Shown here piece after piece: positions 1 to 64,000 of a stretch of DNA of 64,000 bases. Position 1 is the stretch's first letter; every line of letters starts with the position of its first letter. The translations under genes were made by a program, and so were the position numbers. This DNA is from Vulcanimicrobiota bacterium. Lineage in GTDB: Bacteria > Vulcanimicrobiota > Vulcanimicrobiia > Vulcanimicrobiales > Vulcanimicrobiaceae. The DNA is taken from positions 275,094 to 339,093 of the forward strand of contig CAWHWQ010000002.1 of NCBI GenBank assembly GCA_963833095.1, in the 5' to 3' direction. Under the pieces are notes generated by a model. The model did not search any database and was not told the origin of the DNA. It saw nothing but the letters and a program-made list of their open reading frames with translations.

Positions 1-651
1 CCCGACGCCCCACACCGTGGTGATCACGTCGCCGGCACCGGCTTTTTTCAGTTTGCGTCGTAGCTGGCTGACGTAGACATCCACGATATTGCTCGACCCT
101 TCGAACTCATAATCCCAGATGCGCTCGAGCAAGTCCGCGCGGGTAAACGCAATTCCCGCGTTGCGAGCAAGAAACTCCAACAGGCGAAACTCGGTAGCAC
201 CCAGATCAATCGCTCGTCCGTCGAAAGCGACGCTTCGCGCCGACACGTCGACCACCAGAGGCCCCGCAGTGACGCGATCGATAATCGGCCGCGGCGCGCG
301 CCGCGCGATTGCGCGCAAGCGTGCAACGAGCTCCTCCTCGGCAAACGGTTTTACGAGATAGTCGTCGGCCCCGCAGTCCAAACCGGTGACGCGATCTTCG
401 ATACCATCGCGTGCGGTCAACATCAAGATCGGCGTGGTGATACTGAGCGCGCGAGCCCGGCGCGCAATCTCGAAGCCATCGCGATGAGGGAGGCCAACGT
501 CGAGGATCGCCGCGTCGTAGGCGTCGCGCAAGAGAAAATCGAGGCCCGCATCGCCGTCGGTGGCAATGTCTACCGCGTACTTGCGCCGTTCGAGCATCGC
601 ACGCACCGCGTTTGCAACCGGCAGACTGTCCTCGACGACAAGGATGCGCAT
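1..651 (-). CDS. OmpR/PhoB-family response regulator (3' end runs off the window)
   Basis: Not in the ORF track. Manual translation from ATG at 651 gives MRILVVEDSLPVANAVRAML...AAILDVGLPHRDGF...GADDYLVKPF...ITTVWGVG, i.e. a REC plus winged-helix domain. Confidence 0.92.
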   Translation of the reverse strand, partial: MRILVVEDSLPVANAVRAMLERRKYAVDIATDGDAGLDFLLRDAYDAAILDVGLPHRDGFEIARRARALSITTPILMLTARDGIEDRVTGLDCGADDYLVKPFAEEELVARLRAIARRAPRPIIDRVTAGPLVVDVSARSVAFDGRAIDLGATEFRLLEFLARNAGIAFTRADLLERIWDYEFEGSSNIVDVYVSQLRRKLKKAGAGDVITTVWGVG

Positions 652-655
652 AGAT

Positions 656-1777
656 TCAGAGATTCGGCGGCCAGGGAAAAGCTACTGTTAGCGCTCCCCC
701 AAAGCTGCCCGTGCCCCCGATCGTCTGCACTTGCTGGAACAGTATGCGCGCATGCTTGAACAGCATGAACGCGCCATAGTATGTGACGTCCCGCGTAATG
801 ATGGGATTCTGGTAGGCATCGTACCGCACGGCGAGATACGCGTGATCGCCGTCACCGACATAGTATTTCGCGCGCAAATAGCCGCCCGAGCTCCCGACAA
901 GCGTACCGAAGCCGTCGGCATCGAAGTCACGCCCAAACCACTGCTCGCCCTGGAGTTGAAGCTGGCCGGCCGCAAACGATGTCCAAAAGCCGCCACGGGT
1001 GTATCCATCGTCGAAGGGCGCCTTGCCGTTGAGTACGATCCGGCGCGTGCCTTCAAGACCCTCCACGCCGAAGACGAACGGCCCGCTGAGGACATGCGCG
1101 AAGAGCCCAACTTCGGGTGTTTGCGCGGACGTCGTTTCCCCGGTTGGAACCGGAGCGCCGCCGTACGCTGCGCCTTTGAACTCTCCCGTGTCCAAAACCG
1201 CATCGACGACGGCGTTTCCGATTGTGCGCTCCACCTGCGCTCCGTAGCGTGGTGAAGACAGTGGCAAATCGTTGAGGCCTACGTGCGCGCCGTAGTAGCC
1301 GTATTGCTGCAAATCGTCTAAGCGTTGCCCCGGCGACTGTGACAGCGGGAGTTCGAAAAGGCCGGCGCGATAGAGCGTCTGCGTATGTCCGTTGTACGTC
1401 GCAAGATAGCCCAAATACAGGCCTGCGGGACCGCCCTGCGCGCCCAAATTGTAGTGCACGAACGCACTGATCTTGCCGAAATCGAAGTTGCTGAGCACGA
1501 TGCCGCCCGGGGTGTAGCGCGGGCCGTTCACCGGATCGACTTGATATTGCAGCTGGTAGCGAATCGCTATTCCGGTCGTTCCGTGGCGCGGCAGCGGCAG
1601 TTGATAGCCGTGCTCGCGAAAGGAGCGACCGAACGCATTGAGTTCGGGGATGACCGTGTGGCATTGTTCGCATTGGAACTGATAGCGCTGCGCATAGAGC
1701 GGGATCGCGGACGCAGGTTCGGCGCACGCGAAACCCGCGCACATCGCTACGATCGCGATGAGCAGTTTACTTGGCAA
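656..1777 (-). CDS. Cyc2-like monoheme cytochrome c-porin fusion (outer-membrane protein)
   Basis: Signal peptide, then AIPLYAQRYQFQCEQCHTVIPELNAFGRSFREHGY (AxP..CxxCH..PxL..FGRxF..GY). The rest is Gly/Tyr-rich with an alternating beta-strand pattern. Confidence 0.7.
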   Translation of the reverse strand: MPSKLLIAIVAMCAGFACAEPASAIPLYAQRYQFQCEQCHTVIPELNAFGRSFREHGYQLPLPRHGTTGIAIRYQLQYQVDPVNGPRYTPGGIVLSNFDFGKISAFVHYNLGAQGGPAGLYLGYLATYNGHTQTLYRAGLFELPLSQSPGQRLDDLQQYGYYGAHVGLNDLPLSSPRYGAQVERTIGNAVVDAVLDTGEFKGAAYGGAPVPTGETTSAQTPEVGLFAHVLSGPFVFGVEGLEGTRRIVLNGKAPFDDGYTRGGFWTSFAAGQLQLQGEQWFGRDFDADGFGTLVGSSGGYLRAKYYVGDGDHAYLAVRYDAYQNPIITRDVTYYGAFMLFKHARILFQQVQTIGGTGSFGGALTVAFPWPPNL

Positions 1778-2222
1778 CGATCACCCCTCGCATGCCGCCG
1801 CTGTAGTGAAAGAAGCAGCCGAAGAAATACGTGCCGGGCGCATCGGCGATGAAGACGCCCGAGGATTGTCCGGCTTGGAGCGTTCCCGCTCCCCAGCTGC
1901 CCGAGATATCCGCGGTGCTACTGGGCTGTAAGGCCGTCGACGAGAACGGCGATTGCGCCGGGAAGGTGGTCGCGCCCGGAATCGCCGTGACGGTGTGCGA
2001 GGTGTTGTCGACGTTGACGAAGCGCACGCCCGATCCAACCGGGATCGTGGCGACTTCGGGCGAGAAACCAAGGCCAGTCCCGCCCGGCGTTGTCTGCGCG
2101 CCGAATGCCGCGATGCTAACGTCGACCGTCGTAATGCTTGTCGCACCCGAACCGCCGCTTGCACCGGTAAGCTCGCCACCCGCAGTACATCCGCTTAGTA
2201 GCAGCAGCGCTAGCCACCTCAT
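1767..2222 (-). CDS. Cupredoxin (plastocyanin/azurin-like type-1 copper) lipoprotein
   Basis: Lipobox LLSGC; copper ligands NTSHTV and YFFGCFFHYSGGM (C-x2-H-x4-M). Confidence 0.85.
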   Translation of the reverse strand: MRWLALLLLSGCTAGGELTGASGGSGATSITTVDVSIAAFGAQTTPGGTGLGFSPEVATIPVGSGVRFVNVDNTSHTVTAIPGATTFPAQSPFSSTALQPSSTADISGSWGAGTLQAGQSSGVFIADAPGTYFFGCFFHYSGGMRGVIVAK

Positions 2223-2725
2223 GAATGTTGTCTCGGCAACATGGTGCCGGCCACTCGGCCGTCGCTGCCGAGCACCGTGATGAAGGTGGTGTGCGCTTCC
2301 GCGTACCCATCTTTATCGCGCGCTACTCCGACCCCGAACTCGTGCATCAACTGATGCACCGATACGACATCACCGCCGGCGATGAGCCAATACGAAGGGT
2401 CGGCATCGAACGTGTGGGCAATGCGCACGAGATCGGCGTGCGTATCGCGTTCGGGGTCCAGCGTAATCGTCAAAAAGCGCAGATTGCCGTGCTCGCTTTT
2501 CTGGCGCTTCGCTGCAGCGGCAACCTGAGATTCGATAAGTGGACATACACCGTCGCAGTGCGCTGAAATGAACGTGACGATGAGCGGGCGCCCGCGTAGG
2601 TCATCGAGGGTGAAGTGTCGCCCGAGTTGATCGATCAGCTCCGGTGAGCGCTGAGCATGCTGTCCGCCGCGCGCCGCGGCGACCGCAACGATCAGTGCCG
2701 CGGCGGCGGCGAACATGCTGCGCAT
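2219..2725 (-). CDS. SCO1/SenC-family copper chaperone
   Basis: LIDQLGRHFTL..LRGRPLIVTF, CDGVC (CxxxC), ITLDPERDT and a distal His (EAHTT). Start reassigned to ATG 2725, just after the upstream stop. Confidence 0.88.
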   Translation of the reverse strand: MRSMFAAAAALIVAVAAARGGQHAQRSPELIDQLGRHFTLDDLRGRPLIVTFISAHCDGVCPLIESQVAAAAKRQKSEHGNLRFLTITLDPERDTHADLVRIAHTFDADPSYWLIAGGDVVSVHQLMHEFGVGVARDKDGYAEAHTTFITVLGSDGRVAGTMLPRQHS

Positions 2726-2726
2726 G

Positions 2727-3299
2727 TTAGCGCGGATTCCGGCTATGGATGTACGTGATGGGCGGCGCCGTCGGGCCGGATGTGGCGGCCGCAGGGAGCG
2801 CTGTGCTCCATGTCCCGCCGAAGCTCGTGATGCCGTTTCCGTTGTCCTGTCCCGAAGCAGAGTCGCCGCTGTACTCATAGAGTGGTGCGCCGCTATTGGC
2901 CCATTGCAGCGTTCCGTCGCCGCGCGTGATGATGGTAAACGACGTTCCCGCTGGGACAGTGGTTCCGGCAGGTGCCGCGTACGGCGGCCACACGCCGGTG
3001 CACCCATTTGACGCTGTGCAATTCGAGACGCCGCTTGTATCGGCGCCGAACACGTAGAGTGTGTGTCCGTTCTGGCCTACGAGAACCATCGTGCTACCGA
3101 CCGTCGCCGTTTGGGGCATGCTCGGCGGGTTGGTCGCTGCGGTCGTCGGGGCCGTGGTTGGCGACGTAGTCGGTGCCGTGGTCGGCGCAGTCGTCGCGGG
3201 TGTTCCCGTAAACGGCGTACCGCTGCTGCTTCCGCCACCACCGCAGGCTGCAAGCGTCGCGACAAGCGCGAATCCTGCGAATAAAGCTGCGCGTTGCAT
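2727..3299 (-). CDS. Secreted lipoprotein with Y-x4-D repeats (COG4315-like)
   Basis: Lipobox LAAC, Thr/Pro linker, GHTLYVFGAD...CTGVWPP...GAPLYEYSGD. GGAGG RBS upstream of ATG 3299. Confidence 0.8.
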   Translation of the reverse strand: MQRAALFAGFALVATLAACGGGGSSSGTPFTGTPATTAPTTAPTTSPTTAPTTAATNPPSMPQTATVGSTMVLVGQNGHTLYVFGADTSGVSNCTASNGCTGVWPPYAAPAGTTVPAGTSFTIITRGDGTLQWANSGAPLYEYSGDSASGQDNGNGITSFGGTWSTALPAAATSGPTAPPITYIHSRNPR

Positions 3300-3380
3300 A
3301 TTAAAAAGAGCCTCCAATGAAGTGTTGAGGCTCGCAGCGTACCGGTCAGTTCTGAAGAAAGTGTAAAGTCGTTTTACGGA

Positions 3381-4193
3381 TTACGGCGCGGCGATCGCGT
3401 TGCGCATTTCAATCGCTAGACCATGAAGCGCGGGATCGTCGCTTGCATCGGCGGCAGCGCGGTCGAAGCACGAGCGAGCAGCCGGGCGATCCCCCTGATG
3501 GAGTAACACCGTACCAAGTGCAAACCGCGCTCGCGCGTAGTTTGGGGCGAGCGCCAGTGCCGCTTGAAATTCGCGCAGCGCGTCGGCGTAGGCGCCGGCG
3601 CGTACCTCGGTGAGGCCGAGATCGTAGTGCGCGACTGCATACTGAGGATCGTTTTGCAAGAGCTTGGAAAAATCGTCACGCGCCGCGCCGAGGTCACCGC
3701 TTTGCAGCGCGACCAGGCCGCGCGCATAGAGCGCGCGTGCCGAGTCGGGCGCAAGCGCAACGAAACGATTGGCCACCGTACGAGCAGCGGCCAGATCGCC
3801 GCGGCTCACGTCGACGGCGATCAAGTTCGCCATAGCAGCAAGAAAGCCGGGATCGAGCGCAATCGCTCGCTCGAACGAACGAGCCGCATCGCCGTACGCA
3901 GCACTCTGTGCCTGCGCTATTCCTAAATCGTATGCCGCGGTCGAACCTTGCGGTTCGCGCGGACCCAGCGCCAGGATGCGCGTAAACTCCGCGCTTGCAT
4001 CGTTCCACCGATGCGCGTCGAGCGCAGCAAGGCCCAGATGAAAGCGTTCGATGATTTCACGCTGCACCGCTTGCGCGTGCATCGTTGCGGGCGAGGTACT
4101 GCGGGGCAGCGGCGATGCACCGTACGTTTGCGCAACGGCCGGGCTCGCAACGAACGCAAACGCGGCCGCGATTATAAACCAACGCGGACGCAT
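3381..4193 (-). CDS. Secreted tetratricopeptide-repeat protein
   Basis: Signal peptide and several TPR consensus repeats (AYDLG..A..F.RAIALDP; AHYDLG). Confidence 0.85.
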   Translation of the reverse strand: MRPRWFIIAAAFAFVASPAVAQTYGASPLPRSTSPATMHAQAVQREIIERFHLGLAALDAHRWNDASAEFTRILALGPREPQGSTAAYDLGIAQAQSAAYGDAARSFERAIALDPGFLAAMANLIAVDVSRGDLAAARTVANRFVALAPDSARALYARGLVALQSGDLGAARDDFSKLLQNDPQYAVAHYDLGLTEVRAGAYADALREFQAALALAPNYARARFALGTVLLHQGDRPAARSCFDRAAADASDDPALHGLAIEMRNAIAAP

Positions 4194-4199
4194 TGGAAT

Positions 4200-4451
4200 C
4201 TAGCGCCGTAACCCGAGTGGAAGTTCCGCGCTCATCGCGTTCTTCGATGCGGCGGCTTGTTCGGGACGGCACAACCATCCGACGCGGCCGTCTTCGTTGA
4301 TCGCACCGAGCAGAGGAGCCTGTGATGAAGGCACGAGCATGTCCGAACTTGCCGTTAGAACACCCGCCTCGACATAGGCGTAGCGCAGGCTTACTGCCGC
4401 GAGGAGCAGTAGACCCGCCAGGGCCAATCGAGCAACGAGGCGGCTGAACAT
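4200..4451 (-). CDS. Small membrane/secreted hypothetical protein
   Basis: 83 aa ORF with a hydrophobic N-terminus; TATACT lies 7 nt upstream of the ATG. Confidence 0.55.
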   Translation of the reverse strand: MFSRLVARLALAGLLLLAAVSLRYAYVEAGVLTASSDMLVPSSQAPLLGAINEDGRVGWLCRPEQAAASKNAMSAELPLGLRR

Positions 4452-4484
4452 CAGGATCAGTATAGACCAAAACCTGAGGAATCG

Positions 4485-6242
4485 ATGAAGCGCTCGTGTC
4501 TCGCATGGGCTACTAAGAGTGTGCTCTGCGCATTTTTGCTACCGCTCCTGGGCGCCGCACCGGCGCCGCTGGTCGTCGGGAGCGTGCGCGACCAAGAAGG
4601 CGCCCCCATTGCTGGAGCACGGGTGCGGTTGGTCGGTTCGCCGGCATCGGGCGTCCAAACCGCTGCCGACGGCACCTTCGCGATCGAAGGAGGCGGGAAC
4701 GCGGTGCAGATCCGCTGCGATTACTGCCGCCCGACCCAGGCTCCGGTTGCAGCTGACGGCACAGTTACCGCCGTGGTGCAGCGCTACGACGCAGTTCGCT
4801 TGGAGGGGCCTAGTCCAAGCGATGTGCGCAGTCTGCCCTACACCCATGCAGAATCGGACGTCGCGTTAACGCCGTTCGTCGTGCTCGAGGAGAGTACGAA
4901 CCCGCTCCTCGGCGCCTCGCTGCGCGACCGCAGCGTCACCACTATCGGCGGATTGCTCGTGCTCGACGGTGTGCCGGATTACAACAGCGCGGTCGGGCTC
5001 TCGACGTTTTCGACGATTTCGTATGACAGCGCCGCGAACGTCGAGGTCGAACGCGCACCTCAGGGATACGAGTACGGCGACATCGCGAATTCGGGAACGT
5101 TTTCGATCGACACGATCGGAGGCACCACGTCGTTCGCCGGGGGATCGAACACGATTGCTACGCTGGATGCAAACGGCCTAGGAGCCGGCTATTCTTCGGC
5201 TCCGCTTGACACGCGCAGTCGCATCGCCGCGCAAATTTCGGTTCCGGTGACGAATGCGTCGGCGCAAATTGCCCTCGCCAGCGGATCGGGCAACGTCAGC
5301 GGCGGTAACGACAATCCACTGCAAAGCGCGTTCTCATCGCTTCACCTCTCCTACGAGCGCACGGCCGGGACCGACCTGTACGCCAGCTTTATCGCCGACC
5401 GCGGCACCGATGCGTACACCTCTCCACACTACGGGTTGGATGACGCGTGGTCCGACGTTGACGCGCGGGTCGGCGTGCGCTCGCACGCTGTTGTTGCGCC
5501 CTTTGCAGAGATCGACGCACGCGAAAGCAGCGGCTGGTATTGGTCGCCGGCGCAAACACCCTATGTTGCAGGCGTCATCGATCAGCTGCGCGCCTACGCC
5601 GGCGTCAGCGCGAACCTGCCGTGGTATTCCGCGACGGTCGCGTACGGCGCCGACGCAATCCACTTCACCAATCGCTACCCCGGTGGAGCCAGTAGCGCGC
5701 TAGCCGGGCACGACGCGTCGGCATCGATCGACGTGCATCCAAGCCCCGTCTGGGATCTGGCCGCAAGCACGAGTTCGGGATACGTGCTCCAAACCGTCGT
5801 CGGCTACTACGAGGCCAGCGACAACGACTATCCGCCCTCAAACCTGGTCAGTACCGACGAACTCGATCTCACGTTCCACGACTTGGCGCGTCTGCGCATC
5901 GGCTTGACGACCTTCGGCACGCGCAGCACCTCAGGCGTCAACGATGCCAGCACCGGTGCACAGCTCGCCTGGCAAATCGCGCCGACCGTGAGTCTGCGCA
6001 CGTGGTGGCTCGACGTGAATACGCATACCGCAGGTTCTGCGAGCGTCGGTTCGGCGTGGTTGACGGCCGTCAGCGGTGTCGTGCGCATCGATGTGATCTG
6101 GCGGCGCGATTTGCTCGATCTTGCCGGTGATGCACATCTCGATGGATCGATTAGCGGTCCAATCGGCGTCCGCACGCATTGGTTTGCACAAACCGAACAA
6201 TTTGCACACACGCGCGTAACAGACGTAGGTATTCGCCTTTAG
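4485..6242 (+). CDS. Outer-membrane protein with carboxypeptidase-regulatory-like N-domain and TonB-dependent-receptor-like plug/barrel
   Basis: GSVRDQEGAPIAGARV...TAADGTF N-domain, plug-like LLVLDGVP...VEVERAP, and a beta-strand C-terminus (DVGIRL). Confidence 0.6.
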   Translation: MKRSCLAWATKSVLCAFLLPLLGAAPAPLVVGSVRDQEGAPIAGARVRLVGSPASGVQTAADGTFAIEGGGNAVQIRCDYCRPTQAPVAADGTVTAVVQRYDAVRLEGPSPSDVRSLPYTHAESDVALTPFVVLEESTNPLLGASLRDRSVTTIGGLLVLDGVPDYNSAVGLSTFSTISYDSAANVEVERAPQGYEYGDIANSGTFSIDTIGGTTSFAGGSNTIATLDANGLGAGYSSAPLDTRSRIAAQISVPVTNASAQIALASGSGNVSGGNDNPLQSAFSSLHLSYERTAGTDLYASFIADRGTDAYTSPHYGLDDAWSDVDARVGVRSHAVVAPFAEIDARESSGWYWSPAQTPYVAGVIDQLRAYAGVSANLPWYSATVAYGADAIHFTNRYPGGASSALAGHDASASIDVHPSPVWDLAASTSSGYVLQTVVGYYEASDNDYPPSNLVSTDELDLTFHDLARLRIGLTTFGTRSTSGVNDASTGAQLAWQIAPTVSLRTWWLDVNTHTAGSASVGSAWLTAVSGVVRIDVIWRRDLLDLAGDAHLDGSISGPIGVRTHWFAQTEQFAHTRVTDVGIRL

Positions 6243-6275
6243 ACTTTCTTCATTCTTTCCGCAGATCGTGGAAGC

Positions 6276-6671
6276 ATGAAGCAACTTGCACTTACTCTCA
6301 CGCTCCTTGCCGCGTTCGCAGTCCCCGCGGTGAGTCAAGAGCCTTCCACAATAAATATACCCATGCATGCGCTCAACGGGAGCGGCGAAGACGGTATGGC
6401 AACCGTCACTCAGGGAACCGGCGGAATCAACGTCGTCGTCAATCTATCGGATGCATCTGATGTGTCGCAACCAACGCATATTCACATCGGGACGTGCGGC
6501 GCGATCAACAAATCGCCGGAATACGCGCTACGCGACACGGTCGGCGGCAAAGGCGATTCGTTCGTGGCAGGCGTCAACCTCAGCGACCTGCTCAAAGGGC
6601 ACTACGCGATCAACGTGCACAAGAGCGGCACGGATCTTGGCACCTACGTCTCGTGCGGAAATATCCGCTAA
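6276..6671 (+). CDS. Secreted Cu/Zn-SOD-like/CHRD-like metal-binding protein
   Basis: Signal peptide; QPTHIHIGTC, YAINVHKS and YVSCGNI motifs. Confidence 0.6.
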   Translation: MKQLALTLTLLAAFAVPAVSQEPSTINIPMHALNGSGEDGMATVTQGTGGINVVVNLSDASDVSQPTHIHIGTCGAINKSPEYALRDTVGGKGDSFVAGVNLSDLLKGHYAINVHKSGTDLGTYVSCGNIR

Positions 6672-6675
6672 GAGA

Positions 6676-7218
6676 TCACTGCTTGTTTTCGAGCGTCTTG
6701 AGTGCCGCGATCGTGTTGGCTACGTGCTCGCTTGGATCCAGCGACGTGTAGCTATACACGATTGTGCCGTTCTGCGCGATCACGTACGACGTCCGATTGG
6801 CGTACTGCGGCTTCACCGCGAGAATCGAATCGTACGCCTTTTCAACTGCCTGATCGGTGTCCGCAGCGACGGCAAACGCGCTCCGGCATTCGCTGACCGA
6901 GAACTTCTGCAACGTGTCGAGCGCATCGTGCGAGACGCCGATCACCGTCGCATTCAAAGCTTTATATTGATCGATCGCGTCGGCAAAGTCGTGCGCTTCG
7001 ATCGTGCAGCCCTTGGTGAAGGCCGCGGGATAGAAGTACAACACGACCGGCCCTTTTTTGAGCGCGTCGGCGAGATTAAACGTAAAGACATTGCCCCCGA
7101 GCGTCGCTTGTAGCGTGAAATCGGGCGCCTTGGTGCCGTTGGAAAGCGCGGCAAGCGCGGGAGCGCTCATGCAGACGGCAGCAAGCAAACCCGCGAGGAG
7201 GGATCGATAAAACATCAT
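6676..7218 (-). CDS. bcp: Exported peroxiredoxin (BCP/PrxQ type)
   Basis: APDFTL, VVLYFYPAAFTKGCTIEA (PxxxTxxC), GVSHD and NRTSYVI motifs; N-terminal signal peptide. Confidence 0.88.
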   Translation of the reverse strand: MMFYRSLLAGLLAAVCMSAPALAALSNGTKAPDFTLQATLGGNVFTFNLADALKKGPVVLYFYPAAFTKGCTIEAHDFADAIDQYKALNATVIGVSHDALDTLQKFSVSECRSAFAVAADTDQAVEKAYDSILAVKPQYANRTSYVIAQNGTIVYSYTSLDPSEHVANTIAALKTLENKQ

Positions 7219-7270
7219 ACACCCATTGCGCCCGACATGGGTTTTTGCAAGTGCGGAGAACCGTCGGGCC

Positions 7271-8020
7271 ATGTCTGAATGGATTCCCTACGAGACCGGC
7301 GATGCCCCTTCGCTCGAGGTTTCGATCGACGTCGACTTCGACGGTGATGATGACTTTAAGAAATCGCACCCGTTCCTGATACGAGTCAGCATCACGCACT
7401 TCGCCGTCGACGACGGTGGACAACCGACCGAGGCTGCCGCCGAAGAGCTCTTCGACCTCGAACAGCGCCTGGAATCCGCCTGCGAAGAAAATGATGCCGA
7501 GTCCGTCTGCACGATCAGCGGCTCGGGCAAATACGAGATCTTTATCTATGCCGCCGGCATGGAAGCGGCCGCTTCCCTGAAGGAGGACGCGGCGACCGCA
7601 TCATTCTCTATCGACGTCACCGTCGATCGCGACGACGCATGGAAAGCCTACGACCGCTATATTCTGCGCGGCGAGGAGCTCGAGGACGCGCGCGACGCCG
7701 ATCAAATCGCACAAATGGACGAGGCAGGCGAGGATCTCACGCAAGAATTCGACGTCACGTTCGATTGCGAAGTTTCCGAAAAATCGGAAAGTGCGGCGAA
7801 ACGCGCCTTGAATGACGCCGGCTTTGAGACACCGGCTGACGTCTACGACGGCGTCATTCCGGCGACACGCACGATGCTCGTGACCGTTGAGAATCTCAAA
7901 ACGGCGCGCACGCAAGTCCTGCGCGCGATTGCGCCGTTTGACGGGACCTACGACGGTTGGGGCATCGACCCCGATGAACCTGAAGACGACGAAGACGACG
8001 ACGAAGTCGAAGAAGAGTAA
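7271..8020 (+). CDS. Acidic DUF695/RraB-like domain protein
   Basis: GQPTEAAAEELFDLEQRL...ISGSGKYEIFIY...DDAWKAY (DUF695-like), C-terminal FDGTYDGWG (RraB-like) and an acidic tail. Confidence 0.6.
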   Translation: MSEWIPYETGDAPSLEVSIDVDFDGDDDFKKSHPFLIRVSITHFAVDDGGQPTEAAAEELFDLEQRLESACEENDAESVCTISGSGKYEIFIYAAGMEAAASLKEDAATASFSIDVTVDRDDAWKAYDRYILRGEELEDARDADQIAQMDEAGEDLTQEFDVTFDCEVSEKSESAAKRALNDAGFETPADVYDGVIPATRTMLVTVENLKTARTQVLRAIAPFDGTYDGWGIDPDEPEDDEDDDEVEEE

Positions 8021-8024
8021 CCGT

Positions 8025-8225
8025 TTGTCATCCCGAGCGTAGTGATCCTGAGCGAGCGAAGCGAGTCGAAGGGGAACGTAGTCGAGGGACACACGCGACC
8101 CCCCAGCTCCAAGCATGAACAGCATACAAACGTCCTATCGCGTGCGTGCCCAAGAAGTTTCTCGTCGGTCCCTCGACTTCGCGGCTGAACGCAGAGCGTT
8201 CACCCCGCTACGCTCGGGATGACAA
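8025..8225. repeat. Inverted pair of REP-like palindromic repeats between convergent genes
   Basis: 8025-8089 reads TTGTCATCCCGAGCGTA...GTAGTCGAGGGA; 8169-8225 is a reverse-complement copy with a different internal hairpin. Confidence 0.9.
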
Positions 8226-8230
8226 GGCGC

Positions 8231-9379
8231 CTACAAACCCATCATGCGGGCAAGCACCATGCGCTGCACTTCGTTGGTGCCTTCGCCGATTTCGTTGATC
8301 TTCTGATCGCGGTACATGCGCGAGACCGGATACTCGTCCATAAATCCGTAACCGCCGTGGATCTGGAGCGCCTCGTTGACGACACGGTGCGACACCTCGC
8401 CGGAATAGAGCTTCGCTAGACTCGCAGTTTGTTCGAACTCGCGGCCTTCATCTTTTTCCCATGCGGCTTTGAGGACCATGAGCTTGGCGTGCTCGATTTC
8501 AGTCAGCATGTCGACCAGCTTGAAAGCAATCGCCTGGAACTTGCTGATCGGTTTACCGAAGGCGACGCGATCTTGCGCGTATTGGAGCGCCTCGTCGTAT
8601 GCACCCATGGCTAGACCAACCGAGAGCGCCGCGACCGAGATCCGGCCGCCGTCGAGAATCTTGAGAAACTGGGCGAAGCCTTCGCCTCGCTCGCCCAGCA
8701 GGTTGCCCTCGGGCACCTTGGCGTCCACAAAGCTCAGCTCGCGCGTGTCCGACGCGCGCCAGCCCATCTTCTTATACTTCTTGCTGCGGGTGAAGCCGGG
8801 GGTGTCTTGGGGCATGATGAGGTTCGAGATCTCGGGTTTCCCATCGGGCCGCGTGCCGGTGACCGCGGTGATTGTCGTACCGCCGGTGATCGTAGTTCCC
8901 GAATTGGTGATGAAGGCTTTGGTGCCGTTCACGATCCAGCCGCCATCCCGTAGCGTCGCCTTGGTCTGGACGTTGCCGGCGTCGCTGCCCGCGTTGGGCT
9001 CGGTCAGGCCGAAGCCCCAGAGCATTTTTCCCTGTGCGAGCGGCACGAGGTAGCGCTGCTTCTGCTCTTCGGTCCCAAAAAGGTAGAACGGCGAGGCGCC
9101 CAGCGAGATGTGCGCGGCCATCGTGATCGCGGTCGATGCGTCGATGCGCGCGATCTCCATCACCGCGAGCGCGTAGCTCACCGTGTCTGCGCCTGCGCCA
9201 CCGTACGCTTCGGGAAACGGCAAGCCCATGAACCCGAGTTCGGCCATCTGCGCGACCAGCTCGTACGGGAAGGCTTCGTCCCGATCCATCTCCTCGGCAC
9301 GCGGTCGCACCTCGTTTCGCGCAAAATCGCGCGCGAGGCGTTGGATTGCCTTCTGATCGTCGGTCAGGTCGAAATTCAT
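8231..9379 (-). CDS. Acyl-CoA dehydrogenase
   Basis: FGLTEPNAGSD, NGTKAFITN, R.AFGKPISKFQ, QIHGGYGF and IGEGTNEVQR motifs. Confidence 0.96.
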   Translation of the reverse strand: MNFDLTDDQKAIQRLARDFARNEVRPRAEEMDRDEAFPYELVAQMAELGFMGLPFPEAYGGAGADTVSYALAVMEIARIDASTAITMAAHISLGASPFYLFGTEEQKQRYLVPLAQGKMLWGFGLTEPNAGSDAGNVQTKATLRDGGWIVNGTKAFITNSGTTITGGTTITAVTGTRPDGKPEISNLIMPQDTPGFTRSKKYKKMGWRASDTRELSFVDAKVPEGNLLGERGEGFAQFLKILDGGRISVAALSVGLAMGAYDEALQYAQDRVAFGKPISKFQAIAFKLVDMLTEIEHAKLMVLKAAWEKDEGREFEQTASLAKLYSGEVSHRVVNEALQIHGGYGFMDEYPVSRMYRDQKINEIGEGTNEVQRMVLARMMGL

Positions 9380-9426
9380 AGCCCGGAGGTATAGCTCGTG
9401 CCTTTAAGAAAAACCCTTTTGCAGCG

Positions 9427-10137
9427 ATGATTTCTCTGCGTAATGTCTCGCTGGTCTATCAGAACGGCGTACGAGCCCTTGATAACGTCACGTTGGAGAT
9501 CGGCAAGGGCGACTTCGTGTTCCTCGTTGGACACTCTGGAACGGGCAAGTCCAGCCTTCTGCGTCTCCTCTATCACGAGCAACTTCCCAGCAACGGTGAA
9601 ATCACCGTCGACGGCATTCGCGTCGAGCGGCTGCGCCGCAGCCGCGTCCCCGCACTGCGCCGACATCTGGGCGTCGTCTTCCAAGATTTCAAACTGCTCA
9701 GCGACAAAACGGTCTGGGAGAACGTCGCATTTGCAATGCAAGTGACCGGCGCGCACACCAAGGACGTCATGCGCCAAGTTCCTCGCGCACTCGATCTCGT
9801 GGGACTCGCGCACAAGAGCCGTATGTATCCGGGCGAACTCTCCGGCGGCGAACAGCAACGCACGGCCATTGCGCGCGCTCTGGTGAACAATCCGAAGATC
9901 TTACTCTGCGATGAGCCGACCGGCAATCTCGATCCCTCGAACACGACCGAGATCATGGAGCTGTTGCTGCGCATCAATCTCAAGGGCACCACGGTGCTCG
10001 TCGCTACTCACAACCAAGCCGTCGTCGATCGCATGCGCCGCCGCGTCGTGCGCCTCGAAGACGGCAGGATCGTTACCGACGAAGAACGGGGCTATTACTA
10101 TCTTGGACTCGGGCAAGGTCAAATTCTTTCTGGGTGA
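9427..10137 (+). CDS. ftsE: Cell division ATP-binding protein FtsE
   Basis: GHSGTGKS, VFQDFKLL, LSGGEQQR and DEPTGNLD; directly upstream of ftsX. Confidence 0.95.
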   Translation: MISLRNVSLVYQNGVRALDNVTLEIGKGDFVFLVGHSGTGKSSLLRLLYHEQLPSNGEITVDGIRVERLRRSRVPALRRHLGVVFQDFKLLSDKTVWENVAFAMQVTGAHTKDVMRQVPRALDLVGLAHKSRMYPGELSGGEQQRTAIARALVNNPKILLCDEPTGNLDPSNTTEIMELLLRINLKGTTVLVATHNQAVVDRMRRRVVRLEDGRIVTDEERGYYYLGLGQGQILSG

Positions 10138-10987
10138 GGTGTTGCGCAATTTCACGCGCAACGCCGGCATGCAAGCGACCGCGATAGGCACGGTCGCCAT
10201 GACCATCGTCCTCCTTGGCGCCTTTCTCTTCGTTCATCAGGCACTCGCCGGACTCGGCAACAATCTACTCAATCAGATTGAGATCTCCGTATACTTCAAG
10301 AGCGACGTCTCGAACGCGCAAGAAGACGCGTTGCGAACCGCGCTCACGCACGATCCGCGCATTGCCTCGACGCAATTCGTGCCGAAGAAACAGGGCCTGA
10401 GCGAACTTAGCGCCGAGACACACGGCTCGATCGACGCCTCCTCGTTGTTAACGGAAAACCCGTTGCCCGACAAGCTGCGCGTGTGGGTGCACGATCCGCA
10501 AGGCGTCGCGGCAATGGCGGCCGAGCTGCAAACGCGGCCCGGCGTCGACAAGGTTTTCTATCCGCAAGATGTCGTCGCTCGATTGCTCACGCTTGGAGCC
10601 GTGCTTCGCCGCCTTGGCATCGGCGTGATTGCATTGTTCTTGGTCGTCGCCGGCGTCATTATCTCAAACACCATTCGTTTGACCGTCTTCGCGCGGCGCC
10701 GCGAGATCTCGATCATGCAGTTGGTAGGCGCAACGAACATGTACATCCGCGCGCCGTTCATCTGCGAGGGTCTGCTCGACGGCGTGCTGGGATCGCTCAT
10801 CGCCGTGCTGATCCTCGTCGCCGCGCGTTATGCGCTCTGGCCAAAGCTGCTGCTCGCCCTTCCCTGGATTCAATTGAACGCTACGCCGATCGACGGCCCG
10901 GTGCTCGTTGCGCAGCTCGTCGCCGCCGGAGGAGCGATCGGCATCGTGGCGTCCTGGATTTCCGTCGGCCGCCATCTGCGGACATAA
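10103..10987 (+). CDS. ftsX: Cell division permease FtsX
   Basis: ENPLPD and ISNTIRLTVFARRREISIMQLVGAT..YIRAPF..EG motifs; start placed at TTG 10103. Confidence 0.95.
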   Translation: MDSGKVKFFLGEVLRNFTRNAGMQATAIGTVAMTIVLLGAFLFVHQALAGLGNNLLNQIEISVYFKSDVSNAQEDALRTALTHDPRIASTQFVPKKQGLSELSAETHGSIDASSLLTENPLPDKLRVWVHDPQGVAAMAAELQTRPGVDKVFYPQDVVARLLTLGAVLRRLGIGVIALFLVVAGVIISNTIRLTVFARRREISIMQLVGATNMYIRAPFICEGLLDGVLGSLIAVLILVAARYALWPKLLLALPWIQLNATPIDGPVLVAQLVAAGGAIGIVASWISVGRHLRT

Positions 10988-10992
10988 CGGCC

Positions 10993-12003
10993 ATGCATCT
11001 TCGCGTCGACGTTGATTTCGATGCGCTCGCTGACTGCATTTCCGACGGCATCGCCTACGTCGGCGCCGAAGGTCTCGTCGCCGCCTGGAGCACCGGTGCC
11101 GCCGCTATTACCTCCATTCCGCGCACGCACGCGGTCGGGAAATCGCTCGATGAACTCTTTGAGCGCATCGAGCCGCCGCTCGGCCTCGCAGTCGTCCCCG
11201 AGCCGATCGTGCTCTTTAGCCAGGACGATCGGCGCCGCGGCCTGCACGCAACCGTTCTGAGTGTCGACGAGGGCTGGCTCATTTCGTTCGGCCGCGAAGT
11301 GCGTTTTGCCGCAATCGAGCAGTTGAAGGAAGAGATCGTTGCCGCCGTATCCCACGAGCTCAAGACACCGATCGCGACTATCAAAGCCTTCGCCACCACG
11401 ATGCGCGCCAATCCTGAAGCGCTCGCCGGCGATCGCAACGAATTTCTCGCGACGATCGAAGAGCAAGCCGACCGACTGACACGCGCTGTCGACGACCTGC
11501 TGTTGGTGGGCCGCGTGAACGCGCAACACTTGCTCTCAACGCGCGCAAGTTTCTCGCTCGATCGCTTGCTTGACCATGCTGCGCAGCGCCTCGGGCCGAC
11601 TGCAGCCGAACGCATCGAGCGACGCACGACAAGCATTACGCTCAGCGGCGATCCGGATTTACTCGGCAATGCATTACTGCATCTGCTCGACAATGCGCTG
11701 AAATTTTCGCCCGATACTGCGCCCGTCGTCATTGAATGCCAGGATGACGGATCCACGGTCGCGGTGCGCGTAAGCGATCGCGGCGTCGGCATCGGCGAAG
11801 AGCACCTTCCCTATATCTTCGAACGTTTCTATCGCGTCGAGCGCAATCTCACCGCCGCAACCGGCGGGAGCGGCCTCGGGCTGACCATCGCGCGCGAGAT
11901 CGTGCAAGCCCACGGCGGAACGCTCGCAGTTGAAAGCGTCCCGCACGGCGGAAGCACGTTTATCATCTCGTTGCCCGCGCCAAGCCCGCGAGACCACGCG
12001 TGA
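10993..12003 (+). CDS. Cytoplasmic PAS-domain sensor histidine kinase
   Basis: PAS-like N-terminus, SHELKTP H-box, NALKFS, DRGVGI, FERFYR and GGSGLGL; no transmembrane segment. Confidence 0.92.
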   Translation: MHLRVDVDFDALADCISDGIAYVGAEGLVAAWSTGAAAITSIPRTHAVGKSLDELFERIEPPLGLAVVPEPIVLFSQDDRRRGLHATVLSVDEGWLISFGREVRFAAIEQLKEEIVAAVSHELKTPIATIKAFATTMRANPEALAGDRNEFLATIEEQADRLTRAVDDLLLVGRVNAQHLLSTRASFSLDRLLDHAAQRLGPTAAERIERRTTSITLSGDPDLLGNALLHLLDNALKFSPDTAPVVIECQDDGSTVAVRVSDRGVGIGEEHLPYIFERFYRVERNLTAATGGSGLGLTIAREIVQAHGGTLAVESVPHGGSTFIISLPAPSPRDHA

Positions 12004-12956
12004 AAGACCTTGCACAAGGCGCGGGACATCGCGTTTTGGTCGTTGATGACGATCGCAATTTGCGCAAAATTATATCGACCAACCTCGAGCTGGCAGGTTT
12101 TGCTGTCGAAGTGGCCGCTGACGGCCCCGAAGCGCTCTCGCTTATCGAACACGTGCAGCCTGACATTGTCTTGCTCGACTTGATGATGCCCCATATGGAC
12201 GGATACGAAGTCGCCCAGCGCATCCGCAACCATCAGAATCCGACGATCGCCAACGTGCCGATTATTATTCTCACTGCCAAAGGCGAAACCGAGGACAAAT
12301 TGCGTGGTTTCGAAGCGGGCGCAGACGACTACATCACCAAGCCCTTCGGACCTCAGGAGCTCCTAGCGCGCGTGCGCGCCAAAATCCGCCGCGTAGAAGT
12401 CGACTCGTCGCTCTCTCCGCTTACGCGTCTGCCAGGCAATCTCGCGATCGAGGCCGAGCTTCGCCGGCGCATCGAATCGGGCGAGCCGTTCGCGGTGATC
12501 TACCTCGATCTCGACAACTTCAAAGCATTCAACGACGTATACGGCTTCACGCACGGCGACGAAGCGATCGTGCTCCTCGCGCGCGTCACGGTCGACGTTG
12601 TGCGGCGTCGCGGAACCCCGACCGATTTTGTCGGCCATATCGGCGGCGACGACTTTATCGCGGTAACGATCACCGAGCGCTCCGAGGAGATTGCCAGAGA
12701 GATCATCGCCGAGTTCGACAGCGACATTCGCAATCTTTATTCGGCCAAGGATCTACGCGCCGGATATATCGAAACGCGTGACCGGCGCGGCGCACTCAAC
12801 CGTTTTCCGATAATGACGATTTCCATGGCGATCGTGAGCAACGATCGCAGTCAACTCAACAACTACGCGCAGGTCGGCGAGGCCGCCGCCGAACTCAAGC
12901 GCTATGCCAAATCCATCGCCGGCTCCGTCTACGTGAAGGACAAGCGTCGCCAATGA
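12000..12956 (+). CDS. Response regulator with GGDEF (diguanylate cyclase) output domain
   Basis: REC domain (VLVVDD, LLDLMMP, KPF), then LTRLPG, DLDNFKAFNDVYG and HIGGDDF. Confidence 0.92.
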   Translation: MKDLAQGAGHRVLVVDDDRNLRKIISTNLELAGFAVEVAADGPEALSLIEHVQPDIVLLDLMMPHMDGYEVAQRIRNHQNPTIANVPIIILTAKGETEDKLRGFEAGADDYITKPFGPQELLARVRAKIRRVEVDSSLSPLTRLPGNLAIEAELRRRIESGEPFAVIYLDLDNFKAFNDVYGFTHGDEAIVLLARVTVDVVRRRGTPTDFVGHIGGDDFIAVTITERSEEIAREIIAEFDSDIRNLYSAKDLRAGYIETRDRRGALNRFPIMTISMAIVSNDRSQLNNYAQVGEAAAELKRYAKSIAGSVYVKDKRRQ

Positions 12957-14149
12957 GCAGCTCGCAATTGAGGGCGATCCTAAGCATTCTGTTGATCTTC
13001 GCCTTCGTTCCGGCGGCCGCGGGGGCGAAGGGCACGACGCTGCAGCAGCGCATCGACGCGCAACGCCGCAAAGCGGAGGCGCTGCAAGCGCAGCTTCATG
13101 CAAAAAAGCAGTTGCTCAACGCGGCAACCGTGAAGGTGCAGGGTCTGCAAGCGCAGCTCAATGAGACCAACACCGCGATCACGCAAGTCAGCGGGCATCT
13201 TGGCGAGCTCAACGCGCAGGAGCATTCGACCGAGCACAAGGCTGACTGGAACGCCGTTCAGCTCCGTGCCGCGCAGCAATCGCTCCAGCTCCACGATGAC
13301 TTGTTACGCCGCCGGCTCGTCGAAATTTACGAAAACGGCGATCTCAGCTACGCCTCGGTATTACTGTCGGCGCACTCGTTCACCGAATTCGTCGAGCGTT
13401 GGCAAGACCTCCATCTGCTGATCAGCGCGAATGAAGATGCCGTGCGCGAGCGACGCGCGGCCGAGGGTCGCGTGGCCTCCGTGCAGGCCGAACTGCAGCG
13501 TACGGCGCTCGAGCTCACGGCCGAGCAACAGGATCAGCAACGCACCCGCAATCAACTCGCGGCCCTTGCCGACGAACGACACAACCTGGTCGCCGTGGCG
13601 GATAACCAGCGGCGTCATGTTGCGGGGGAAGTTGCGCAAATCGAGGACCTCTCGGCCTCGGAAGAAGCGCAGCTCGAAGGCTTGATTCGCGAGCGCGAGC
13701 GCGAACTCGAAGCGCAGCGCAAGGCGCAGGGCATTACCGGCTACCAAGCGCCATCGGGCGCGCGGGGCGCGTTCGCGTGGCCGGTTTCGGGAACGATCAC
13801 CTCGCCCTTTGGCTGGCGCTCGAATCCGTTCGGTGGCGCACCCGAATTCCACCAAGGTCTCGATATCGCGGCACCGACCGGCACGACGATCACCGCCTCT
13901 GCCGGCGGAACCGTGCTGATGGCACAGTGGTACGGCGGTTACGGAAACTACATTTTGATCGATGACGGCGGCGGCTATTCGACCGGGTACGGCCACCTGT
14001 CCGCGTTCTACGTTTCTGCTGGGCAGCAAGTCAAGCAAGGGCAAGCGATCGGCGCGGTCGGGTGCACCGGTGAATGCACCGGGCCGCACGTCCACTTCGA
14101 GATCCGCGTGAACGGCAAACCGGTCGACCCCGCGACAAGATTGCACTAA
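12953..14149 (+). CDS. envC: Coiled-coil M23 peptidase (EnvC-like murein hydrolase/activator)
   Basis: Signal peptide, long coiled coil, and an M23 domain with HQGLD and HVH zinc motifs; lies in the ftsEX operon. Confidence 0.85.
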   Translation: MSSSQLRAILSILLIFAFVPAAAGAKGTTLQQRIDAQRRKAEALQAQLHAKKQLLNAATVKVQGLQAQLNETNTAITQVSGHLGELNAQEHSTEHKADWNAVQLRAAQQSLQLHDDLLRRRLVEIYENGDLSYASVLLSAHSFTEFVERWQDLHLLISANEDAVRERRAAEGRVASVQAELQRTALELTAEQQDQQRTRNQLAALADERHNLVAVADNQRRHVAGEVAQIEDLSASEEAQLEGLIRERERELEAQRKAQGITGYQAPSGARGAFAWPVSGTITSPFGWRSNPFGGAPEFHQGLDIAAPTGTTITASAGGTVLMAQWYGGYGNYILIDDGGGYSTGYGHLSAFYVSAGQQVKQGQAIGAVGCTGECTGPHVHFEIRVNGKPVDPATRLH

Positions 14150-14203
14150 GACGGCAGGCCAAAGAAACGGAATACACCCCACCCGTCGTTAAGGTAGGCG
14201 GGT

Positions 14204-15622
14204 ATGATCGATCCCATGGCCGGTAAATTTAGGGTGCTGATGGCGGCACTTGTGGTTCTCATCGTCGCGATTGTCGCCGGGCTCTCTTTGGGTTTGCGCA
14301 ACATCGAATCCGTTTCGGTGCGCCCCGTCGTGAACGTGAGCGTCAACGATGCGGGCGTCGCGCGCGACGCGAGCGATGCGAACGTTTCACCGGCCGAGCT
14401 CTTCCAAAAGGAGCTCGCGGCTCTGGAGTCCGAGTATTACAAGCCGTTCGATCCGCAGACACCTTTTGTGGGTGAGAACGCAGCCCTCACCAAGTACCTT
14501 CAACACAATCACGTCGCGCATCCGCGCTTGCCGGACGAGGTTGCTAGCGGCGATCCGAATTCCGACGCGCAGCGCATGGCCAGCGTGGTCGCCTATGCTG
14601 AGCACACCTATGGCAAGCGTTTGGGCGCCGACGGATCGACGGCGCTGACCGAAGCCGCGTTGAGCGGGGTCATGAACTCGGTCGACGATCCGTACACCGT
14701 CTACCTCACGCCAAAAGAGATTCAAAGCCTGAACGAATCGCTCAACGGCGGCGATTTCGGCGGCATCGGCGTGTACATTCTGCAGCTCAAAGACGGCGAA
14801 GTCGTCCTCCAGCCGATCGAAGGCGCTCCGGCGTCGCTTGCCGGCATGAAGCCCGGCGCAGTCGTCGATTCCGTCGACGGTCGCGCGGTGCACGGCGTGC
14901 CGATCGATTTGGTCGAGCGCTGGATTCGGGGCGAGCAAGGCTCGCGCGTCGTGCTCACCACGCACCCGTACAAAAAATCCACCGAACAACGCTGGTCGAT
15001 TACGCGCCAGATCATTCATGTGCCGACGGTTTCCAAGCACATGGAAAACGGCTACGAATACATCCGCCTCACGGACTTCGGCTCGACGTCGCCCGACGAA
15101 ATCAAGTCCGCTCTGCTCTATGGGAAAGCCCACAATGCCAAGGGCTACATTCTCGATTTGCGCTACAACGGCGGCGGGCTGGTCTCGTCGGCGATCAAAA
15201 TCTCGAGTTTCTTTATCCCCCAGGGGACCATCGTGTCGACAATCGACCGCGAGGGTCACCGCCAGGTCGAAGAGGCTTTGGGCGACGCCATCGGCGGGCA
15301 GCCGCTCGTCATCCTGGTCAACCGATATACCGCCAGCGCATCCGAGATTACCGCGGGCGCGTTACAGGATTACCACCTTGCCAAGCTCGTCGGCACGAAA
15401 ACTTTCGGTAAGGGGGTCATTCAAAGCATCTATGATATGCCCGACGGTGGCGCATTGAAGATCACAACGCAACGGTATCTCACGCCGCTCGGGCGAGAGA
15501 TTCAACACATCGGCATCACGCCCGACGTTGTCATTCCACAAAGCGACGATGTGCTGCTCGACACCCCAGCCGACAAACAACTCGCCGCCGCCAAAGCCCA
15601 ACTTGCACAGCTCCTACAATAG
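14204..15622 (+). CDS. ctpA: S41 C-terminal processing protease with PDZ domain
   Basis: DPYTVY, FGGIG, LDLRYNGGG, TASASEI and TKTFGKGVIQ motifs. Confidence 0.93.
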   Translation: MIDPMAGKFRVLMAALVVLIVAIVAGLSLGLRNIESVSVRPVVNVSVNDAGVARDASDANVSPAELFQKELAALESEYYKPFDPQTPFVGENAALTKYLQHNHVAHPRLPDEVASGDPNSDAQRMASVVAYAEHTYGKRLGADGSTALTEAALSGVMNSVDDPYTVYLTPKEIQSLNESLNGGDFGGIGVYILQLKDGEVVLQPIEGAPASLAGMKPGAVVDSVDGRAVHGVPIDLVERWIRGEQGSRVVLTTHPYKKSTEQRWSITRQIIHVPTVSKHMENGYEYIRLTDFGSTSPDEIKSALLYGKAHNAKGYILDLRYNGGGLVSSAIKISSFFIPQGTIVSTIDREGHRQVEEALGDAIGGQPLVILVNRYTASASEITAGALQDYHLAKLVGTKTFGKGVIQSIYDMPDGGALKITTQRYLTPLGREIQHIGITPDVVIPQSDDVLLDTPADKQLAAAKAQLAQLLQ

Positions 15623-15632
15623 ATCGGTCATC

Positions 15633-17000
15633 ATGAAGCGCCTCCTCTCCCTTTTCCTCGCCGTCGGCATCGGTGCCGCGCTGCTCGGAGTTCACGCGGC
15701 GAGCGCCGCTACGGCTCCGGCGCAGGCCACACTTAGTGCGGCGCAGGCCGGTGAAATCTCGACGAGCTATCACTACCTCACCGGCGAGTTTTACAAGCGC
15801 GTCGACGATCAGCAAGTGCTCAACGGCGCGCAGGCGGGTCTGATAAACGCGCTGGGCAAGCAGCACGTCAGCGGGAAAATTCCGTCGCTTCATTCATCCA
15901 GCGACGACGCCAACGTCCGCGCGATCGAACTCGACGTCGAAGATGCGCAGCGTGCTGCCGGCAAACGCGTTTCCAGCACCGATCTGACCTATGCAGCGAT
16001 CTCCGGAATGCTCAACTCCGTGCATGACCGTTACACCGTGTTTCTTGACCCCAAGGATTACGCCGAGCTCAATAATGGCTTGGACGGCTCGGACTTTGGC
16101 GGCACGGGCATCGTGATTCAAGAGGATGACGCCACCAAATACATTGCGGTCAGCAATGTCGTCCCCGATGGGCCGGCCGATAAAGCCGGAATCCAGCAAG
16201 ACGATCTGATCACCGCGATCGACGGCCAATCGACCAAAGGTTGGACGGTCGATCGCGCGAGCGCCCATCTACGCGGCAAGGAAGGCACGAAAGTTTCGAT
16301 CACGGTACTGCGCGACGGTAAGACGCTAGCGCCCTACGCGCTCACTCGCGCGAAGATCCACCAAATGAGTGTCTTCGACAAGCTCTTACCGGGCAACATA
16401 GGCTACGTTGCACTCACGGTCTTCGGCAAAGATACGGCAAGCGAATTGAGCGCTGCGCTAAGCCGCCTGCAGAAGAAGGGCGCGCGCGCATATATTCTCG
16501 ACCTGCGCAACAACGGCGGCGGCTATCTCAACGCAGCAGTTGGCGTGAGTTCGAAATTCATCTCATCGGGGCCAATCGTGTCGGTGGAATCGCGCGGTTC
16601 GAATATCACGACGCTGGAAGCCAACGATACGGCGATCGCGCCGGTGCCGCTGGCGGTGCTGGTGAATCAGTTTACTGCGTCGGCCTCCGAGATTACCTCG
16701 GGTGCTATCCAAGACAGCGGCGTCGGTACGCTCGTGGGTACGAAGACCTTCGGCAAAGGCGTCGTGCAGACGATCTATCCGCTTCCCGACGGGTCAGCGG
16801 TGAAGATCACGACGGCACGTTACCTCACGCCACACAATCGCGACATCAACCACTTGGGTATCGATCCGGATATCATCGTGAGCGAGCCGCGCACGGCGCG
16901 CTTTGGCGATCCCAAGAGCGATCCGCAGCTTCGGCGCGCGATGCAGTTCGTTGACGACCGCATCGCGCACCTCAGCGTGATCAACGGAAGCGCAGAGTAA
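15633..17000 (+). CDS. ctpA: S41 C-terminal processing protease with PDZ domain (second paralog)
   Basis: LDLRNNGGG, TASASEI and TKTFGKGVVQ motifs; start placed at ATG 15633 (signal peptide MKRLL). Confidence 0.93.
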   Translation: MKRLLSLFLAVGIGAALLGVHAASAATAPAQATLSAAQAGEISTSYHYLTGEFYKRVDDQQVLNGAQAGLINALGKQHVSGKIPSLHSSSDDANVRAIELDVEDAQRAAGKRVSSTDLTYAAISGMLNSVHDRYTVFLDPKDYAELNNGLDGSDFGGTGIVIQEDDATKYIAVSNVVPDGPADKAGIQQDDLITAIDGQSTKGWTVDRASAHLRGKEGTKVSITVLRDGKTLAPYALTRAKIHQMSVFDKLLPGNIGYVALTVFGKDTASELSAALSRLQKKGARAYILDLRNNGGGYLNAAVGVSSKFISSGPIVSVESRGSNITTLEANDTAIAPVPLAVLVNQFTASASEITSGAIQDSGVGTLVGTKTFGKGVVQTIYPLPDGSAVKITTARYLTPHNRDINHLGIDPDIIVSEPRTARFGDPKSDPQLRRAMQFVDDRIAHLSVINGSAE

Positions 17001-17051
17001 GAACTTGTCATCCCGAGCGTAGCGAAGCGTAGTCGAGCGAGGCGCAACTAA

Positions 17052-17084
17052 AGAAGAGCCCGGCAAAAACCGCCGGGCTCTTCT
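17052..17084. terminator. Intrinsic terminator-like hairpin (possibly bidirectional)
   Basis: AGAAGAGCCCGGC-AAAAACC-GCCGGGCTCTTCT, a 13-bp perfect stem. Confidence 0.7.
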
Positions 17085-17085
17085 G

Positions 17086-17238
17086 TCATCCATTATCGAT
17101 GTTTTTGGAAAAGTACTCGCGTAGCGCATCAGCGTTCTCACCGAGCGCCCGCTTCGGGAAGATAAACATCCCCACGCCCTGCGAGTGCGCCACGGTACAT
17201 CCTTGGCGGTACTCAACGCGGGTAAGTGTATCGATTCG
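17086..17238 (-). pseudogene. Gene remnant resembling the C-terminus of a YcxB-like protein
   Basis: Frame between two stops reads RIDTLTRVEYRQGCTVAHSQGVGMFIFPKRALGENADALREYFSKNIDNG*. FIFPKRAL resembles the YcxB motif. Confidence 0.35.
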
Positions 17239-17387
17239 TCAGGGTGAGCGAAGCCATCGTGTCCATGGTTAAGGCATGATCCGACTGTCCCCTCAGACCT
17301 TCGCGCATAGTCCAAAGGAACGAGCCCGGTGTTTCCGCCGAGCTCGTTGTTTGCGCTTCCCTCGACTACGCTCGGGATGACAAGTTA

Positions 17388-20086
17388 CTACGTAGCTTTC
17401 TTCTTCCGGGTGGTGGTAGATGTCGACGCCTTTTTACGCGTCGACGTTTTCTTTACGCCGCTAGGAACCGCGCCATCGGCGTCGGCCTTTTTTACGCGCG
17501 TGCGCTTGACCGCGGTGGTTTCCTTGGTTTCGACTTTCTTTGCGCGAGTGCGCTTGGGCTTTTCGTCGACCGGCGCCGGCAACGCGACGACGACAGTCGT
17601 TTCCAACTCACCGGCGACACCGCTTACCCGCGTGCGACGGCGACGTGTGGGCTTCGCCTGATTGAATTCTTCGGCGGGGAACGTGAGGTGCGGCGGCGGC
17701 GCATCGACCGCCGGCGGGCCGGCTTTACGTACCGGAGTAATCGCGCGCGACGGTTCGCGCGGTGCGGTCATCCCGGTCGGCTGCGCCGAACCTTGCGGGT
17801 CGACGCGGAACACGTGACGATCCGGAACCGACGAACTCATCGGCAGCGTGCCGGTCAGCCCCTCGCGACGTTCGCCGTTGCCGCCTCCACCGCCACCGCG
17901 TCCGCGGCGACGACGCCGGCGCCGGCGCTTGCCGTGTCCGATCTCGCCGTTGGTGCTCGGCACCGCGGTCTGCACCGGCGGCTGCGCCTCGTCTTCTTCC
18001 TCTTCGTCTTCGTCGAACTCGCTTTGCGCTGCGGCGCTCGCCGGCGTAATGCCGACTTGCGCTGCCACGTCGAAGCGCTCCGCGCCTCCCTGGCCGCCGC
18101 GTCCGCGACGGCGCCGACGGCGGCGGCGTTTGCCGCGGCCGGCTTCGCCGACAGCTTCGCTTTCATTGATGATGATCGCGTCGGGCTGATGTTCGCCTTG
18201 GCCTCAGCTGCGAGCGCGGGATCCTCGGCCTCTTCCTCTTCGGTCACCGTGGTGATGCCGATCGGTGGACGCGCCTGCTGCTGTGACGCCGCCTCTGCGG
18301 CGAGTTCGCGCAGCTCGGCGGCTTGTTCCGCCGCGGTAAGTGCGACTTTGCGTCCCTTGCCGCCGCGACGGCGTTTCTTCTTGGCTTCGCCGACGCTTGC
18401 CGCAATGAGCTCGGCAAGCACGTAGTCGTCGACGTCGTCGACATCGAGCACGCGAATTTTCGCGGAATTGCCCGCGTTGTTCGCGGCATTTTCAACTTCG
18501 ACGATGCGATCGCCGATCACGGCCGTCGCCGACGTCGGATTGGGCAGACGCCCGGGCAGCAGATCGACTTCCACTTCGTCGCCGACGCGAATTGGGCGCA
18601 GCTGCTCGATGGGCTTGGTGATCCGTTCGACGCGCGAGCGCTCGGGATGCAGCAACGGGTCGACGCGAACGTGAATCTTCGTGTCGAGTTCTTTGGCGAG
18701 CTCGAGCACTTCGTCTTCGTACCAGAACTCCATCTGCGCTGCAACCGTCGGCGCGGCATGCACCAGAACCGGCTGATGATTATGATTGTTGTGAGCGCTC
18801 TGGCGCACGTGACGCAGCGTGTCGATCGCAACCGACTGCGGCGACATAACCGAGCCGATACCATTACACGTTGGACATGCGCCGCGAAGCTGCGCGCCAA
18901 GATCCTTGCCGATGCGCTTGCGCGTGAACTCGAGCAAGCCCAGGTTCGAAAACGACTGAATCGTTGCGCGCGTGCGGTCGCGTCGCAGCCCATCTTCGAG
19001 TGCCTTGATCACCTTACTGCGCGCCGATTCTGACGCCATGTCGATGAAGTCGACGACGATGATGCCACCGATATCGCGCAGCCGAACTTGGCGCGCGATT
19101 TCCACCGCGGCTTCGACGTTCGTCTTGACGATGGTATCTTCGAGGTTCTTACCGCCGGTGAACTTTCCCGAGTTGACGTCGATGACGGTCAGCGCTTCGG
19201 TCGACTCGATGACGATCGATCCACCCGATGGAAGATTGATCTTGGGCTTGAGCAAACGCTCCAGCTCGTCGTTGACTTTGAAATCGTCGAAGAGATCGCG
19301 GCCATGATTGTAATGCTGCACGCGATCGAGATATTGTGGTCCGAGCAATTGCAAGAACTCGCGAACCTTGCGATATTCTGCTTCATCGTCGATCAGCACG
19401 CGCTCCACGTCGGACGTGATAAAATCACGGGCCGCTTTATAAACCAGATTCATGTCGCGGTGCAACAGCGAGGGAGACGGCGCGCGCTTGAACGTTTCGA
19501 GAATGCCGTGCCACATACGAATCAGCACGCCGAGGTCGGCGATCAATTCAGCTTCGCTCACGCCGGCTGCCGCGGTGCGAACCACGGTTGCCATGCCTTC
19601 GGGGCGAATGCGTTTCATCACCGCCTTGAGGCGATTGCGCTCGTCGGCCGACTCGATCTTTCGCGAGACGCCGGAGTATTTACCGGTCGGCATCAGGATC
19701 AGGTAGCGGCCGGGCAGCGAGATGTTGGTGGAGATGCGCGCGCCTTTGAGGCCGCGCGGCTCCTTGACGATCTGCACCAGCACATCGTCACCCTTCTTCA
19801 CCTTCTCACCGATGGTGAAGCCGCTATGGCCGTGGGTGATCTCGACGTCGCCGATATTTAGCGGCTGTTTGTTAATGTCGTCGACGTACAGAAACGCGTT
19901 GCGTCCCAGTCCGATGTCGACGAATGCCGCGCCCATACCGGGCAGAACGTTTTGAACTTTTCCTTTGTATATCGAGCCGATGACTCGTTCTTCGCGCTCG
20001 ATGTAGAGTTCGGCAAGGGTGCCGTTCTCAAGTATGGCAACCCGATTTTCCCACGGGTCGCTCGAGATGAGAATCTCGCTTGGCAA
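17388..20086 (-). CDS. rne: Ribonuclease E/G with long Arg-rich disordered C-terminus; frameshift near 18187
   Basis: S1 domain (GSIYKGKVQNVLPGMGAAFVDIG), IDVNSG, LRDIGGIIVVDFIDM and CPTCNG. The frame switches after KANIS to PDAIIINESEA...RRRRRRRGRGG and ends at 17388. Confidence 0.9.
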
Positions 20087-20378
20087 ATTGTCCTCTGTTG
20101 TCTAGGAACGCCCTTTGAGACGCGCTGCAAGCGCACCTTACTCTGACGGGACGCGTCTCCGCGTCTAAACGACGGCACATGGCCACCAACCGTGAACGGG
20201 GCTCCTGGTAGAAATCTTAAAACGCCTGCGAAGTTCCGGAGAGCCACCAAGCAGACCTGCCAAGGAGTCAAAGAGCCATTGGACCCTCGACATCGTGGCC
20301 CATATGGTCCATGATGCAAAGGAGACGTCCCGCGTGCCTTATGAGCCGCGCTTTTCGCCTATGACAGGGACCCCATAG

Positions 20379-21170
20379 ATGGCTGCTCCGTCGAACCGCC
20401 GGGTGTTTTTCCGCCAACCGATGTACCTGCGAATCGATCTGCGGGTCTCGGGGGTGCGCGCTCCGGTGGCAGCCACGCTGGTCGACCTCTCCGGCGGGGG
20501 CGGCATGGTCATCGCCCGCACCATGCTCAGGAACCAATTGGCGGTGGAGTTCGATCTCCCGCGGGAAGGCCAGCCCCATCTACGGCTCCCCGGGAAAATC
20601 CGCAAGGTTAGTTACTCAGCGGCCGACCGCAGTTTCAAGTATGCGGTCGAATTTGAGACCCTCGACCACGAGACGCGCGAGGCGCTCCTGCGTTTCATCA
20701 TCGATGAGCAGCGACGCACGATCAGTGTGGCGCGACGCGGCGATCACGCAACGGCAAAGCCGAAGCTCTCGCGGTTACAGGAGCAGCGCGCCCATCGCCG
20801 GATCGATGTCAACATTCCGGTTCGCATTTCGCTCGTTGACGTGCCCGGGTCGATGGAAGCCGTCGCGATCGACGTGAGCACCGGCGGCTGCCGCATCCTC
20901 ATCGAGCACGTGCTGCGCCAGGAGTGGGAGGTCATTCTCCGCTTCACCTTTCCCAATGACGTACTTCGCGCCCAGCAACCCGGGCGCGCCGATGGGCGCG
21001 CAGCCTCTCCGTTCCAAGAACTCAAGGTCAATGCGCGCGCACTTCCGGGCATCAAGCAATTGCGCGGGAAATATATTCAAAGCTTGGTTTGGGTGCATCC
21101 CGATCCGAAGATTACCGAAGAGATCAGCCGCTTCGTGCAGGCGGCTCAACTCGCATCGCTTCGAAAATAG
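20379..21170 (+). CDS. Tandem PilZ-domain c-di-GMP receptor
   Basis: Two RxxxR + DxSxGG pairs (RRVFFR..DLSGGG; RAHRR..DVSTGG). Confidence 0.88.
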   Translation: MAAPSNRRVFFRQPMYLRIDLRVSGVRAPVAATLVDLSGGGGMVIARTMLRNQLAVEFDLPREGQPHLRLPGKIRKVSYSAADRSFKYAVEFETLDHETREALLRFIIDEQRRTISVARRGDHATAKPKLSRLQEQRAHRRIDVNIPVRISLVDVPGSMEAVAIDVSTGGCRILIEHVLRQEWEVILRFTFPNDVLRAQQPGRADGRAASPFQELKVNARALPGIKQLRGKYIQSLVWVHPDPKITEEISRFVQAAQLASLRK

Positions 21171-21976
21171 GACGATTCGGATGGCCTGCATCGTGCAGCT
21201 ACGAGGTCAAAAGGCCATGGGTAGGCCCAGTTGGCTCGCTTGTAGAGTTCGACGTTCTTGCGCCGTCCGCCGATGTCGATCTCGGCGCGCACCAAATTGC
21301 GCAACGCCAGCAGCGGCATGACGTTCTCGAGTTCCAGTTGCCAAAAGCCGTGCAACTCCAGCTGCTCGAGTGAGTTGCACTGTGCGAGCGCTTCGACGCC
21401 GCGTAGTTCGCGAAGCTGCTCGAGCGCGAGCGTGTGCAGAGGAAGCGCCGCAAACGCGCGCGCATCGACCGGCGTTTCGATCCGCACGAGCCGCAATGCA
21501 CGGAGCGATCGCGGAAAATCCAGCGAGGTCAGGGCAACGCCCGAACATTCCAGCACTTCGAGCAGCGGATAGTCTCGCGTGAGTTCGCGCGGATCGAGCG
21601 AGCGTCCGCGGCCGGCAATGCGAAGGTAGCGCGAATCGGGCGGAAACGCTGGCTTCCAGCGATTGCGCACAACGAGCGGCGGAAGTTCGAGGTTGGCAAT
21701 TCCGAGGTGCGTTGCAACGATGCGCTCCGCATGCGCGGGGCCTATCCAACCGTTGCTCTTGTCATCCCGAGCGTAGGCGCGGAACGACGAAGTCACGGGA
21801 CGGATCACACGCCATCGATGGAGGACCAATGCGCGGTCGCCGACGCCCCGTAGCACGATATCGCCGATCGCGATATCGACCGTGTGATGCTCGCAATGCA
21901 GAATCGTCGCCGGCCTGGTTGAGCCGTCGCCGAGCGGGAGGGCGAATGAGTCGCCCGCGCGATAGGGAAGTTTCAC
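21146..21976 (-). CDS. Hypothetical protein with leucine-rich-repeat-like C-terminus; carries an in-frame REP insertion
   Basis: LEVLEC, LRALRL, LHTLAL and LEQLEL repeats; REP copy at 21759-21800. Confidence 0.6.
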   Translation of the reverse strand: MKLPYRAGDSFALPLGDGSTRPATILHCEHHTVDIAIGDIVLRGVGDRALVLHRWRVIRPVTSSFRAYARDDKSNGWIGPAHAERIVATHLGIANLELPPLVVRNRWKPAFPPDSRYLRIAGRGRSLDPRELTRDYPLLEVLECSGVALTSLDFPRSLRALRLVRIETPVDARAFAALPLHTLALEQLRELRGVEALAQCNSLEQLELHGFWQLELENVMPLLALRNLVRAEIDIGGRRKNVELYKRANWAYPWPFDLVAARCRPSESSYFRSDAS

Positions 21977-21978
21977 GC

Positions 21979-22596
21979 GTGCCCAAGTCGCGCAGCGGTG
22001 GACGGCGGTTCGATCACGACTACGGTGTTACCACACACGCCGTACTCTTCCTCACCGATCTCGATCCTGACGCGGTGGGTGACGCCGGGGCGCACGCGAC
22101 GCACTACGAAGCCGTCCCCGTCGCTGATTTTCGCGCGTTGCTCTCGCTCGTGCCAAGTGACACGATCGCGAGCGCAACCTTTGTCGACGTCGGCGCGGGC
22201 ATGGGCCGCGCGATGATCCTCGCCGCCGAGTACCCGTTCAAGCAAGTCTCCGGCATCGAACTCTCGCCCGGCCTCTACGAAGTCGCCAAAGAGAACCTTA
22301 CCATTGCGCGTGCCCGCGGCTTGCGCTGCCACGACATTCGACTTGTGCGCGGCGATGCACGCATCGCGAACTATCCACCCGGCGACCTGATCGTCTTTCT
22401 TTTCAATCCGTTCGACGGTGACGCGCTTGCCGTGACGTTGGCAAGTATTGCAAAGCGGCGCGACGCCGGCGAAACGTGGTTGCTCTATCACACACCAGTC
22501 GAGCGAGCGATCATCGACTCCACGCCGGGATGGAGGCTAGAAGCAGAAATAGCGTGTGGGATAGCGTACAGCGCGAGCGAAGCCGCGCGGCTCTAG
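21979..22596 (+). CDS. Class I SAM-dependent methyltransferase
   Basis: FVDVGAGMGR, GIELS, GDA and FLFNPF motifs; start uncertain. Confidence 0.85.
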   Translation: MPKSRSGGRRFDHDYGVTTHAVLFLTDLDPDAVGDAGAHATHYEAVPVADFRALLSLVPSDTIASATFVDVGAGMGRAMILAAEYPFKQVSGIELSPGLYEVAKENLTIARARGLRCHDIRLVRGDARIANYPPGDLIVFLFNPFDGDALAVTLASIAKRRDAGETWLLYHTPVERAIIDSTPGWRLEAEIACGIAYSASEAARL

Positions 22597-23730
22597 TCAA
22601 GCGTTGCCTAAAACGTCGCGGTCCTTTTGCGAGTAGATGTTGAGCAGCACGCCGACGGCGGCGAAGTCGGTAAGGATAGCCGAGCCGCCATATGACATAA
22701 ACGGCAGCGGAATACCGGTGATCGGCATGATACCGATCGTCATCCCGATGTTGACGAGAATGTGAAAGAAGAGCATCGCAACGATCCCCGAGGCAAGCAG
22801 AAACCCGAAACGATCGCGCGACGCGATCATCGTGCGAATTCCGCCGTAGAGGAGCATGCCGTAAAGCACCACCAGCGCCGCGGCACCCAAGAATCCGAAC
22901 TCTTCAGCCAGCACGGTAAAGATAAAGTCACGCGAATGTTCCGGAACGAAGTTGAGCTGTGTCTGCGTACCGTGATGTAAGCCTCGTCCGAACCACTCGC
23001 CGTTGCCGACCGCGATCTTAGACTGATTGAGATTGTAGCCCGCGCCCTGCGGATCGGCGTGCGGATTGAGGAAGACAAAGAGCCGAGCTTTTTGGAATGG
23101 TTTGAGAATCGCGTTGGTGCCGACGGCGGCCGCCCCTGCCGTCAGCACGGCCATCGCGTAGATCAAAAAGTCGCCGAGCTTGGGCAAGCCGAAAAAGAGT
23201 TGCACGGTAAGGATGGCGCCGATGACCAGCGAGGTTCCCAAATCCGGTTGCTTGAGGATCAAGAGCGCCGGAATCGCCGCGGTGAGTAGCGGCTTCCACA
23301 GGTCTTGAATGCGGTCGTAGGTATGACGGCAGAGCACGAACGCGATCGAGATCGCCAGCACAAGCTTGGCCGGCTCCGATGGTTGAAACGTGCCGAGCGG
23401 ACCGAGTGAGATCCAACGCTGCGCGCCAAGCGCCGAATGGCCGCCGCGCAAAATAAAACCCAACAAGAGAAGATTGACGATGTACAGGCCGGGCGCCCAG
23501 CGTCGCCAGTTGCGGTAGTCGACGAGCGAGAAACCGAACATCAACGGCACGCCGAGCAAGATGTAGAGAAATTGCTTTTTATATTCGCCCGCCGCGTCGG
23601 GGTCGTGCAGATCGGCGGACTGAATGCAGAGCACGCCAAGGATCGCGATGAGCAGCGGGGCGATCGCGAGCGGCCAATTGAAGTTGCGCACGAAGCGCCG
23701 GGAATCGATACCGAGGGAGAGGACCGCCAT
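22597..23730 (-). CDS. rodA: Rod shape-determining protein RodA
   Basis: GAQRWI, QPSE.AK, KQPDLGT, PEHSRDFIF and TGIPLPFMSYGGS motifs. Confidence 0.95.
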   Translation of the reverse strand: MAVLSLGIDSRRFVRNFNWPLAIAPLLIAILGVLCIQSADLHDPDAAGEYKKQFLYILLGVPLMFGFSLVDYRNWRRWAPGLYIVNLLLLGFILRGGHSALGAQRWISLGPLGTFQPSEPAKLVLAISIAFVLCRHTYDRIQDLWKPLLTAAIPALLILKQPDLGTSLVIGAILTVQLFFGLPKLGDFLIYAMAVLTAGAAAVGTNAILKPFQKARLFVFLNPHADPQGAGYNLNQSKIAVGNGEWFGRGLHHGTQTQLNFVPEHSRDFIFTVLAEEFGFLGAAALVVLYGMLLYGGIRTMIASRDRFGFLLASGIVAMLFFHILVNIGMTIGIMPITGIPLPFMSYGGSAILTDFAAVGVLLNIYSQKDRDVLGNA

Positions 23731-23742
23731 TGCGTCGAGCGA

Positions 23743-24093
23743 TCAGTGCGCGGTCGCGGGACTTTGCGACGGCGGCTTCTTTCGCCGGCGACGCCGTGGC
23801 GGCGGCCCGGACTGCGCCGGTGGCTGCGGCGGCGGACTGGGCCGATTGACCGAAACGATCGGAATATTCGCAAGCATCGCAAGCGCCCGGTCCTCACGTT
23901 CGAAGTTCACTTCGACTTTGTCGCGATCGACTTCGACGTAGCGGGAGATCACGTCGACGAGATCGCGCTTCATGTTCTCGATGATATCGGGCGCGAGCGC
24001 AAGGTGATCGGTCATCAGCACGAGGCGCAGCCGCTCTTTTGCAGTCGAGCTCGACGTCGGACCGCCGAACATCTTTTTGACCCAGTCGATCAT
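23743..24093 (-). CDS. minE: Cell division topological specificity factor MinE
   Basis: SSTAKERLRLVLMTD...DLVDVISRYV...LANIPI; Pro/Arg-rich tail. Confidence 0.93.
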   Translation of the reverse strand: MIDWVKKMFGGPTSSSTAKERLRLVLMTDHLALAPDIIENMKRDLVDVISRYVEVDRDKVEVNFEREDRALAMLANIPIVSVNRPSPPPQPPAQSGPPPRRRRRKKPPSQSPATAH

Positions 24094-24929
24094 GCGCGCT
24101 TCCCTCCGAAGATCGAGCCGAGCTTGTCCATGAACGACTCTTTGAGTTCGGGGGACGGCGCGGGCACGTCTTCGCCCGCGACACGCGCGGCAATCGCGTG
24201 GTACGCGCTCGCGGTCTCGCCCTCGTGGCGCAGTGCAAGCGGTTCGCCTCGGTTGGTGGTAATGATAATCTCCGGTTCGTCGGCAATGACGCCTAGCAGC
24301 GGCAGGCGCAGGATTGCGTTGACATCTTCGACCGAGAGCATCTTGCCCTTCTTTACCAACTGCGGGCGCAGACGATTGATGATCAACTGCGGCTTGAAGC
24401 GGTTGCCGAGCAAGCCAACCACGCGGTCAACGTCGCGGACCGCCGAAACCTCGGGCGTGCAGACAACGATTGCTTCGTCAGCACCGACGATGGCGTTCTT
24501 GAAGCCCTGCTCGATGCCGGCCGGACAGTCGATCAACACGTAGTCGAAACGTTCGCGAAGCCCCTGAACGAGCGCGCGCATCTTCTCGGTGTCAACTTCG
24601 TCTTTCTCGCGCGACTGCGCAGCAGCAAGAAGCACCAAGGTCTCGCTGTGCTTGTCGGGCACGAGCGCCTCGTCGAGCGAGACCTTGTCCTCGAGCACGT
24701 CGAGCAAATGGTATTTCACGCGACTCTCGAGTCCGAGCACGATGTCGAGATTGCGCAGCCCGACGTCGGCATCGATCAAGGCGACGCGCGCCCCCCGCTG
24801 CGCAAGCGCGGTGCCCAAATTGGCAGTAGTCGTCGTTTTGCCGACGCCGCCCTTGCCCGAGGTCACGACGATCGCCCGCCCGAGCTTCGCTGCGGGAGTT
24901 GCGACTTCATGAGGAACTGGTTGGTGCAT
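24090..24929 (-). CDS. minD: Septum site-determining ATPase MinD (copy 2)
   Basis: TSGKGGVGKTT, DADVGLRNLD, DCPAGIE, TPEVSAVRD and a C-terminal amphipathic helix; start placed at 24929. Confidence 0.93.
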   Translation of the reverse strand: MHQPVPHEVATPAAKLGRAIVVTSGKGGVGKTTTTANLGTALAQRGARVALIDADVGLRNLDIVLGLESRVKYHLLDVLEDKVSLDEALVPDKHSETLVLLAAAQSREKDEVDTEKMRALVQGLRERFDYVLIDCPAGIEQGFKNAIVGADEAIVVCTPEVSAVRDVDRVVGLLGNRFKPQLIINRLRPQLVKKGKMLSVEDVNAILRLPLLGVIADEPEIIITTNRGEPLALRHEGETASAYHAIAARVAGEDVPAPSPELKESFMDKLGSIFGGKRA

Positions 24930-24936
24930 CGAATGA

Positions 24937-25728
24937 TTACCCCGCCTTGAGAGCGCCGAAGAGTTTGCCGAAGAAGCCTTGCGCGTCGAAGGTCGTGAAC
25001 GGCACCATCTCGCCTTCGAGACGCCGCGCGATCTTCTCGTAAATGCCGCCCAGCCGCGCGGCCGGATCGAGCACAATCGGCTCGCCGCGGTTCGTGGTGT
25101 CGATAACCTCGGGATCTTCGGGGATCACCCCGACGAGCTCGACGGCGAGAATCTCGCAGACGTCTTCGACCGAAAGCATGTCGCCGGTACGCACCATCTC
25201 AGGGCGCAGGCGATTGAGAATCAATCGGATCGGCAGCCCGCGGTCGTTGAGTTTGCCCACCACGCGATCGGCATCGCGAATCGCGCTGACTTCCGGCGTC
25301 GTGACGACGATTGCTTCCTTAGCGCCGGCGACCGCATTACGGAAACCGCCTTCGATGCCGGCCGGGCAATCGATCAGAACGTAGTCGGCATTTTGCGCGA
25401 TCTCTGCTACCACCGCCTCGAATTGCGACTCGGTGATCGCGTCTTTGTCGCGGGTTTGCGCGGCCGGAAGAATCGAGAGCGATTCGAAGCGCTTATCCTT
25501 GATGAGCGCCTGGCGCAGTTGGCAGCGTCCCTCCACGACTTCGACCAAATCGAACACGATTCGCTTCTCAAGACCCAGCACGAGATCGAGATTGCGCAGT
25601 CCGATGTCGGCATCGACCAACACCACACGCAATCCGCGTTTCGCGAGCGCGGCGCCAAGATTTGCCGTGGTCGTGGTCTTACCCACGCCACCCTTGCCCG
25701 ACGTGATGACGATGCGACGTCCTGACAT
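24937..25728 (-). CDS. minD: Septum site-determining ATPase MinD (copy 1)
   Basis: TSGKGGVGKTT, DADIGLRNLDLVLGLE.RIV, DCPAGIE and C-terminal FFGKLF. Confidence 0.95.
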   Translation of the reverse strand: MSGRRIVITSGKGGVGKTTTTANLGAALAKRGLRVVLVDADIGLRNLDLVLGLEKRIVFDLVEVVEGRCQLRQALIKDKRFESLSILPAAQTRDKDAITESQFEAVVAEIAQNADYVLIDCPAGIEGGFRNAVAGAKEAIVVTTPEVSAIRDADRVVGKLNDRGLPIRLILNRLRPEMVRTGDMLSVEDVCEILAVELVGVIPEDPEVIDTTNRGEPIVLDPAARLGGIYEKIARRLEGEMVPFTTFDAQGFFGKLFGALKAG

Positions 25729-25729
25729 G

Positions 25730-26524
25730 TTATCCGGCTACCTCCGCTGCCTTGGAAAATGGTGCGATCGCGATCCGCCCGTCACGCACAAACGCTACCT
25801 CGGGTTCCGACGAAGTGCGCGCATGCTCCTCGTCGACGGCGATCACACTTGCAATACGCAATTGCGTGGCGTGCAATTGCAACGCGTAGACTTTTGCTTC
25901 ACTATCGCCTTGCGCGCCGGCGTGCGCAACACCGAGCAAGCGTCCGAAGACGACGATATCGCCGGTTGCGACGAGTTCGGTTCCTGGGTTGACGTCGCCG
26001 ACGACGACGATGTTCCCAGCATGGTGCAAGGCTTGCCCACCGCGCAGCGTTCCGACGTGATACAGCGTACCGGGCGGCGGCGGCGGCGCGACTTGCAACG
26101 CAGACCCTGCGGCTGCCGCTGCAGCAGCGCTTGCATTCGCGCGCCGGACGCTGGTCTCGCCGCGTTTGCGCCGCTCGGCGATATCGGCGCGCGCGCCGTC
26201 AAAGTCGGCGACGAGCGATCGCGCCGCGTCCGAAAGCTTGAGCTCGCGTTTGGGACGCAGAGCCCGTCGCCGAGCCAACTCCTGCGCGTCGGGCGCCTGG
26301 GCCACGGCGCGCAGCTCGATGCCCGCCTCGCCCAGCACGGTGCGCAGCGTTTCGACTTGCTCGTCGGTAAGGGGCGATTCACCCAGGACGACTCTCGCCG
26401 TGGTTCCGCGATAGAAGTCGGCCCGCTCGCCAAGGCGAGCAGACAGTTCAGCAACTGCCGCGTCGAAATCCCAACCGGCGAGATGGACTTCGAGGCCGAG
26501 GCCTCGCCCGCGAATCAAGGACAT
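25730..26524 (-). CDS. minC: Septum site-determining protein MinC
   Basis: TLRGGQ..HHAGNIVVVGDVNPG.ELVATGDIVVFGRLLGVAHAG; GGAGG RBS before ATG 26524. Confidence 0.93.
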   Translation of the reverse strand: MSLIRGRGLGLEVHLAGWDFDAAVAELSARLGERADFYRGTTARVVLGESPLTDEQVETLRTVLGEAGIELRAVAQAPDAQELARRRALRPKRELKLSDAARSLVADFDGARADIAERRKRGETSVRRANASAAAAAAAGSALQVAPPPPPGTLYHVGTLRGGQALHHAGNIVVVGDVNPGTELVATGDIVVFGRLLGVAHAGAQGDSEAKVYALQLHATQLRIASVIAVDEEHARTSSEPEVAFVRDGRIAIAPFSKAAEVAG

Positions 26525-26710
26525 TGGCCTCCGTTTCAGACGCCCGCGGCGAGCGGCCCTTCGCGAATCCACAGGGACTCGCAAGTTCTTCCGGTTATAC
26601 ACACATCGTACACACTTCGTAACGGGGCACGCTCGTGGCCCGTTGTATGGGAGTCGAGCCCGCCATAACGTAACATTGATGGGGACCCACCGGTAAAGGA
26701 CGTCAAACCT

Positions 26711-28723
26711 ATGTTCCGCCGCATCAGCGCCTTTCTGACCATGTTGCTGCTCATTGGTGCCATATGCCCGGCACCTGTTCGCGCGACCTCAACCCAGACC
26801 GAGGTCGAGATGGGCCGTTCGGAAGACGAGCAGATCGTCGACACCAGCGTCGTCGAAACCGATCCGCTCATGAACGCCTACGTGCAAAAGATCGCGGGCA
26901 ACGATTGGAAGCAAGTCGAGCGCAAAGACGTCCCCTACAACATCAAGATTCTCAAAGACACCGAAGTCAACTCGTTTGCGACGATGGGCGGCTACATCTA
27001 TATCAATGAAGGCCTGATCGATTTCGTCCAATCCGACGACGAACTCGCGGGCGTGATCGGCCATGAAACCGGGCACATCGAGCGCCGCCACGTGCTCACC
27101 TCGCAATCCAAACTCGAAGCGCTCAACCTGCTCTTCGGCCTGGCCTCCATGCTCTCGCCCATCATCTACGAATTCGGGAATCTCATGGAGGCAGGCGCAT
27201 TCGCGAAGATTGAGCGAGCCGACGAATTGCAGGCCGATCGCACCGGCTTACAATTGATGTCGCGGGCGGGCTACGATCCCGACAACATGAAGACGATGAT
27301 GGAACACTTGGGCGTGCTTGAAGACGAGCACAGCGACATGGTCACCAAGTATCTCGAGGACCATCCCAATCCCAAGGCGCGCGTCGCGCATTTGGATGGG
27401 TATCCCGAACTCGATCCGACCAAGGTGACCGAAGATCAGCGCGTCGTGCAAGCGGCATCCGACCGCGAACGCGGACGTTATGAATTCTCATCACTGAAGT
27501 TCCAGCAAATCCTCAAAACCGATCCCAGCAATGCAGAAGCCTTGCTCGGTCTCGGCCAAGATCAAATCGCGCTAGGCTTCCCGAACAAGAGCCAGCAGAC
27601 GCTCGCGGAGGCGGCGCAAATCGGTTCGCCGCAGACCAAGGCGCTGGCCGAGCAAAAGATTTCGGACCTGCGCGAAGTGCAGGCGCAGCGCGTCACGCTG
27701 ACCGCTCCCAATCTAGGTGGATTGCGCACCCAGTTCGCCGATGCGCAGACAGCACAGGCCGCAGCCAATGCGGCGATCGCCGCGCGTCACGATCAGGGGA
27801 AGGATCAGCTCAAACAACTGCGGACGCGTACCGACGCTTTGCAATACGAAGTTCCGAATTTCGGCAACCTCAACATCCCGCACGGCTCAAAGCTCGAGTC
27901 CGTCTTCAAGAATGTGATGTTGATGGGCCGCTCGCTCAACAGCGCCCTCGAGGACGCCAGTACGACGATCAACGGCGTTGGCTCCCTCGACCGCAATAAG
28001 CAATCGGGATTGCTCAAAGAGAGCAACACCATCCTCGATGAGATGCAGCAGACGCTCAATTCAACGCCAATCCCGACCGACCAGATCGCGATCTTGCCGT
28101 CGTATCCGGCCATCTTCAATGAGTTGCGCCACGCCGATAGCGATATGATTCGTAGCGTCGACGCCGCGCGGGCATCGCTGACCACGCTCGACCAGGCGTT
28201 GGGTGACGTGGACGAATTCTTTCGCGAACTCAACCGCACGCAACCGAACTATCGCGGCGATTTCGGTCAGTCGCAATTCAACGACCTTCAGCCGCTGATG
28301 CAAAAGGCGATGACCGACCTCGACGCAGCGGCGACGCAAGCCTCGCAGGCGGCGCAACTCTACAACATGGCACGCACTCGCCAGCTTTCGTCGCGGATCA
28401 CGCTGCTGGGCGTGGGCACCTCACCGGAGCGCTACGCCTCGCTACAGTACGTACTGCAACAACGCTTCGGTATGAACGGTATACCATACCAAGAGATGCT
28501 TCACGATGCGATCACGCCGGGTGACGTGGTCGTCGCTACGATCCTCGCCGCCGACATCAAGTCGACGCCCGAGGATATCGTGGATCAAATGGTGAGCGAG
28601 AAAAAGTCACCGGTCGATCTAGCCGACGAGCATGGTATGCATGCCTGGCCGCTGGAGATCTTCACCGGCCTCGTGTATCTTGACTACACCGACGATCCGG
28701 CAAAGGAAATGGCAACAACGTAA
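26711..28723 (+). CDS. M48-family metalloprotease with TPR and helical extension
   Basis: Signal peptide; NSFATMGG, ELAGVIGHETGH (HExxH), ELQAD and DHP motifs. Confidence 0.88.
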   Translation: MFRRISAFLTMLLLIGAICPAPVRATSTQTEVEMGRSEDEQIVDTSVVETDPLMNAYVQKIAGNDWKQVERKDVPYNIKILKDTEVNSFATMGGYIYINEGLIDFVQSDDELAGVIGHETGHIERRHVLTSQSKLEALNLLFGLASMLSPIIYEFGNLMEAGAFAKIERADELQADRTGLQLMSRAGYDPDNMKTMMEHLGVLEDEHSDMVTKYLEDHPNPKARVAHLDGYPELDPTKVTEDQRVVQAASDRERGRYEFSSLKFQQILKTDPSNAEALLGLGQDQIALGFPNKSQQTLAEAAQIGSPQTKALAEQKISDLREVQAQRVTLTAPNLGGLRTQFADAQTAQAAANAAIAARHDQGKDQLKQLRTRTDALQYEVPNFGNLNIPHGSKLESVFKNVMLMGRSLNSALEDASTTINGVGSLDRNKQSGLLKESNTILDEMQQTLNSTPIPTDQIAILPSYPAIFNELRHADSDMIRSVDAARASLTTLDQALGDVDEFFRELNRTQPNYRGDFGQSQFNDLQPLMQKAMTDLDAAATQASQAAQLYNMARTRQLSSRITLLGVGTSPERYASLQYVLQQRFGMNGIPYQEMLHDAITPGDVVVATILAADIKSTPEDIVDQMVSEKKSPVDLADEHGMHAWPLEIFTGLVYLDYTDDPAKEMATT

Positions 28724-28727
28724 TATC

Positions 28728-29720
28728 ATGGCATCGGCACTAGGCGCACGCGATCTCTTCCGGCTCGTACGTAACGGCATCGACGTCAACAGCGTCCACG
28801 TGCGCATCCGCAAGCCGTTCCGTTTCCTATTGTGCGGAGATCATGCGCTCATTGGGCAGATGCGCGCCATGCTGCTTTCCGGTCATGCGGATGACTCAGT
28901 GCCCGATGATGCCGCGGCCTGTATCGAAACGATCTCGCCCAGCGCGCCGCTCATCACCGAGCCGAGCGAAGTGCGGGTGGTCATTTTCCTCGGCTATCCG
29001 GGCGATCGCGAGGGCGCGAACCTCGAACCGCTCAAGGTTCTGCGCGTGCCGATCCTTGCGCTGACGATCGATCCGCTCGAAACGCCGGCCGGACCTGCCG
29101 CCGTTCCCGCGCCGTCAACGGTCGGCGACTACGTCGTCAACGCGATCACCAAAGATGCGCTCAAGGGCCGCGTTTTCACGCACATCGTCGAGGCTTCGAA
29201 GGGCGTTGAGATCGCCGTAGGCCGTCGCCTTCCGCCGCTGCGCGAAACGGTCGCGGCCAAGCTGACGCGCGATGCTGCAAATAATTCGCTCAAAGTCGCA
29301 CTGGCAAGCGCCCTAGTCGATCACATTCCGGTCGTCGGCGTCGTGCTCGGCGCCTTTGCATCGGCCGGCGACATGGTGGCGATCACCGGATTTCAGATGA
29401 TGCTGCTGCTGCACATCGAGGCGACCTACGGCAAGGACCCCGACGTACAGCGCATGTGGAAACTGCTGCCGGTTATCGGCGGCGGCTTCGGCTGGCGCAC
29501 GCTCGCGCGTGAACTCGCCGGCTTCGTTCCGGTGGCGGGCGTCGCGATCAAGGGCGCCATCGCCTACGCCGGTACGATCGTCGTCGGCGAAAGCGTCACG
29601 TTCTTTTTAGAGCACGGCTCGCACATGAGTAAGGCGCAGGCCTCGCAGCTCTACGACCGCACCAAAGCCGACGCGCTACGCTTCGCCCGCGACCTCATCC
29701 TCCGCATCAAAAAGAAGTAA
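28728..29720 (+). CDS. DUF697/YcjF-like hypothetical membrane-associated protein
   Basis: C-terminal IPVVG...DMVAITGFQMMLLLHIEATYG...FVPVAGVAIKGAIAYAGT pattern. Confidence 0.6.
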   Translation: MASALGARDLFRLVRNGIDVNSVHVRIRKPFRFLLCGDHALIGQMRAMLLSGHADDSVPDDAAACIETISPSAPLITEPSEVRVVIFLGYPGDREGANLEPLKVLRVPILALTIDPLETPAGPAAVPAPSTVGDYVVNAITKDALKGRVFTHIVEASKGVEIAVGRRLPPLRETVAAKLTRDAANNSLKVALASALVDHIPVVGVVLGAFASAGDMVAITGFQMMLLLHIEATYGKDPDVQRMWKLLPVIGGGFGWRTLARELAGFVPVAGVAIKGAIAYAGTIVVGESVTFFLEHGSHMSKAQASQLYDRTKADALRFARDLILRIKKK

Positions 29721-29855
29721 CGCTCCTGTCATCCCGAGCGTAGCTGCGTAGCAGCGAAGTCGAGGGACCGGTGCAATCCCTTGTCATCATGAGCGTAGCC
29801 TCCCAATTGTCATCCCGAGCGTAGCTGCGTAGCAGCGAAGTCGAGGGACTGGCAA
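29717..29855 (+). repeat. Left REP array (two full copies and one partial) flanking the GIY-YIG gene
   Basis: TGTCATCCCGAGCGTAGCTGCGTAGCAGCGAAGTCGAGGGA at 29727 and 29808; partial copy at 29782. Confidence 0.93.
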
Positions 29856-30152
29856 CTACGTCGTGCGGTTGCGACCGCGGCTGTAACGTTTTATGGCTTT
29901 CCAATCTCCGTCGACGAACGCGCGTTTCTTGCGGTGCGACCACGCTTTGAGCTTCTTCTCGAAGGCGATTGCCTCTCCGACCCAGGTAAACTCCGAAACG
30001 TGCACGAGGATAAGCGGTCGACGATCAAAAGTGTAGCACTCGGGATCGATGCCGAAGGAATGTTCGCTCAGACGCCGCTCGATGTCATTTGTAACCCCGA
30101 CGTAGAATGTCCCATCAAAGCATCGCAAGACGTAGACGTAATAACTTTTCAC
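29856..30152 (-). CDS. Small stand-alone GIY-YIG endonuclease (YhbQ/UPF0213-like)
   Basis: YYVYVLRCFDGTFYVGVTNDIERRLSEH...YT..RRP...EAIAFEKKLKAWSHRKK; start placed at GTG 30152. Confidence 0.92.
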   Translation of the reverse strand: MKSYYVYVLRCFDGTFYVGVTNDIERRLSEHSFGIDPECYTFDRRPLILVHVSEFTWVGEAIAFEKKLKAWSHRKKRAFVDGDWKAIKRYSRGRNRTT

Positions 30153-30187
30153 GCCTGAGCATCTGCTTCGTCGCAGCGCATTGGCTA

Positions 30188-30413
30188 GCATCGGTCCCTC
30201 GACTTTGCTGCTAGGCAGCTACGCTCGGGATGACAAGGGATTGCATCGGTCCCTCGACTTCGCTGCTACGCAGCTACGCTCGGGATGACAAGGGATTGCA
30301 TCGGTCCCTCGACTTCGCTGCTACGCAGCTACGCTCGGGATGACAAGGGATTGCATCGGTCCCTCGACTTTGCTGCTACCCAGCTACGCTCGGGATGACA
30401 ATTGGAGCGTTAC
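30188..30413 (-). repeat. Right REP array: four tandem 55-bp units, inverted relative to the left array
   Basis: TCCCTCGACTT(C/T)GCTGCTA(C/G)(G/C)CAGCTACGCTCGGGATGACAA starting at 30195, 30250, 30305 and 30360 (period 55). Confidence 0.95.
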
Positions 30414-31150
30414 AGACGCTCGAGTAAGTCTTCGTCTTCAAGGCGTTGCAAGTCCGCCGGAAGACGCGGACGGACGCGCTGCGCAAGTTGCGATGCGAGG
30501 GCGGCGCGGCGTTGCGGCACAAGATCGGTGCGCCGCTCGAGGAAGCGCCGGATGATCGACCGTTCCTCACCGCTCACATACGCGGTCGCTGCGTACACGG
30601 GTTCCGCCACTTCGCGTAGCATCTTTTCGGGCGATTCCATCCGGGATTCGCGAATCACGATCGTTCCGGCCGCAAGATCGCCGATGCGTTTATTCTGTGG
30701 CGAAAAGACCGCGACCACGGCCGAGAGGGCATAGAATCCGAGCGCCATCTCACCTACGCGAATCAAGTTGCGAATGACCGACGCCATGAAATCGATCGGA
30801 TAGCCGCCGTCGCGGACCACGCGAATGCCCAACATCCGTTTTCCCGGCGTTTGCCCGTTCCACAGGGCTTCGAAAAGAATGAAGTAGCCAAAGAAGATCA
30901 AGAACAGCACGACAATGACCATCGCAATGGCGATACTCTCCACGAGGTGATCGCGGCTGCCCAGACGCATCGTCGCATACGTACCATGCGACGTTGCGGC
31001 GATCGCGGTCAAGCCCCAGACCAGCAGCAAAAGGAACGCGATTTGAATCGCGAGGTCAACGGCGAGCGCAAGAAACCGGCTACCGACGCCGGCGAGCTCG
31101 TAGGAGAAGGCGATCGATTCCGGCGTGCGGACCTCTAGGGTTCGATCCAT
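30410..31150 (-). CDS. RDD-family membrane protein
   Basis: TPESIAFSYELAGVGSRFLALAVD, GQTPGKRMLGIRVV, IRNLIR and KRIGDLAAGT motifs. Confidence 0.92.
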   Translation of the reverse strand: MDRTLEVRTPESIAFSYELAGVGSRFLALAVDLAIQIAFLLLLVWGLTAIAATSHGTYATMRLGSRDHLVESIAIAMVIVVLFLIFFGYFILFEALWNGQTPGKRMLGIRVVRDGGYPIDFMASVIRNLIRVGEMALGFYALSAVVAVFSPQNKRIGDLAAGTIVIRESRMESPEKMLREVAEPVYAATAYVSGEERSIIRRFLERRTDLVPQRRAALASQLAQRVRPRLPADLQRLEDEDLLERL

Positions 31151-31171
31151 CGCCGGAGTACCTAAGACGGC

Positions 31172-32155
31172 GTGACGCAAGCCACCTTCGTTGAACGGCG
31201 GACGGCCGCGTGGAGCGAACTCGACGCACTGCTGGTTCGTGCCGGACGACGCGGCGTGCGCCGCCTGCAACCCGAAGAAGTCGAGCAGATCGGGCGCCTC
31301 TATCGAGCGGTTACGAGCGATCTCGCCTACGCCGAGGGGCGCGGATACGATGCTCGCTTGATCGCTTACCTCAATCGCCTGGTGGCGCGGGCCCACGCCT
31401 ATGTCTACGGCGCTGCGGCGACGACGGGGTGGCATCGCTTCGCGACCTTTTACTCGCAAACGTTTCCGCGCGAATTTCGCCGCTCGATTGGGTTCATCAC
31501 GATCTGCACCGCGCTCACCGTCGTCTCGGCCATCGTCGCGTACGTGCTCGTGCGCGTGCACCCCGGCGACGCATTCGCGATTCTGCCCGACGGGTTGATC
31601 CCGCCGCAGATCAAGAAAAGCTTGCACGACTCGAATTTCGCCTTCGATCCGGCCGCCTCGCCGGCGATGGCAACGGCGATAATCACCAACAACGTCAAAG
31701 TAGCGATCTTCGCTTTTGCCGGCTGCGTGACGCTGGGACTCTCGACGCTCTACATCATCACGTTCAACGGTCTCATGCTCGGCAGTGTGGGGGCGCTGTT
31801 CACCAACGCCGGCTTCGGCGCGGATTTTTGGGCGACGGTCGCGCCGCATGGCGTGATCGAGCTCACCGCGATTCAAATCGCGGGAGCTGCCGGCTTGCTG
31901 ATCAGCGCGGGTATCGTCGCCCCCGGGCGTCTACGGCGGCGCGACGCGGTCGTGGCGGCAGCGCGCCGAGCCGGCGTGCTGATCGCGGGCGTTGCGTCAA
32001 TGTTGCTGGTTGCCGGGACGATCGAAGGGTTTTTCTCGCCGCTGCGTTTGCCCGCGTCCGAGCGCATCGCGGTCGGCGTCATGACCGCGGTGCTGCTCGT
32101 CCTCTACTTCGGATTTACTGGCCGAGGCCCGAGTCGGTCGTTAGGTTCGCCGTGA
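31172..32155 (+). CDS. SpoIIM/DUF95-family membrane protein
   Basis: LYRAVTSDLA, YLNRLVARAH, IITNNVKVA, PHGVIEL and AGTIEGF motifs. Confidence 0.9.
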   Translation: MTQATFVERRTAAWSELDALLVRAGRRGVRRLQPEEVEQIGRLYRAVTSDLAYAEGRGYDARLIAYLNRLVARAHAYVYGAAATTGWHRFATFYSQTFPREFRRSIGFITICTALTVVSAIVAYVLVRVHPGDAFAILPDGLIPPQIKKSLHDSNFAFDPAASPAMATAIITNNVKVAIFAFAGCVTLGLSTLYIITFNGLMLGSVGALFTNAGFGADFWATVAPHGVIELTAIQIAGAAGLLISAGIVAPGRLRRRDAVVAAARRAGVLIAGVASMLLVAGTIEGFFSPLRLPASERIAVGVMTAVLLVLYFGFTGRGPSRSLGSP

Positions 32156-32771
32156 TGTCGACCGTGATCACCGACCGCTGCGCGCCCTGATTCACCCGAA
32201 TCGTTTGGTACTCTTTGACCTGCGTCGAGACGAGTTTCGCGGTGTCGTACGCATAGGTCATCTCCGAATGCACGGTTGTCTGCGGCGATTTCTCGTCGCG
32301 GGTACCGCTGATGTCCACCGAGCCGGGCGTGGCGCTTTTGGCCGCTATATAATCGATCGTCACACCGCTACTCGCTGGGGTAGCGATGCTCCAGTGCCCT
32401 TTGGTATCAAGCGCGGAAGGATCGAAGAATTTTGGATTGAGCGTGCGCAGAACGCTCGTCTCTTCGGGCGTTACGGTCGCTCCGCAGATGACGTTGGTGC
32501 TGGAGTAGGTGACGCAAGTCGCCGGCGCTACGCTGCGGTTCGTTCGCGCCGCCTCGGCGATATCGACAACCAGTCCGCCGTCGGGCTCGACACCCCGAAC
32601 GGTGATCGTAATCGTTCCGAGATCCGAGGTCTGACCCCGCGTGTTATTCGACTGAGTGGCCATCGAAGCGTCGCTCGACGCGTTCGTCACGCCGACCGTG
32701 AACGAATAGACCAACGTACGTACCGGCGTCGTTGCCACGCCGACCAGAACGGAAGCAAGAAGATGAATCAT
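32115..32771 (-). CDS. Secreted hypothetical protein (beta-rich)
   Basis: 218 aa with a hydrophobic N-terminus; its start overlaps the DUF58 stop. Confidence 0.65.
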   Translation of the reverse strand: MIHLLASVLVGVATTPVRTLVYSFTVGVTNASSDASMATQSNNTRGQTSDLGTITITVRGVEPDGGLVVDIAEAARTNRSVAPATCVTYSSTNVICGATVTPEETSVLRTLNPKFFDPSALDTKGHWSIATPASSGVTIDYIAAKSATPGSVDISGTRDEKSPQTTVHSEMTYAYDTAKLVSTQVKEYQTIRVNQGAQRSVITVDITANLTTDSGLGQ

Positions 32772-34100
32772 AGCAAAGCTCGAGATTTGACGCGCAAGTA
32801 CTCATCCACTGCCGCAATCGAGAGCCGTTCGGCGGGCACATCGAGCACAATCACGCCGCTCCGCTGCAGCGTCCGAGCCGCGGTGTGGCGCTCGGCCGCA
32901 AGACCGAGCGCCACCGATAGGCCGAAAGACTCATCGACGCTTCGTGGGGTGCGCGCGAGGGCTCCGCTGACCACCGCATCGTTCATAAATATGCACAGGA
33001 CTACGTGGCGCTTGGCCAGCGTGCCCAGCTCGGCCAGCACCACGCTCTGCGCGACCGGATCGATGACGTCGGTAAAAAAGGCGATCAGGCTGCGCCGGTG
33101 CAGATGCGAGCGCAGATAGGCAAAGGCGCGCGCGTAGTCGGATTCCTCGAACCGCGGCTCGACGTCACAGAGGGCGTCGGCCAGCGCCCGCACGGACGCG
33201 GCGGTCGAACGCGGCGCGCGCGCAACGAGGATGCGGCGGGCGAAGGCAACCACCCCCACCCGATCGCTGGCCAGCGAGGCGATCGACGCCAGGGAAAGGC
33301 CCGCGGTCACTGCGTAGTCGAGCTTGCGCTGGACGCCGATCCGCGCGGTCATGAGCCGCCCGCAATCGAGCAAAAGCATCACGTCTTGACTGCGCTCGAC
33401 CTCGCGCTGCACCACCATCAACTTGCCGCGGCGCGCCGTGGCTTTCCAGTCGATCGCGCGGAACGCGTCGCCACTCGTGTAGTCGCGCACGCTCTCGAAT
33501 TCGCTGCCGATCCCGCGCAAGCGCATGCGCCGGAGCCCGGCTTCGACGAGCCGGTTGCGCACGTGGAGCGATCCGTAGCGCTCGACGGCCGAAAGATCCG
33601 GATAGACACGAAACGCCTGCGGTGCATCGATCACGAAGCGCCGGCGCACCAACCCGAGCGCGGTTTCGTACCAGAGATAGATACGGGTGAACGTGTCGCT
33701 GCCCCGCGCGACGGGCAACGCCGCGAGCGACGCGCTGGCTTCGCTGCGCGCCGGGAGCAGCGTCACGAGTTCTTCTTCGCCCAGATCGAGCGTGCGCAGC
33801 GGCGCTTCGAGCAATCCGGTGCGCAGTGTGCGCTGCGACCGGTTCTCGATCGCATAGGTGAGTTGCGCACTGCGGCGCAGAGAAAAATGCGCCGGCAGAC
33901 TCGCGGCGCACGTGCAGCGTGCTCGGGCGCGGTAAACGCGCGATATCGACCAAAAACGCCGCGGCCAGCAGCGCAGCGAGCCCGATCGCGATGGGAACGA
34001 AAAGCGCGATGCCGGGCGACGCCGCGAGCACGACGGCAATCGTCGCAAGCGCCCATAAGGCACGCGCCGACGGCCAAATCGGCAGAAACCTTTTATTCAC
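32768..34100 (-). CDS. DUF58 protein (MoxR partner); frameshift near 33899
   Basis: N-terminus in ORF 33165..34100 (two TM helices, ...HVRRE) joins LPAHFSL...RVYPD...GSEFESVRDY.SGD.FRAIDWKATARRG in ORF 32768..34063. Confidence 0.88.
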
Positions 34101-35057
34101 GCGGAACCGGCACGCTGGCCAGAATCTCTGCGAGCACCGATGGCGCGGTTGCGCCTTCGATCTCGGCCTCGGGCTGCACGATCAAACGGTGCGCTACGAC
34201 CGCCTCGGCAACGTCTTTCACGTCGTCGGGCGTTGCATAGTCGCGAGCGTCGATCGCAGCTGCAACTTGCGCTGCTACGAGCAGCGTCACTACCGCGCGC
34301 GGAGATGCGCCAAGGGCGAGTTTGGGATGCGAGCGCGTCGCCGTCGCAACGGCGTACGCGTACGCGCGCACTTCGGCGGCCACATGCACGCGGCGCACGG
34401 CGGCTTGCGCAGCGATGATCTCGTTCGCATTCGTCACTGGGGTGATGCCCGCAAGCTCGAGCGCGCGTGAGTCGAACCCAGCGGCGACGCGCGCGAGTAA
34501 ATCCAGCTCTTGTTCGGGAGCAGGGTAGCCGGTAGAAATCTTCACCGCAAAACGATCCAACTGCGCTTCGGGAAGCGGATAGGTCCCTTCGTACTCGATT
34601 GGATTTTGCGTCGCGCAGACGATAAACGGCTGCGGTAGCGCGATCGGCGTACCGTCGATCGTCACGCGCCCCTCCTCCATCGCTTCGAGTAGGGCAGCTT
34701 GCGTTTTGGGCGGCGTACGATTGATTTCGTCGGCCAGCACGACGTTGGCATCGATCGGTCCGGGCCGCACGCTAAACGTGGCGCTCTGCGGATTGAAGAC
34801 CGTCGTGCCGACCACGTCCGACGGCATCAGATCGGGCGTGAACTGAATGCGCCGGAACGGCAGGCCCAGCGCGGCGGCGAAGGCGCGCACCGCAAGCGTT
34901 TTTCCGTGCCGGGCACGCCTTCGATGAGCGCGTGACCGCGCGAAAGGAGCGCGACCAGCAGTCCAAACGTCACGCGCTCGCTGCCGACGACGGCCGTGCC
35001 GATCGCGGCGCGTAGGCGCGCGGCGACATCCGCGACGCGAGAGGGAGAGTCGTTCAC
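34093..35057 (-). CDS. moxR: MoxR-family AAA+ ATPase; frameshift in Walker A near 34904
   Basis: GHALIEGVPGT|GKT, RIQFTPDLMPSD, LADEINRTPPKTQAALLE and NPIEYEGTYPLPEAQLDRF motifs. Confidence 0.92.
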
Positions 35058-35863
35058 GCACGTTCCTTTCGTAGCGCAGCATAGATCGTTGCAGCGCGCA
35101 GCACTAGCGCACCGTTCGGTCGCGTCACCGCGGCGAGCTGCGCGAGTTCGTCTGATTTCGGATACGCGCGAGCAAACCGTTCGATTGCCGGCCGTCCCGC
35201 GCGTGCGCGGCGCAAGAGCGATCCCATCGATCGCAGGTAGGCGGACGAATCGCGATCGGCGGGCGGTTCGCGCGGAATCGCCGGTGCGAAGCGGACGTTC
35301 GCGTTGACCAAAGCGAGCGCGACCGCGACGATGCTCAGGAAAAACGCCACGTGGACGGGCGCCGGCAGCACCGACCAGAGCGATTGCGTGCGGTCGTAGC
35401 CGTAGGGTCGCTCGTCGAAGGCCACCAGCCCTTTGCCTTCGACCGCGTCGTAGACCACGAGCGCGCGTTCGGGATGGTTACGCAGCGCAAGATTGCCGAA
35501 CTGCTCACCGTTAAAGGATCGCAGATGCGGCGAGGAACTCAAGCCCGGAATCTTGACGAACGTCAGCACCGTTCCGCCGTTGCGCATAAAGGCTTGCAGC
35601 CGGCGCAGATCGTTGCGGTCGTATCCCGGCGCGCTAAGAACCAGCACGCGTACGCGCGGATCGAGTTCACCCAGCGGCATTTCGAGACGCGAAACCGCGA
35701 TCGATTCGCGCTGGAGCACATCGAAAAGCGCGCGATACCCGTTGCGTCCGGTATCGTAGCTCGAATGGTTCGATGGCGGACTACCGATCGACGAGACCGC
35801 AAGGAGCAGCAACACGCCGAAGAGCGCGAGCAGCGCAACGATTTCGACGACGCGCGTTCTCAC
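35054..35863 (-). CDS. DUF4350-like membrane protein of the MoxR cluster
   Basis: N-terminal TM, SSYDTGRNGYRALFDVL, second TM then RFAP, and YLRSMGSLLRRA. Confidence 0.75.
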   Translation of the reverse strand: MRTRVVEIVALLALFGVLLLLAVSSIGSPPSNHSSYDTGRNGYRALFDVLQRESIAVSRLEMPLGELDPRVRVLVLSAPGYDRNDLRRLQAFMRNGGTVLTFVKIPGLSSSPHLRSFNGEQFGNLALRNHPERALVVYDAVEGKGLVAFDERPYGYDRTQSLWSVLPAPVHVAFFLSIVAVALALVNANVRFAPAIPREPPADRDSSAYLRSMGSLLRRARAGRPAIERFARAYPKSDELAQLAAVTRPNGALVLRAATIYAALRKERA

Positions 35864-36495
35864 GATGCGGCGCCCGCTGCAAGCTGGTCATAGGCCGCCC
35901 GAGCGCGCTGCCACGCATCGGGGCCGGCCGGCGTCTGCGCGTAAGCCGTCGCAGTGTATAGTCGCGCGATTTCGACGAAGGCCGGTTCGAGCGCGCCGTC
36001 GCGCGCGTGAAGACGGCGTCGCAACTCATTGACCGTCGCCGAGCGCTCGTCGCGCACCACCCCGCGCAGATCCAGCAGCGTTACTGCCGCAATGAATACC
36101 ATACGCACCGCGCGCGCATAATCGCCTGCGCTCGCGGCCTGCGCGGCAAGCGCGGCCAACGCGTGCGCGCTACGTGGTTGCGTCAGCGCGATTGCGCGCG
36201 CGCGCCGCGTCCGCTCGTTCTCGAGCTGCATCAGCAAATGCGCTCCGATCAAGGCGATGGCAAGAACGCACGTTACTACCAGCAAGTCGCCGATGATGGA
36301 GACGCCGGCCGACCCGATTTTTACGTGGCTCGTGAAGGCATTCCACAGATCGTTCCAGCGATCGTAGAACCATTGGAACACGAGCCCGAAGATCGAGGGG
36401 TGCGCGGGCGACGCTTTTTCCAAGTGATACCGGCCGGGGACCGCTAGCTCGGTTCGAACCGCCCGGATGATATCGATGGGCGGCGGCCTGGTCAT
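35860..36495 (-). CDS. DUF4129-like protein of the MoxR cluster
   Basis: GDYARAVRMVF..AVTLL...SATVNEL...ARLYTATAYA pattern. Confidence 0.75.
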   Translation of the reverse strand: MTRPPPIDIIRAVRTELAVPGRYHLEKASPAHPSIFGLVFQWFYDRWNDLWNAFTSHVKIGSAGVSIIGDLLVVTCVLAIALIGAHLLMQLENERTRRARAIALTQPRSAHALAALAAQAASAGDYARAVRMVFIAAVTLLDLRGVVRDERSATVNELRRRLHARDGALEPAFVEIARLYTATAYAQTPAGPDAWQRARAAYDQLAAGAAS

Positions 36496-37427
36496 GATGG
36501 CGCCGTCAGGCGTTCGAGATCGACTTCGAGATCCAGGCCTTCGCTGCGCGTGCGCACGTCGTAGTAGTAGACGGCCAAAAGAATCGTGGTGAACGCCGTG
36601 ACCGCGGCGTTGATAACCGTGCTGATCGCGAGCTGCACGATCGTGCTGTGGACGGCGGAGAGCGCGAGCAGCCCGGCGGCACCCGCGATAAAGGCCGCGC
36701 CGAATTCGATCGCCAGGTAGGCAAGTGAAATCAACGTCGCCTTTCCCAGCTCACGCCGGTTGAAGAGGCGCCGAAAGGCCTCGCCGATCCCATTTGCAGG
36801 CTTTAGTTCCTCGATGGTCGTCGCATAAAGCGCGAATGCGCAGCACATCAACAACAACAGAAAAAACAACACCACGGCGAGCAGCAACGCGATGGCCACT
36901 AGGGCGAGGGGAACGCCTAAAAACGGGAACGCCACCAACAACGCCCCTCCGGCCAAGGCAATGATCGTAGCGGCAACGACTACCGCCATGTATGCGGCCA
37001 AAAAAATGAGCACGCACAAGACCATTGCTCCCACAAGCGGACCCCAGCGGCGCAGCACGCGCGCATATCCGTCTCGATACGTCGGCGTACGTCCCGCGTA
37101 GATCGACGCGACACCGACTGCAACCGCGTTGTTGGTGAAGGGCGAGAAAATCAGCGCGACGGCGACGATGAGAAACAACGCGCTGTATTGCCCGGGCGAA
37201 TAGGGTGAGAAGTGCGAGGTCGGGTGCTGGATCTGCGTCAAGAGCTGGGTCAATGAGTTGGCCGACGCATCCGTAACAAAATACTCAAGGATACCCAGCG
37301 GAACCAGCAGCGTGAGCACGATAAGCGTGAAGACGACGAAGTGGCGCACGTAGATCGTTACCGCGCGATCGAAGATCTCTCCGATCGAAAGTGCGCGTAA
37401 CGAAGGCCGCCCCTGCAACTCGTCCAT
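36492..37427 (-). CDS. Polytopic membrane protein of the MoxR cluster
   Basis: LRALSIGEIFDRA N-terminus and YYYDVRTRSEGLDL C-terminus, typical of this cluster. Confidence 0.8.
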   Translation of the reverse strand: MDELQGRPSLRALSIGEIFDRAVTIYVRHFVVFTLIVLTLLVPLGILEYFVTDASANSLTQLLTQIQHPTSHFSPYSPGQYSALFLIVAVALIFSPFTNNAVAVGVASIYAGRTPTYRDGYARVLRRWGPLVGAMVLCVLIFLAAYMAVVVAATIIALAGGALLVAFPFLGVPLALVAIALLLAVVLFFLLLLMCCAFALYATTIEELKPANGIGEAFRRLFNRRELGKATLISLAYLAIEFGAAFIAGAAGLLALSAVHSTIVQLAISTVINAAVTAFTTILLAVYYYDVRTRSEGLDLEVDLERLTAPS

Positions 37428-37481
37428 TGCGCGGCCCCGTTCTTGAGGGTCATCGAGGCTTCCTAGCAGTAGCTATGGCCT

Positions 37482-38105
37482 ATGCAGATTGGGACGTTGC
37501 GTGCGATCCGGCGCTATCCGGTAAAGAGTCTTGCGGGTGAGGTGCTGGATGCATGCGCCGTGCTTGCAAGCGGGCTCGAGGGCGACCGGGTCGAGGCGCT
37601 CATCGCCGAAGATGGTCCGCGTACCGGCAAAACCTATCGCGGGAAGGAAGACGACCGGCTGCACCGCCTGAGCTCCGCCGATGAAGCGCTCGCGCTTGCA
37701 CCCGGCACGCATTTGGAACAAAGCGATGACGAGGCGTTCTTTGACGACGCACCAGTCTCGCTCATCGTCGATCGCTGGCTCGACGGCGTTTCGTCGTTCG
37801 TCGGCTATCGCGTCGAATTCGAGCGCTTTCGCCCGAATTTCTATATCGAGGCGGATCCCGGCGTGAAGATCGACGAAGCAACGCTCACCGGACGTGAATT
37901 GCAGTTGGGAGAGGTGACGCTGCGCGTACGCTATCCGATTGAGCGCTGCGTTGTGACGACCTACAATCTGCGCGGCGGTGAAGCCGACCCGCGCATTTTA
38001 CGCTATGTCGCGCAGGCGCGGTCGAACTGGATGGGGATTTACTGCGACGTGCCGCGCGCGGGCGTCGCGCGCACCGGCGACTCGCTCGTGCTCATCGAAC
38101 GCTGA
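37482..38105 (+). CDS. MOSC-domain protein
   Basis: RYPVKSLAGE, GLEGDR, RFRPNF, ERCVVTT and GIYC motifs. Confidence 0.9.
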   Translation: MQIGTLRAIRRYPVKSLAGEVLDACAVLASGLEGDRVEALIAEDGPRTGKTYRGKEDDRLHRLSSADEALALAPGTHLEQSDDEAFFDDAPVSLIVDRWLDGVSSFVGYRVEFERFRPNFYIEADPGVKIDEATLTGRELQLGEVTLRVRYPIERCVVTTYNLRGGEADPRILRYVAQARSNWMGIYCDVPRAGVARTGDSLVLIER

Positions 38106-38395
38106 ACGTCGTGCACGATGCGTTCGAGCGCATCGATGTACGCAAGAAACCGGTCGCGACCGGCGGGCGAGATGCGCACGATCGTTTGCGGACGACCCGA
38201 ACCTGTACGCCGCTGCGTTTCCACGATCGCTTCTTCGGCAAGCGCGTGTAAATGACGATTGAGATTGCCGTCGGTCAGGGCGCACGCATCCTGCAACTGC
38301 GTGAACGAGACGCCGTCGGGATGCGCAACGAGCATCGAGCAAATCGCCAACCGACCGCGTTCGTGAAAGACGCGATCCAAATCGGTTGCGCTCAT
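38039..38395 (-). CDS. Winged-helix (HTH_34/MarR-like) transcriptional regulator
   Basis: LDRVFHERGRLAICSML...SFTQLQD.CALTDGNLNRHL...GRDRFLAYIDALE; coupled to the upstream gene. Confidence 0.88.
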   Translation of the reverse strand: MSATDLDRVFHERGRLAICSMLVAHPDGVSFTQLQDACALTDGNLNRHLHALAEEAIVETQRRTGSGRPQTIVRISPAGRDRFLAYIDALERIVHDVQRSMSTSESPVRATPARGTSQ

Positions 38396-38997
38396 GGATG
38401 CTCCCGCCGGTCGCGCGCGACCAGCACGCCGATTGCAATTTGTCCCACACCGAAACCGATAGGCAGCACCCACCAGGCAAGCGCGATCGCCGAGGGCACG
38501 AAGAGCAGCGCGATTCCCGCCGCCAAGAAAAACGCCGCAATCGGTAACACGTCGCGCGGCAACATCGTGCGCGACGCGAAGAGACCGACGCCATAACATC
38601 CGTACCACACGCCGGGCAGATACGAAAACGCACCGCGCGTGACGAGCGCAAGCGTGATCGCCGCGCCAAGCGCAATCGCCGGAAGAATCGCAAGGCCCAC
38701 GGTGCGCGTTTGCCAACGATCGCGCGCGCTTGCGTCGCTCACGAACCAATGCGCGATCGATCCGTAATTGACGATCGCCGCAGCCGTTCCGCAGACGAGC
38801 CAAATCGACGCATAGACGCGAGCTTCATACCCGTTGTGGGGCACCGCCACGAGCAACGCTTGCAAAACGCCCGCGGCGATGGCAAAACACCCTGAGGCAA
38901 TTGCGGCGACGCCGGAGTACCCGCGGAAACGCTGCGTCATCGCCAGGCGTTCACGGACTTCGGCGATGTCGAGCACCGCGCGTTCCAGATCGGTCAT
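38392..38997 (-). CDS. Membrane protein co-transcribed with the HTH regulator
   Basis: About six hydrophobic helices in 201 aa. Confidence 0.8.
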   Translation of the reverse strand: MTDLERAVLDIAEVRERLAMTQRFRGYSGVAAIASGCFAIAAGVLQALLVAVPHNGYEARVYASIWLVCGTAAAIVNYGSIAHWFVSDASARDRWQTRTVGLAILPAIALGAAITLALVTRGAFSYLPGVWYGCYGVGLFASRTMLPRDVLPIAAFFLAAGIALLFVPSAIALAWWVLPIGFGVGQIAIGVLVARDRREHP

Positions 38998-39002
38998 GTT
39001 CT

Positions 39003-39019
39003 ACTTTGTACCACAAAGT
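39003..39019. promoter_or_regulatory. Palindromic operator overlapping the -10 element of the membrane-protein/HTH operon
   Basis: ACTTTGT-ACC-ACAAAGT perfect inverted repeat just upstream of ATG 38997. Confidence 0.7.
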
Positions 39020-39056
39020 CCAAGCTCGCGGCAACGCGGGCACTCACCCGTGGTGC

Positions 39057-39743
39057 ATGGAGCGGCAAGCGGGCTTCACCTTGATCGAGACCCTGGTGGG
39101 AGCGGCGATCGCGGTGATCATGATCGGGGGCCTGGTGGTTCTGGTCGACCGGATGGTCGTGTGGGCGAACGCTGCAAACCTTCGCGTGAACGGCAGCGCG
39201 AACGCGGCCCGCCTGATCGAGCGGCTCTCGAGCGATGCCGCCGGCGCTTGGGCGGTCTTTGTGCCTTCGACCGATATCCTCGGGCAGAGCAACACCGACG
39301 GCCACGAGATCGACTTCTTCTCCGAAGACGGCGCGCATCGCGTCTATGCGTGGGCGTACACCTTCGATGCGAGCACCAAATCGGTTACGCGCTACGCAAT
39401 CGTCTCGGGCGGCGCGCCGGTTGCCGGCGACGTCATCGGCGACATCGATAGCTTGCGCGCAACGCCGGCGAGTGTCTCCGGCCTAAGCTCGTCCGCGAGC
39501 GCCGCATACGATCCGCTTTTTGCATCCGCAAGCGCAACCGATGTGCCGTACACGTTTTCAGCGATGCCGAGTGCCATCGGTGGTAATCGGTTGGTTGCGG
39601 TGCAGCTCGTCGCAAGCGGCGTCACGCGCGACGTTGCGCTAGCGAGCGAAGATGCACCGACCACGTTTACGGTAGTCGTCAATTACACACCGTCGCCGGC
39701 ACCCGTTGTAACGCCATCACCATCGCCCGTCCCCTTGTGGTAG
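39057..39743 (+). CDS. Prepilin-type N-terminal cleavage/methylation protein (minor pilin/pseudopilin)
   Basis: MERQAG^FTLIETLVG class III signal peptide with Glu5. Confidence 0.85.
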   Translation: MERQAGFTLIETLVGAAIAVIMIGGLVVLVDRMVVWANAANLRVNGSANAARLIERLSSDAAGAWAVFVPSTDILGQSNTDGHEIDFFSEDGAHRVYAWAYTFDASTKSVTRYAIVSGGAPVAGDVIGDIDSLRATPASVSGLSSSASAAYDPLFASASATDVPYTFSAMPSAIGGNRLVAVQLVASGVTRDVALASEDAPTTFTVVVNYTPSPAPVVTPSPSPVPLW

Positions 39744-39806
39744 GTGCACCACGCGGGAAAAGCCCATGCCGCAGCGCAGTAATGCCTTCCACGCTGGGAG
39801 GATGAA

Positions 39807-40550
39807 ATGTTCACAGGACGGGTTGCCATCGTTACCGGGGGCACGCGCGGCATTGGGCTTGCCATCACGCAAGCGCTCGCGCAAGCGCACGCGCATGTTG
39901 CCGCGGGTTACAGCAAGGACGCCGGAAAGGCCGAACGCTGCGCGGAAACGCAGCGCGCCGGTGGCCACTCCGTCTCCACGCATCAAGGACGCGTCGATGA
40001 TTTCGATGATTGCAAGCGCGTCTTCGACGAGGTGCTCAAAGAATATGGGCGCGTCGATTTCCTCATCAATAACGCGGGCATTACCTTGGACAAGACCCTG
40101 CGTAAGATGAGCGCCGAAGATTGGTGCAACGTCATCAACGTCAATCTCTCCGGCGCATTCAACATGACCAAAGCCGTGCTCGAGCACATGATCGAACGCG
40201 GATCGGGCCGCATTATCAACATCAGCTCGGTCATCGGCTCGACCGGTAACATCGGTCAGGCCAACTACGCCGCCTCCAAGGCCGGCCTCTTCGGCTTCAC
40301 CAAGTCGCTCGCGCTCGAGACGGCCAATAAGGGCATCACGGCCAACGTGGTGGCGCCCGGCTTCATCGCGACCGAGATGGTCGAGTCGATGCCGGAAGCT
40401 GCGCTCGCCAAGGTCGTCGAGAAGATCCCCACCAAGCGGCTGGGCAAGCCCGCCGAGGTGGCGCGGGTCGTGAAATTCCTCTGCGAGGACGACTCGGCCT
40501 ATATAACGGGAGCGGCGTTCCACGTCAACGGCGGCCTGGACATGGCGTAG
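39807..40550 (+). CDS. phaB: Acetoacetyl-CoA reductase (SDR)
   Basis: TGGTRGIG, NNAGIT.D, GQANYAASKAG and NGGLDM motifs; adjacent to phaC. Confidence 0.85.
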   Translation: MFTGRVAIVTGGTRGIGLAITQALAQAHAHVAAGYSKDAGKAERCAETQRAGGHSVSTHQGRVDDFDDCKRVFDEVLKEYGRVDFLINNAGITLDKTLRKMSAEDWCNVINVNLSGAFNMTKAVLEHMIERGSGRIINISSVIGSTGNIGQANYAASKAGLFGFTKSLALETANKGITANVVAPGFIATEMVESMPEAALAKVVEKIPTKRLGKPAEVARVVKFLCEDDSAYITGAAFHVNGGLDMA

Positions 40551-40552
40551 TT

Positions 40553-40643
40553 CGTCATCCCGGGTGTAGCAAAGCGACGTCGAGGGCAGATCCCAGGCGG
40601 TGCTGCCGGCTCCGGTGCTCGGCGCCTACCCCCAGCATGACAA
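40553..40643. repeat. Degenerate/variant inverted REP pair
   Basis: CGTCATCCCGGGTGTAGCAAAGCGACGTCGAGGG at 40553-40586; minus strand 40601-40643 reads TTGTCATGCTGGGGGTA...GGAGCCGGCAGCA. Confidence 0.65.
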
Positions 40644-40728
40644 GCCTGGCGCCTTTGGCCATCCGGATAAAGTTCCTAAGGTTTTCTTCACCTTTTGCTA
40701 GGTAAGCACAGCGGATGGGTACAAAGTA

Positions 40729-41517
40729 GTGCCCATGATAACCACCTCGACTGCCCCCTCGGGAGCGCTCACGCGCCTCGAAGGTCGAGTGGCGATCGTG
40801 ACCGGCGGTTCGCGCGGTATAGGCGGCGCGATTTCGACGGCGCTCGCTGCCGACGGTGCGACTGTAGCCGTGCTCGGTATACCGGCCGATCGCGAACGTA
40901 CGGAAACGTTGCGCGCGTCGCTTAACGGTACCGCGAAACTCGTCCATTTTTATGAAGCCGACGTCGCCGATCCGCATGCGTGCGAAGCCGCGGCGCAAGC
41001 AGCGATCGCGGAACACGGGAAAGTCGACATCCTCGTCAACAACGCCGGCATCACCAAAGATCGCACGGCGCGCAAGATGTCGATCGAAGAATGGCAAGCG
41101 GTCCTGAACGTGAACCTGTCAGGGCCGTTTTTTATGATCAAAGCCGTGCTCGATCATATGCTCGGACAAGAGTACGGGCGCATCGTAAACATCAGCTCCG
41201 TCGTCGGTCACATGGGCAACTTCGGTCAAGCAAATTATGCCGCTGCGAAAGCAGGGCTGCTCGGGCTAACCAAGACACTCGCACTTGAAACTGCGCGCAG
41301 TGGTATCACCGTCAATGCGGTCGCGCCGGGTTTCATCGCGACCGAAATGGTCAATGCCATGCCGCAAGCCGCGATCGACGCCGCGCGCGGGCGCACTCCG
41401 GTCGATCGCCTCGGTCTGCCGTGGGAGGTCGCGCGCGTCGTGCGCTTCTTGGTCGACGACAATTCCGGATACATCACCGGCGCGACCTACGACGTCAACG
41501 GGGGCATGTACATGTGA
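40729..41517 (+). CDS. phaB: Acetoacetyl-CoA reductase (second paralog)
   Basis: TGGSRGIG, NNAGITKD, GNFGQANYAAAKAG and VNGGMYM motifs. Confidence 0.85.
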   Translation: MPMITTSTAPSGALTRLEGRVAIVTGGSRGIGGAISTALAADGATVAVLGIPADRERTETLRASLNGTAKLVHFYEADVADPHACEAAAQAAIAEHGKVDILVNNAGITKDRTARKMSIEEWQAVLNVNLSGPFFMIKAVLDHMLGQEYGRIVNISSVVGHMGNFGQANYAAAKAGLLGLTKTLALETARSGITVNAVAPGFIATEMVNAMPQAAIDAARGRTPVDRLGLPWEVARVVRFLVDDNSGYITGATYDVNGGMYM

Positions 41518-43397
41518 TGATCGGCTCGGTACCGCTCGAAGAGTTCAGCTACGGTCTCGATCTTTCCGGTGCCGATCCGGCATCGCTCAATGATGCGCTG
41601 CGCGCGGTGACGCTCGACGTGATGAGCGATCCCGTGCGCATGGGCACGATCGTCACGGGTTTGATGTTCGCACAGCAAGGCGTCGCAATGAATGCGCTGC
41701 GCCGTATGCAAGGCGAGAATCCGCCGCCCGCGGTCGATGTGCACGGCGACAAGCGCTTTTCGGATCCCGCGTGGACCAGCAATCCGTTCCTCATCTCGAT
41801 GGTCGAAGAATATCTGCTCCGCCGGCAGTACGCGCAGCAATTGGTCGAAAGTTCGCGTCTTCCCGAAGCGACCAAACGCAAAGCGCGCTTTGCGATGAAC
41901 ATGATGATGGACGCGCTAGCGCCAAGCAATTTGCCCTGGCTCAATCCTTCGGTGATTAAAGAAGCCGTGGACACCGGTGGCACCAGCCTCATCGAAGGGC
42001 TCACCGAAATGCTCGACGACGTGCAGAACAACGGCGGCTATCCAAAGCAAGTCGATACGTCGGCGTTTACCTTGGGTGAGACGCTCGCGGCCACGCCCGG
42101 CGAAGTGGTTTTTCGCAACGAGCTCATCGAGTTCATCGCCTATTATCCGCAGACCGAGACGGTCTACGAGCGGCCGATTCTGATGTCGCCGCCGTGGATC
42201 AACAAGTATTACATCATGGACCTCGCACCGGGACGTTCGTTCGTCGAATGGGCGGTGCAGCGCGGCCATCAAGTCTTCATGATCAGCTATCGCAATCCCG
42301 ATGAGACGATGCGGGATTACACGATGGACACGTATTTCGAAAAAGGCATCCTTGCCGCGCTGGGTGCGGTGGAACGCATCACCGGCGCGCCGCAAGTCAA
42401 TCTCGCCGCGCTCTGCGTCGGTGGGACGATGACGCTGATGTTTCTCGCATATCTAGCAGCCAAGGGTGAAGAGCATCGCATCGGTGCGGTCACGCTGACC
42501 AACACGATTCTCGATTTCGCCGAACCCGGCGATCTGGGCGTGTTCACCGACGAAGCTTCGATCGCGAAGCTTGAAAAGAGCATGCAAGAACGAGGGTTTC
42601 TCGAGTCGAGCGAAATGGCCGGAACCTTCAATTGGATGCGCGCCAACGATTTGATCTGGAGCTACGTCGTCTCGAATTGGTACATGGGCAAAAAGCCGCC
42701 CGCGTTCGACATTCTCACCTGGAATGCCGACGCGACGCGGATGCCCGCGGCTATGCATTCGCAGTATCTGCGTTCGTGTTACCTGCACAATCTGCTCGTC
42801 GTGCCCAATGCGTTCGTGCTCGACAACGTTCCGCTCGACATGGGCAAAGTCACGACACCGCTGTACGTGCTCGGCGCCGAAGCCGATCACATCGCGCCGT
42901 GGCGCACCAGCTTTGCAACGTCGCAATACGTCGGTGGTCCGGTGAAATATACGCGCACCAATTCCGGACACGTCGCGGGCATTTGCAATCCGCCCGGCAA
43001 TCCGAAGTCATGCCACTGGACGTGCGATACCGTCGAACCGGGTGAAGATCCCGACGCGTGGCTCGCGCGCAGCACCAAACACCAGGGAAGCTGGTGGGAA
43101 GATTGGTCGGCATGGGCCGACGCGCACGGCGGCGCACGCCGCGAACCTTATCCGCTGCCCAACGGCGGCGAACCGGCACCGGGCCGGTACGTCAGGAACG
43201 AAATGGGAACCGATCGATTTACTGCTCCTCAACCACAGAGGCCACCGTCGTATGATGAACAATCGCGACCACTTGAAGGGCCTGGGCGAGTTCATTCGCA
43301 CGCAGCGCGAGCTGGCGAATCTCTCCCTCCGGCAGCTCGCCGACCTCGCGAAGGTCTCAAATCCGTACCTCAGCCAGGTCGAGCGCGGACTCTATAA
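41517..43397 (+). CDS. phaC: Polyhydroxyalkanoate synthase (3' end uncertain)
   Basis: DKRFSDPAW, PPWINKYYIMDL, lipase-box-like AALCVGG, DHIAPW, SGHVAG, GSWWEDW and APGRYV. The ORF runs about 145 bp into the next gene, so an indel near 43205-43230 is possible. Confidence 0.93.
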   Translation: MIGSVPLEEFSYGLDLSGADPASLNDALRAVTLDVMSDPVRMGTIVTGLMFAQQGVAMNALRRMQGENPPPAVDVHGDKRFSDPAWTSNPFLISMVEEYLLRRQYAQQLVESSRLPEATKRKARFAMNMMMDALAPSNLPWLNPSVIKEAVDTGGTSLIEGLTEMLDDVQNNGGYPKQVDTSAFTLGETLAATPGEVVFRNELIEFIAYYPQTETVYERPILMSPPWINKYYIMDLAPGRSFVEWAVQRGHQVFMISYRNPDETMRDYTMDTYFEKGILAALGAVERITGAPQVNLAALCVGGTMTLMFLAYLAAKGEEHRIGAVTLTNTILDFAEPGDLGVFTDEASIAKLEKSMQERGFLESSEMAGTFNWMRANDLIWSYVVSNWYMGKKPPAFDILTWNADATRMPAAMHSQYLRSCYLHNLLVVPNAFVLDNVPLDMGKVTTPLYVLGAEADHIAPWRTSFATSQYVGGPVKYTRTNSGHVAGICNPPGNPKSCHWTCDTVEPGEDPDAWLARSTKHQGSWWEDWSAWADAHGGARREPYPLPNGGEPAPGRYVRNEMGTDRFTAPQPQRPPSYDEQSRPLEGPGRVHSHAARAGESLPPAARRPREGLKSVPQPGRARTL

Positions 43398-43608
43398 GCC
43401 CTCGGCCGAGGTCCTCAAGCAGATCGCCCGGGCGCTGCATCTGTCGGCCGAGACGTTCTACGCCCAGGCCGGGCTGCTCGACGACAACGTCCGCAACGAG
43501 GCGGCCGATGCGGTCGAATCCGCGGTCAAGCTCGACCCGCGGCTGACGGCCGAGCAAAAGGACACCCTTATCCGGGTCTATCGAGGGTTTGCCGGCGACC
43601 GGACTTGA
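43252..43608 (+). CDS. XRE-family HTH regulator
   Basis: LGEFIRTQRELANLSLRQLADLAKVSNPYLSQVERGLYKPSAEVL. Confidence 0.9.
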   Translation: MMNNRDHLKGLGEFIRTQRELANLSLRQLADLAKVSNPYLSQVERGLYKPSAEVLKQIARALHLSAETFYAQAGLLDDNVRNEAADAVESAVKLDPRLTAEQKDTLIRVYRGFAGDRT

Positions 43609-43634
43609 CAGACTACCCGTGCGCTTGGTACACT
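43605..43634 (+). promoter_or_regulatory. Sigma70-type promoter of the putative phasin gene
   Basis: TTGACA (43605-43610), 18-nt spacer, extended -10 TG-g-TACACT (hexamer 43629-43634). Confidence 0.7.
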
Positions 43635-43665
43635 TAGCGCACAACGAATGTAAGGGAGTCTATCC

Positions 43666-43920
43666 ATGAATAACTACACTGAAGTCCTCGAGAAGGCCCA
43701 AACCGAGTTTCTGAGCGGTCTCAAGCAGGCGCAAGAGCTGAACATCAAGGCGCTTACCACCGTGACCGAGCTGTTCGAATCGAACGGCGCGACGGCCCAG
43801 CTGCCGACGCCGGCGGAGATCGTTGAGCGCAGCTTTGCGTTCACGAACCAACTGCTCGAGACGCGCAAAGAGTACATGCTCAAGCTCGCGGAACTTCTTC
43901 CGAAGAACCAACAGAACTAA
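43666..43920 (+). CDS. Small phasin-like granule-associated protein
   Basis: 84 aa amphipathic helical protein (LPTPAEIVERSFAFTNQLLETRKEY) with a strong RBS, in the pha cluster. Confidence 0.6.
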   Translation: MNNYTEVLEKAQTEFLSGLKQAQELNIKALTTVTELFESNGATAQLPTPAEIVERSFAFTNQLLETRKEYMLKLAELLPKNQQN

Positions 43921-43941
43921 CGCAATCGTTTCGCAAATGTA

Positions 43942-43975
43942 AAGAACCTCGGCTTTTTGCCGGGGTTTTTTTCTT
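43942..43975 (+). terminator. Rho-independent terminator
   Basis: AACCTCGGC-TTTTT-GCCGGGGTT followed by a T-tract. Confidence 0.8.
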
Positions 43976-44092
43976 AATCCTCATCCCCGACTAAAGTTAA
44001 CATCCGCCAGACGTTGCAGATACATTCACTTAACCTGTGAACCGTTTGCCTGCCTAGTTTGTCGCATAGCCGAGCCCGACAACTTGAAGGTA

Positions 44093-44956
44093 ATGCAACA
44101 CATCTTTGATGGCTTGCCGGTTTTGACATCATTCCTCAGCATCGTTCTGGGAGTGGTGGCCTGCTTTTTCGGAAGTCTCGTCGGCTTCGGCGGCGGCTTC
44201 ATCTCGGTGCCGATTCTGCGGCTCTCAGGACACCTGACGCCGCAAGTCGTGGCGGCAACGTCGCTCTTCATGGTCGGCGTCAATGTCGCGGTTGCCTCAT
44301 TCGCGCTGCGCAAGAAGAAGCGCATCAATCTGCGGATCGGCTGGTCGGTCGGCCTTGGCGGCATCGCCGGCGCGCTGTTCGGCGTCTTCGCCCTCAAGTT
44401 CGTCAGCTCGGGCCAGTTTGACATCCTCTACGGCGCGATGCTGTTGTTCATCGCGTACAACATGCTCAAGCCCAGCAAGCCCCTGTCGATTCCTGAAACG
44501 GCGATCGAGTCGGATCGTTCGCAGCGCACGAGCAATTACGAATTCGCGGTGATGGGCCTGCTGGTCGGATTTTCTTCGAGTCTGTTCGGCATCGGGGCCG
44601 GCACGGTCGCGATCCCGCTCTTGCTGTGGCGCTATAAGCTGCCCGCGTACGTCGCGATGCCGACCGCGTCGTTCATCGCCACGATCTACATTTGGCCCGG
44701 CGTCATCGCACAAATCCACGAAGCGCGCGTCGACTGGGCACTCGCCATTCCGCTCTCAATCGGCGCTGTGCTCGGCGCGTATTTCGGCGCCCGCTACTCC
44801 AACCGCTTGAAATCGCCGCAGCTCACGCGCATCTTCGGCGCCATCTGCGTCGTCACGTTCATCACCCTGAGCGTTCGGCATCTGCCGATGTTCCAACACC
44901 ACGCAACGACACTCGCTTCTACGACCATTCAAATTTCGAAGGCGGCCACAAAATGA
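44093..44956 (+). CDS. TauE/SafE-family (sulfite exporter-like) membrane protein
   Basis: GSLVGFGGGFISVPIL and SSLFGIGAGTVAIP repeated motifs. Confidence 0.88.
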   Translation: MQHIFDGLPVLTSFLSIVLGVVACFFGSLVGFGGGFISVPILRLSGHLTPQVVAATSLFMVGVNVAVASFALRKKKRINLRIGWSVGLGGIAGALFGVFALKFVSSGQFDILYGAMLLFIAYNMLKPSKPLSIPETAIESDRSQRTSNYEFAVMGLLVGFSSSLFGIGAGTVAIPLLLWRYKLPAYVAMPTASFIATIYIWPGVIAQIHEARVDWALAIPLSIGAVLGAYFGARYSNRLKSPQLTRIFGAICVVTFITLSVRHLPMFQHHATTLASTTIQISKAATK

Positions 44957-45906
44957 GCAAGCTTGGATTCGTCGGCGCCGGCGCAGTGGGCGCGGCAGCA
45001 GCACTCGCGTCATGCGTACGCTCGGTGGCAAGCGATATCGTTCTGGTCGATCGATACCCGGCGCGGGCGAACGGTGTCGCAACCGATTTGCGTTACGGTG
45101 CGCCGCTCTCGCCGGCAATCCAAGTTCGCGCGGGCGACTTCGATGATCTCGACGATGCCGGCTTGGTCATCATTAGCGCCGGAATCAATGAAAAAACCGG
45201 CGGTGCGACCGATCGCAACGATCCGCTGGGCCGCCTGCGCCTGCTCCGTACCAACGTCGAAGTTTTCGAAGAGATCGTTCCGAAGATCGTCAGCGCGGCA
45301 CCGCACGCCACGCTGCTCATTGTCACCAATCCGCCCGAACCGCTGGTCGATATCACCTGCCGCCTAGCCGGTCACAATCGCGTGCTCAGCACCAGCACGT
45401 TCTTGGACACGCTGCGCTTTCGCGTGCACATCGCGGAGCGCTTCCGCGTAAGCCCGCAAAGCGTCGAGGCGTACGTGATCAGCGAGCACGGAACCAACAG
45501 CGTGTTTTGCTGGTCGTCGGTACGCATCGGCGGCAGACCGCTATCGCAACTCGTCGCTGAACGTCGCATTCCGATGGGTGAGTTTCGCGCCTCAGTCGAG
45601 AACGACGTGCGTTATGCGAACATTTCGATCATCGAAGGCATCGGCGCGAGCCAGTATGGCATCGGCATGGTTGTCGCTCGTGTGGCCGAGTGCATCTTGC
45701 GCGACGAGCGCGCGGTGCTTCCGGTCGGTTCGTATCAGCCCAACTACGGCGTGACGCTTTCGCTTCCGAGCATCGTCGGCAAACGCGGCGTGAGCGACGT
45801 GGTCTGGCCGCAGCTCTCCGAAGAAGAACAAGCCGGAGTCGACGCCAGCGCCAAGCGGCTCAAGAGCGTCGTCGCGGAGTACTCCGCCGCCGAAGTCGCT
45901 GCTTAA
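44953..45906 (+). CDS. Lactate/malate dehydrogenase-family 2-hydroxyacid dehydrogenase
   Basis: GFVGAGAVG, VTNP, LDTLRFR and SEHG motifs; ATGA-coupled to the TauE gene. Confidence 0.88.
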   Translation: MSKLGFVGAGAVGAAAALASCVRSVASDIVLVDRYPARANGVATDLRYGAPLSPAIQVRAGDFDDLDDAGLVIISAGINEKTGGATDRNDPLGRLRLLRTNVEVFEEIVPKIVSAAPHATLLIVTNPPEPLVDITCRLAGHNRVLSTSTFLDTLRFRVHIAERFRVSPQSVEAYVISEHGTNSVFCWSSVRIGGRPLSQLVAERRIPMGEFRASVENDVRYANISIIEGIGASQYGIGMVVARVAECILRDERAVLPVGSYQPNYGVTLSLPSIVGKRGVSDVVWPQLSEEEQAGVDASAKRLKSVVAEYSAAEVAA

Positions 45907-46703
45907 CTCAGCTTGTTGCTGCTGAACAACGCGAGATAACAGCCCGGCGCAATGCCGAGGCTAGCTTGGATCGGTTCGAGTTCGCACAGGCCGAGCGTGC
46001 GGTGACGCACGATGAACGCCGGGACGCCCGGCGGCAACACTTCCCAGTCGTTCCAGATCCGCACGAAATCCGGTTCGCGCATCATCGTCGAGAGCAACTC
46101 GTCGAAATGCTTGTCGCCGTGATAGGTTGCGTACAGGTTGCGGAAGACCGCGACGCAGCCACGTGACGCCGTCTCCCAATCGACGTACAGCTGCCGCCGC
46201 GACGGATCGAAGAACATGCGCCACAGCACGTTACGCGAGAGCAGATTGCCGCCTGGGTGATAATCGAAGATCTCGGCCAACTGCGAATTCCAGACCAGCA
46301 GATCCAGACGCGGCGTGGCAACATAGGCCGGTGCTTCGCGGTGCAACTCGACGAGCTTACGCAGCGCGTCGGGAATCTCCGGATCGAGCGTGCACACCTG
46401 CGGCGGCACATCCGATGCCAGCACTTTCAAGTAGGCGATCTCCGGCGGCGTGAGCAGTAGCGCTCGGCCGATCTCGTCGATCACATCGAGTGAAAAGTTG
46501 ATCTCCCGCGCTTGCTCTATCCAGGTGTACCAGGTAGTCGAGATGCCTGCTAGTTTGGCGACCTCTTCGCGCCGCAAACCGGCCACGTGCCGGCGGGCCG
46601 AATCGTCCTCGAGCCCCACATCAACCGGGCGTAACGCACCGCGCCGCGCCCGCAAAAATAAACCGAGGTCAGAACGCCGGGAGAAGGTCGGGGCTTCGAG
46701 CAT
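45903..46703 (-). CDS. XRE regulator with MmyB-like ligand-binding domain
   Basis: LGLFLRARR...GLRREEVAKLAGISTTWYTWIEQAR, PAYV and DLLVWN motifs. Confidence 0.9.
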   Translation of the reverse strand: MLEAPTFSRRSDLGLFLRARRGALRPVDVGLEDDSARRHVAGLRREEVAKLAGISTTWYTWIEQAREINFSLDVIDEIGRALLLTPPEIAYLKVLASDVPPQVCTLDPEIPDALRKLVELHREAPAYVATPRLDLLVWNSQLAEIFDYHPGGNLLSRNVLWRMFFDPSRRQLYVDWETASRGCVAVFRNLYATYHGDKHFDELLSTMMREPDFVRIWNDWEVLPPGVPAFIVRHRTLGLCELEPIQASLGIAPGCYLALFSSNKLS

Positions 46704-46758
46704 GCAGTTCTCCGTGTGAGCAAGGAGGCGCTTTTGCCCACCTTTGCCACCTTGGTCC

Positions 46759-48107
46759 CTAAGCCTCCAATGGAAAGCGCATTGTGACCTTGGTCCCGAT
46801 CTCGGCCCCGCTCTCCAAAGCGATCGAGCCGCCCATGCGTTCGACTGCTCGCTTTGCTATCGCCAGGCCCAGGCCCGAGCCGTCGACCTCCCCATGCGAG
46901 CCGCCGCGATAGAACCGGTCGAAGGCGTGCTCGACGTCGATCGTGTCCATCCCCGGCCCGTGATCGGCCACCTCGAGGACGGCGCTTTGGCCCTCGCGAC
47001 CCACCCGCACCTCGACCGGCGAGGCAGGCGCGTAGCGCACCGCGTTTTCGACCACGTTCTTGACCGCTTCGTAGAGCTCGCCGTCGTCGCCGAATACTAC
47101 CGCAGCACCGTCGCCGGCGAGCTGCAACCGTTCGCCGGCGAGCGGGCGCAACGCATCGACGGCGCGCGCAGCAACCGAATTCAAGTCGATCTCATCGTTC
47201 ACCGAGACGTCCTCGCGCTCGAGACGCGCAAGCAGAATCAGCTTTTCGATGATGCGGCGCATCTTGCGGCTTTCATCGAGCATCGTTTCGTGCACGCGGC
47301 GCACACCCTCGCCGTCTTGCACGACGCCCGATTGCAGCGCATCGAGATAGCCCATGAAAATCGTCAGCGGCGTGCGCAGTTCGTGTCCCGCATCGGCGAT
47401 GAACTGGCGCATCTGCTGCTCGTGACGGCGCCGCTCGTAGGTTGCGGCGTTTAATCGCTGGGCTACCTCGTTGTACGTCTGGGTCAGCTCGTGTAAACTG
47501 CTGTCGCTTTCGAGCAAGAGCTTGGGCGTGAAATCGCCTTCGGCGATCGAGCGCAACGCATCGTTGACTGCGCGCAGCGGACGCAGCGCGCGTCCGGTGA
47601 TCGTGCGGCCGGCAAGCCACGCGATTAAGACCGCGAGCACACCGATCGGTAGGATGCGCCCCCAGTAGCGCAGGAGCGAGCGCGAAAAGTCGGCGACGTC
47701 GGGTTCGAGCACGATCGTGCCGCCGCCCGGTACGCCGACAAAACGCGGCCGCAAGGCGAGCGCTGCAGCAATAAGCCGTTGGCTATCGTCGAGTTGCGCG
47801 GAAGCCCCGGCAACGACGCCATGCTGCGGACCGAGCACGAGAATTCGCGATTTCGCGTTGCGGCTCGTCGGCGATGACCTTCGGCGCGAGTCTGCGCGAG
47901 CGTGAGATGCTGCGCGGTCAGATCGTGCACACGCGCCTGCATGCGGGCTTGCGCGGCGTCGATCGACTGATTGAACGTCGTGGCGAAACCGATAATGAAA
48001 AATGCCGACGAGGCGCCGGCGACCAGCGCAATCAGCGCGACCGCTAGAATCACGTAGCCACGCGTGATCCGTCGCGAAAAATTCCGAAAGGTCGGTTCAG
48101 TCGGCAC
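46759..48107 (-). CDS. Membrane HAMP sensor histidine kinase; frameshift(s) near 47845-47895
   Basis: First TM lies in ORF 47625..48107. Second TM, HAMP, DAGHELRTP, NAVRY, DHGPG and GSGLGL lie in ORF 46759..47838. Confidence 0.88.
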
Positions 48108-48780
48108 GAAGGGTGTATCCGGCGCCGCGCACCGTTTGAATCAGCGGCCGCGCGAAGCCCTCATCGACCTTGCTACGCAGATAGGAGATGTAGCGCTCGA
48201 CCGCGTTCTGACCTACGTCTTTCTCATCTCCCCATACGAGATCGAGCAGTTCATCGCGCGTGAAGACGCGCCGGGGCCGGCGCAGCAGCGTAACCAGCAG
48301 ATCGTACTCAAGCGGCGAGAGTTCGATGCGCTTGCCCGCGCGAATGACGATGTGTTCGTCGAGATTGATGCTGATGTCGTCGTACGCGATGACGTTGCGG
48401 TTTTCCAGGTGCGGGCGGCGCAGCTTGGCGTCGATGTGCGCGATAAGCTCCTGCATTTCGAACGGCTTGCTGAGGTAGTCGTCGGCTCCGTGGGAGAGAC
48501 CCTCGACTTTGGTGTCGACCTCGCCCCGGGCGGAAAGCATGACGACGGGGGCGTCGGTGACCCGGCGCAACATGGGCAAAAGTTCGATTCCGCTGACCAT
48601 CGGCATCATGACGTCGAGCACGATCACGTCTGGGGACCAGTCCTTGACCAGGTCCAAGCCAGCCGGCCCATCGGCTGCCGTGCGGACGGCGTAACCATGG
48701 TGGCCCAGGGTGAGCTCGAGGAGCTCGCGGATGCGAGGTTCGTCGTCGATGATCGCGACGCGCGGCTTCGTTTCAGGCAT
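48097..48780 (-). CDS. OmpR-family response regulator
   Basis: IIDDE, LDVMMP, GADDYLSKPF and IQTVRGAGY motifs. Confidence 0.95.
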   Translation of the reverse strand: MPETKPRVAIIDDEPRIRELLELTLGHHGYAVRTAADGPAGLDLVKDWSPDVIVLDVMMPMVSGIELLPMLRRVTDAPVVMLSARGEVDTKVEGLSHGADDYLSKPFEMQELIAHIDAKLRRPHLENRNVIAYDDISINLDEHIVIRAGKRIELSPLEYDLLVTLLRRPRRVFTRDELLDLVWGDEKDVGQNAVERYISYLRSKVDEGFARPLIQTVRGAGYTLRAD

Positions 48781-48839
48781 AGGGTTAAAAACTAGTACCC
48801 CGGCTTGAGACTTCCTGGAGAGGGGCCGAAAATTAAAAT

Positions 48840-49862
48840 ATGTCGAGGGTCGTGGTGGTTGATGATTACGAGCCGACGCTGCGCATGTATGCCGCAGCGA
48901 TCGAAAAGATGCTCGGAGGCGAGGTGGTACCCTTTACCGATCCTCGTGAGGCGCTGCATTATCTAGGCGGCATGGAGCCCACGCTCTGCGTGGTGGATTA
49001 TAGCATGCCCGATATGGACGGCGTCGAGTTCGTGCAAGAACTGCGCGGTGTGCCCGGACGCGAGCGCACGCCGATCATCATGCTCACCGGAAAAGACGAT
49101 CGCGACCTCAAATCGCGCGCGCTCGATGCGGGCGTCAGCGTCTTTCTCAATAAGCCGGTCAGCGCGGAAGAATTCGCCGGCCACGTACGCCGTTTAGCCA
49201 CGCAACAGACCGCGCAAAGCGATCGTGCAGACGAACTGCGCGAACTCAAAGAGCGCGCCGAAGCTGCCGACAAGCGGGTGCATCAGCGTTCGCGCGATGC
49301 GCTCGACGCGATTGCGCGCGCCTACGCCGCGCGCGATCCCGAGGGCGCAGCGCGCATGAAATTGGCCGGCGAAATTGCAGTCATGCTGGCCATCGAGATT
49401 CGCTGCTCGGTGGGCGACGTGCAGATGCTCCGCGAGGCGGCGCACGTGTACGACGTCGGTAAGTTGGCCGTTTCCGAGAAGATCCTCACCACGACCGCGC
49501 TGCTCTCGCCGGCCTCACGTGCGGCAATCGAAAAGCATACTGAAGCCGGCGCTGAGATTCTTTCGGGTTCGGAATCGCGCTTGCTCAGCGCGGCCGCTGC
49601 AATGGCGCGCTCGCATCACGAGCGCTGGGACGGCATGGGCTATCCGCGCAAACTCAAAGGCGAAGCGATTCCGCTTTCCGGACGCATCATCGCGGTAGCC
49701 GATGCGCTCATTGCGATGATGAACGCCCGCGCAGATCGTCCGGCGATGACCTTCGGTCATGCGCTCGATCAGATCAAACGCGAAAGCGGCACCCACTTCG
49801 ATCCGGGCATCGTTGCCGCACTCGAACGCATCAAGGATAGGGTCGGACAACTGCGTTCATAG
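48840..49862 (+). CDS. REC + HD-GYP domain protein (RpfG-like, degenerate HD motif)
   Basis: REC domain (VVDD, DYSMP, KP), HVYDVGK, HHERWDGMGYP and SGTHFDP motifs. Confidence 0.88.
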   Translation: MSRVVVVDDYEPTLRMYAAAIEKMLGGEVVPFTDPREALHYLGGMEPTLCVVDYSMPDMDGVEFVQELRGVPGRERTPIIMLTGKDDRDLKSRALDAGVSVFLNKPVSAEEFAGHVRRLATQQTAQSDRADELRELKERAEAADKRVHQRSRDALDAIARAYAARDPEGAARMKLAGEIAVMLAIEIRCSVGDVQMLREAAHVYDVGKLAVSEKILTTTALLSPASRAAIEKHTEAGAEILSGSESRLLSAAAAMARSHHERWDGMGYPRKLKGEAIPLSGRIIAVADALIAMMNARADRPAMTFGHALDQIKRESGTHFDPGIVAALERIKDRVGQLRS

Positions 49863-50814
49863 TCGGCGTTGCGCGGTGCCGCAGCAACGCTCGCACGTTA
49901 AATACGGCTGCGCACGCGAAGGCCGCAACGCCGATTATCAGTGCGGCTATCGCGATTTGGTTGATCCGCGGCTGCGCAAGGATGAGCGTGCCGCCGCGCA
50001 GCGCGAGTGCGCAGCCGACCGCCAGGGCTACATTGACCGCCAGATGCGCGATCTCGCGCATGCGGCCCCATCGCGGCATGACGAGCGTCACAAGATTGAC
50101 CAGCGCCAGCGCAGCGGTGCCGATAATCGCGACGACGTAAAGCGGAAACCACGCACCGCCAAATGCGACGTCGGGCAGCGCCGCTGCGGCGGGACCGTAG
50201 AGCGTAAAGAGCACGAGATGTCGTGCCCCGCCCTGATCGAGCAGAAGCACGAGCATGCCGGCGCAGCCGAGCGCTTCAAAAAGACTGGCGTTGCGCGGAA
50301 CACCGGTGCTGCCGCTCTTGGGCAGACGTCGCGGATCCCAGCGCGTGATCCACGCAATCCACCGAGATGCGCCCGCGCCGGGCGCGCGTTCCAGGAGCGC
50401 AAAGATCGCGGTGATGATGCCGGTGTAGATCCACACCGCATCCCACGCGATGCCGGCGCCTTCCCAGAACCGATGCACGTCGCCGGTTTTAACCGCCGCG
50501 GCCGTCGCAACGAACAAATCGAGCGCAACGATAATCGAAAGCACGCAGACGAGCGTCGGCCAGTAAAAAGGTAGCAGATCGGGACCGATGAGCGCCTGAT
50601 ATTTTCCGTACCGCGCGGCAACCAGACGCGGATGGCCGTAGGCTTTGATGAGCGCGGCTTCTTCGTCGTCGGTCAACGGGCGTCCGAGTGCGTTTTCGCG
50701 CTCTTCGATTTGCGTTTGCAGCGCGTCGGAAATTTCGGCGATGATATCGTCGCGTTGACTGGCTTTGGGCAGGTTGTCGCTAATGGCGTAGAGGTAGCGG
50801 CTGAGCATGTCCAT
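49831..50814 (-). CDS. PadR-associated membrane protein
   Basis: RYL.AI...L...DIIAEISDAL...YGHPRLVA..Y N-terminus followed by TM helices; downstream of padR. Confidence 0.75.
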   Translation of the reverse strand: MDMLSRYLYAISDNLPKASQRDDIIAEISDALQTQIEERENALGRPLTDDEEAALIKAYGHPRLVAARYGKYQALIGPDLLPFYWPTLVCVLSIIVALDLFVATAAAVKTGDVHRFWEGAGIAWDAVWIYTGIITAIFALLERAPGAGASRWIAWITRWDPRRLPKSGSTGVPRNASLFEALGCAGMLVLLLDQGGARHLVLFTLYGPAAAALPDVAFGGAWFPLYVVAIIGTAALALVNLVTLVMPRWGRMREIAHLAVNVALAVGCALALRGGTLILAQPRINQIAIAALIIGVAAFACAAVFNVRALLRHRATPTMNAVVRPYP

Positions 50815-50816
50815 CG

Positions 50817-51170
50817 TTATGACTCCGAGGTGATCCGTTCGAGTGAAGCGTTGATGCGGTGCAACTCATCGATGAGTTGTTCGAGGATCAGCGCGCCCAC
50901 CGGCGAGAGCCGGTAGAAGCGCTTGCGGCGCTTGTTCTCTTCGCGCCACTCGCTCGCCAAAAGCCCTTGGGTTTCCAGACGGCGCAGCAGCGGGTAGAGC
51001 GTGCCCTCGTCGATGTCGAGCCCGGCCTCCTCGAGCGCTTTGCGGAGCGTGTAGCCGTACCGCTCCGAGCGCAGTTGCGCCAATACCGCGAGGGTGAGGC
51101 ACCCGCGCCGTAGCTCCAGGCGCAGATTTTCGAAGAGACCGGGAAGTTGATCGCCTATGCTGTGTTCCAT
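50817..51170 (-). CDS. PadR-family transcriptional regulator
   Basis: ELRRGCL.LAVL...YGY.L...DEGTLYPLLRRLE..G...RKRFYRLS..G. Confidence 0.93.
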   Translation of the reverse strand: MEHSIGDQLPGLFENLRLELRRGCLTLAVLAQLRSERYGYTLRKALEEAGLDIDEGTLYPLLRRLETQGLLASEWREENKRRKRFYRLSPVGALILEQLIDELHRINASLERITSES

Positions 51171-51174
51171 ATCC

Positions 51175-51215
51175 TATGTGCAACACAGTATATGCGCTAC
51201 AGTATGGGCTGTCAA
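51175..51215 (-). promoter_or_regulatory. Consensus sigma70 promoter of padR with overlapping operator-like repeats
   Basis: TTGACA (51215-51210), 17-nt spacer, TATACT (51192-51187); repeats TACTGTAGCGCATA and TACTGTGTTGCACATA. Confidence 0.8.
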
Positions 51216-51223
51216 CTCCCGCT

Positions 51224-51241
51224 TTGTCATCCCGAGCGTAG
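51224..51241 (+). repeat. Truncated REP copy
   Basis: TTGTCATCCCGAGCGTAG (left arm only). Confidence 0.75.
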
Positions 51242-51245
51242 ACGC

Positions 51246-51294
51246 AAAAAATATAAGTGGGCTCCGGCAAGAGGAACAAAATGCCGGAGCCCGC
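51246..51294 (-). terminator. Rho-independent terminator of the ABC exporter operon
   Basis: GCGGGCTCCGGCA-12 nt-TGCCGGAGCCCAC then TTATATTTTTT on the minus strand. Confidence 0.75.
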
Positions 51295-51320
51295 TTTGTG
51301 GACGCTTCCGTGCGCCCGCC

Positions 51321-52541
51321 CTATTCGAAGCGCAAGGCCTCGATAGGATTGAGTCCCGCCGCTTTCTTCGCCGGATAGTATCCGAAGAAGATCCCGACGA
51401 GCGCCGAGAAGGCGATCGAGAACAGGACCCACGCGATCGGAATCTGCGTAGGCCACTTTGCAAGTGCGGCGACGATGAACGTGCCGATGAAACCGGCGAT
51501 TACGCCGATGACACCGCCACAGGCCGCGAGCACCGTCGCCTCAGTGAGGAACTGACGCAGAATCGTTGCGGCGCGCGCGCCGACCGACATGCGTAGACCG
51601 ATTTCACGCGTGCGCTCGGTGACCGAGACCATCATGATGTTCATGATGCCGATGCCGCCGACGATCAGCGAGACCGCTGCCACGCCTGCGAGCAAGAACT
51701 CCATCACGGCACCGGTCGACGATGCGGCGGCGGCGATCGATTGCAGGTTACGCACCTGGAAATCGTCAGGCATCCCGGCGGCGATGTGGTGACGCTGTTC
51801 GAGCAGCGTCGTGGTTTCGGTCTGCACCGTGGCGATGTCGTCCGACGTTGCGGCCGAGACCATCAGCTGATTGACCGTGGTTTGCCCGGTGATGCGCTGC
51901 ATCGCCGAGGTGTAGGGAATCAGGACGGTGTCGTCTTGGTCGGTACCAAGGCTGCTTTGGCCGAGCGCCGTGAGCGTACCCACGACCGTGAACGGCACAC
52001 CTTTGATGAGGATCGTTTGACCGACGGGATTCTGTCCGTTGGGGAAGAGTTGCGACACGTCGGTCTGTCCGAGCACCGCGACTTTCGCGGCTGCGTTGAC
52101 GTCGCTCTCGGTGAAGAACGAACCGCTGGCCATGGGCCACGTGCGGATGAAGTTGTACGTGGGCGCGACGCCGGTCACGGTCGTCTGCCAGTTGTTGCCG
52201 CCGGCGACGACTTGCGCGCGGATCGTGACGGCGGGCGAAACCGCCGAGACGCCGGGGAGTTGCGCGATCGCCATGCCGTCGGCCGGCGTGAGCGTCGATG
52301 CGGTACCGAAGCCGCCGCGCGCGCCGGTGCTGGTGACGCTGCCGGGCTGCACGACGATCAAGTTGGAGCCGAGTGAGCTGATGCTCTGCTGCACCGAAAC
52401 GCGCGCACCACTGCCGATCGCAACGGTCACGATCACCGCCGCGACACCGATCACGATGCCGAGCATAGTGAGCATCGAACGCACTTTGTTGCGCACGAGC
52501 GCCTGGAGCGCAAGTTTGAAGATGCCTTTGAAGTCCGACAT
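51321..52541 (-). CDS. MacB-family ABC transporter permease
   Basis: RNKVRSMLTMLGIVIGVAAVI, VGGIGIMNIMMVSVTERTREIG and NPIEALRFE motifs. Confidence 0.93.
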   Translation of the reverse strand: MSDFKGIFKLALQALVRNKVRSMLTMLGIVIGVAAVIVTVAIGSGARVSVQQSISSLGSNLIVVQPGSVTSTGARGGFGTASTLTPADGMAIAQLPGVSAVSPAVTIRAQVVAGGNNWQTTVTGVAPTYNFIRTWPMASGSFFTESDVNAAAKVAVLGQTDVSQLFPNGQNPVGQTILIKGVPFTVVGTLTALGQSSLGTDQDDTVLIPYTSAMQRITGQTTVNQLMVSAATSDDIATVQTETTTLLEQRHHIAAGMPDDFQVRNLQSIAAAASSTGAVMEFLLAGVAAVSLIVGGIGIMNIMMVSVTERTREIGLRMSVGARAATILRQFLTEATVLAACGGVIGVIAGFIGTFIVAALAKWPTQIPIAWVLFSIAFSALVGIFFGYYPAKKAAGLNPIEALRFE

Positions 52542-53281
52542 TATGCCACCGCTTCCTTGTCATCCCGAGCGTAGCGAAGCGTAGTCGAGGGACCGTCTCC
52601 AACGATGTGCCCGTCGCGGAAGGTCACGATGCGTTTTGCATGTGCCGCGATGTCGGGTTCGTGGGTGACGAGCATGATCGTAATGCCTTGTTCTTCGTTG
52701 AGTTCTTTGAAGATGCGCATCACGTCTTCGCTGGTTTTGGTGTCGAGCGCGCCGGTCGGTTCATCGGCAAGGATGAGCCCGGGCTTATTGACCAGCGAAC
52801 GCGCGATGGCGACACGCTGTTGCTGTCCACCCGACATCTGGTTGGGATGATGCTGCGCCAGATGCGCGACGCCGACGATGCCCATTTTCTCGTGCGCGAT
52901 TCGCGCGCGTTCATCGGCGGGCACGCCCGCGTAGACCATCGGCAGTTCGACGTTCTCTTGCGCGCTGGTGCGCGAGAGCAAATTGTACGCCTGAAAGACG
53001 AAGCCGAGACGCCGGCTGCGAATGTCGGCACGCGCGTCGCCGTCGAGATGCGACACGTCGGTGCCTTCGAAAAAATACTGACCGCCGGTGGGATTGTCGA
53101 GCAGTCCGGTGATCTGCATAAACGTCGACTTGCCCGAGCCCGAGGGGCCCATGACGGCGACGAATTCGCCGGCGCGGATCTCGAGGTCGATGCCCGCAAG
53201 GGCGATGACCTGGCTGTCGCCGAGCGAGTAGACTTTTCTCAAGCCTTTCACGCGCACGACTGGTTCTGATACTTGTTCCAC
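52541..53281 (-). CDS. ABC transporter ATP-binding protein (MacB/LolD type); REP inserted in the last codons
   Basis: GPSGSGKST, SGGQQQRVAIAR and LADEPTGALD motifs; REP at 52557-52592. Confidence 0.95.
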   Translation of the reverse strand: MEQVSEPVVRVKGLRKVYSLGDSQVIALAGIDLEIRAGEFVAVMGPSGSGKSTFMQITGLLDNPTGGQYFFEGTDVSHLDGDARADIRSRRLGFVFQAYNLLSRTSAQENVELPMVYAGVPADERARIAHEKMGIVGVAHLAQHHPNQMSGGQQQRVAIARSLVNKPGLILADEPTGALDTKTSEDVMRIFKELNEEQGITIMLVTHEPDIAAHAKRIVTFRDGHIVGDGPSTTLRYARDDKEAVA

Positions 53282-53386
53282 GATCTGTTCCTCCAGTACA
53301 AATCGTAAGCCGCACGCTTGAGGGCGTGCGGCTAGCGAGGTTAGCGGAGGGTGAGAGCTGCTTCGAGCAGCGCACCCGCGACGGAG

Positions 53387-54892
53387 CTAGGGAAGTCCGC
53401 GGGTTGCGCCGCGCGAGGCACCGCCACCGCCGGCGAGCGGGTTGGTGCTTGCCGCACCTTGGCCTTGCGCACGCTGGCCCTGACCCGAGCCTTTGTGCGA
53501 GCCGCCGCTGAATGCGGTGACCACTTTGTCGCCCGCCGCGAGCGTCGCGCCGTTGATCGGCGTGACTGCCGCTTGGGTCGTCGTGACGAGTCCGACTTGC
53601 ACGGGCACGCGCTGGATTTTACCGTTGCGCTGCACTGTGATCGTCGCGTTTTGGCCGCTGATCACGCTGCTGCTGCCGGTCGTGCTTCCACCCCAGGGGC
53701 TGGCGGCACTTGCGCTTCCGCTGGCACTACCGGTTGCACTTTTCGCAACCGTTGCGTGCACTGCGCTGAGCGGAACCACTAGCGCGTTGGGCGCACTTGC
53801 GACGACGATCGTTGCGTTAGCGGTCATGCCCGGAAGCAGTTTGCCGCTGCTGTTATTCACGTCGACCACGACGTCGTAGGTCACCACGTTGTTGACGGTC
53901 GTTGGATTGATGCGCACCTGCGTGACCTTGCCGTTGAAGATCTGGTTGGGGTACGCGAGCACCGTGAAGTTTACCGTGTCGCCCGCTTTCACACCGCCGA
54001 TATCGGGTTCGCCGACGTTGATGTCGACTTCCATTTGATTGAGATCCTGCGCGATCAAGAAGAGCGTGGGCGTCGAGAGCGAGGCGGCGACGGTTTGACC
54101 GATCGAGACGTCACGCGCGATCACCGTGCCGTTGACCGGCGAGGTGATGACGGTGTTCTTGAGGTTGACTTCATCTTGCTGCACCGTTGCAGCGGCAGCT
54201 TGCGCCGCGGCCTGGGCAGCATCCGTGCCCGCGCCCTGCGCCTGTGTTTGCGCCTGCGACTGCGTGTAGGCAGCTTGGGCTTGCGCGAGCGCAGCTTCAT
54301 CTTGCGCGACCGTCGACTGATCCGTCTGCACGGTTTCTTGCGCGATGTAGCCCTGCTTGAGCAACGTTTGATCGCGCGTGAGCTGCGTTTGCGCGAGCGT
54401 TAGCGCGGCTTGCGCCTTGGGAATCGCGGTTTGTGCCGCATCGGCGCCGGCTGCTTGCGCGCTGGTATTCGCGCCGGCTTCCGTTGCTTGCGCTTGCGCC
54501 TGCGCGAGATTGGCTTGCGCCTGATCGACTTGGGCCTGAATCGTGCTCGGATCGATGCGCGCGAGCACCTCGCCCTTGGTTACTTTCGAATTGTAGTCGA
54601 CGTTGAGTTGCGAGATCGTTCCCGAAACTTGCGTGCCGACGGAGATGCTGTTCTGCGGATTGACTGTGCCCGACGCGGTCACCGACTGGGTGAGCGTTTG
54701 CTGCACGACCGGGGTCGTGACGACTTCGACGGCCGACTTTGCGCGCACCGCGAGCGTGCCTGCGACCAGGCCCACGATCACAATGAGCGCCAAGGCAGCG
54801 AGCGCCCAGCGCGGCAAGCGGCTAAACGCTCGCCCGAGCACGTTGCCGATTCCCGAAAACCCCGCTTGCAGCGGGAGCGATTGTGCTGACAT
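53387..54892 (-). CDS. Efflux periplasmic adaptor (MacA-like membrane fusion protein)
   Basis: VTASGTVNP..SISVGTQVSGTI, coiled coil, ITSPVNGTVI..VSIGQTVAAS and LLPGMTANATI. Confidence 0.92.
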   Translation of the reverse strand: MSAQSLPLQAGFSGIGNVLGRAFSRLPRWALAALALIVIVGLVAGTLAVRAKSAVEVVTTPVVQQTLTQSVTASGTVNPQNSISVGTQVSGTISQLNVDYNSKVTKGEVLARIDPSTIQAQVDQAQANLAQAQAQATEAGANTSAQAAGADAAQTAIPKAQAALTLAQTQLTRDQTLLKQGYIAQETVQTDQSTVAQDEAALAQAQAAYTQSQAQTQAQGAGTDAAQAAAQAAAATVQQDEVNLKNTVITSPVNGTVIARDVSIGQTVAASLSTPTLFLIAQDLNQMEVDINVGEPDIGGVKAGDTVNFTVLAYPNQIFNGKVTQVRINPTTVNNVVTYDVVVDVNNSSGKLLPGMTANATIVVASAPNALVVPLSAVHATVAKSATGSASGSASAASPWGGSTTGSSSVISGQNATITVQRNGKIQRVPVQVGLVTTTQAAVTPINGATLAAGDKVVTAFSGGSHKGSGQGQRAQGQGAASTNPLAGGGGASRGATRGLP

Positions 54893-54964
54893 GACGTATT
54901 CCTCCACTGCCAGCTTAGTCTGCCGCCCTGACGGCGAATGGTTAGCGGGGTTAGTAGTCGATGA

Positions 54965-55083
54965 GAGCGTAGCGAAGCGCCCCCTTTGTCATCCCGAGCA
55001 TAGCGAAGCGCCCCCTTTGTCATCCCGAGCGTAGCGAAGCGCCCCCTTTGTCATCCCGAGCGTAGCGAAGCGTAGTCGAGGGA
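54965..55083 (+). repeat. Tandem array of 31-bp REP half-units ending in a complete REP
   Basis: TGTCATCCCGAGC(G/A)TAGCGAAGCGCCCCCTT at 54987 and 55018, a partial copy at 54965, and a full copy at 55049-55083. Confidence 0.92.
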
Positions 55084-55092
55084 GAACGGGTT

Positions 55093-55783
55093 ATGCGGGC
55101 TATGAATATCGGAATCATCGGCGCCGGGAACATCGGCGGAAACCTGACGCGACGCCTGACGGCTTTAGGCCATACCGTGGCGGTAGCAAACTCGCGCGGG
55201 CCCGACTCGCTGTGGTCGCTCGTGCACGAAACCGGCGCGCAGGCCGTCACCGTTGAGGACGCGGTAAAGAACAAGGATCTCGTGATCGTAACGATCCCCG
55301 AGAAGAACATCCCGAGTTTGCCCAAGGGACTCTTGGCCAACCTCGGACCGAACGTCGTCGTGATCGATACCGGGAATTACTATCCGCAGCAGCGCGACGG
55401 ACGCATCGCCGGAATTGAAGACGGCCTCACCGAGAGCGGCTGGGTCGAACAACAGCTCGGCCGTCCCGTAATCAAAGCCTTCAATAATATTTACGCTGCG
55501 CATCTGCTTAGCAACGGCAAACCCAAAGGCACGCCGGGACGCGTCGCGTTGCCGGTTGCCGGCGACGATCCCAAAGCCAAGAAGATCGTGATGGATCTCG
55601 TCGATGCGCTCGGATTCGATCCGGTCGACGACGGCACCATCGCCGATTCATGGCGCCAGCAACCCGGCACGCCGGTGTATGCCCAAGATTTTGATGCGGC
55701 CGGCGTCAAGCGCGCCCTCGGCGAGGCGAGCCAAGGAACGCAAACCGGAATGGCGTGCAAAGAGCACGGCTGGGGTATCATAG
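55093..55783 (+). CDS. NADP oxidoreductase, F420-dependent/dinucleotide-binding family; probable indel near 55731
   Basis: IGIIGAGNIG, ANSRGP, IDTGNYYP, KAFNNI and SWRQQPGTPVY. The alternative frame gives KERKPEWRA..* ending at 55783. Confidence 0.88.
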
Positions 55784-55787
55784 CGAC

Positions 55788-55967
55788 ATGAGTACTGAAC
55801 GCGAAAAACCGCTTACGCCCAAAGAAGCGGAGTCAATGGGCCGTCAAACCGAGACGCACACCCGCGGCGAAAAAATCAGCGATCAAGTCGTCTACGGCGA
55901 CGTTGAAGGTGTTGAAAACGAAGACCAAATGGACGAGCATCACGCCGATGCCGACGAGATCGTGTAA
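55788..55967 (+). CDS. Small acidic hypothetical protein
   Basis: 59 aa; TATCAT lies 6 nt upstream of the ATG. Confidence 0.55.
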   Translation: MSTEREKPLTPKEAESMGRQTETHTRGEKISDQVVYGDVEGVENEDQMDEHHADADEIV

Positions 55968-56906
55968 GGACGGCCCAGCAGACTGCGCCGATCGCCGCCC
56001 GCGGCTTCGGCGTCGGACCTGGTTATGGCTTCGACATATCGATGCAGCCGAACGCGAGCTGGGCGCGCGAACCACCGAACATTGAGCTGCGCGAAAGCGC
56101 GGGCGAAGCGAAAGAGCTATTTTGACGCCGGCACGATAAGACTTTACGCCCATAGTGCGCTCCCTGAGTGGGTAGCTCACGTGGCCAAAGCCCGACTTCA
56201 GACCGGCCGCTACAGGGATAGTCCAAATGGCCTACGCGGCCGGAACTGCCCTGATCTGTGTAGTACCTGTCCTATCGTCCAAGCGGAGGCCCCCTTGAAA
56301 GCGAGCGCGCCTTTTGCTACTGCAGCGAACAGCTTTGTCTAGATCAAGGCTGAACTCAACTTTACCGTCGGGTCTGGCAAGCCATTGCCTTTGATTTGTG
56401 GCTAAAGCCGTGTAGCGTCGTGGTTCAAGTAGTGACCGGCGCCGGGAAAACACCGTTTGCTGATGTGCATTCAGCACCTCCTCGTGGGCACGAGCGACCG
56501 ACAGGCCTTAGTTATCGTACCAAGCATGGCGTTTCTTGATCAATGGGCTTGATATTCGGGACTTGCTTTTAATGGGCGATGAGTGTGTTGGAACATTAAG
56601 CGGCGAATGCACTCCCTCAGCTGACGCTAGCATCGTGATCGCGGTGATCAATTCTGCGCGCCACTTTTCCTCGGCATTCTCCGCACTGCGACCAACCTTC
56701 TTAGTGGTCGATGAATGCTACCACGCCGGGTCTCCCGAGAATTCCAGAGCACTTGACGGAACGTACGCGGCGACACTTGGCTTATCGGCAACGCCGGAAC
56801 GCGATTAGGACGAAGGTTTTTCGGATCGCGTCGTTCCCGTGCTCGGAAACGTGATTTTTAATTATACGTACAAGGACGCGTTGCGCGACTGACCTGAGGT
56901 GGCGTT

Positions 56907-57761
56907 TTACGCAGCTGATAACTGTGAGAGTTGGTTGATTTTGAACTGCTCCGCAAACTCCCTTGGCGTTCGATAGCCGAGGGCTGAGTGCGGCCTGACA
57001 TCGTTGTAGTTTCGTTGCCAATCTGCGGCCTTGCGCCGTGCCTCGAAGATGGTCATGAACCGATGCATATTGAAGAGCTCGTCGCGAATTTTTCCGTTAA
57101 GCGCTTCGATGTTCGCGTTTTGCGTCGGCTTGCCGGGTTCGATGAAGTGCAGCTTGATGTCTCGCTCCTTTCCCCAGCGAAGCATCGCGTGGCTTGTGAA
57201 CTCAGATCCATTGTCAAACCGAAGCGTTTCTGGAAAGCCCCGCTCGAACGCGATTTCCTCGAACTTGCGGATGACGTCGTGGCTACCGAACGAGTATCCG
57301 ATCTCCAGAGCGAGGCATTCCCGCGTGAAATCGTCGACGATATTCATCGAACGAATGTTCCGGTAGTTGCCAATTCGGTCGTGCATGAAATCGATCGACC
57401 AGCGTTCGTTCGGCCGCGTGACCGGTGCGACGCTATTGCCGCGGACGTAGTTCACCTTACGCTTGCGCCGAGGCCGTACTTGCAGGCCAAGATCGCGGTA
57501 GATGCGCCGGAAGCGGTGTTCGCCAACGTGAATGCCTTGACGACGGATCATGATGATCAAGCGCCGCCATTCCCAACGAGGTCGCTCGTGCGCAAGATCG
57601 TTGATCGGCTTGGCGATCGCGGCATCGTCTTTCGGCTTTCGCGTGTAATACAGCGTTCGTCGGCATTGTCCAACGATTGCGCAGGCCCGCACTTTCGAAA
57701 CGCCATGGCTTTCCAACGCCCTCACGGCTTCTTTCCGCTGCGAGGGCCCCATCCGTTTTTT
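56907..57761 (-). CDS. IS3 transposase OrfB (DDE integrase core)
   Basis: WSIDF, VDDFTRE, DNGSEF, PGKPTQNANIEALNGKIRDE and YNDVRPHSALG motifs; slippery AAAAAAC at 57761-57755. Confidence 0.95.
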   Translation of the reverse strand, partial: KKRMGPSQRKEAVRALESHGVSKVRACAIVGQCRRTLYYTRKPKDDAAIAKPINDLAHERPRWEWRRLIIMIRRQGIHVGEHRFRRIYRDLGLQVRPRRKRKVNYVRGNSVAPVTRPNERWSIDFMHDRIGNYRNIRSMNIVDDFTRECLALEIGYSFGSHDVIRKFEEIAFERGFPETLRFDNGSEFTSHAMLRWGKERDIKLHFIEPGKPTQNANIEALNGKIRDELFNMHRFMTIFEARRKAADWQRNYNDVRPHSALGYRTPREFAEQFKINQLSQLSAA

Positions 57762-58015
57762 GAGATCAGGTCTCGCACGGCGTCGACTTCGAGCGTGAGT
57801 CGAGCGATGATCCGGTCTTTCTTCGCGCTCTCTTCTTCGAGTTGCTTGAGGCGCGTGAGATCGCTGGTTTCCATGCCGGCGTACCGATCGCGCCAAAGCC
57901 GGATGGTATTTGCATGAATGCCGTTCTGTCGTGCGAGCTCAGCTACGGGAATCCCCGCGTCAAGCTCTTTGAGGACGGCTACGATTTGCGCCTCGGTGAA
58001 GCGACTTTTCTTCAC
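57722..58015 (-). CDS. IS3 transposase OrfA (HTH)
   Basis: MKKSRFTEAQIVAVLKE...ELARQNGI...W...Y..METSDL.RLKQLEEE; RBS AAGGAG. Confidence 0.95.
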   Translation of the reverse strand: MKKSRFTEAQIVAVLKELDAGIPVAELARQNGIHANTIRLWRDRYAGMETSDLTRLKQLEEESAKKDRIIARLTLEVDAVRDLISKNGWGPRSGKKP

Positions 58016-58355
58016 GTGAATCTCCTTGGGCCAAAGGCCCGGGATTCACAGTTTCAACTTGAGCGACTTTGCCACCTCAGGTCACGACGAACTAATAGCG
58101 CCGTTCAGCTTGGAAAACGCGCGTCGATCTGCTTGCCGACGAACAGGAAAAATACGAGCGCCTGACGCGCGCTATTGGAAAAGAAAGACGCGCGGATTCG
58201 GACCAAGGCCGTGCGGACGAGCGACTTCAGGCCCTAATACGCCGCCGCGCAGCCATCTCGAACAACGCAACAATGAGGGCCCCGACCGCAGTTCGTCTCG
58301 TGGAGCGGCATCCTCAGGAGCGGATCGTTATCTTCCACGACGAGGCCCGTCAAAT

Positions 58356-58874
58356 ATGGAAATGAAGATGGCGATGGAAGCGCTCCGGAAAGAATTGCTC
58401 TTCCCTGAGATAGTTGATTGGCTGAACATCACCGTGCTTCCGTCCGAGGAGGCCGTTCGCGAGCAACTTGAACAAATAGCCAATCCCGTGCAGATGGCCA
58501 GAGAACCAGATCTTCAGGTGCATGTCGGCGATCTGGACGTCTGGCTCTACCTCGCGATCAATGAACTCAGCCCCAACGATCCATATGTGATCCAACAGGC
58601 TGGCTCGGGCAAAAAAATAATCGTGATCGTTAACGCGAGCCATCCCTACGTGAAGCAAATGAGCGGGGAGCAGTTTCAATATCACCTTCGCGAATGCGCC
58701 TACGACGCACTCTCGGAAGCTCGGGCCGAGCGGCTCCGATCAAAGATCGATCCAGACACCGTAAAACTCATCAAGGACGGCTTGCTGCGGGTGCCGTTCC
58801 TAATTGAGCAGCACGAGGCTGACAGCGCCGACGCCGAGACCGAAGACGACTCTGACGCGGCGACGTCCAGCTAA
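58356..58874 (+). CDS. Hypothetical protein, possibly the orphaned C-terminus of a GHKL/HATPase-type defence protein
   Basis: Clean 172-codon frame abutting the truncated helicase; IVIVNASHPY motif and an acidic tail. Confidence 0.4.
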   Translation: MEMKMAMEALRKELLFPEIVDWLNITVLPSEEAVREQLEQIANPVQMAREPDLQVHVGDLDVWLYLAINELSPNDPYVIQQAGSGKKIIVIVNASHPYVKQMSGEQFQYHLRECAYDALSEARAERLRSKIDPDTVKLIKDGLLRVPFLIEQHEADSADAETEDDSDAATSS

Positions 58875-58967
58875 GCCAGAAAGTGGGCGACGGCGCGAAG
58901 GACGCGGCCAAACACAGCGATTTAATCTACCGGCCATACAGATGGCATTCTCAGCGAATATTCTCAG

Positions 58968-59186
58968 TTAAGGAATTTTTCTCGGCAGAACTCCATTTAT
59001 TCGATCGACCTCCCCGGGCTTGGCTTCGCGGCCCATTGATAGTGCGTATACAACGTTGCGAGACAGGCCGCTTCGACGCCTGAACTCGGCAATGGTCAAT
59101 CCAGCGGCCTTTATTCGCCGTCGTAGGTCTTCGGCGCGGGCCTTCGCCACTGGGTCGACAATTTTAAGGCCGTTCTCTTCCCCCAT
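58968..59186 (-). CDS. Small XRE/Cro-like HTH protein (controller-like), divergent from the methyltransferase
   Basis: LRRRIKAAGLTIAEFRRRSGLSRNVVYALSMG HTH; palindrome TGCTGTACAGCA at 59188-59199. Confidence 0.7.
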   Translation of the reverse strand: MGEENGLKIVDPVAKARAEDLRRRIKAAGLTIAEFRRRSGLSRNVVYALSMGREAKPGEVDRINGVLPRKIP

Positions 59187-59297
59187 ATGCTGTACAGCAC
59201 GCGCTTGCCAGCCGCTATTCCTGCCGGGAGGGTTCTTGTGTTACAAAAACGCTCGACTATACTGGGCTCGTATTACGGAAACCGTTACGGGAGACAG

Positions 59298-60579
59298 ATG
59301 GCCAGACCGAAGTCCGCCGCCCCCAGGACCTCAATTGCCAACGTCCGATTAACTCAAGTCGAACGAGACTCAAATGGAAACCGTCTATCGTTCGCTGGGA
59401 TTCTCTTCGCTTAGCGATTATGTGCGTCACCTTCATCATCGCCACGTCGCGTCAGCCGAACAGGCGAAGAGCGAGAAGAAGCGAGAGACGCACTATCTGC
59501 GCCCAAGGCAGTTTCGCGAGGTCAGCAACGGCAGGATGTACCATGGCGACTCTCTCGGACTCATGCACCATACGCTTGAAGAGAGTTCTGTCGACCTGAT
59601 CATGACCTCGCCTCCGTTCGGACTCGTTCGGAAGAAGTCGTACGGAAACGAGGATGCGGATGCATATCTCGAATGGTTCAAGCCATTTGCAGAAGGCTTC
59701 AAGAGAGTGCTGAAGCCGAAAGGAAGCCTCGTCATAGACATCGGCGGCGCATGGAAACCAGGCATGCCAGTGCGGTCCCTATATCATTTCGAGCTTCTCG
59801 TCATGCTGTGCCGCAAGTTCGGATTCTATCTTTGCGAGGAACATTATTGGTGGAATCCGGCGAAGCTGCCGACGCCGGCGGAGTGGGTAAACATTCGCCG
59901 CGTGCGCGTGAAGGACGCAGTAAACGCGGTCTGGTGGCTGAGCAAGACGCCGTGGCCGAAAGCGAGCAACAAGCGTGTCCTCGCGCCGTACTCTGAGGCA
60001 ATGGAACACCTGTTGAAGAACGGCTACAAGGCGAAGTTACGGCCCTCGGGCCACGATATCAGCGAGAATTTCTCGAAGCGAAATGCGGGTTCGGTCCCAC
60101 CGAATCTGCTTGCCGTCGCGAACACGGAATCGAACGGGGCCTATCAGTCATACTGCAAGGAGAACGACCTTCCAGTGCATCCGGCGCGTTATCCCGATGC
60201 TCTGCCAGAATACTTCATCCGAATGTTGACGGACCCTGGGGACGTGGTGCTCGATCCGTTCGCAGGATCTTGCGTAACGGGCGAGGTCGCGGCCAGGTTG
60301 CAGCGCAAGTGGCTCTGTTGTGAGCTGGACGAGGATTATCTCCTAGGCGCGCTCGGTCGCTTTCAGAAGAATCGCGAACCGGTGGAGCGCAGCGGGAAGA
60401 CCTACTCGATATATCCGCCATGCTCATTGCCGCTCTATGATGCTGAACCGCTGCCAACTGACGGCGGCGCTAAGCGTCCTAGCAAGACGGAGCTAAGCCA
60501 AGAATCCAGGCTCTCTGCAACGAGATCGTCGAAATCTGCGATCGAGGGAACCCCGACAGGCAAGACCGCCACAGGCTGA
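59298..60579 (+). CDS. Beta-class N4-cytosine DNA methyltransferase (M.PvuII-like) with N-terminal RHH; frameshift near 59370
   Basis: MTSPPFGLVRKKSYGN, WNPAKLPTPAEWVN, RVKDAVN, RPSGHDI, HPARYP and LDPFAGS. The upstream frame MARPK..NVRLT..ER joins METVYRSLGFSSLSDYVR. Confidence 0.9.
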
Positions 60580-61706
60580 ATATCCCCGCGCGAAATCAGC
60601 GCCACCAAACTTCGGCCAAGCGTATTGTCAAGCGTGCCCGTCGATGGATAGCCGCGTGCATAGCGGACAATCTGTTCGACAGCAGACCGTAGCGCATCCC
60701 TTGCCGACGACTCAGATTGGAAGTACTTGGATTCGACGATAGCAATCGTCTCGCGTTGCGTCTCGTCAACGAGAACCAAATCAGGTCTGTCTGCGCCGAA
60801 AGGAGCGCCATACTCCTCAAGGATTGCCTCGACCTTGGCCTCGTATTTTTCGAGGGCAGGAGCAACATATCCGGGACCGTGTCTTTGCCAGTGGATGGCG
60901 AACCTTCCAATTCGGATAATTGGGGCGTCCATGGCGAACGTCAAGTTGTTAATTTGCATCGTCGCACCAAGGCGCTTCTCCATTGCTCCCGCGATGCCAA
61001 GTGCGGTCATCAGCTCAAAAGATTGCCAGTCTTTAAGCGGCGCGATCAGCGTCTCGCGAAGTATCGCGTTAATGGCTATTTCGTCGCCGTTTTCCACACG
61101 CGCTAGCAGTTCATAGGCTTCATATGCCTTACGATAGACAAGACGTCGGGAAGCTGCAGCCTGCTTTATTGATGTCGCTGACGGTTGCGCGGTCTGAAGT
61201 AGGGCCGTTTTCGACAAGGATCTTATCGCTTCGACGCGGCGCGCATCGTGCATGAGCTTTAGAGCCTCTTCGCGCATCGTTCCATAGGTTGAGTCACCGG
61301 CTGCGGCGAGAGCCTCCACGACCGATTGAGACTTGCGAAGGACCCACGCTACAAGCCGATTCGGGCCCCGATCGTACGTCCGTTTCGGCTCTCTATATAC
61401 GAAAAGCGCGGGATTGCCCGTTAAACGCTGTCGCGTCGCGGTTGCCAGGGCATCGACGCGCCCACGAATCCCTGCGGTGCCTTCGACAACGCCCGACGTC
61501 AGAATAGTTTCGAGCTCGTGTTTATGCTCGATTAAAAACCTCCAAAACTCCAACATCGTGGGTGACATTGCCCAGTGCGCGAGAAGAAACTCGCGATCCG
61601 CGTTCTTGTCGACGCGTGCACGTTCGATATTTGCTTGCTTACCCTTACGAAAGTAACGTAGAAGAACGCGGGCAATTGCATCGTCAAGCGCGATTCGTTC
61701 TCTCAT
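60435..61706 (-). CDS. McrC-like/DUF2357-type PD-(D/E)xK nuclease
   Basis: GIRGRVD...T, RTYDRGPNRLV and RPDLVLV...IVESKY...EQIVRY motifs; coupled to the McrB-like gene. Confidence 0.75.
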   Translation of the reverse strand: MRERIALDDAIARVLLRYFRKGKQANIERARVDKNADREFLLAHWAMSPTMLEFWRFLIEHKHELETILTSGVVEGTAGIRGRVDALATATRQRLTGNPALFVYREPKRTYDRGPNRLVAWVLRKSQSVVEALAAAGDSTYGTMREEALKLMHDARRVEAIRSLSKTALLQTAQPSATSIKQAAASRRLVYRKAYEAYELLARVENGDEIAINAILRETLIAPLKDWQSFELMTALGIAGAMEKRLGATMQINNLTFAMDAPIIRIGRFAIHWQRHGPGYVAPALEKYEAKVEAILEEYGAPFGADRPDLVLVDETQRETIAIVESKYFQSESSARDALRSAVEQIVRYARGYPSTGTLDNTLGRSLVALISRGDIQPVAVLPVGVPSIADFDDLVAESLDSWLSSVLLGRLAPPSVGSGSAS

Positions 61707-62797
61707 CAGATAGCCATCTCAGCCAAGCGCGATTCGAGATCGGCCGCAATAGCCTGATCCTGCGCCATCAGCAGCGCCTCAAAAATACCTTGATAGATTC
61801 GGGACGCTTGAACGCGCGTGATTCCATCTAGCATCGGAAAGATAAATGCTGATAGCCCGGAAACGTACGTTCGCCTTCCTTCCTGGTCGGCTATCCCGAA
61901 GAAATCAAAATCGCTCTTCCAAGAACGACAGAACGCGATTAACTCGATGAATGGAGCGGGCCCGATCTTCCGTTCAGCATTTATCGCCCGCCAGACAGCC
62001 GCGAGAGGTGGCGCGGCGCCAGCGCCAGGCGGTGGACCATACTTCTTACGCCCACAATACTCGACGATAAACCCGGCGAGATCAACCGGCACATCTACCA
62101 GAATCCAGGCAAAGCGACGAGTTAGTGCATATGACATCTGGTATAGCGACGCTTTATCGATGGAGTTAATTGTAGCCAGAATCCGCCAATACGGCGTCGG
62201 CGAGAATTCATGGTCTTGCTCTAACGGATTGTATTTGGGGAGAATGGTGTAACGAAGTGAATTCTTGTTTGCCGGGTCGGTCAGGTACGGCAGCGTCGAC
62301 GGCGCCCCCGCGAGGACGGTGAAAAGTGGCCCCAGCACCTTGTCTATGTCGCAGCGGTTCAGCTCGTCGATGATGAACGGCTTGTCGAAGTTGGTTAGCA
62401 AAACTCCAGGGACGAAAGCAAAGCCGTCTTTGACGGGCGAGTAACCACCGATTAGATCTTGGGACGTCCAATCGGATGAGCCGGTTACAAGCGCGTGGTC
62501 ATCGGCTAGCTGCGACGCGATATCGATGGCCAGTTGCGTCTTCCCCGTTCCCGGAGGCCCATAAAACATTAGGTGCCGCTTCCCGGACTTCAGCGCAGCG
62601 TTGATCTGTTCGTAGACGTCATCCGCGATACCAATGAGATCGTCATTCTTAACGACCTCGGGGATAGGGGCTTCGATGATTGATCCCGCCTTCTCTTCCG
62701 CCGCCACGGCTTCCGCATCCGCAATCGCTGTTGCAATTTTTTTTACAGCCTGCTCAACTTGCGTCGCGTCGCTTGCGTCAAAGGTTTCGAGCTTCAC
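61706..62797 (-). CDS. McrB-like AAA+ GTPase with almost no N-terminal DNA-binding domain
   Basis: FYGPPGTGKT, DLIGGY, IIDELNRCDIDKVLG, ATINSID (NxxD) and MSYALTRRF motifs. Confidence 0.88.
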   Translation of the reverse strand: MKLETFDASDATQVEQAVKKIATAIADAEAVAAEEKAGSIIEAPIPEVVKNDDLIGIADDVYEQINAALKSGKRHLMFYGPPGTGKTQLAIDIASQLADDHALVTGSSDWTSQDLIGGYSPVKDGFAFVPGVLLTNFDKPFIIDELNRCDIDKVLGPLFTVLAGAPSTLPYLTDPANKNSLRYTILPKYNPLEQDHEFSPTPYWRILATINSIDKASLYQMSYALTRRFAWILVDVPVDLAGFIVEYCGRKKYGPPPGAGAAPPLAAVWRAINAERKIGPAPFIELIAFCRSWKSDFDFFGIADQEGRRTYVSGLSAFIFPMLDGITRVQASRIYQGIFEALLMAQDQAIAADLESRLAEMAI

Positions 62798-63463
62798 AGG
62801 GCCACTCCATCGGCAACGTCGCTCTCGGCCACCGACCCGGGCGCGGCTTCGCTCATCCTTCTAACGGGATTGATATTGATGAAATCGACGACAGCCTCTG
62901 TTGCATCTTCATAGGTTATGGTAACGCCACCATTAACATAAGGCTGCGGGTTTTCGGAGGTTTTGAAGAGTCTGCGCGATCACGTACGGCTGTGGGTATT
63001 TTTCCTTCATGCGAAGCTCCCCGGACTCAGGGTTGAACGAGGCCGTATCGCCCGAAGTCGCGTCATTAGCAGCTAAGTTCACCGGTAGGTCTGGAAAGAC
63101 GAAGAGAATGAGCCATTCGAACTCGCGGTGCAGTAAATATTTTCCATCTTGCTTTACGGCGACAAGAACTCTTGTGGACAGTCCCATATGAATTGCTCGT
63201 GCAGCGTTGATACTCCCCGCGATTTTTTTCGCGCTATCGTGCGTGGGGAGCGACGCGACCACAACGCCATTTATTTCTTCGAGAATGAGAAGCCAATGGC
63301 CCGGCTTCGACCACTTTCCCTTATCGCTCCAGAAGCCCGTTGACGGGTCAACGTCGCCAGGGACCTGGTCGCGGCCGTTCTCGGCAATCTGGCGGCCCTT
63401 AGACTGCAAAATCGCCTTCGTCGCTCTCTGGACGGCCGCGCGGGCAGCCTTTGTGTCTTGCAT
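62794..63463 (-). CDS. Unknown protein upstream of the McrB-like gene; frameshift near 62970
   Basis: ORF 62933..63463 continues in another frame as LFKTSENPQPYVNGG...DVADGVAL*, whose TGA overlaps the GTG start of the GTPase (GTGA). Confidence 0.55.
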
Positions 63464-63531
63464 CGCGGAGAAGACCCCGTTCGTTACTAAAGCTATCTGA
63501 ACTCTAGCGTACTATCTGCCGCGCCCAAACG

Positions 63532-64000
63532 CTAGATACGACGGCGGCCCTCGAGCGCTCTTGCCAGCGTTACTTCATCCGCATAGTCTAAGTCGCCCCC
63601 AATGGGCAGACCGTAGGCCAAACGGCTCACCGCCATTCCAATAGGCAGCAGCAGCCGAGAAAGGTAGAGCGCGGTGGCCTCGCCTTCCGCGTTCGGATTC
63701 GTCGCGAGAATGATCTCGGTTGGACTCTCCAAACCGATGCGCTCGACCAGCTCCTTCACGCGCAGCTGTGCGGTGCCGATGCCATCCATGGGCGAGATCA
63801 AACCGCCGAGGACGTGGTAGCGGCCCTTGAACGCGCCGGTGCGTTCGATCGCGTAAATGTCTTTCGCTTCCGCGACGACGCAGATGATCGTGCGATCGCG
63901 CTCTTCGTCCGTGCAGAGGTCGCATGGATCTTCTTCCGTCAGCGAAAAGCACACCGAACAGAAGCGCACTTTATCTTTCACTGCGAGAATTGCTTCGGCG
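63532..64000 (-). CDS. recR: Recombination protein RecR (5' end outside the window)
   Basis: CSVC..C..C zinc finger, ICVVAE, YHVLGGLISPMDG, EGEATALY and RLAYGLPIGGDLDYADEVTLARALEGRR. Confidence 0.97.
   Translation of the reverse strand, partial: AEAILAVKDKVRFCSVCFSLTEEDPCDLCTDEERDRTIICVVAEAKDIYAIERTGAFKGRYHVLGGLISPMDGIGTAQLRVKELVERIGLESPTEIILATNPNAEGEATALYLSRLLLPIGMAVSRLAYGLPIGGDLDYADEVTLARALEGRRRI

Follow-up and report, generated by a model that had tools for sequence, protein, structure and literature searches.

A gene for a small, stand-alone GIY-YIG nuclease lies between two arrays of hairpin repeats that are inverted relative to each other, and the question raised by this locus is whether the enzyme acts on the repeats that enclose it and also spreads them. 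The locus belongs to a Vulcanimicrobiota genome and is described here within the window, that is, the whole stretch of 64,000 nucleotides that was analysed. The favoured reading, to which a probability of about 0.6 is given, is that of a gene-plus-repeat cassette that works like the Ssn/NTS pairs and comes from a neighbouring nuclease clade with a repeat of its own. The concept of a tiny GIY-YIG nuclease associated with a tagged hairpin is known; the clade and the build of the repeat are what differ here. The initial annotation knew of no established mechanism for such a system. That statement is not supported, as strand-specific cleavage of single-stranded DNA (ssDNA) beside tagged hairpins has been published for four Ssn enzymes (PMC11893778).

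The cassette and its repeat

The features of the element and of its two host neighbours, followed by the other copies of the repeat found in the window, are listed below.

28731..29720, plus strand: left host gene, no family match; site marker outside the element
29717..29726, plus strand: left arm of the outer 10-bp inverted repeat, containing the TAA stop of the left host gene; local feature
29727..29781, plus strand: left repeat unit 1, with a 45-nt core (29727-29771) followed by the spacer shared with the right array
29782..29799, plus strand: partial repeat, 5' half alone with an altered stem; tag at 29782
29808..29852, plus strand: left repeat unit 2, the second full unit; tag at 29808, end 3 nt from the nuclease stop
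29856..30152, minus strand: single-domain GIY-YIG nuclease gene, 98 aa, GTG start; Pfam GIY-YIG (PF01541), E=3e-15
30181..30400, minus strand: right array, made up of four units of 55 bp that read towards the nuclease start; tags at 30400, 30345, 30290 and 30235
30404..30413, minus strand: right arm of the outer 10-bp inverted repeat, containing the TAA stop of the RDD gene; local feature
30410..31150, minus strand: right host gene, RDD family (Pfam); site marker outside the element
8026..8224, no strand assigned: nuclease-free inverted repeat pair between convergent stops, missing from the same site in G150 and G223
17006..17382, no strand assigned: nuclease-free inverted repeat pair enclosing ~340 bp; in G150 and G223 both stops abut directly
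21760, 51225 (partial) and 52558: single repeats
from 54987: further array

All tags of the two arrays face outward and adjoin the stops of the two convergent host genes, the tag of left unit 1 lying 6 nt past the left host stop. The arms are 91-100% complementary, the left and right arrays use a common spacer, and half units and a mirrored flank occur at the same locus. The tag positions agree with the composition first proposed, namely two full units and a partial one on the left and four inverted 55-bp units on the right. The nuclease gene is indeed the sole content between the arrays, in that it is the only ORF with a family match between the host stops; a 74-aa ORF on the opposite strand has no match in Pfam. 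The dispersal of the same repeat in nuclease-free pairs is likewise seen at 8026-8224 and 17006-17382. As for the host genes, the RDD label stands, whereas the label "DUF697-like" of the initial annotation finds no match in Pfam or NCBIfam. The outer 10-bp inverted repeat is perfect, with 3 extra bases separating its right arm from the tag. The symmetry, which includes both TAA stops, is real at this locus, but the ends of other repeat pairs do not share it. For 16 inverted pairs, the outer flanks score 3.44 as compared to 3.37 for random ones, and the reading of the symmetry as a homing signature or terminal inverted repeat was rejected. At the same site, G223 exhibits a different and imperfect outer symmetry.

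A promoter scan found no site for the nuclease gene. To note, no Shine-Dalgarno-like run precedes its GTG start (window 30152-30190) or the starts at homologous loci, and in several loci the last repeat is followed by a TAGCCA/TTGCCA-like hexamer that may be a weak leaderless promoter. In four of the six sequencing runs listed, the contigs end at the arrays and none of them spans the cassette with a new joint. Elsewhere in the window, the partial repeat at 51225 faces ~840 bp of extra DNA in G150 and G223, apparently with two small genes in it, and the minCDE region (23743-25728) apparently contains, as judged from motifs, two tandem minD-like genes before a minE-like one.

Across phyla, the repeat starts with TGTCA, which is followed by four stem bases and GAG; after a top that varies come TCGA and the complement of the four stem bases. 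It is thus built of a tag, a 4-bp stem, a GA step facing another GA step, a G-C pair, a bulged T, one further pair and a top, for which an added hairpin or one of CTTG, CCTG, C-GNA-G and TTTA is found. The GA steps that face each other would form tandem sheared pairs, and the CTTG and TTTA loops are DNA-type motifs. Among 168 distinct short copies, in which pairing was not demanded, the four stem positions are paired in 138, 153, 151 and 154 and the closing pair is formed in 156. Each of these counts exceeds the maximum of 1000 shuffles, and the stems covary. Related copies are not independent of each other, and p-values in this analysis are overstated for the same reason, as kin are not independent. 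The outermost A displays no pairing excess (79 vs 81). The motif GCGNAGC is found on the tagged strand of 64 of 87 complete repeats and on the complement of 1 of 87; published work describes this sequence as a DNA mini-hairpin of very high stability that contains a sheared G.A pair (PMC13037366). Nearest-neighbour DNA folding gave neither significant stability nor a strand difference (z from -0.7 to -1.3). Immediately before the tag, T occupies position -1 in 69 of 76 cases and a pyrimidine positions -2 and -3 in 66 and 57, with little bias beyond. Inverted doublets are tag-outward in 16 of 17 instances, and their inner arms go on pairing (p=2e-6). By local GC skew, no bias of the repeat towards one replication strand was seen (45 vs 55).

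The source genome (2.8 Mb) harbors 135 tag matches as compared to 3-10 in three Markov simulations, and 95 matches to the full repeat pattern against 0 for the reversed pattern. The SRM pattern of the Ssn system, HGTCWYN(0-2)YYVSBRHN(0-5)WNVSBRGN(0-2)RNCYNB, has no match in the element, and its 16 matches in the source genome fall within the 15-24 obtained by chance. Long tandem arrays of half repeats, with 24-mer and 30-mer units and a full unit at the end, were observed in the same genome at G000:C1:575957-576213 and C4:196703-197100. Repeat counts are strongly strand-imbalanced in some near-complete genomes (G102 16/147, G023 53/177, G205 9/87, G097 28/98, G041 180/63), which long tandem arrays or a replication bias could explain.

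The nuclease among GIY-YIG families and known repeat systems

The nuclease is formed by one PF01541 domain, for which a confident model was obtained. Residues Y7, Y17, R27 and E65 are invariant across 59 clade sequences, and the catalytic Tyr/Tyr/Glu of SsnA (Y6, Y17, E64) are all matched. The gene is under purifying selection, with dN ~0.12 and dS ~1.8 against the G223 orthologue. The closest solved structures are those of the UPF0213 proteins 1ywl and 1zg2, with Slx1 after them; the protein resembles UPF0213/YazA/YhbQ and Slx1-like proteins in its fold and N-terminal motif. It differs from UPF0213/YazA in its genomic setting, as the sampled members of that group have no flanking repeats and YazA is part of an operon with trmNF and rsmI.

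The Ssn enzymes are also single-domain GIY-YIG proteins, whose genes are flanked by CGTCA-tagged hairpins and which lower transformation in Neisseria (PMC11893778). They cut nothing but the tagged single strand, on the 5' side of the hairpin and a few bases away from it (Chenal et al. 2025, PMC11893778); from the oligonucleotide lengths given there, we derive a cut 3 nt before the repeat for SsnA, which leaves RNA uncut (PMC11893778). The present protein shares with SsnA of Neisseria meningitidis (cd10448) the size of ~95 amino acids, the single domain and the catalytic residues. Unlike Ssn, its 98 residues include a UPF0213-like C.D..Y.G start and an RRP motif, and the NP.W.DL tail is missing. 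The setting is shared too: the gene lies between oriented hairpins with a CGTCA or TGTCA tag, further copies of which are scattered through the genome, and nuclease and repeat form lineage-specific pairs. Whereas NTS/SRM hairpins have a perfect stem of 8-9 bp, the repeat described here has the internal GA/GA step, the T bulge and a variable top.

Ssn was represented by the Azospirillum lipoferum 4B gene, which is flanked by four NTS-like repeats, and by its relatives, SsnA itself lying outside this reference set; the species belongs to the defining set of the Ssn paper (PMC11893778). The nuclease scores 143 bits on the profile of its own clade and 50 bits on that of these Ssn proxies, which themselves score 82-170, and in BLASTP the nuclease scores an equal 50.1 bits with one Ssn protein and with YazA. 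In a tree of 45 proteins, picked from 110 rows after dropping long branches, the Ssn proxies group together at 100/100 on a long stem, to the exclusion of the query, which is instead placed in a separate group with 95/84 support. The query clade and Ssn join at 97/95, separate from the UPF0213-like proteins. The AU test rejects nesting of the query among NTS-type Ssn (p=4.4e-5). Monophyly of the query clade without Ssn (p=0.32) and a position of Ssn outside the query clade plus UPF0213, which amounts to rooting on the Ssn stem (p=0.40), are not rejected. As judged from sequence, the nuclease belongs to a clade neighbouring core Ssn and not to core Ssn.

The Ssn paper applied cut-offs of E<1e-10 to SsnA and of a cd10448 profile match with a CDD score >100 (PMC11893778). 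With an Ssn proxy in place of SsnA as query, the search gives E=3.1e-10 in the source genome, and the values of clade members range from 1e-15 to 1e-8. Algoriphagus yeomjeoni is scored YES for a cd10448 homolog in Supplementary Data 4 of that paper (PMC11893778), and the sole match to the Ssn query in its genome, taken from a different assembly than the paper's, is a member of the query clade. On these grounds, the loose criteria of the Ssn paper may already count the query clade, without its repeat. At G330:C1:1284348-1285359, three near-identical small GIY-YIG genes of another type (L211, L216, L219) stand in tandem, 398 bp apart, with neither repeat.

Resemblances extend to two further systems. 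The CGTC superfamily of REPs comprises CGTC/TGTC repeats for which no transposase gene is linked (Di Nocera et al. 2013, PMC3733652). The present repeat likewise has an unpaired CGTC/TGTC tag and intergenic dimers and no linked transposase gene; it departs from families 1-4, with their stems of 8-9 bp and loops of 4-5 nt, by its 4-bp stem, GA/GA step, bulge and variable loop (PMC3733652). No bulged family and no GIY-YIG partner was found in the available text of that paper, whose authors state that bulged repeats may have been missed (PMC3733652). With RAYT/TnpAREP REPtrons and REPINs the cassette shares the single gene between inverted arrays, the imperfect tagged hairpins and the tag-outward doublets. 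The enzyme is unlike RAYT in being a GIY-YIG hydrolase rather than an HUH/Y1 protein, and the tag is TGTCA, not GTAG. RAYT/TnpAREP forms a 5'-phosphotyrosine and can transfer strands (PMC3479197). The REPtron geometry noted by the initial annotation is thus present as regards the gene between inverted arrays, but the analogy is not new: NTS-ssnA-NTS was already likened to an insertion sequence and to RAYT/REP, its spread being left as a hypothesis (PMC11893778). That the system is not of RAYT type is upheld. PF01797 (Y1/RAYT) was not found in the source genome and gave one weak match among the 18 genomes of the genus; RAYT was accordingly set aside as the mobiliser of these repeats.

No description of this repeat or clade was found in a literature search whose scope stopped short of Fig. 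5a of Chenal et al., Fig. 2 of Di Nocera et al. and most subscription papers, any of which may already present the one or the other. The Chenal paper was the only one found on SsnA since 2023, and among the matches listed (20 of 52) none links GIY-YIG with REPIN/RAYT. The supplementary text of Chenal et al. does not contain the terms cd10456, UPF0213, YhbQ, RAYT or REP.

Gene-repeat pairing and turnover at intergenic sites

The clade was sampled as 123 distinct proteins with their DNA, made up of the best matches in the host class, 80 named loci and two plasmids; the named loci come from Bacteroidota, Nitrospirota, Nitrospinota, Ignavibacteria and candidate phyla. A repeat lies within 400 bp of the gene in 118 of the 123 loci, and on both sides in 88. 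Of the five loci without it, one lies on a short contig, two hold degenerate copies, and the remaining two, from Alphaproteobacteria, have tags that deviate from the pattern. SRM is present at a single clade locus (1/123), and shuffled flanks contain the repeat in 4 of 1230 cases. Among other small GIY-YIG genes, mostly UPF0213-like, the repeat is beside 1 of 38, a count reached from 3/41 after setting aside L040, L106 and L205 as truncated clade members. At 20 Ssn-type loci, SRM was found at 5 and the GA-type repeat at 4, and the GA-type repeat therefore crosses into Ssn. The proteins of L043 (Planktothrix plasmid), L173, L174 and L175 are Ssn-type and accompanied by the GA-type repeat, not SRM, and possibly represent a bridge between the two systems.

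In the host family, gene presence was defined as a match at E<=1e-20, and 7 genomes with weak matches were omitted; the unpublished genomes G191, G193 and G208 enter the tallies as single rows. The median number of pattern matches is 84.5 in the 108 genomes with the gene and 6.5 in the 100 without. At least five repeats occur in 105 of the former and in 52 of the 100 genomes in which the gene was not detected, 20 of which carry at least 50; repeat persistence thus does not need the gene. Three gene-bearing genomes with a zero count possess a compensated T-A variant beside their own nuclease subclade.

The flanking repeats co-vary with the nuclease phylogeny, as the initial annotation had suggested might be found. 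On a tree of 64 proteins, the stem subtype changes 4 times as compared to 15.9 when shuffled, and the closing pair 3 times as compared to 6.9; host genus is likewise clustered on this tree. Two nucleases coexist in genome G121, each beside its own repeat subtype, one with a C-G and the other with a G-C closing pair. In the source genome, a second clade nuclease, truncated to its C-terminal half, is found at C5:230509-230658 and is flanked by the second subtype (G000:C5:230430-230740). This subtype, with a G-C closing pair, is present there in 12 copies vs 110 of the first.

The left host gene is present in 16 of the 18 genomes of the genus and adjoins the RDD gene in 14; of the other two, one has a different neighbour and one ends at a contig edge. 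These 14 comparable sites comprise 2 full cassettes, 7 decayed ones, 1 occupied by other DNA and 4 empty ones, so that the empty sites sought between the host genes do exist among relatives. The site of G255 was assigned by eye. Decay has left the repeats and the first ~21 nuclease codons at one site and repeat remnants at six, while the empty sites measure 2-13 bp and contain no repeat. Between the same host stops, G148 (L052) has two inverted repeats around ~380 bp of unrelated DNA in the nuclease's place, with four ORFs, none of which matches Pfam. The doublets at window positions 8026 and 17006 are likewise present in some genomes of the genus and absent from others, and their spacers and neighbours vary.

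On a larger scale, 30 site groups were distinguished among the 35 loci that have long flanks; the clade gene is not syntenic and, together with the 118 repeat-flanked loci, this speaks against a fixed housekeeping gene, the outcome that the initial annotation had named as fatal to its proposal. The gene is found in 108 of 215 genomes of the host family, in up to three copies, some truncated. First-in-array tags lie within 15 nt past a same-strand stop in 41 of 100 cases as compared to 44 of 1672 other TGTCA sites. There is no fixed insertion register and no target duplication: the tag starts 2-15 nt after the stops and the junctions differ. These comparisons show that both the cassette and repeat copies without the nuclease come and go between genes, immediately past stop codons; at single sites gain and loss are not polarised, the host tree being weak at depth.

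Proposed mechanism, alternatives and significance

Within the favoured reading, the 98-residue protein is probably a repeat-specific ssDNA nuclease, and it is slightly more likely than not that it also drives the spread of the repeat. The repeat would fold on the tagged strand only, when the DNA is single-stranded, by means of sheared G.A pairs and GNA loops. By analogy with SsnA, the nuclease would bind this folded strand and cut ~3 nt 5' of TGTCA, a position suggested both by the base bias, which stops at -3, and by the SsnA precedent. GIY-YIG enzymes are hydrolases that leave free ends after the cut, with no covalent protein-DNA intermediate, and any spread would therefore need host enzymes for synthesis and template switching. 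The enzyme would be a trigger, not a transposase. More speculatively, the cut ends might be repaired by host polymerase and recombined with template switching between arms, and so duplicate the repeat; duplicated repeats might then build arrays, and the gene or other DNA between two arms would sometimes be moved. The shared spacer, half units and mirrored flank of this locus fit copying between arms.

The main competitor, which we consider rather unlikely, is a repeat-specific nuclease that serves the host alone: it would trim incoming ssDNA in transformation as SsnA does, while the repeats would be spread by slippage, recombination or another enzyme, with the gene as cargo. Trimming of transforming DNA is the sole role demonstrated in vivo for the Ssn family (PMC11893778). 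ComEC occurs in 16 of the 18 genomes of the genus and DprA in the source genome, the gene is under purifying selection, the arms enclose unrelated DNA at the G148 site and at window 17006, and repeats persist in genomes without the gene. However, ComEC was not found in the source genome (81% complete), no other candidate mobiliser was found, and the repeat load is higher where the gene is present. The patchy presence, the occurrence of up to three copies, the truncations and the many site groups also fit a mobile gene better than one that is kept.

It is still less probable that the repeats are mainly RNA hairpins behind stop codons, acting in mRNA stability or translation control and regulating the flanked nuclease gene, with DNA recognition being secondary. 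The clustering of first-in-array tags just past same-strand stops is what such a role would predict, and a similar position effect is reportedly seen for E. coli REPs. Against this, GCGNAGC and the loops CTTG and TTTA, which are non-canonical and conserved, are motifs of DNA type, the repeat has no match in Rfam, SsnA ignores RNA, and the pairing of subtype with nuclease would be left unexplained. Very improbable is an ordinary branched-DNA repair nuclease of the UPF0213/YazA/Slx1 type with repeats adjacent by chance: the ranking of solved structures points that way, but the difference between the clade loci (118/123) and other small GIY-YIG genes (1/38) largely refutes chance adjacency, and the clade is neither syntenic nor joined to the UPF0213-like proteins, from which it is split at 97/95.

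A wider version of the cassette reading can be put forward tentatively. The clade might be a transposase-free counterpart of RAYT, a hydrolytic enzyme that reads a non-Watson-Crick DNA fold (tandem sheared G.A plus a GNA mini-hairpin) and cuts next to it. Priming and repair by the host would then copy the repeat to other sites and mobilise any DNA enclosed by two arms. Such a clade would constitute both the older stock from which Ssn/NTS arose and the missing mobiliser. The older-stock part draws on the early-branching or unresolved Ssn rows that carry the GA-type repeat (4/20 loci).

With the cassette reading, the Ssn family gains a second large clade, whose target is of another build. It also supplies cognate repeats for genomes that are listed with an Ssn homolog and without SRM enrichment. 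In A. yeomjeoni, for instance, 7 SRM were counted where 10.9 were expected (PMC11893778), and the cognate repeat is found at 26 places in its genome. Pairs in which the repeat subtype matches the nuclease, including two that coexist in a single genome, offer a ready-made test of specificity and more candidate ssDNA cutters. As one genus contains sites that are full, decayed, occupied by other DNA or empty, nuclease-driven repeat spread is directly testable. If the clade were truly a transposase-free counterpart of RAYT, a mobiliser would be named for repeats of Bacteroidota, Nitrospirota, Nitrospinota, candidate phyla and Vulcanimicrobiota.
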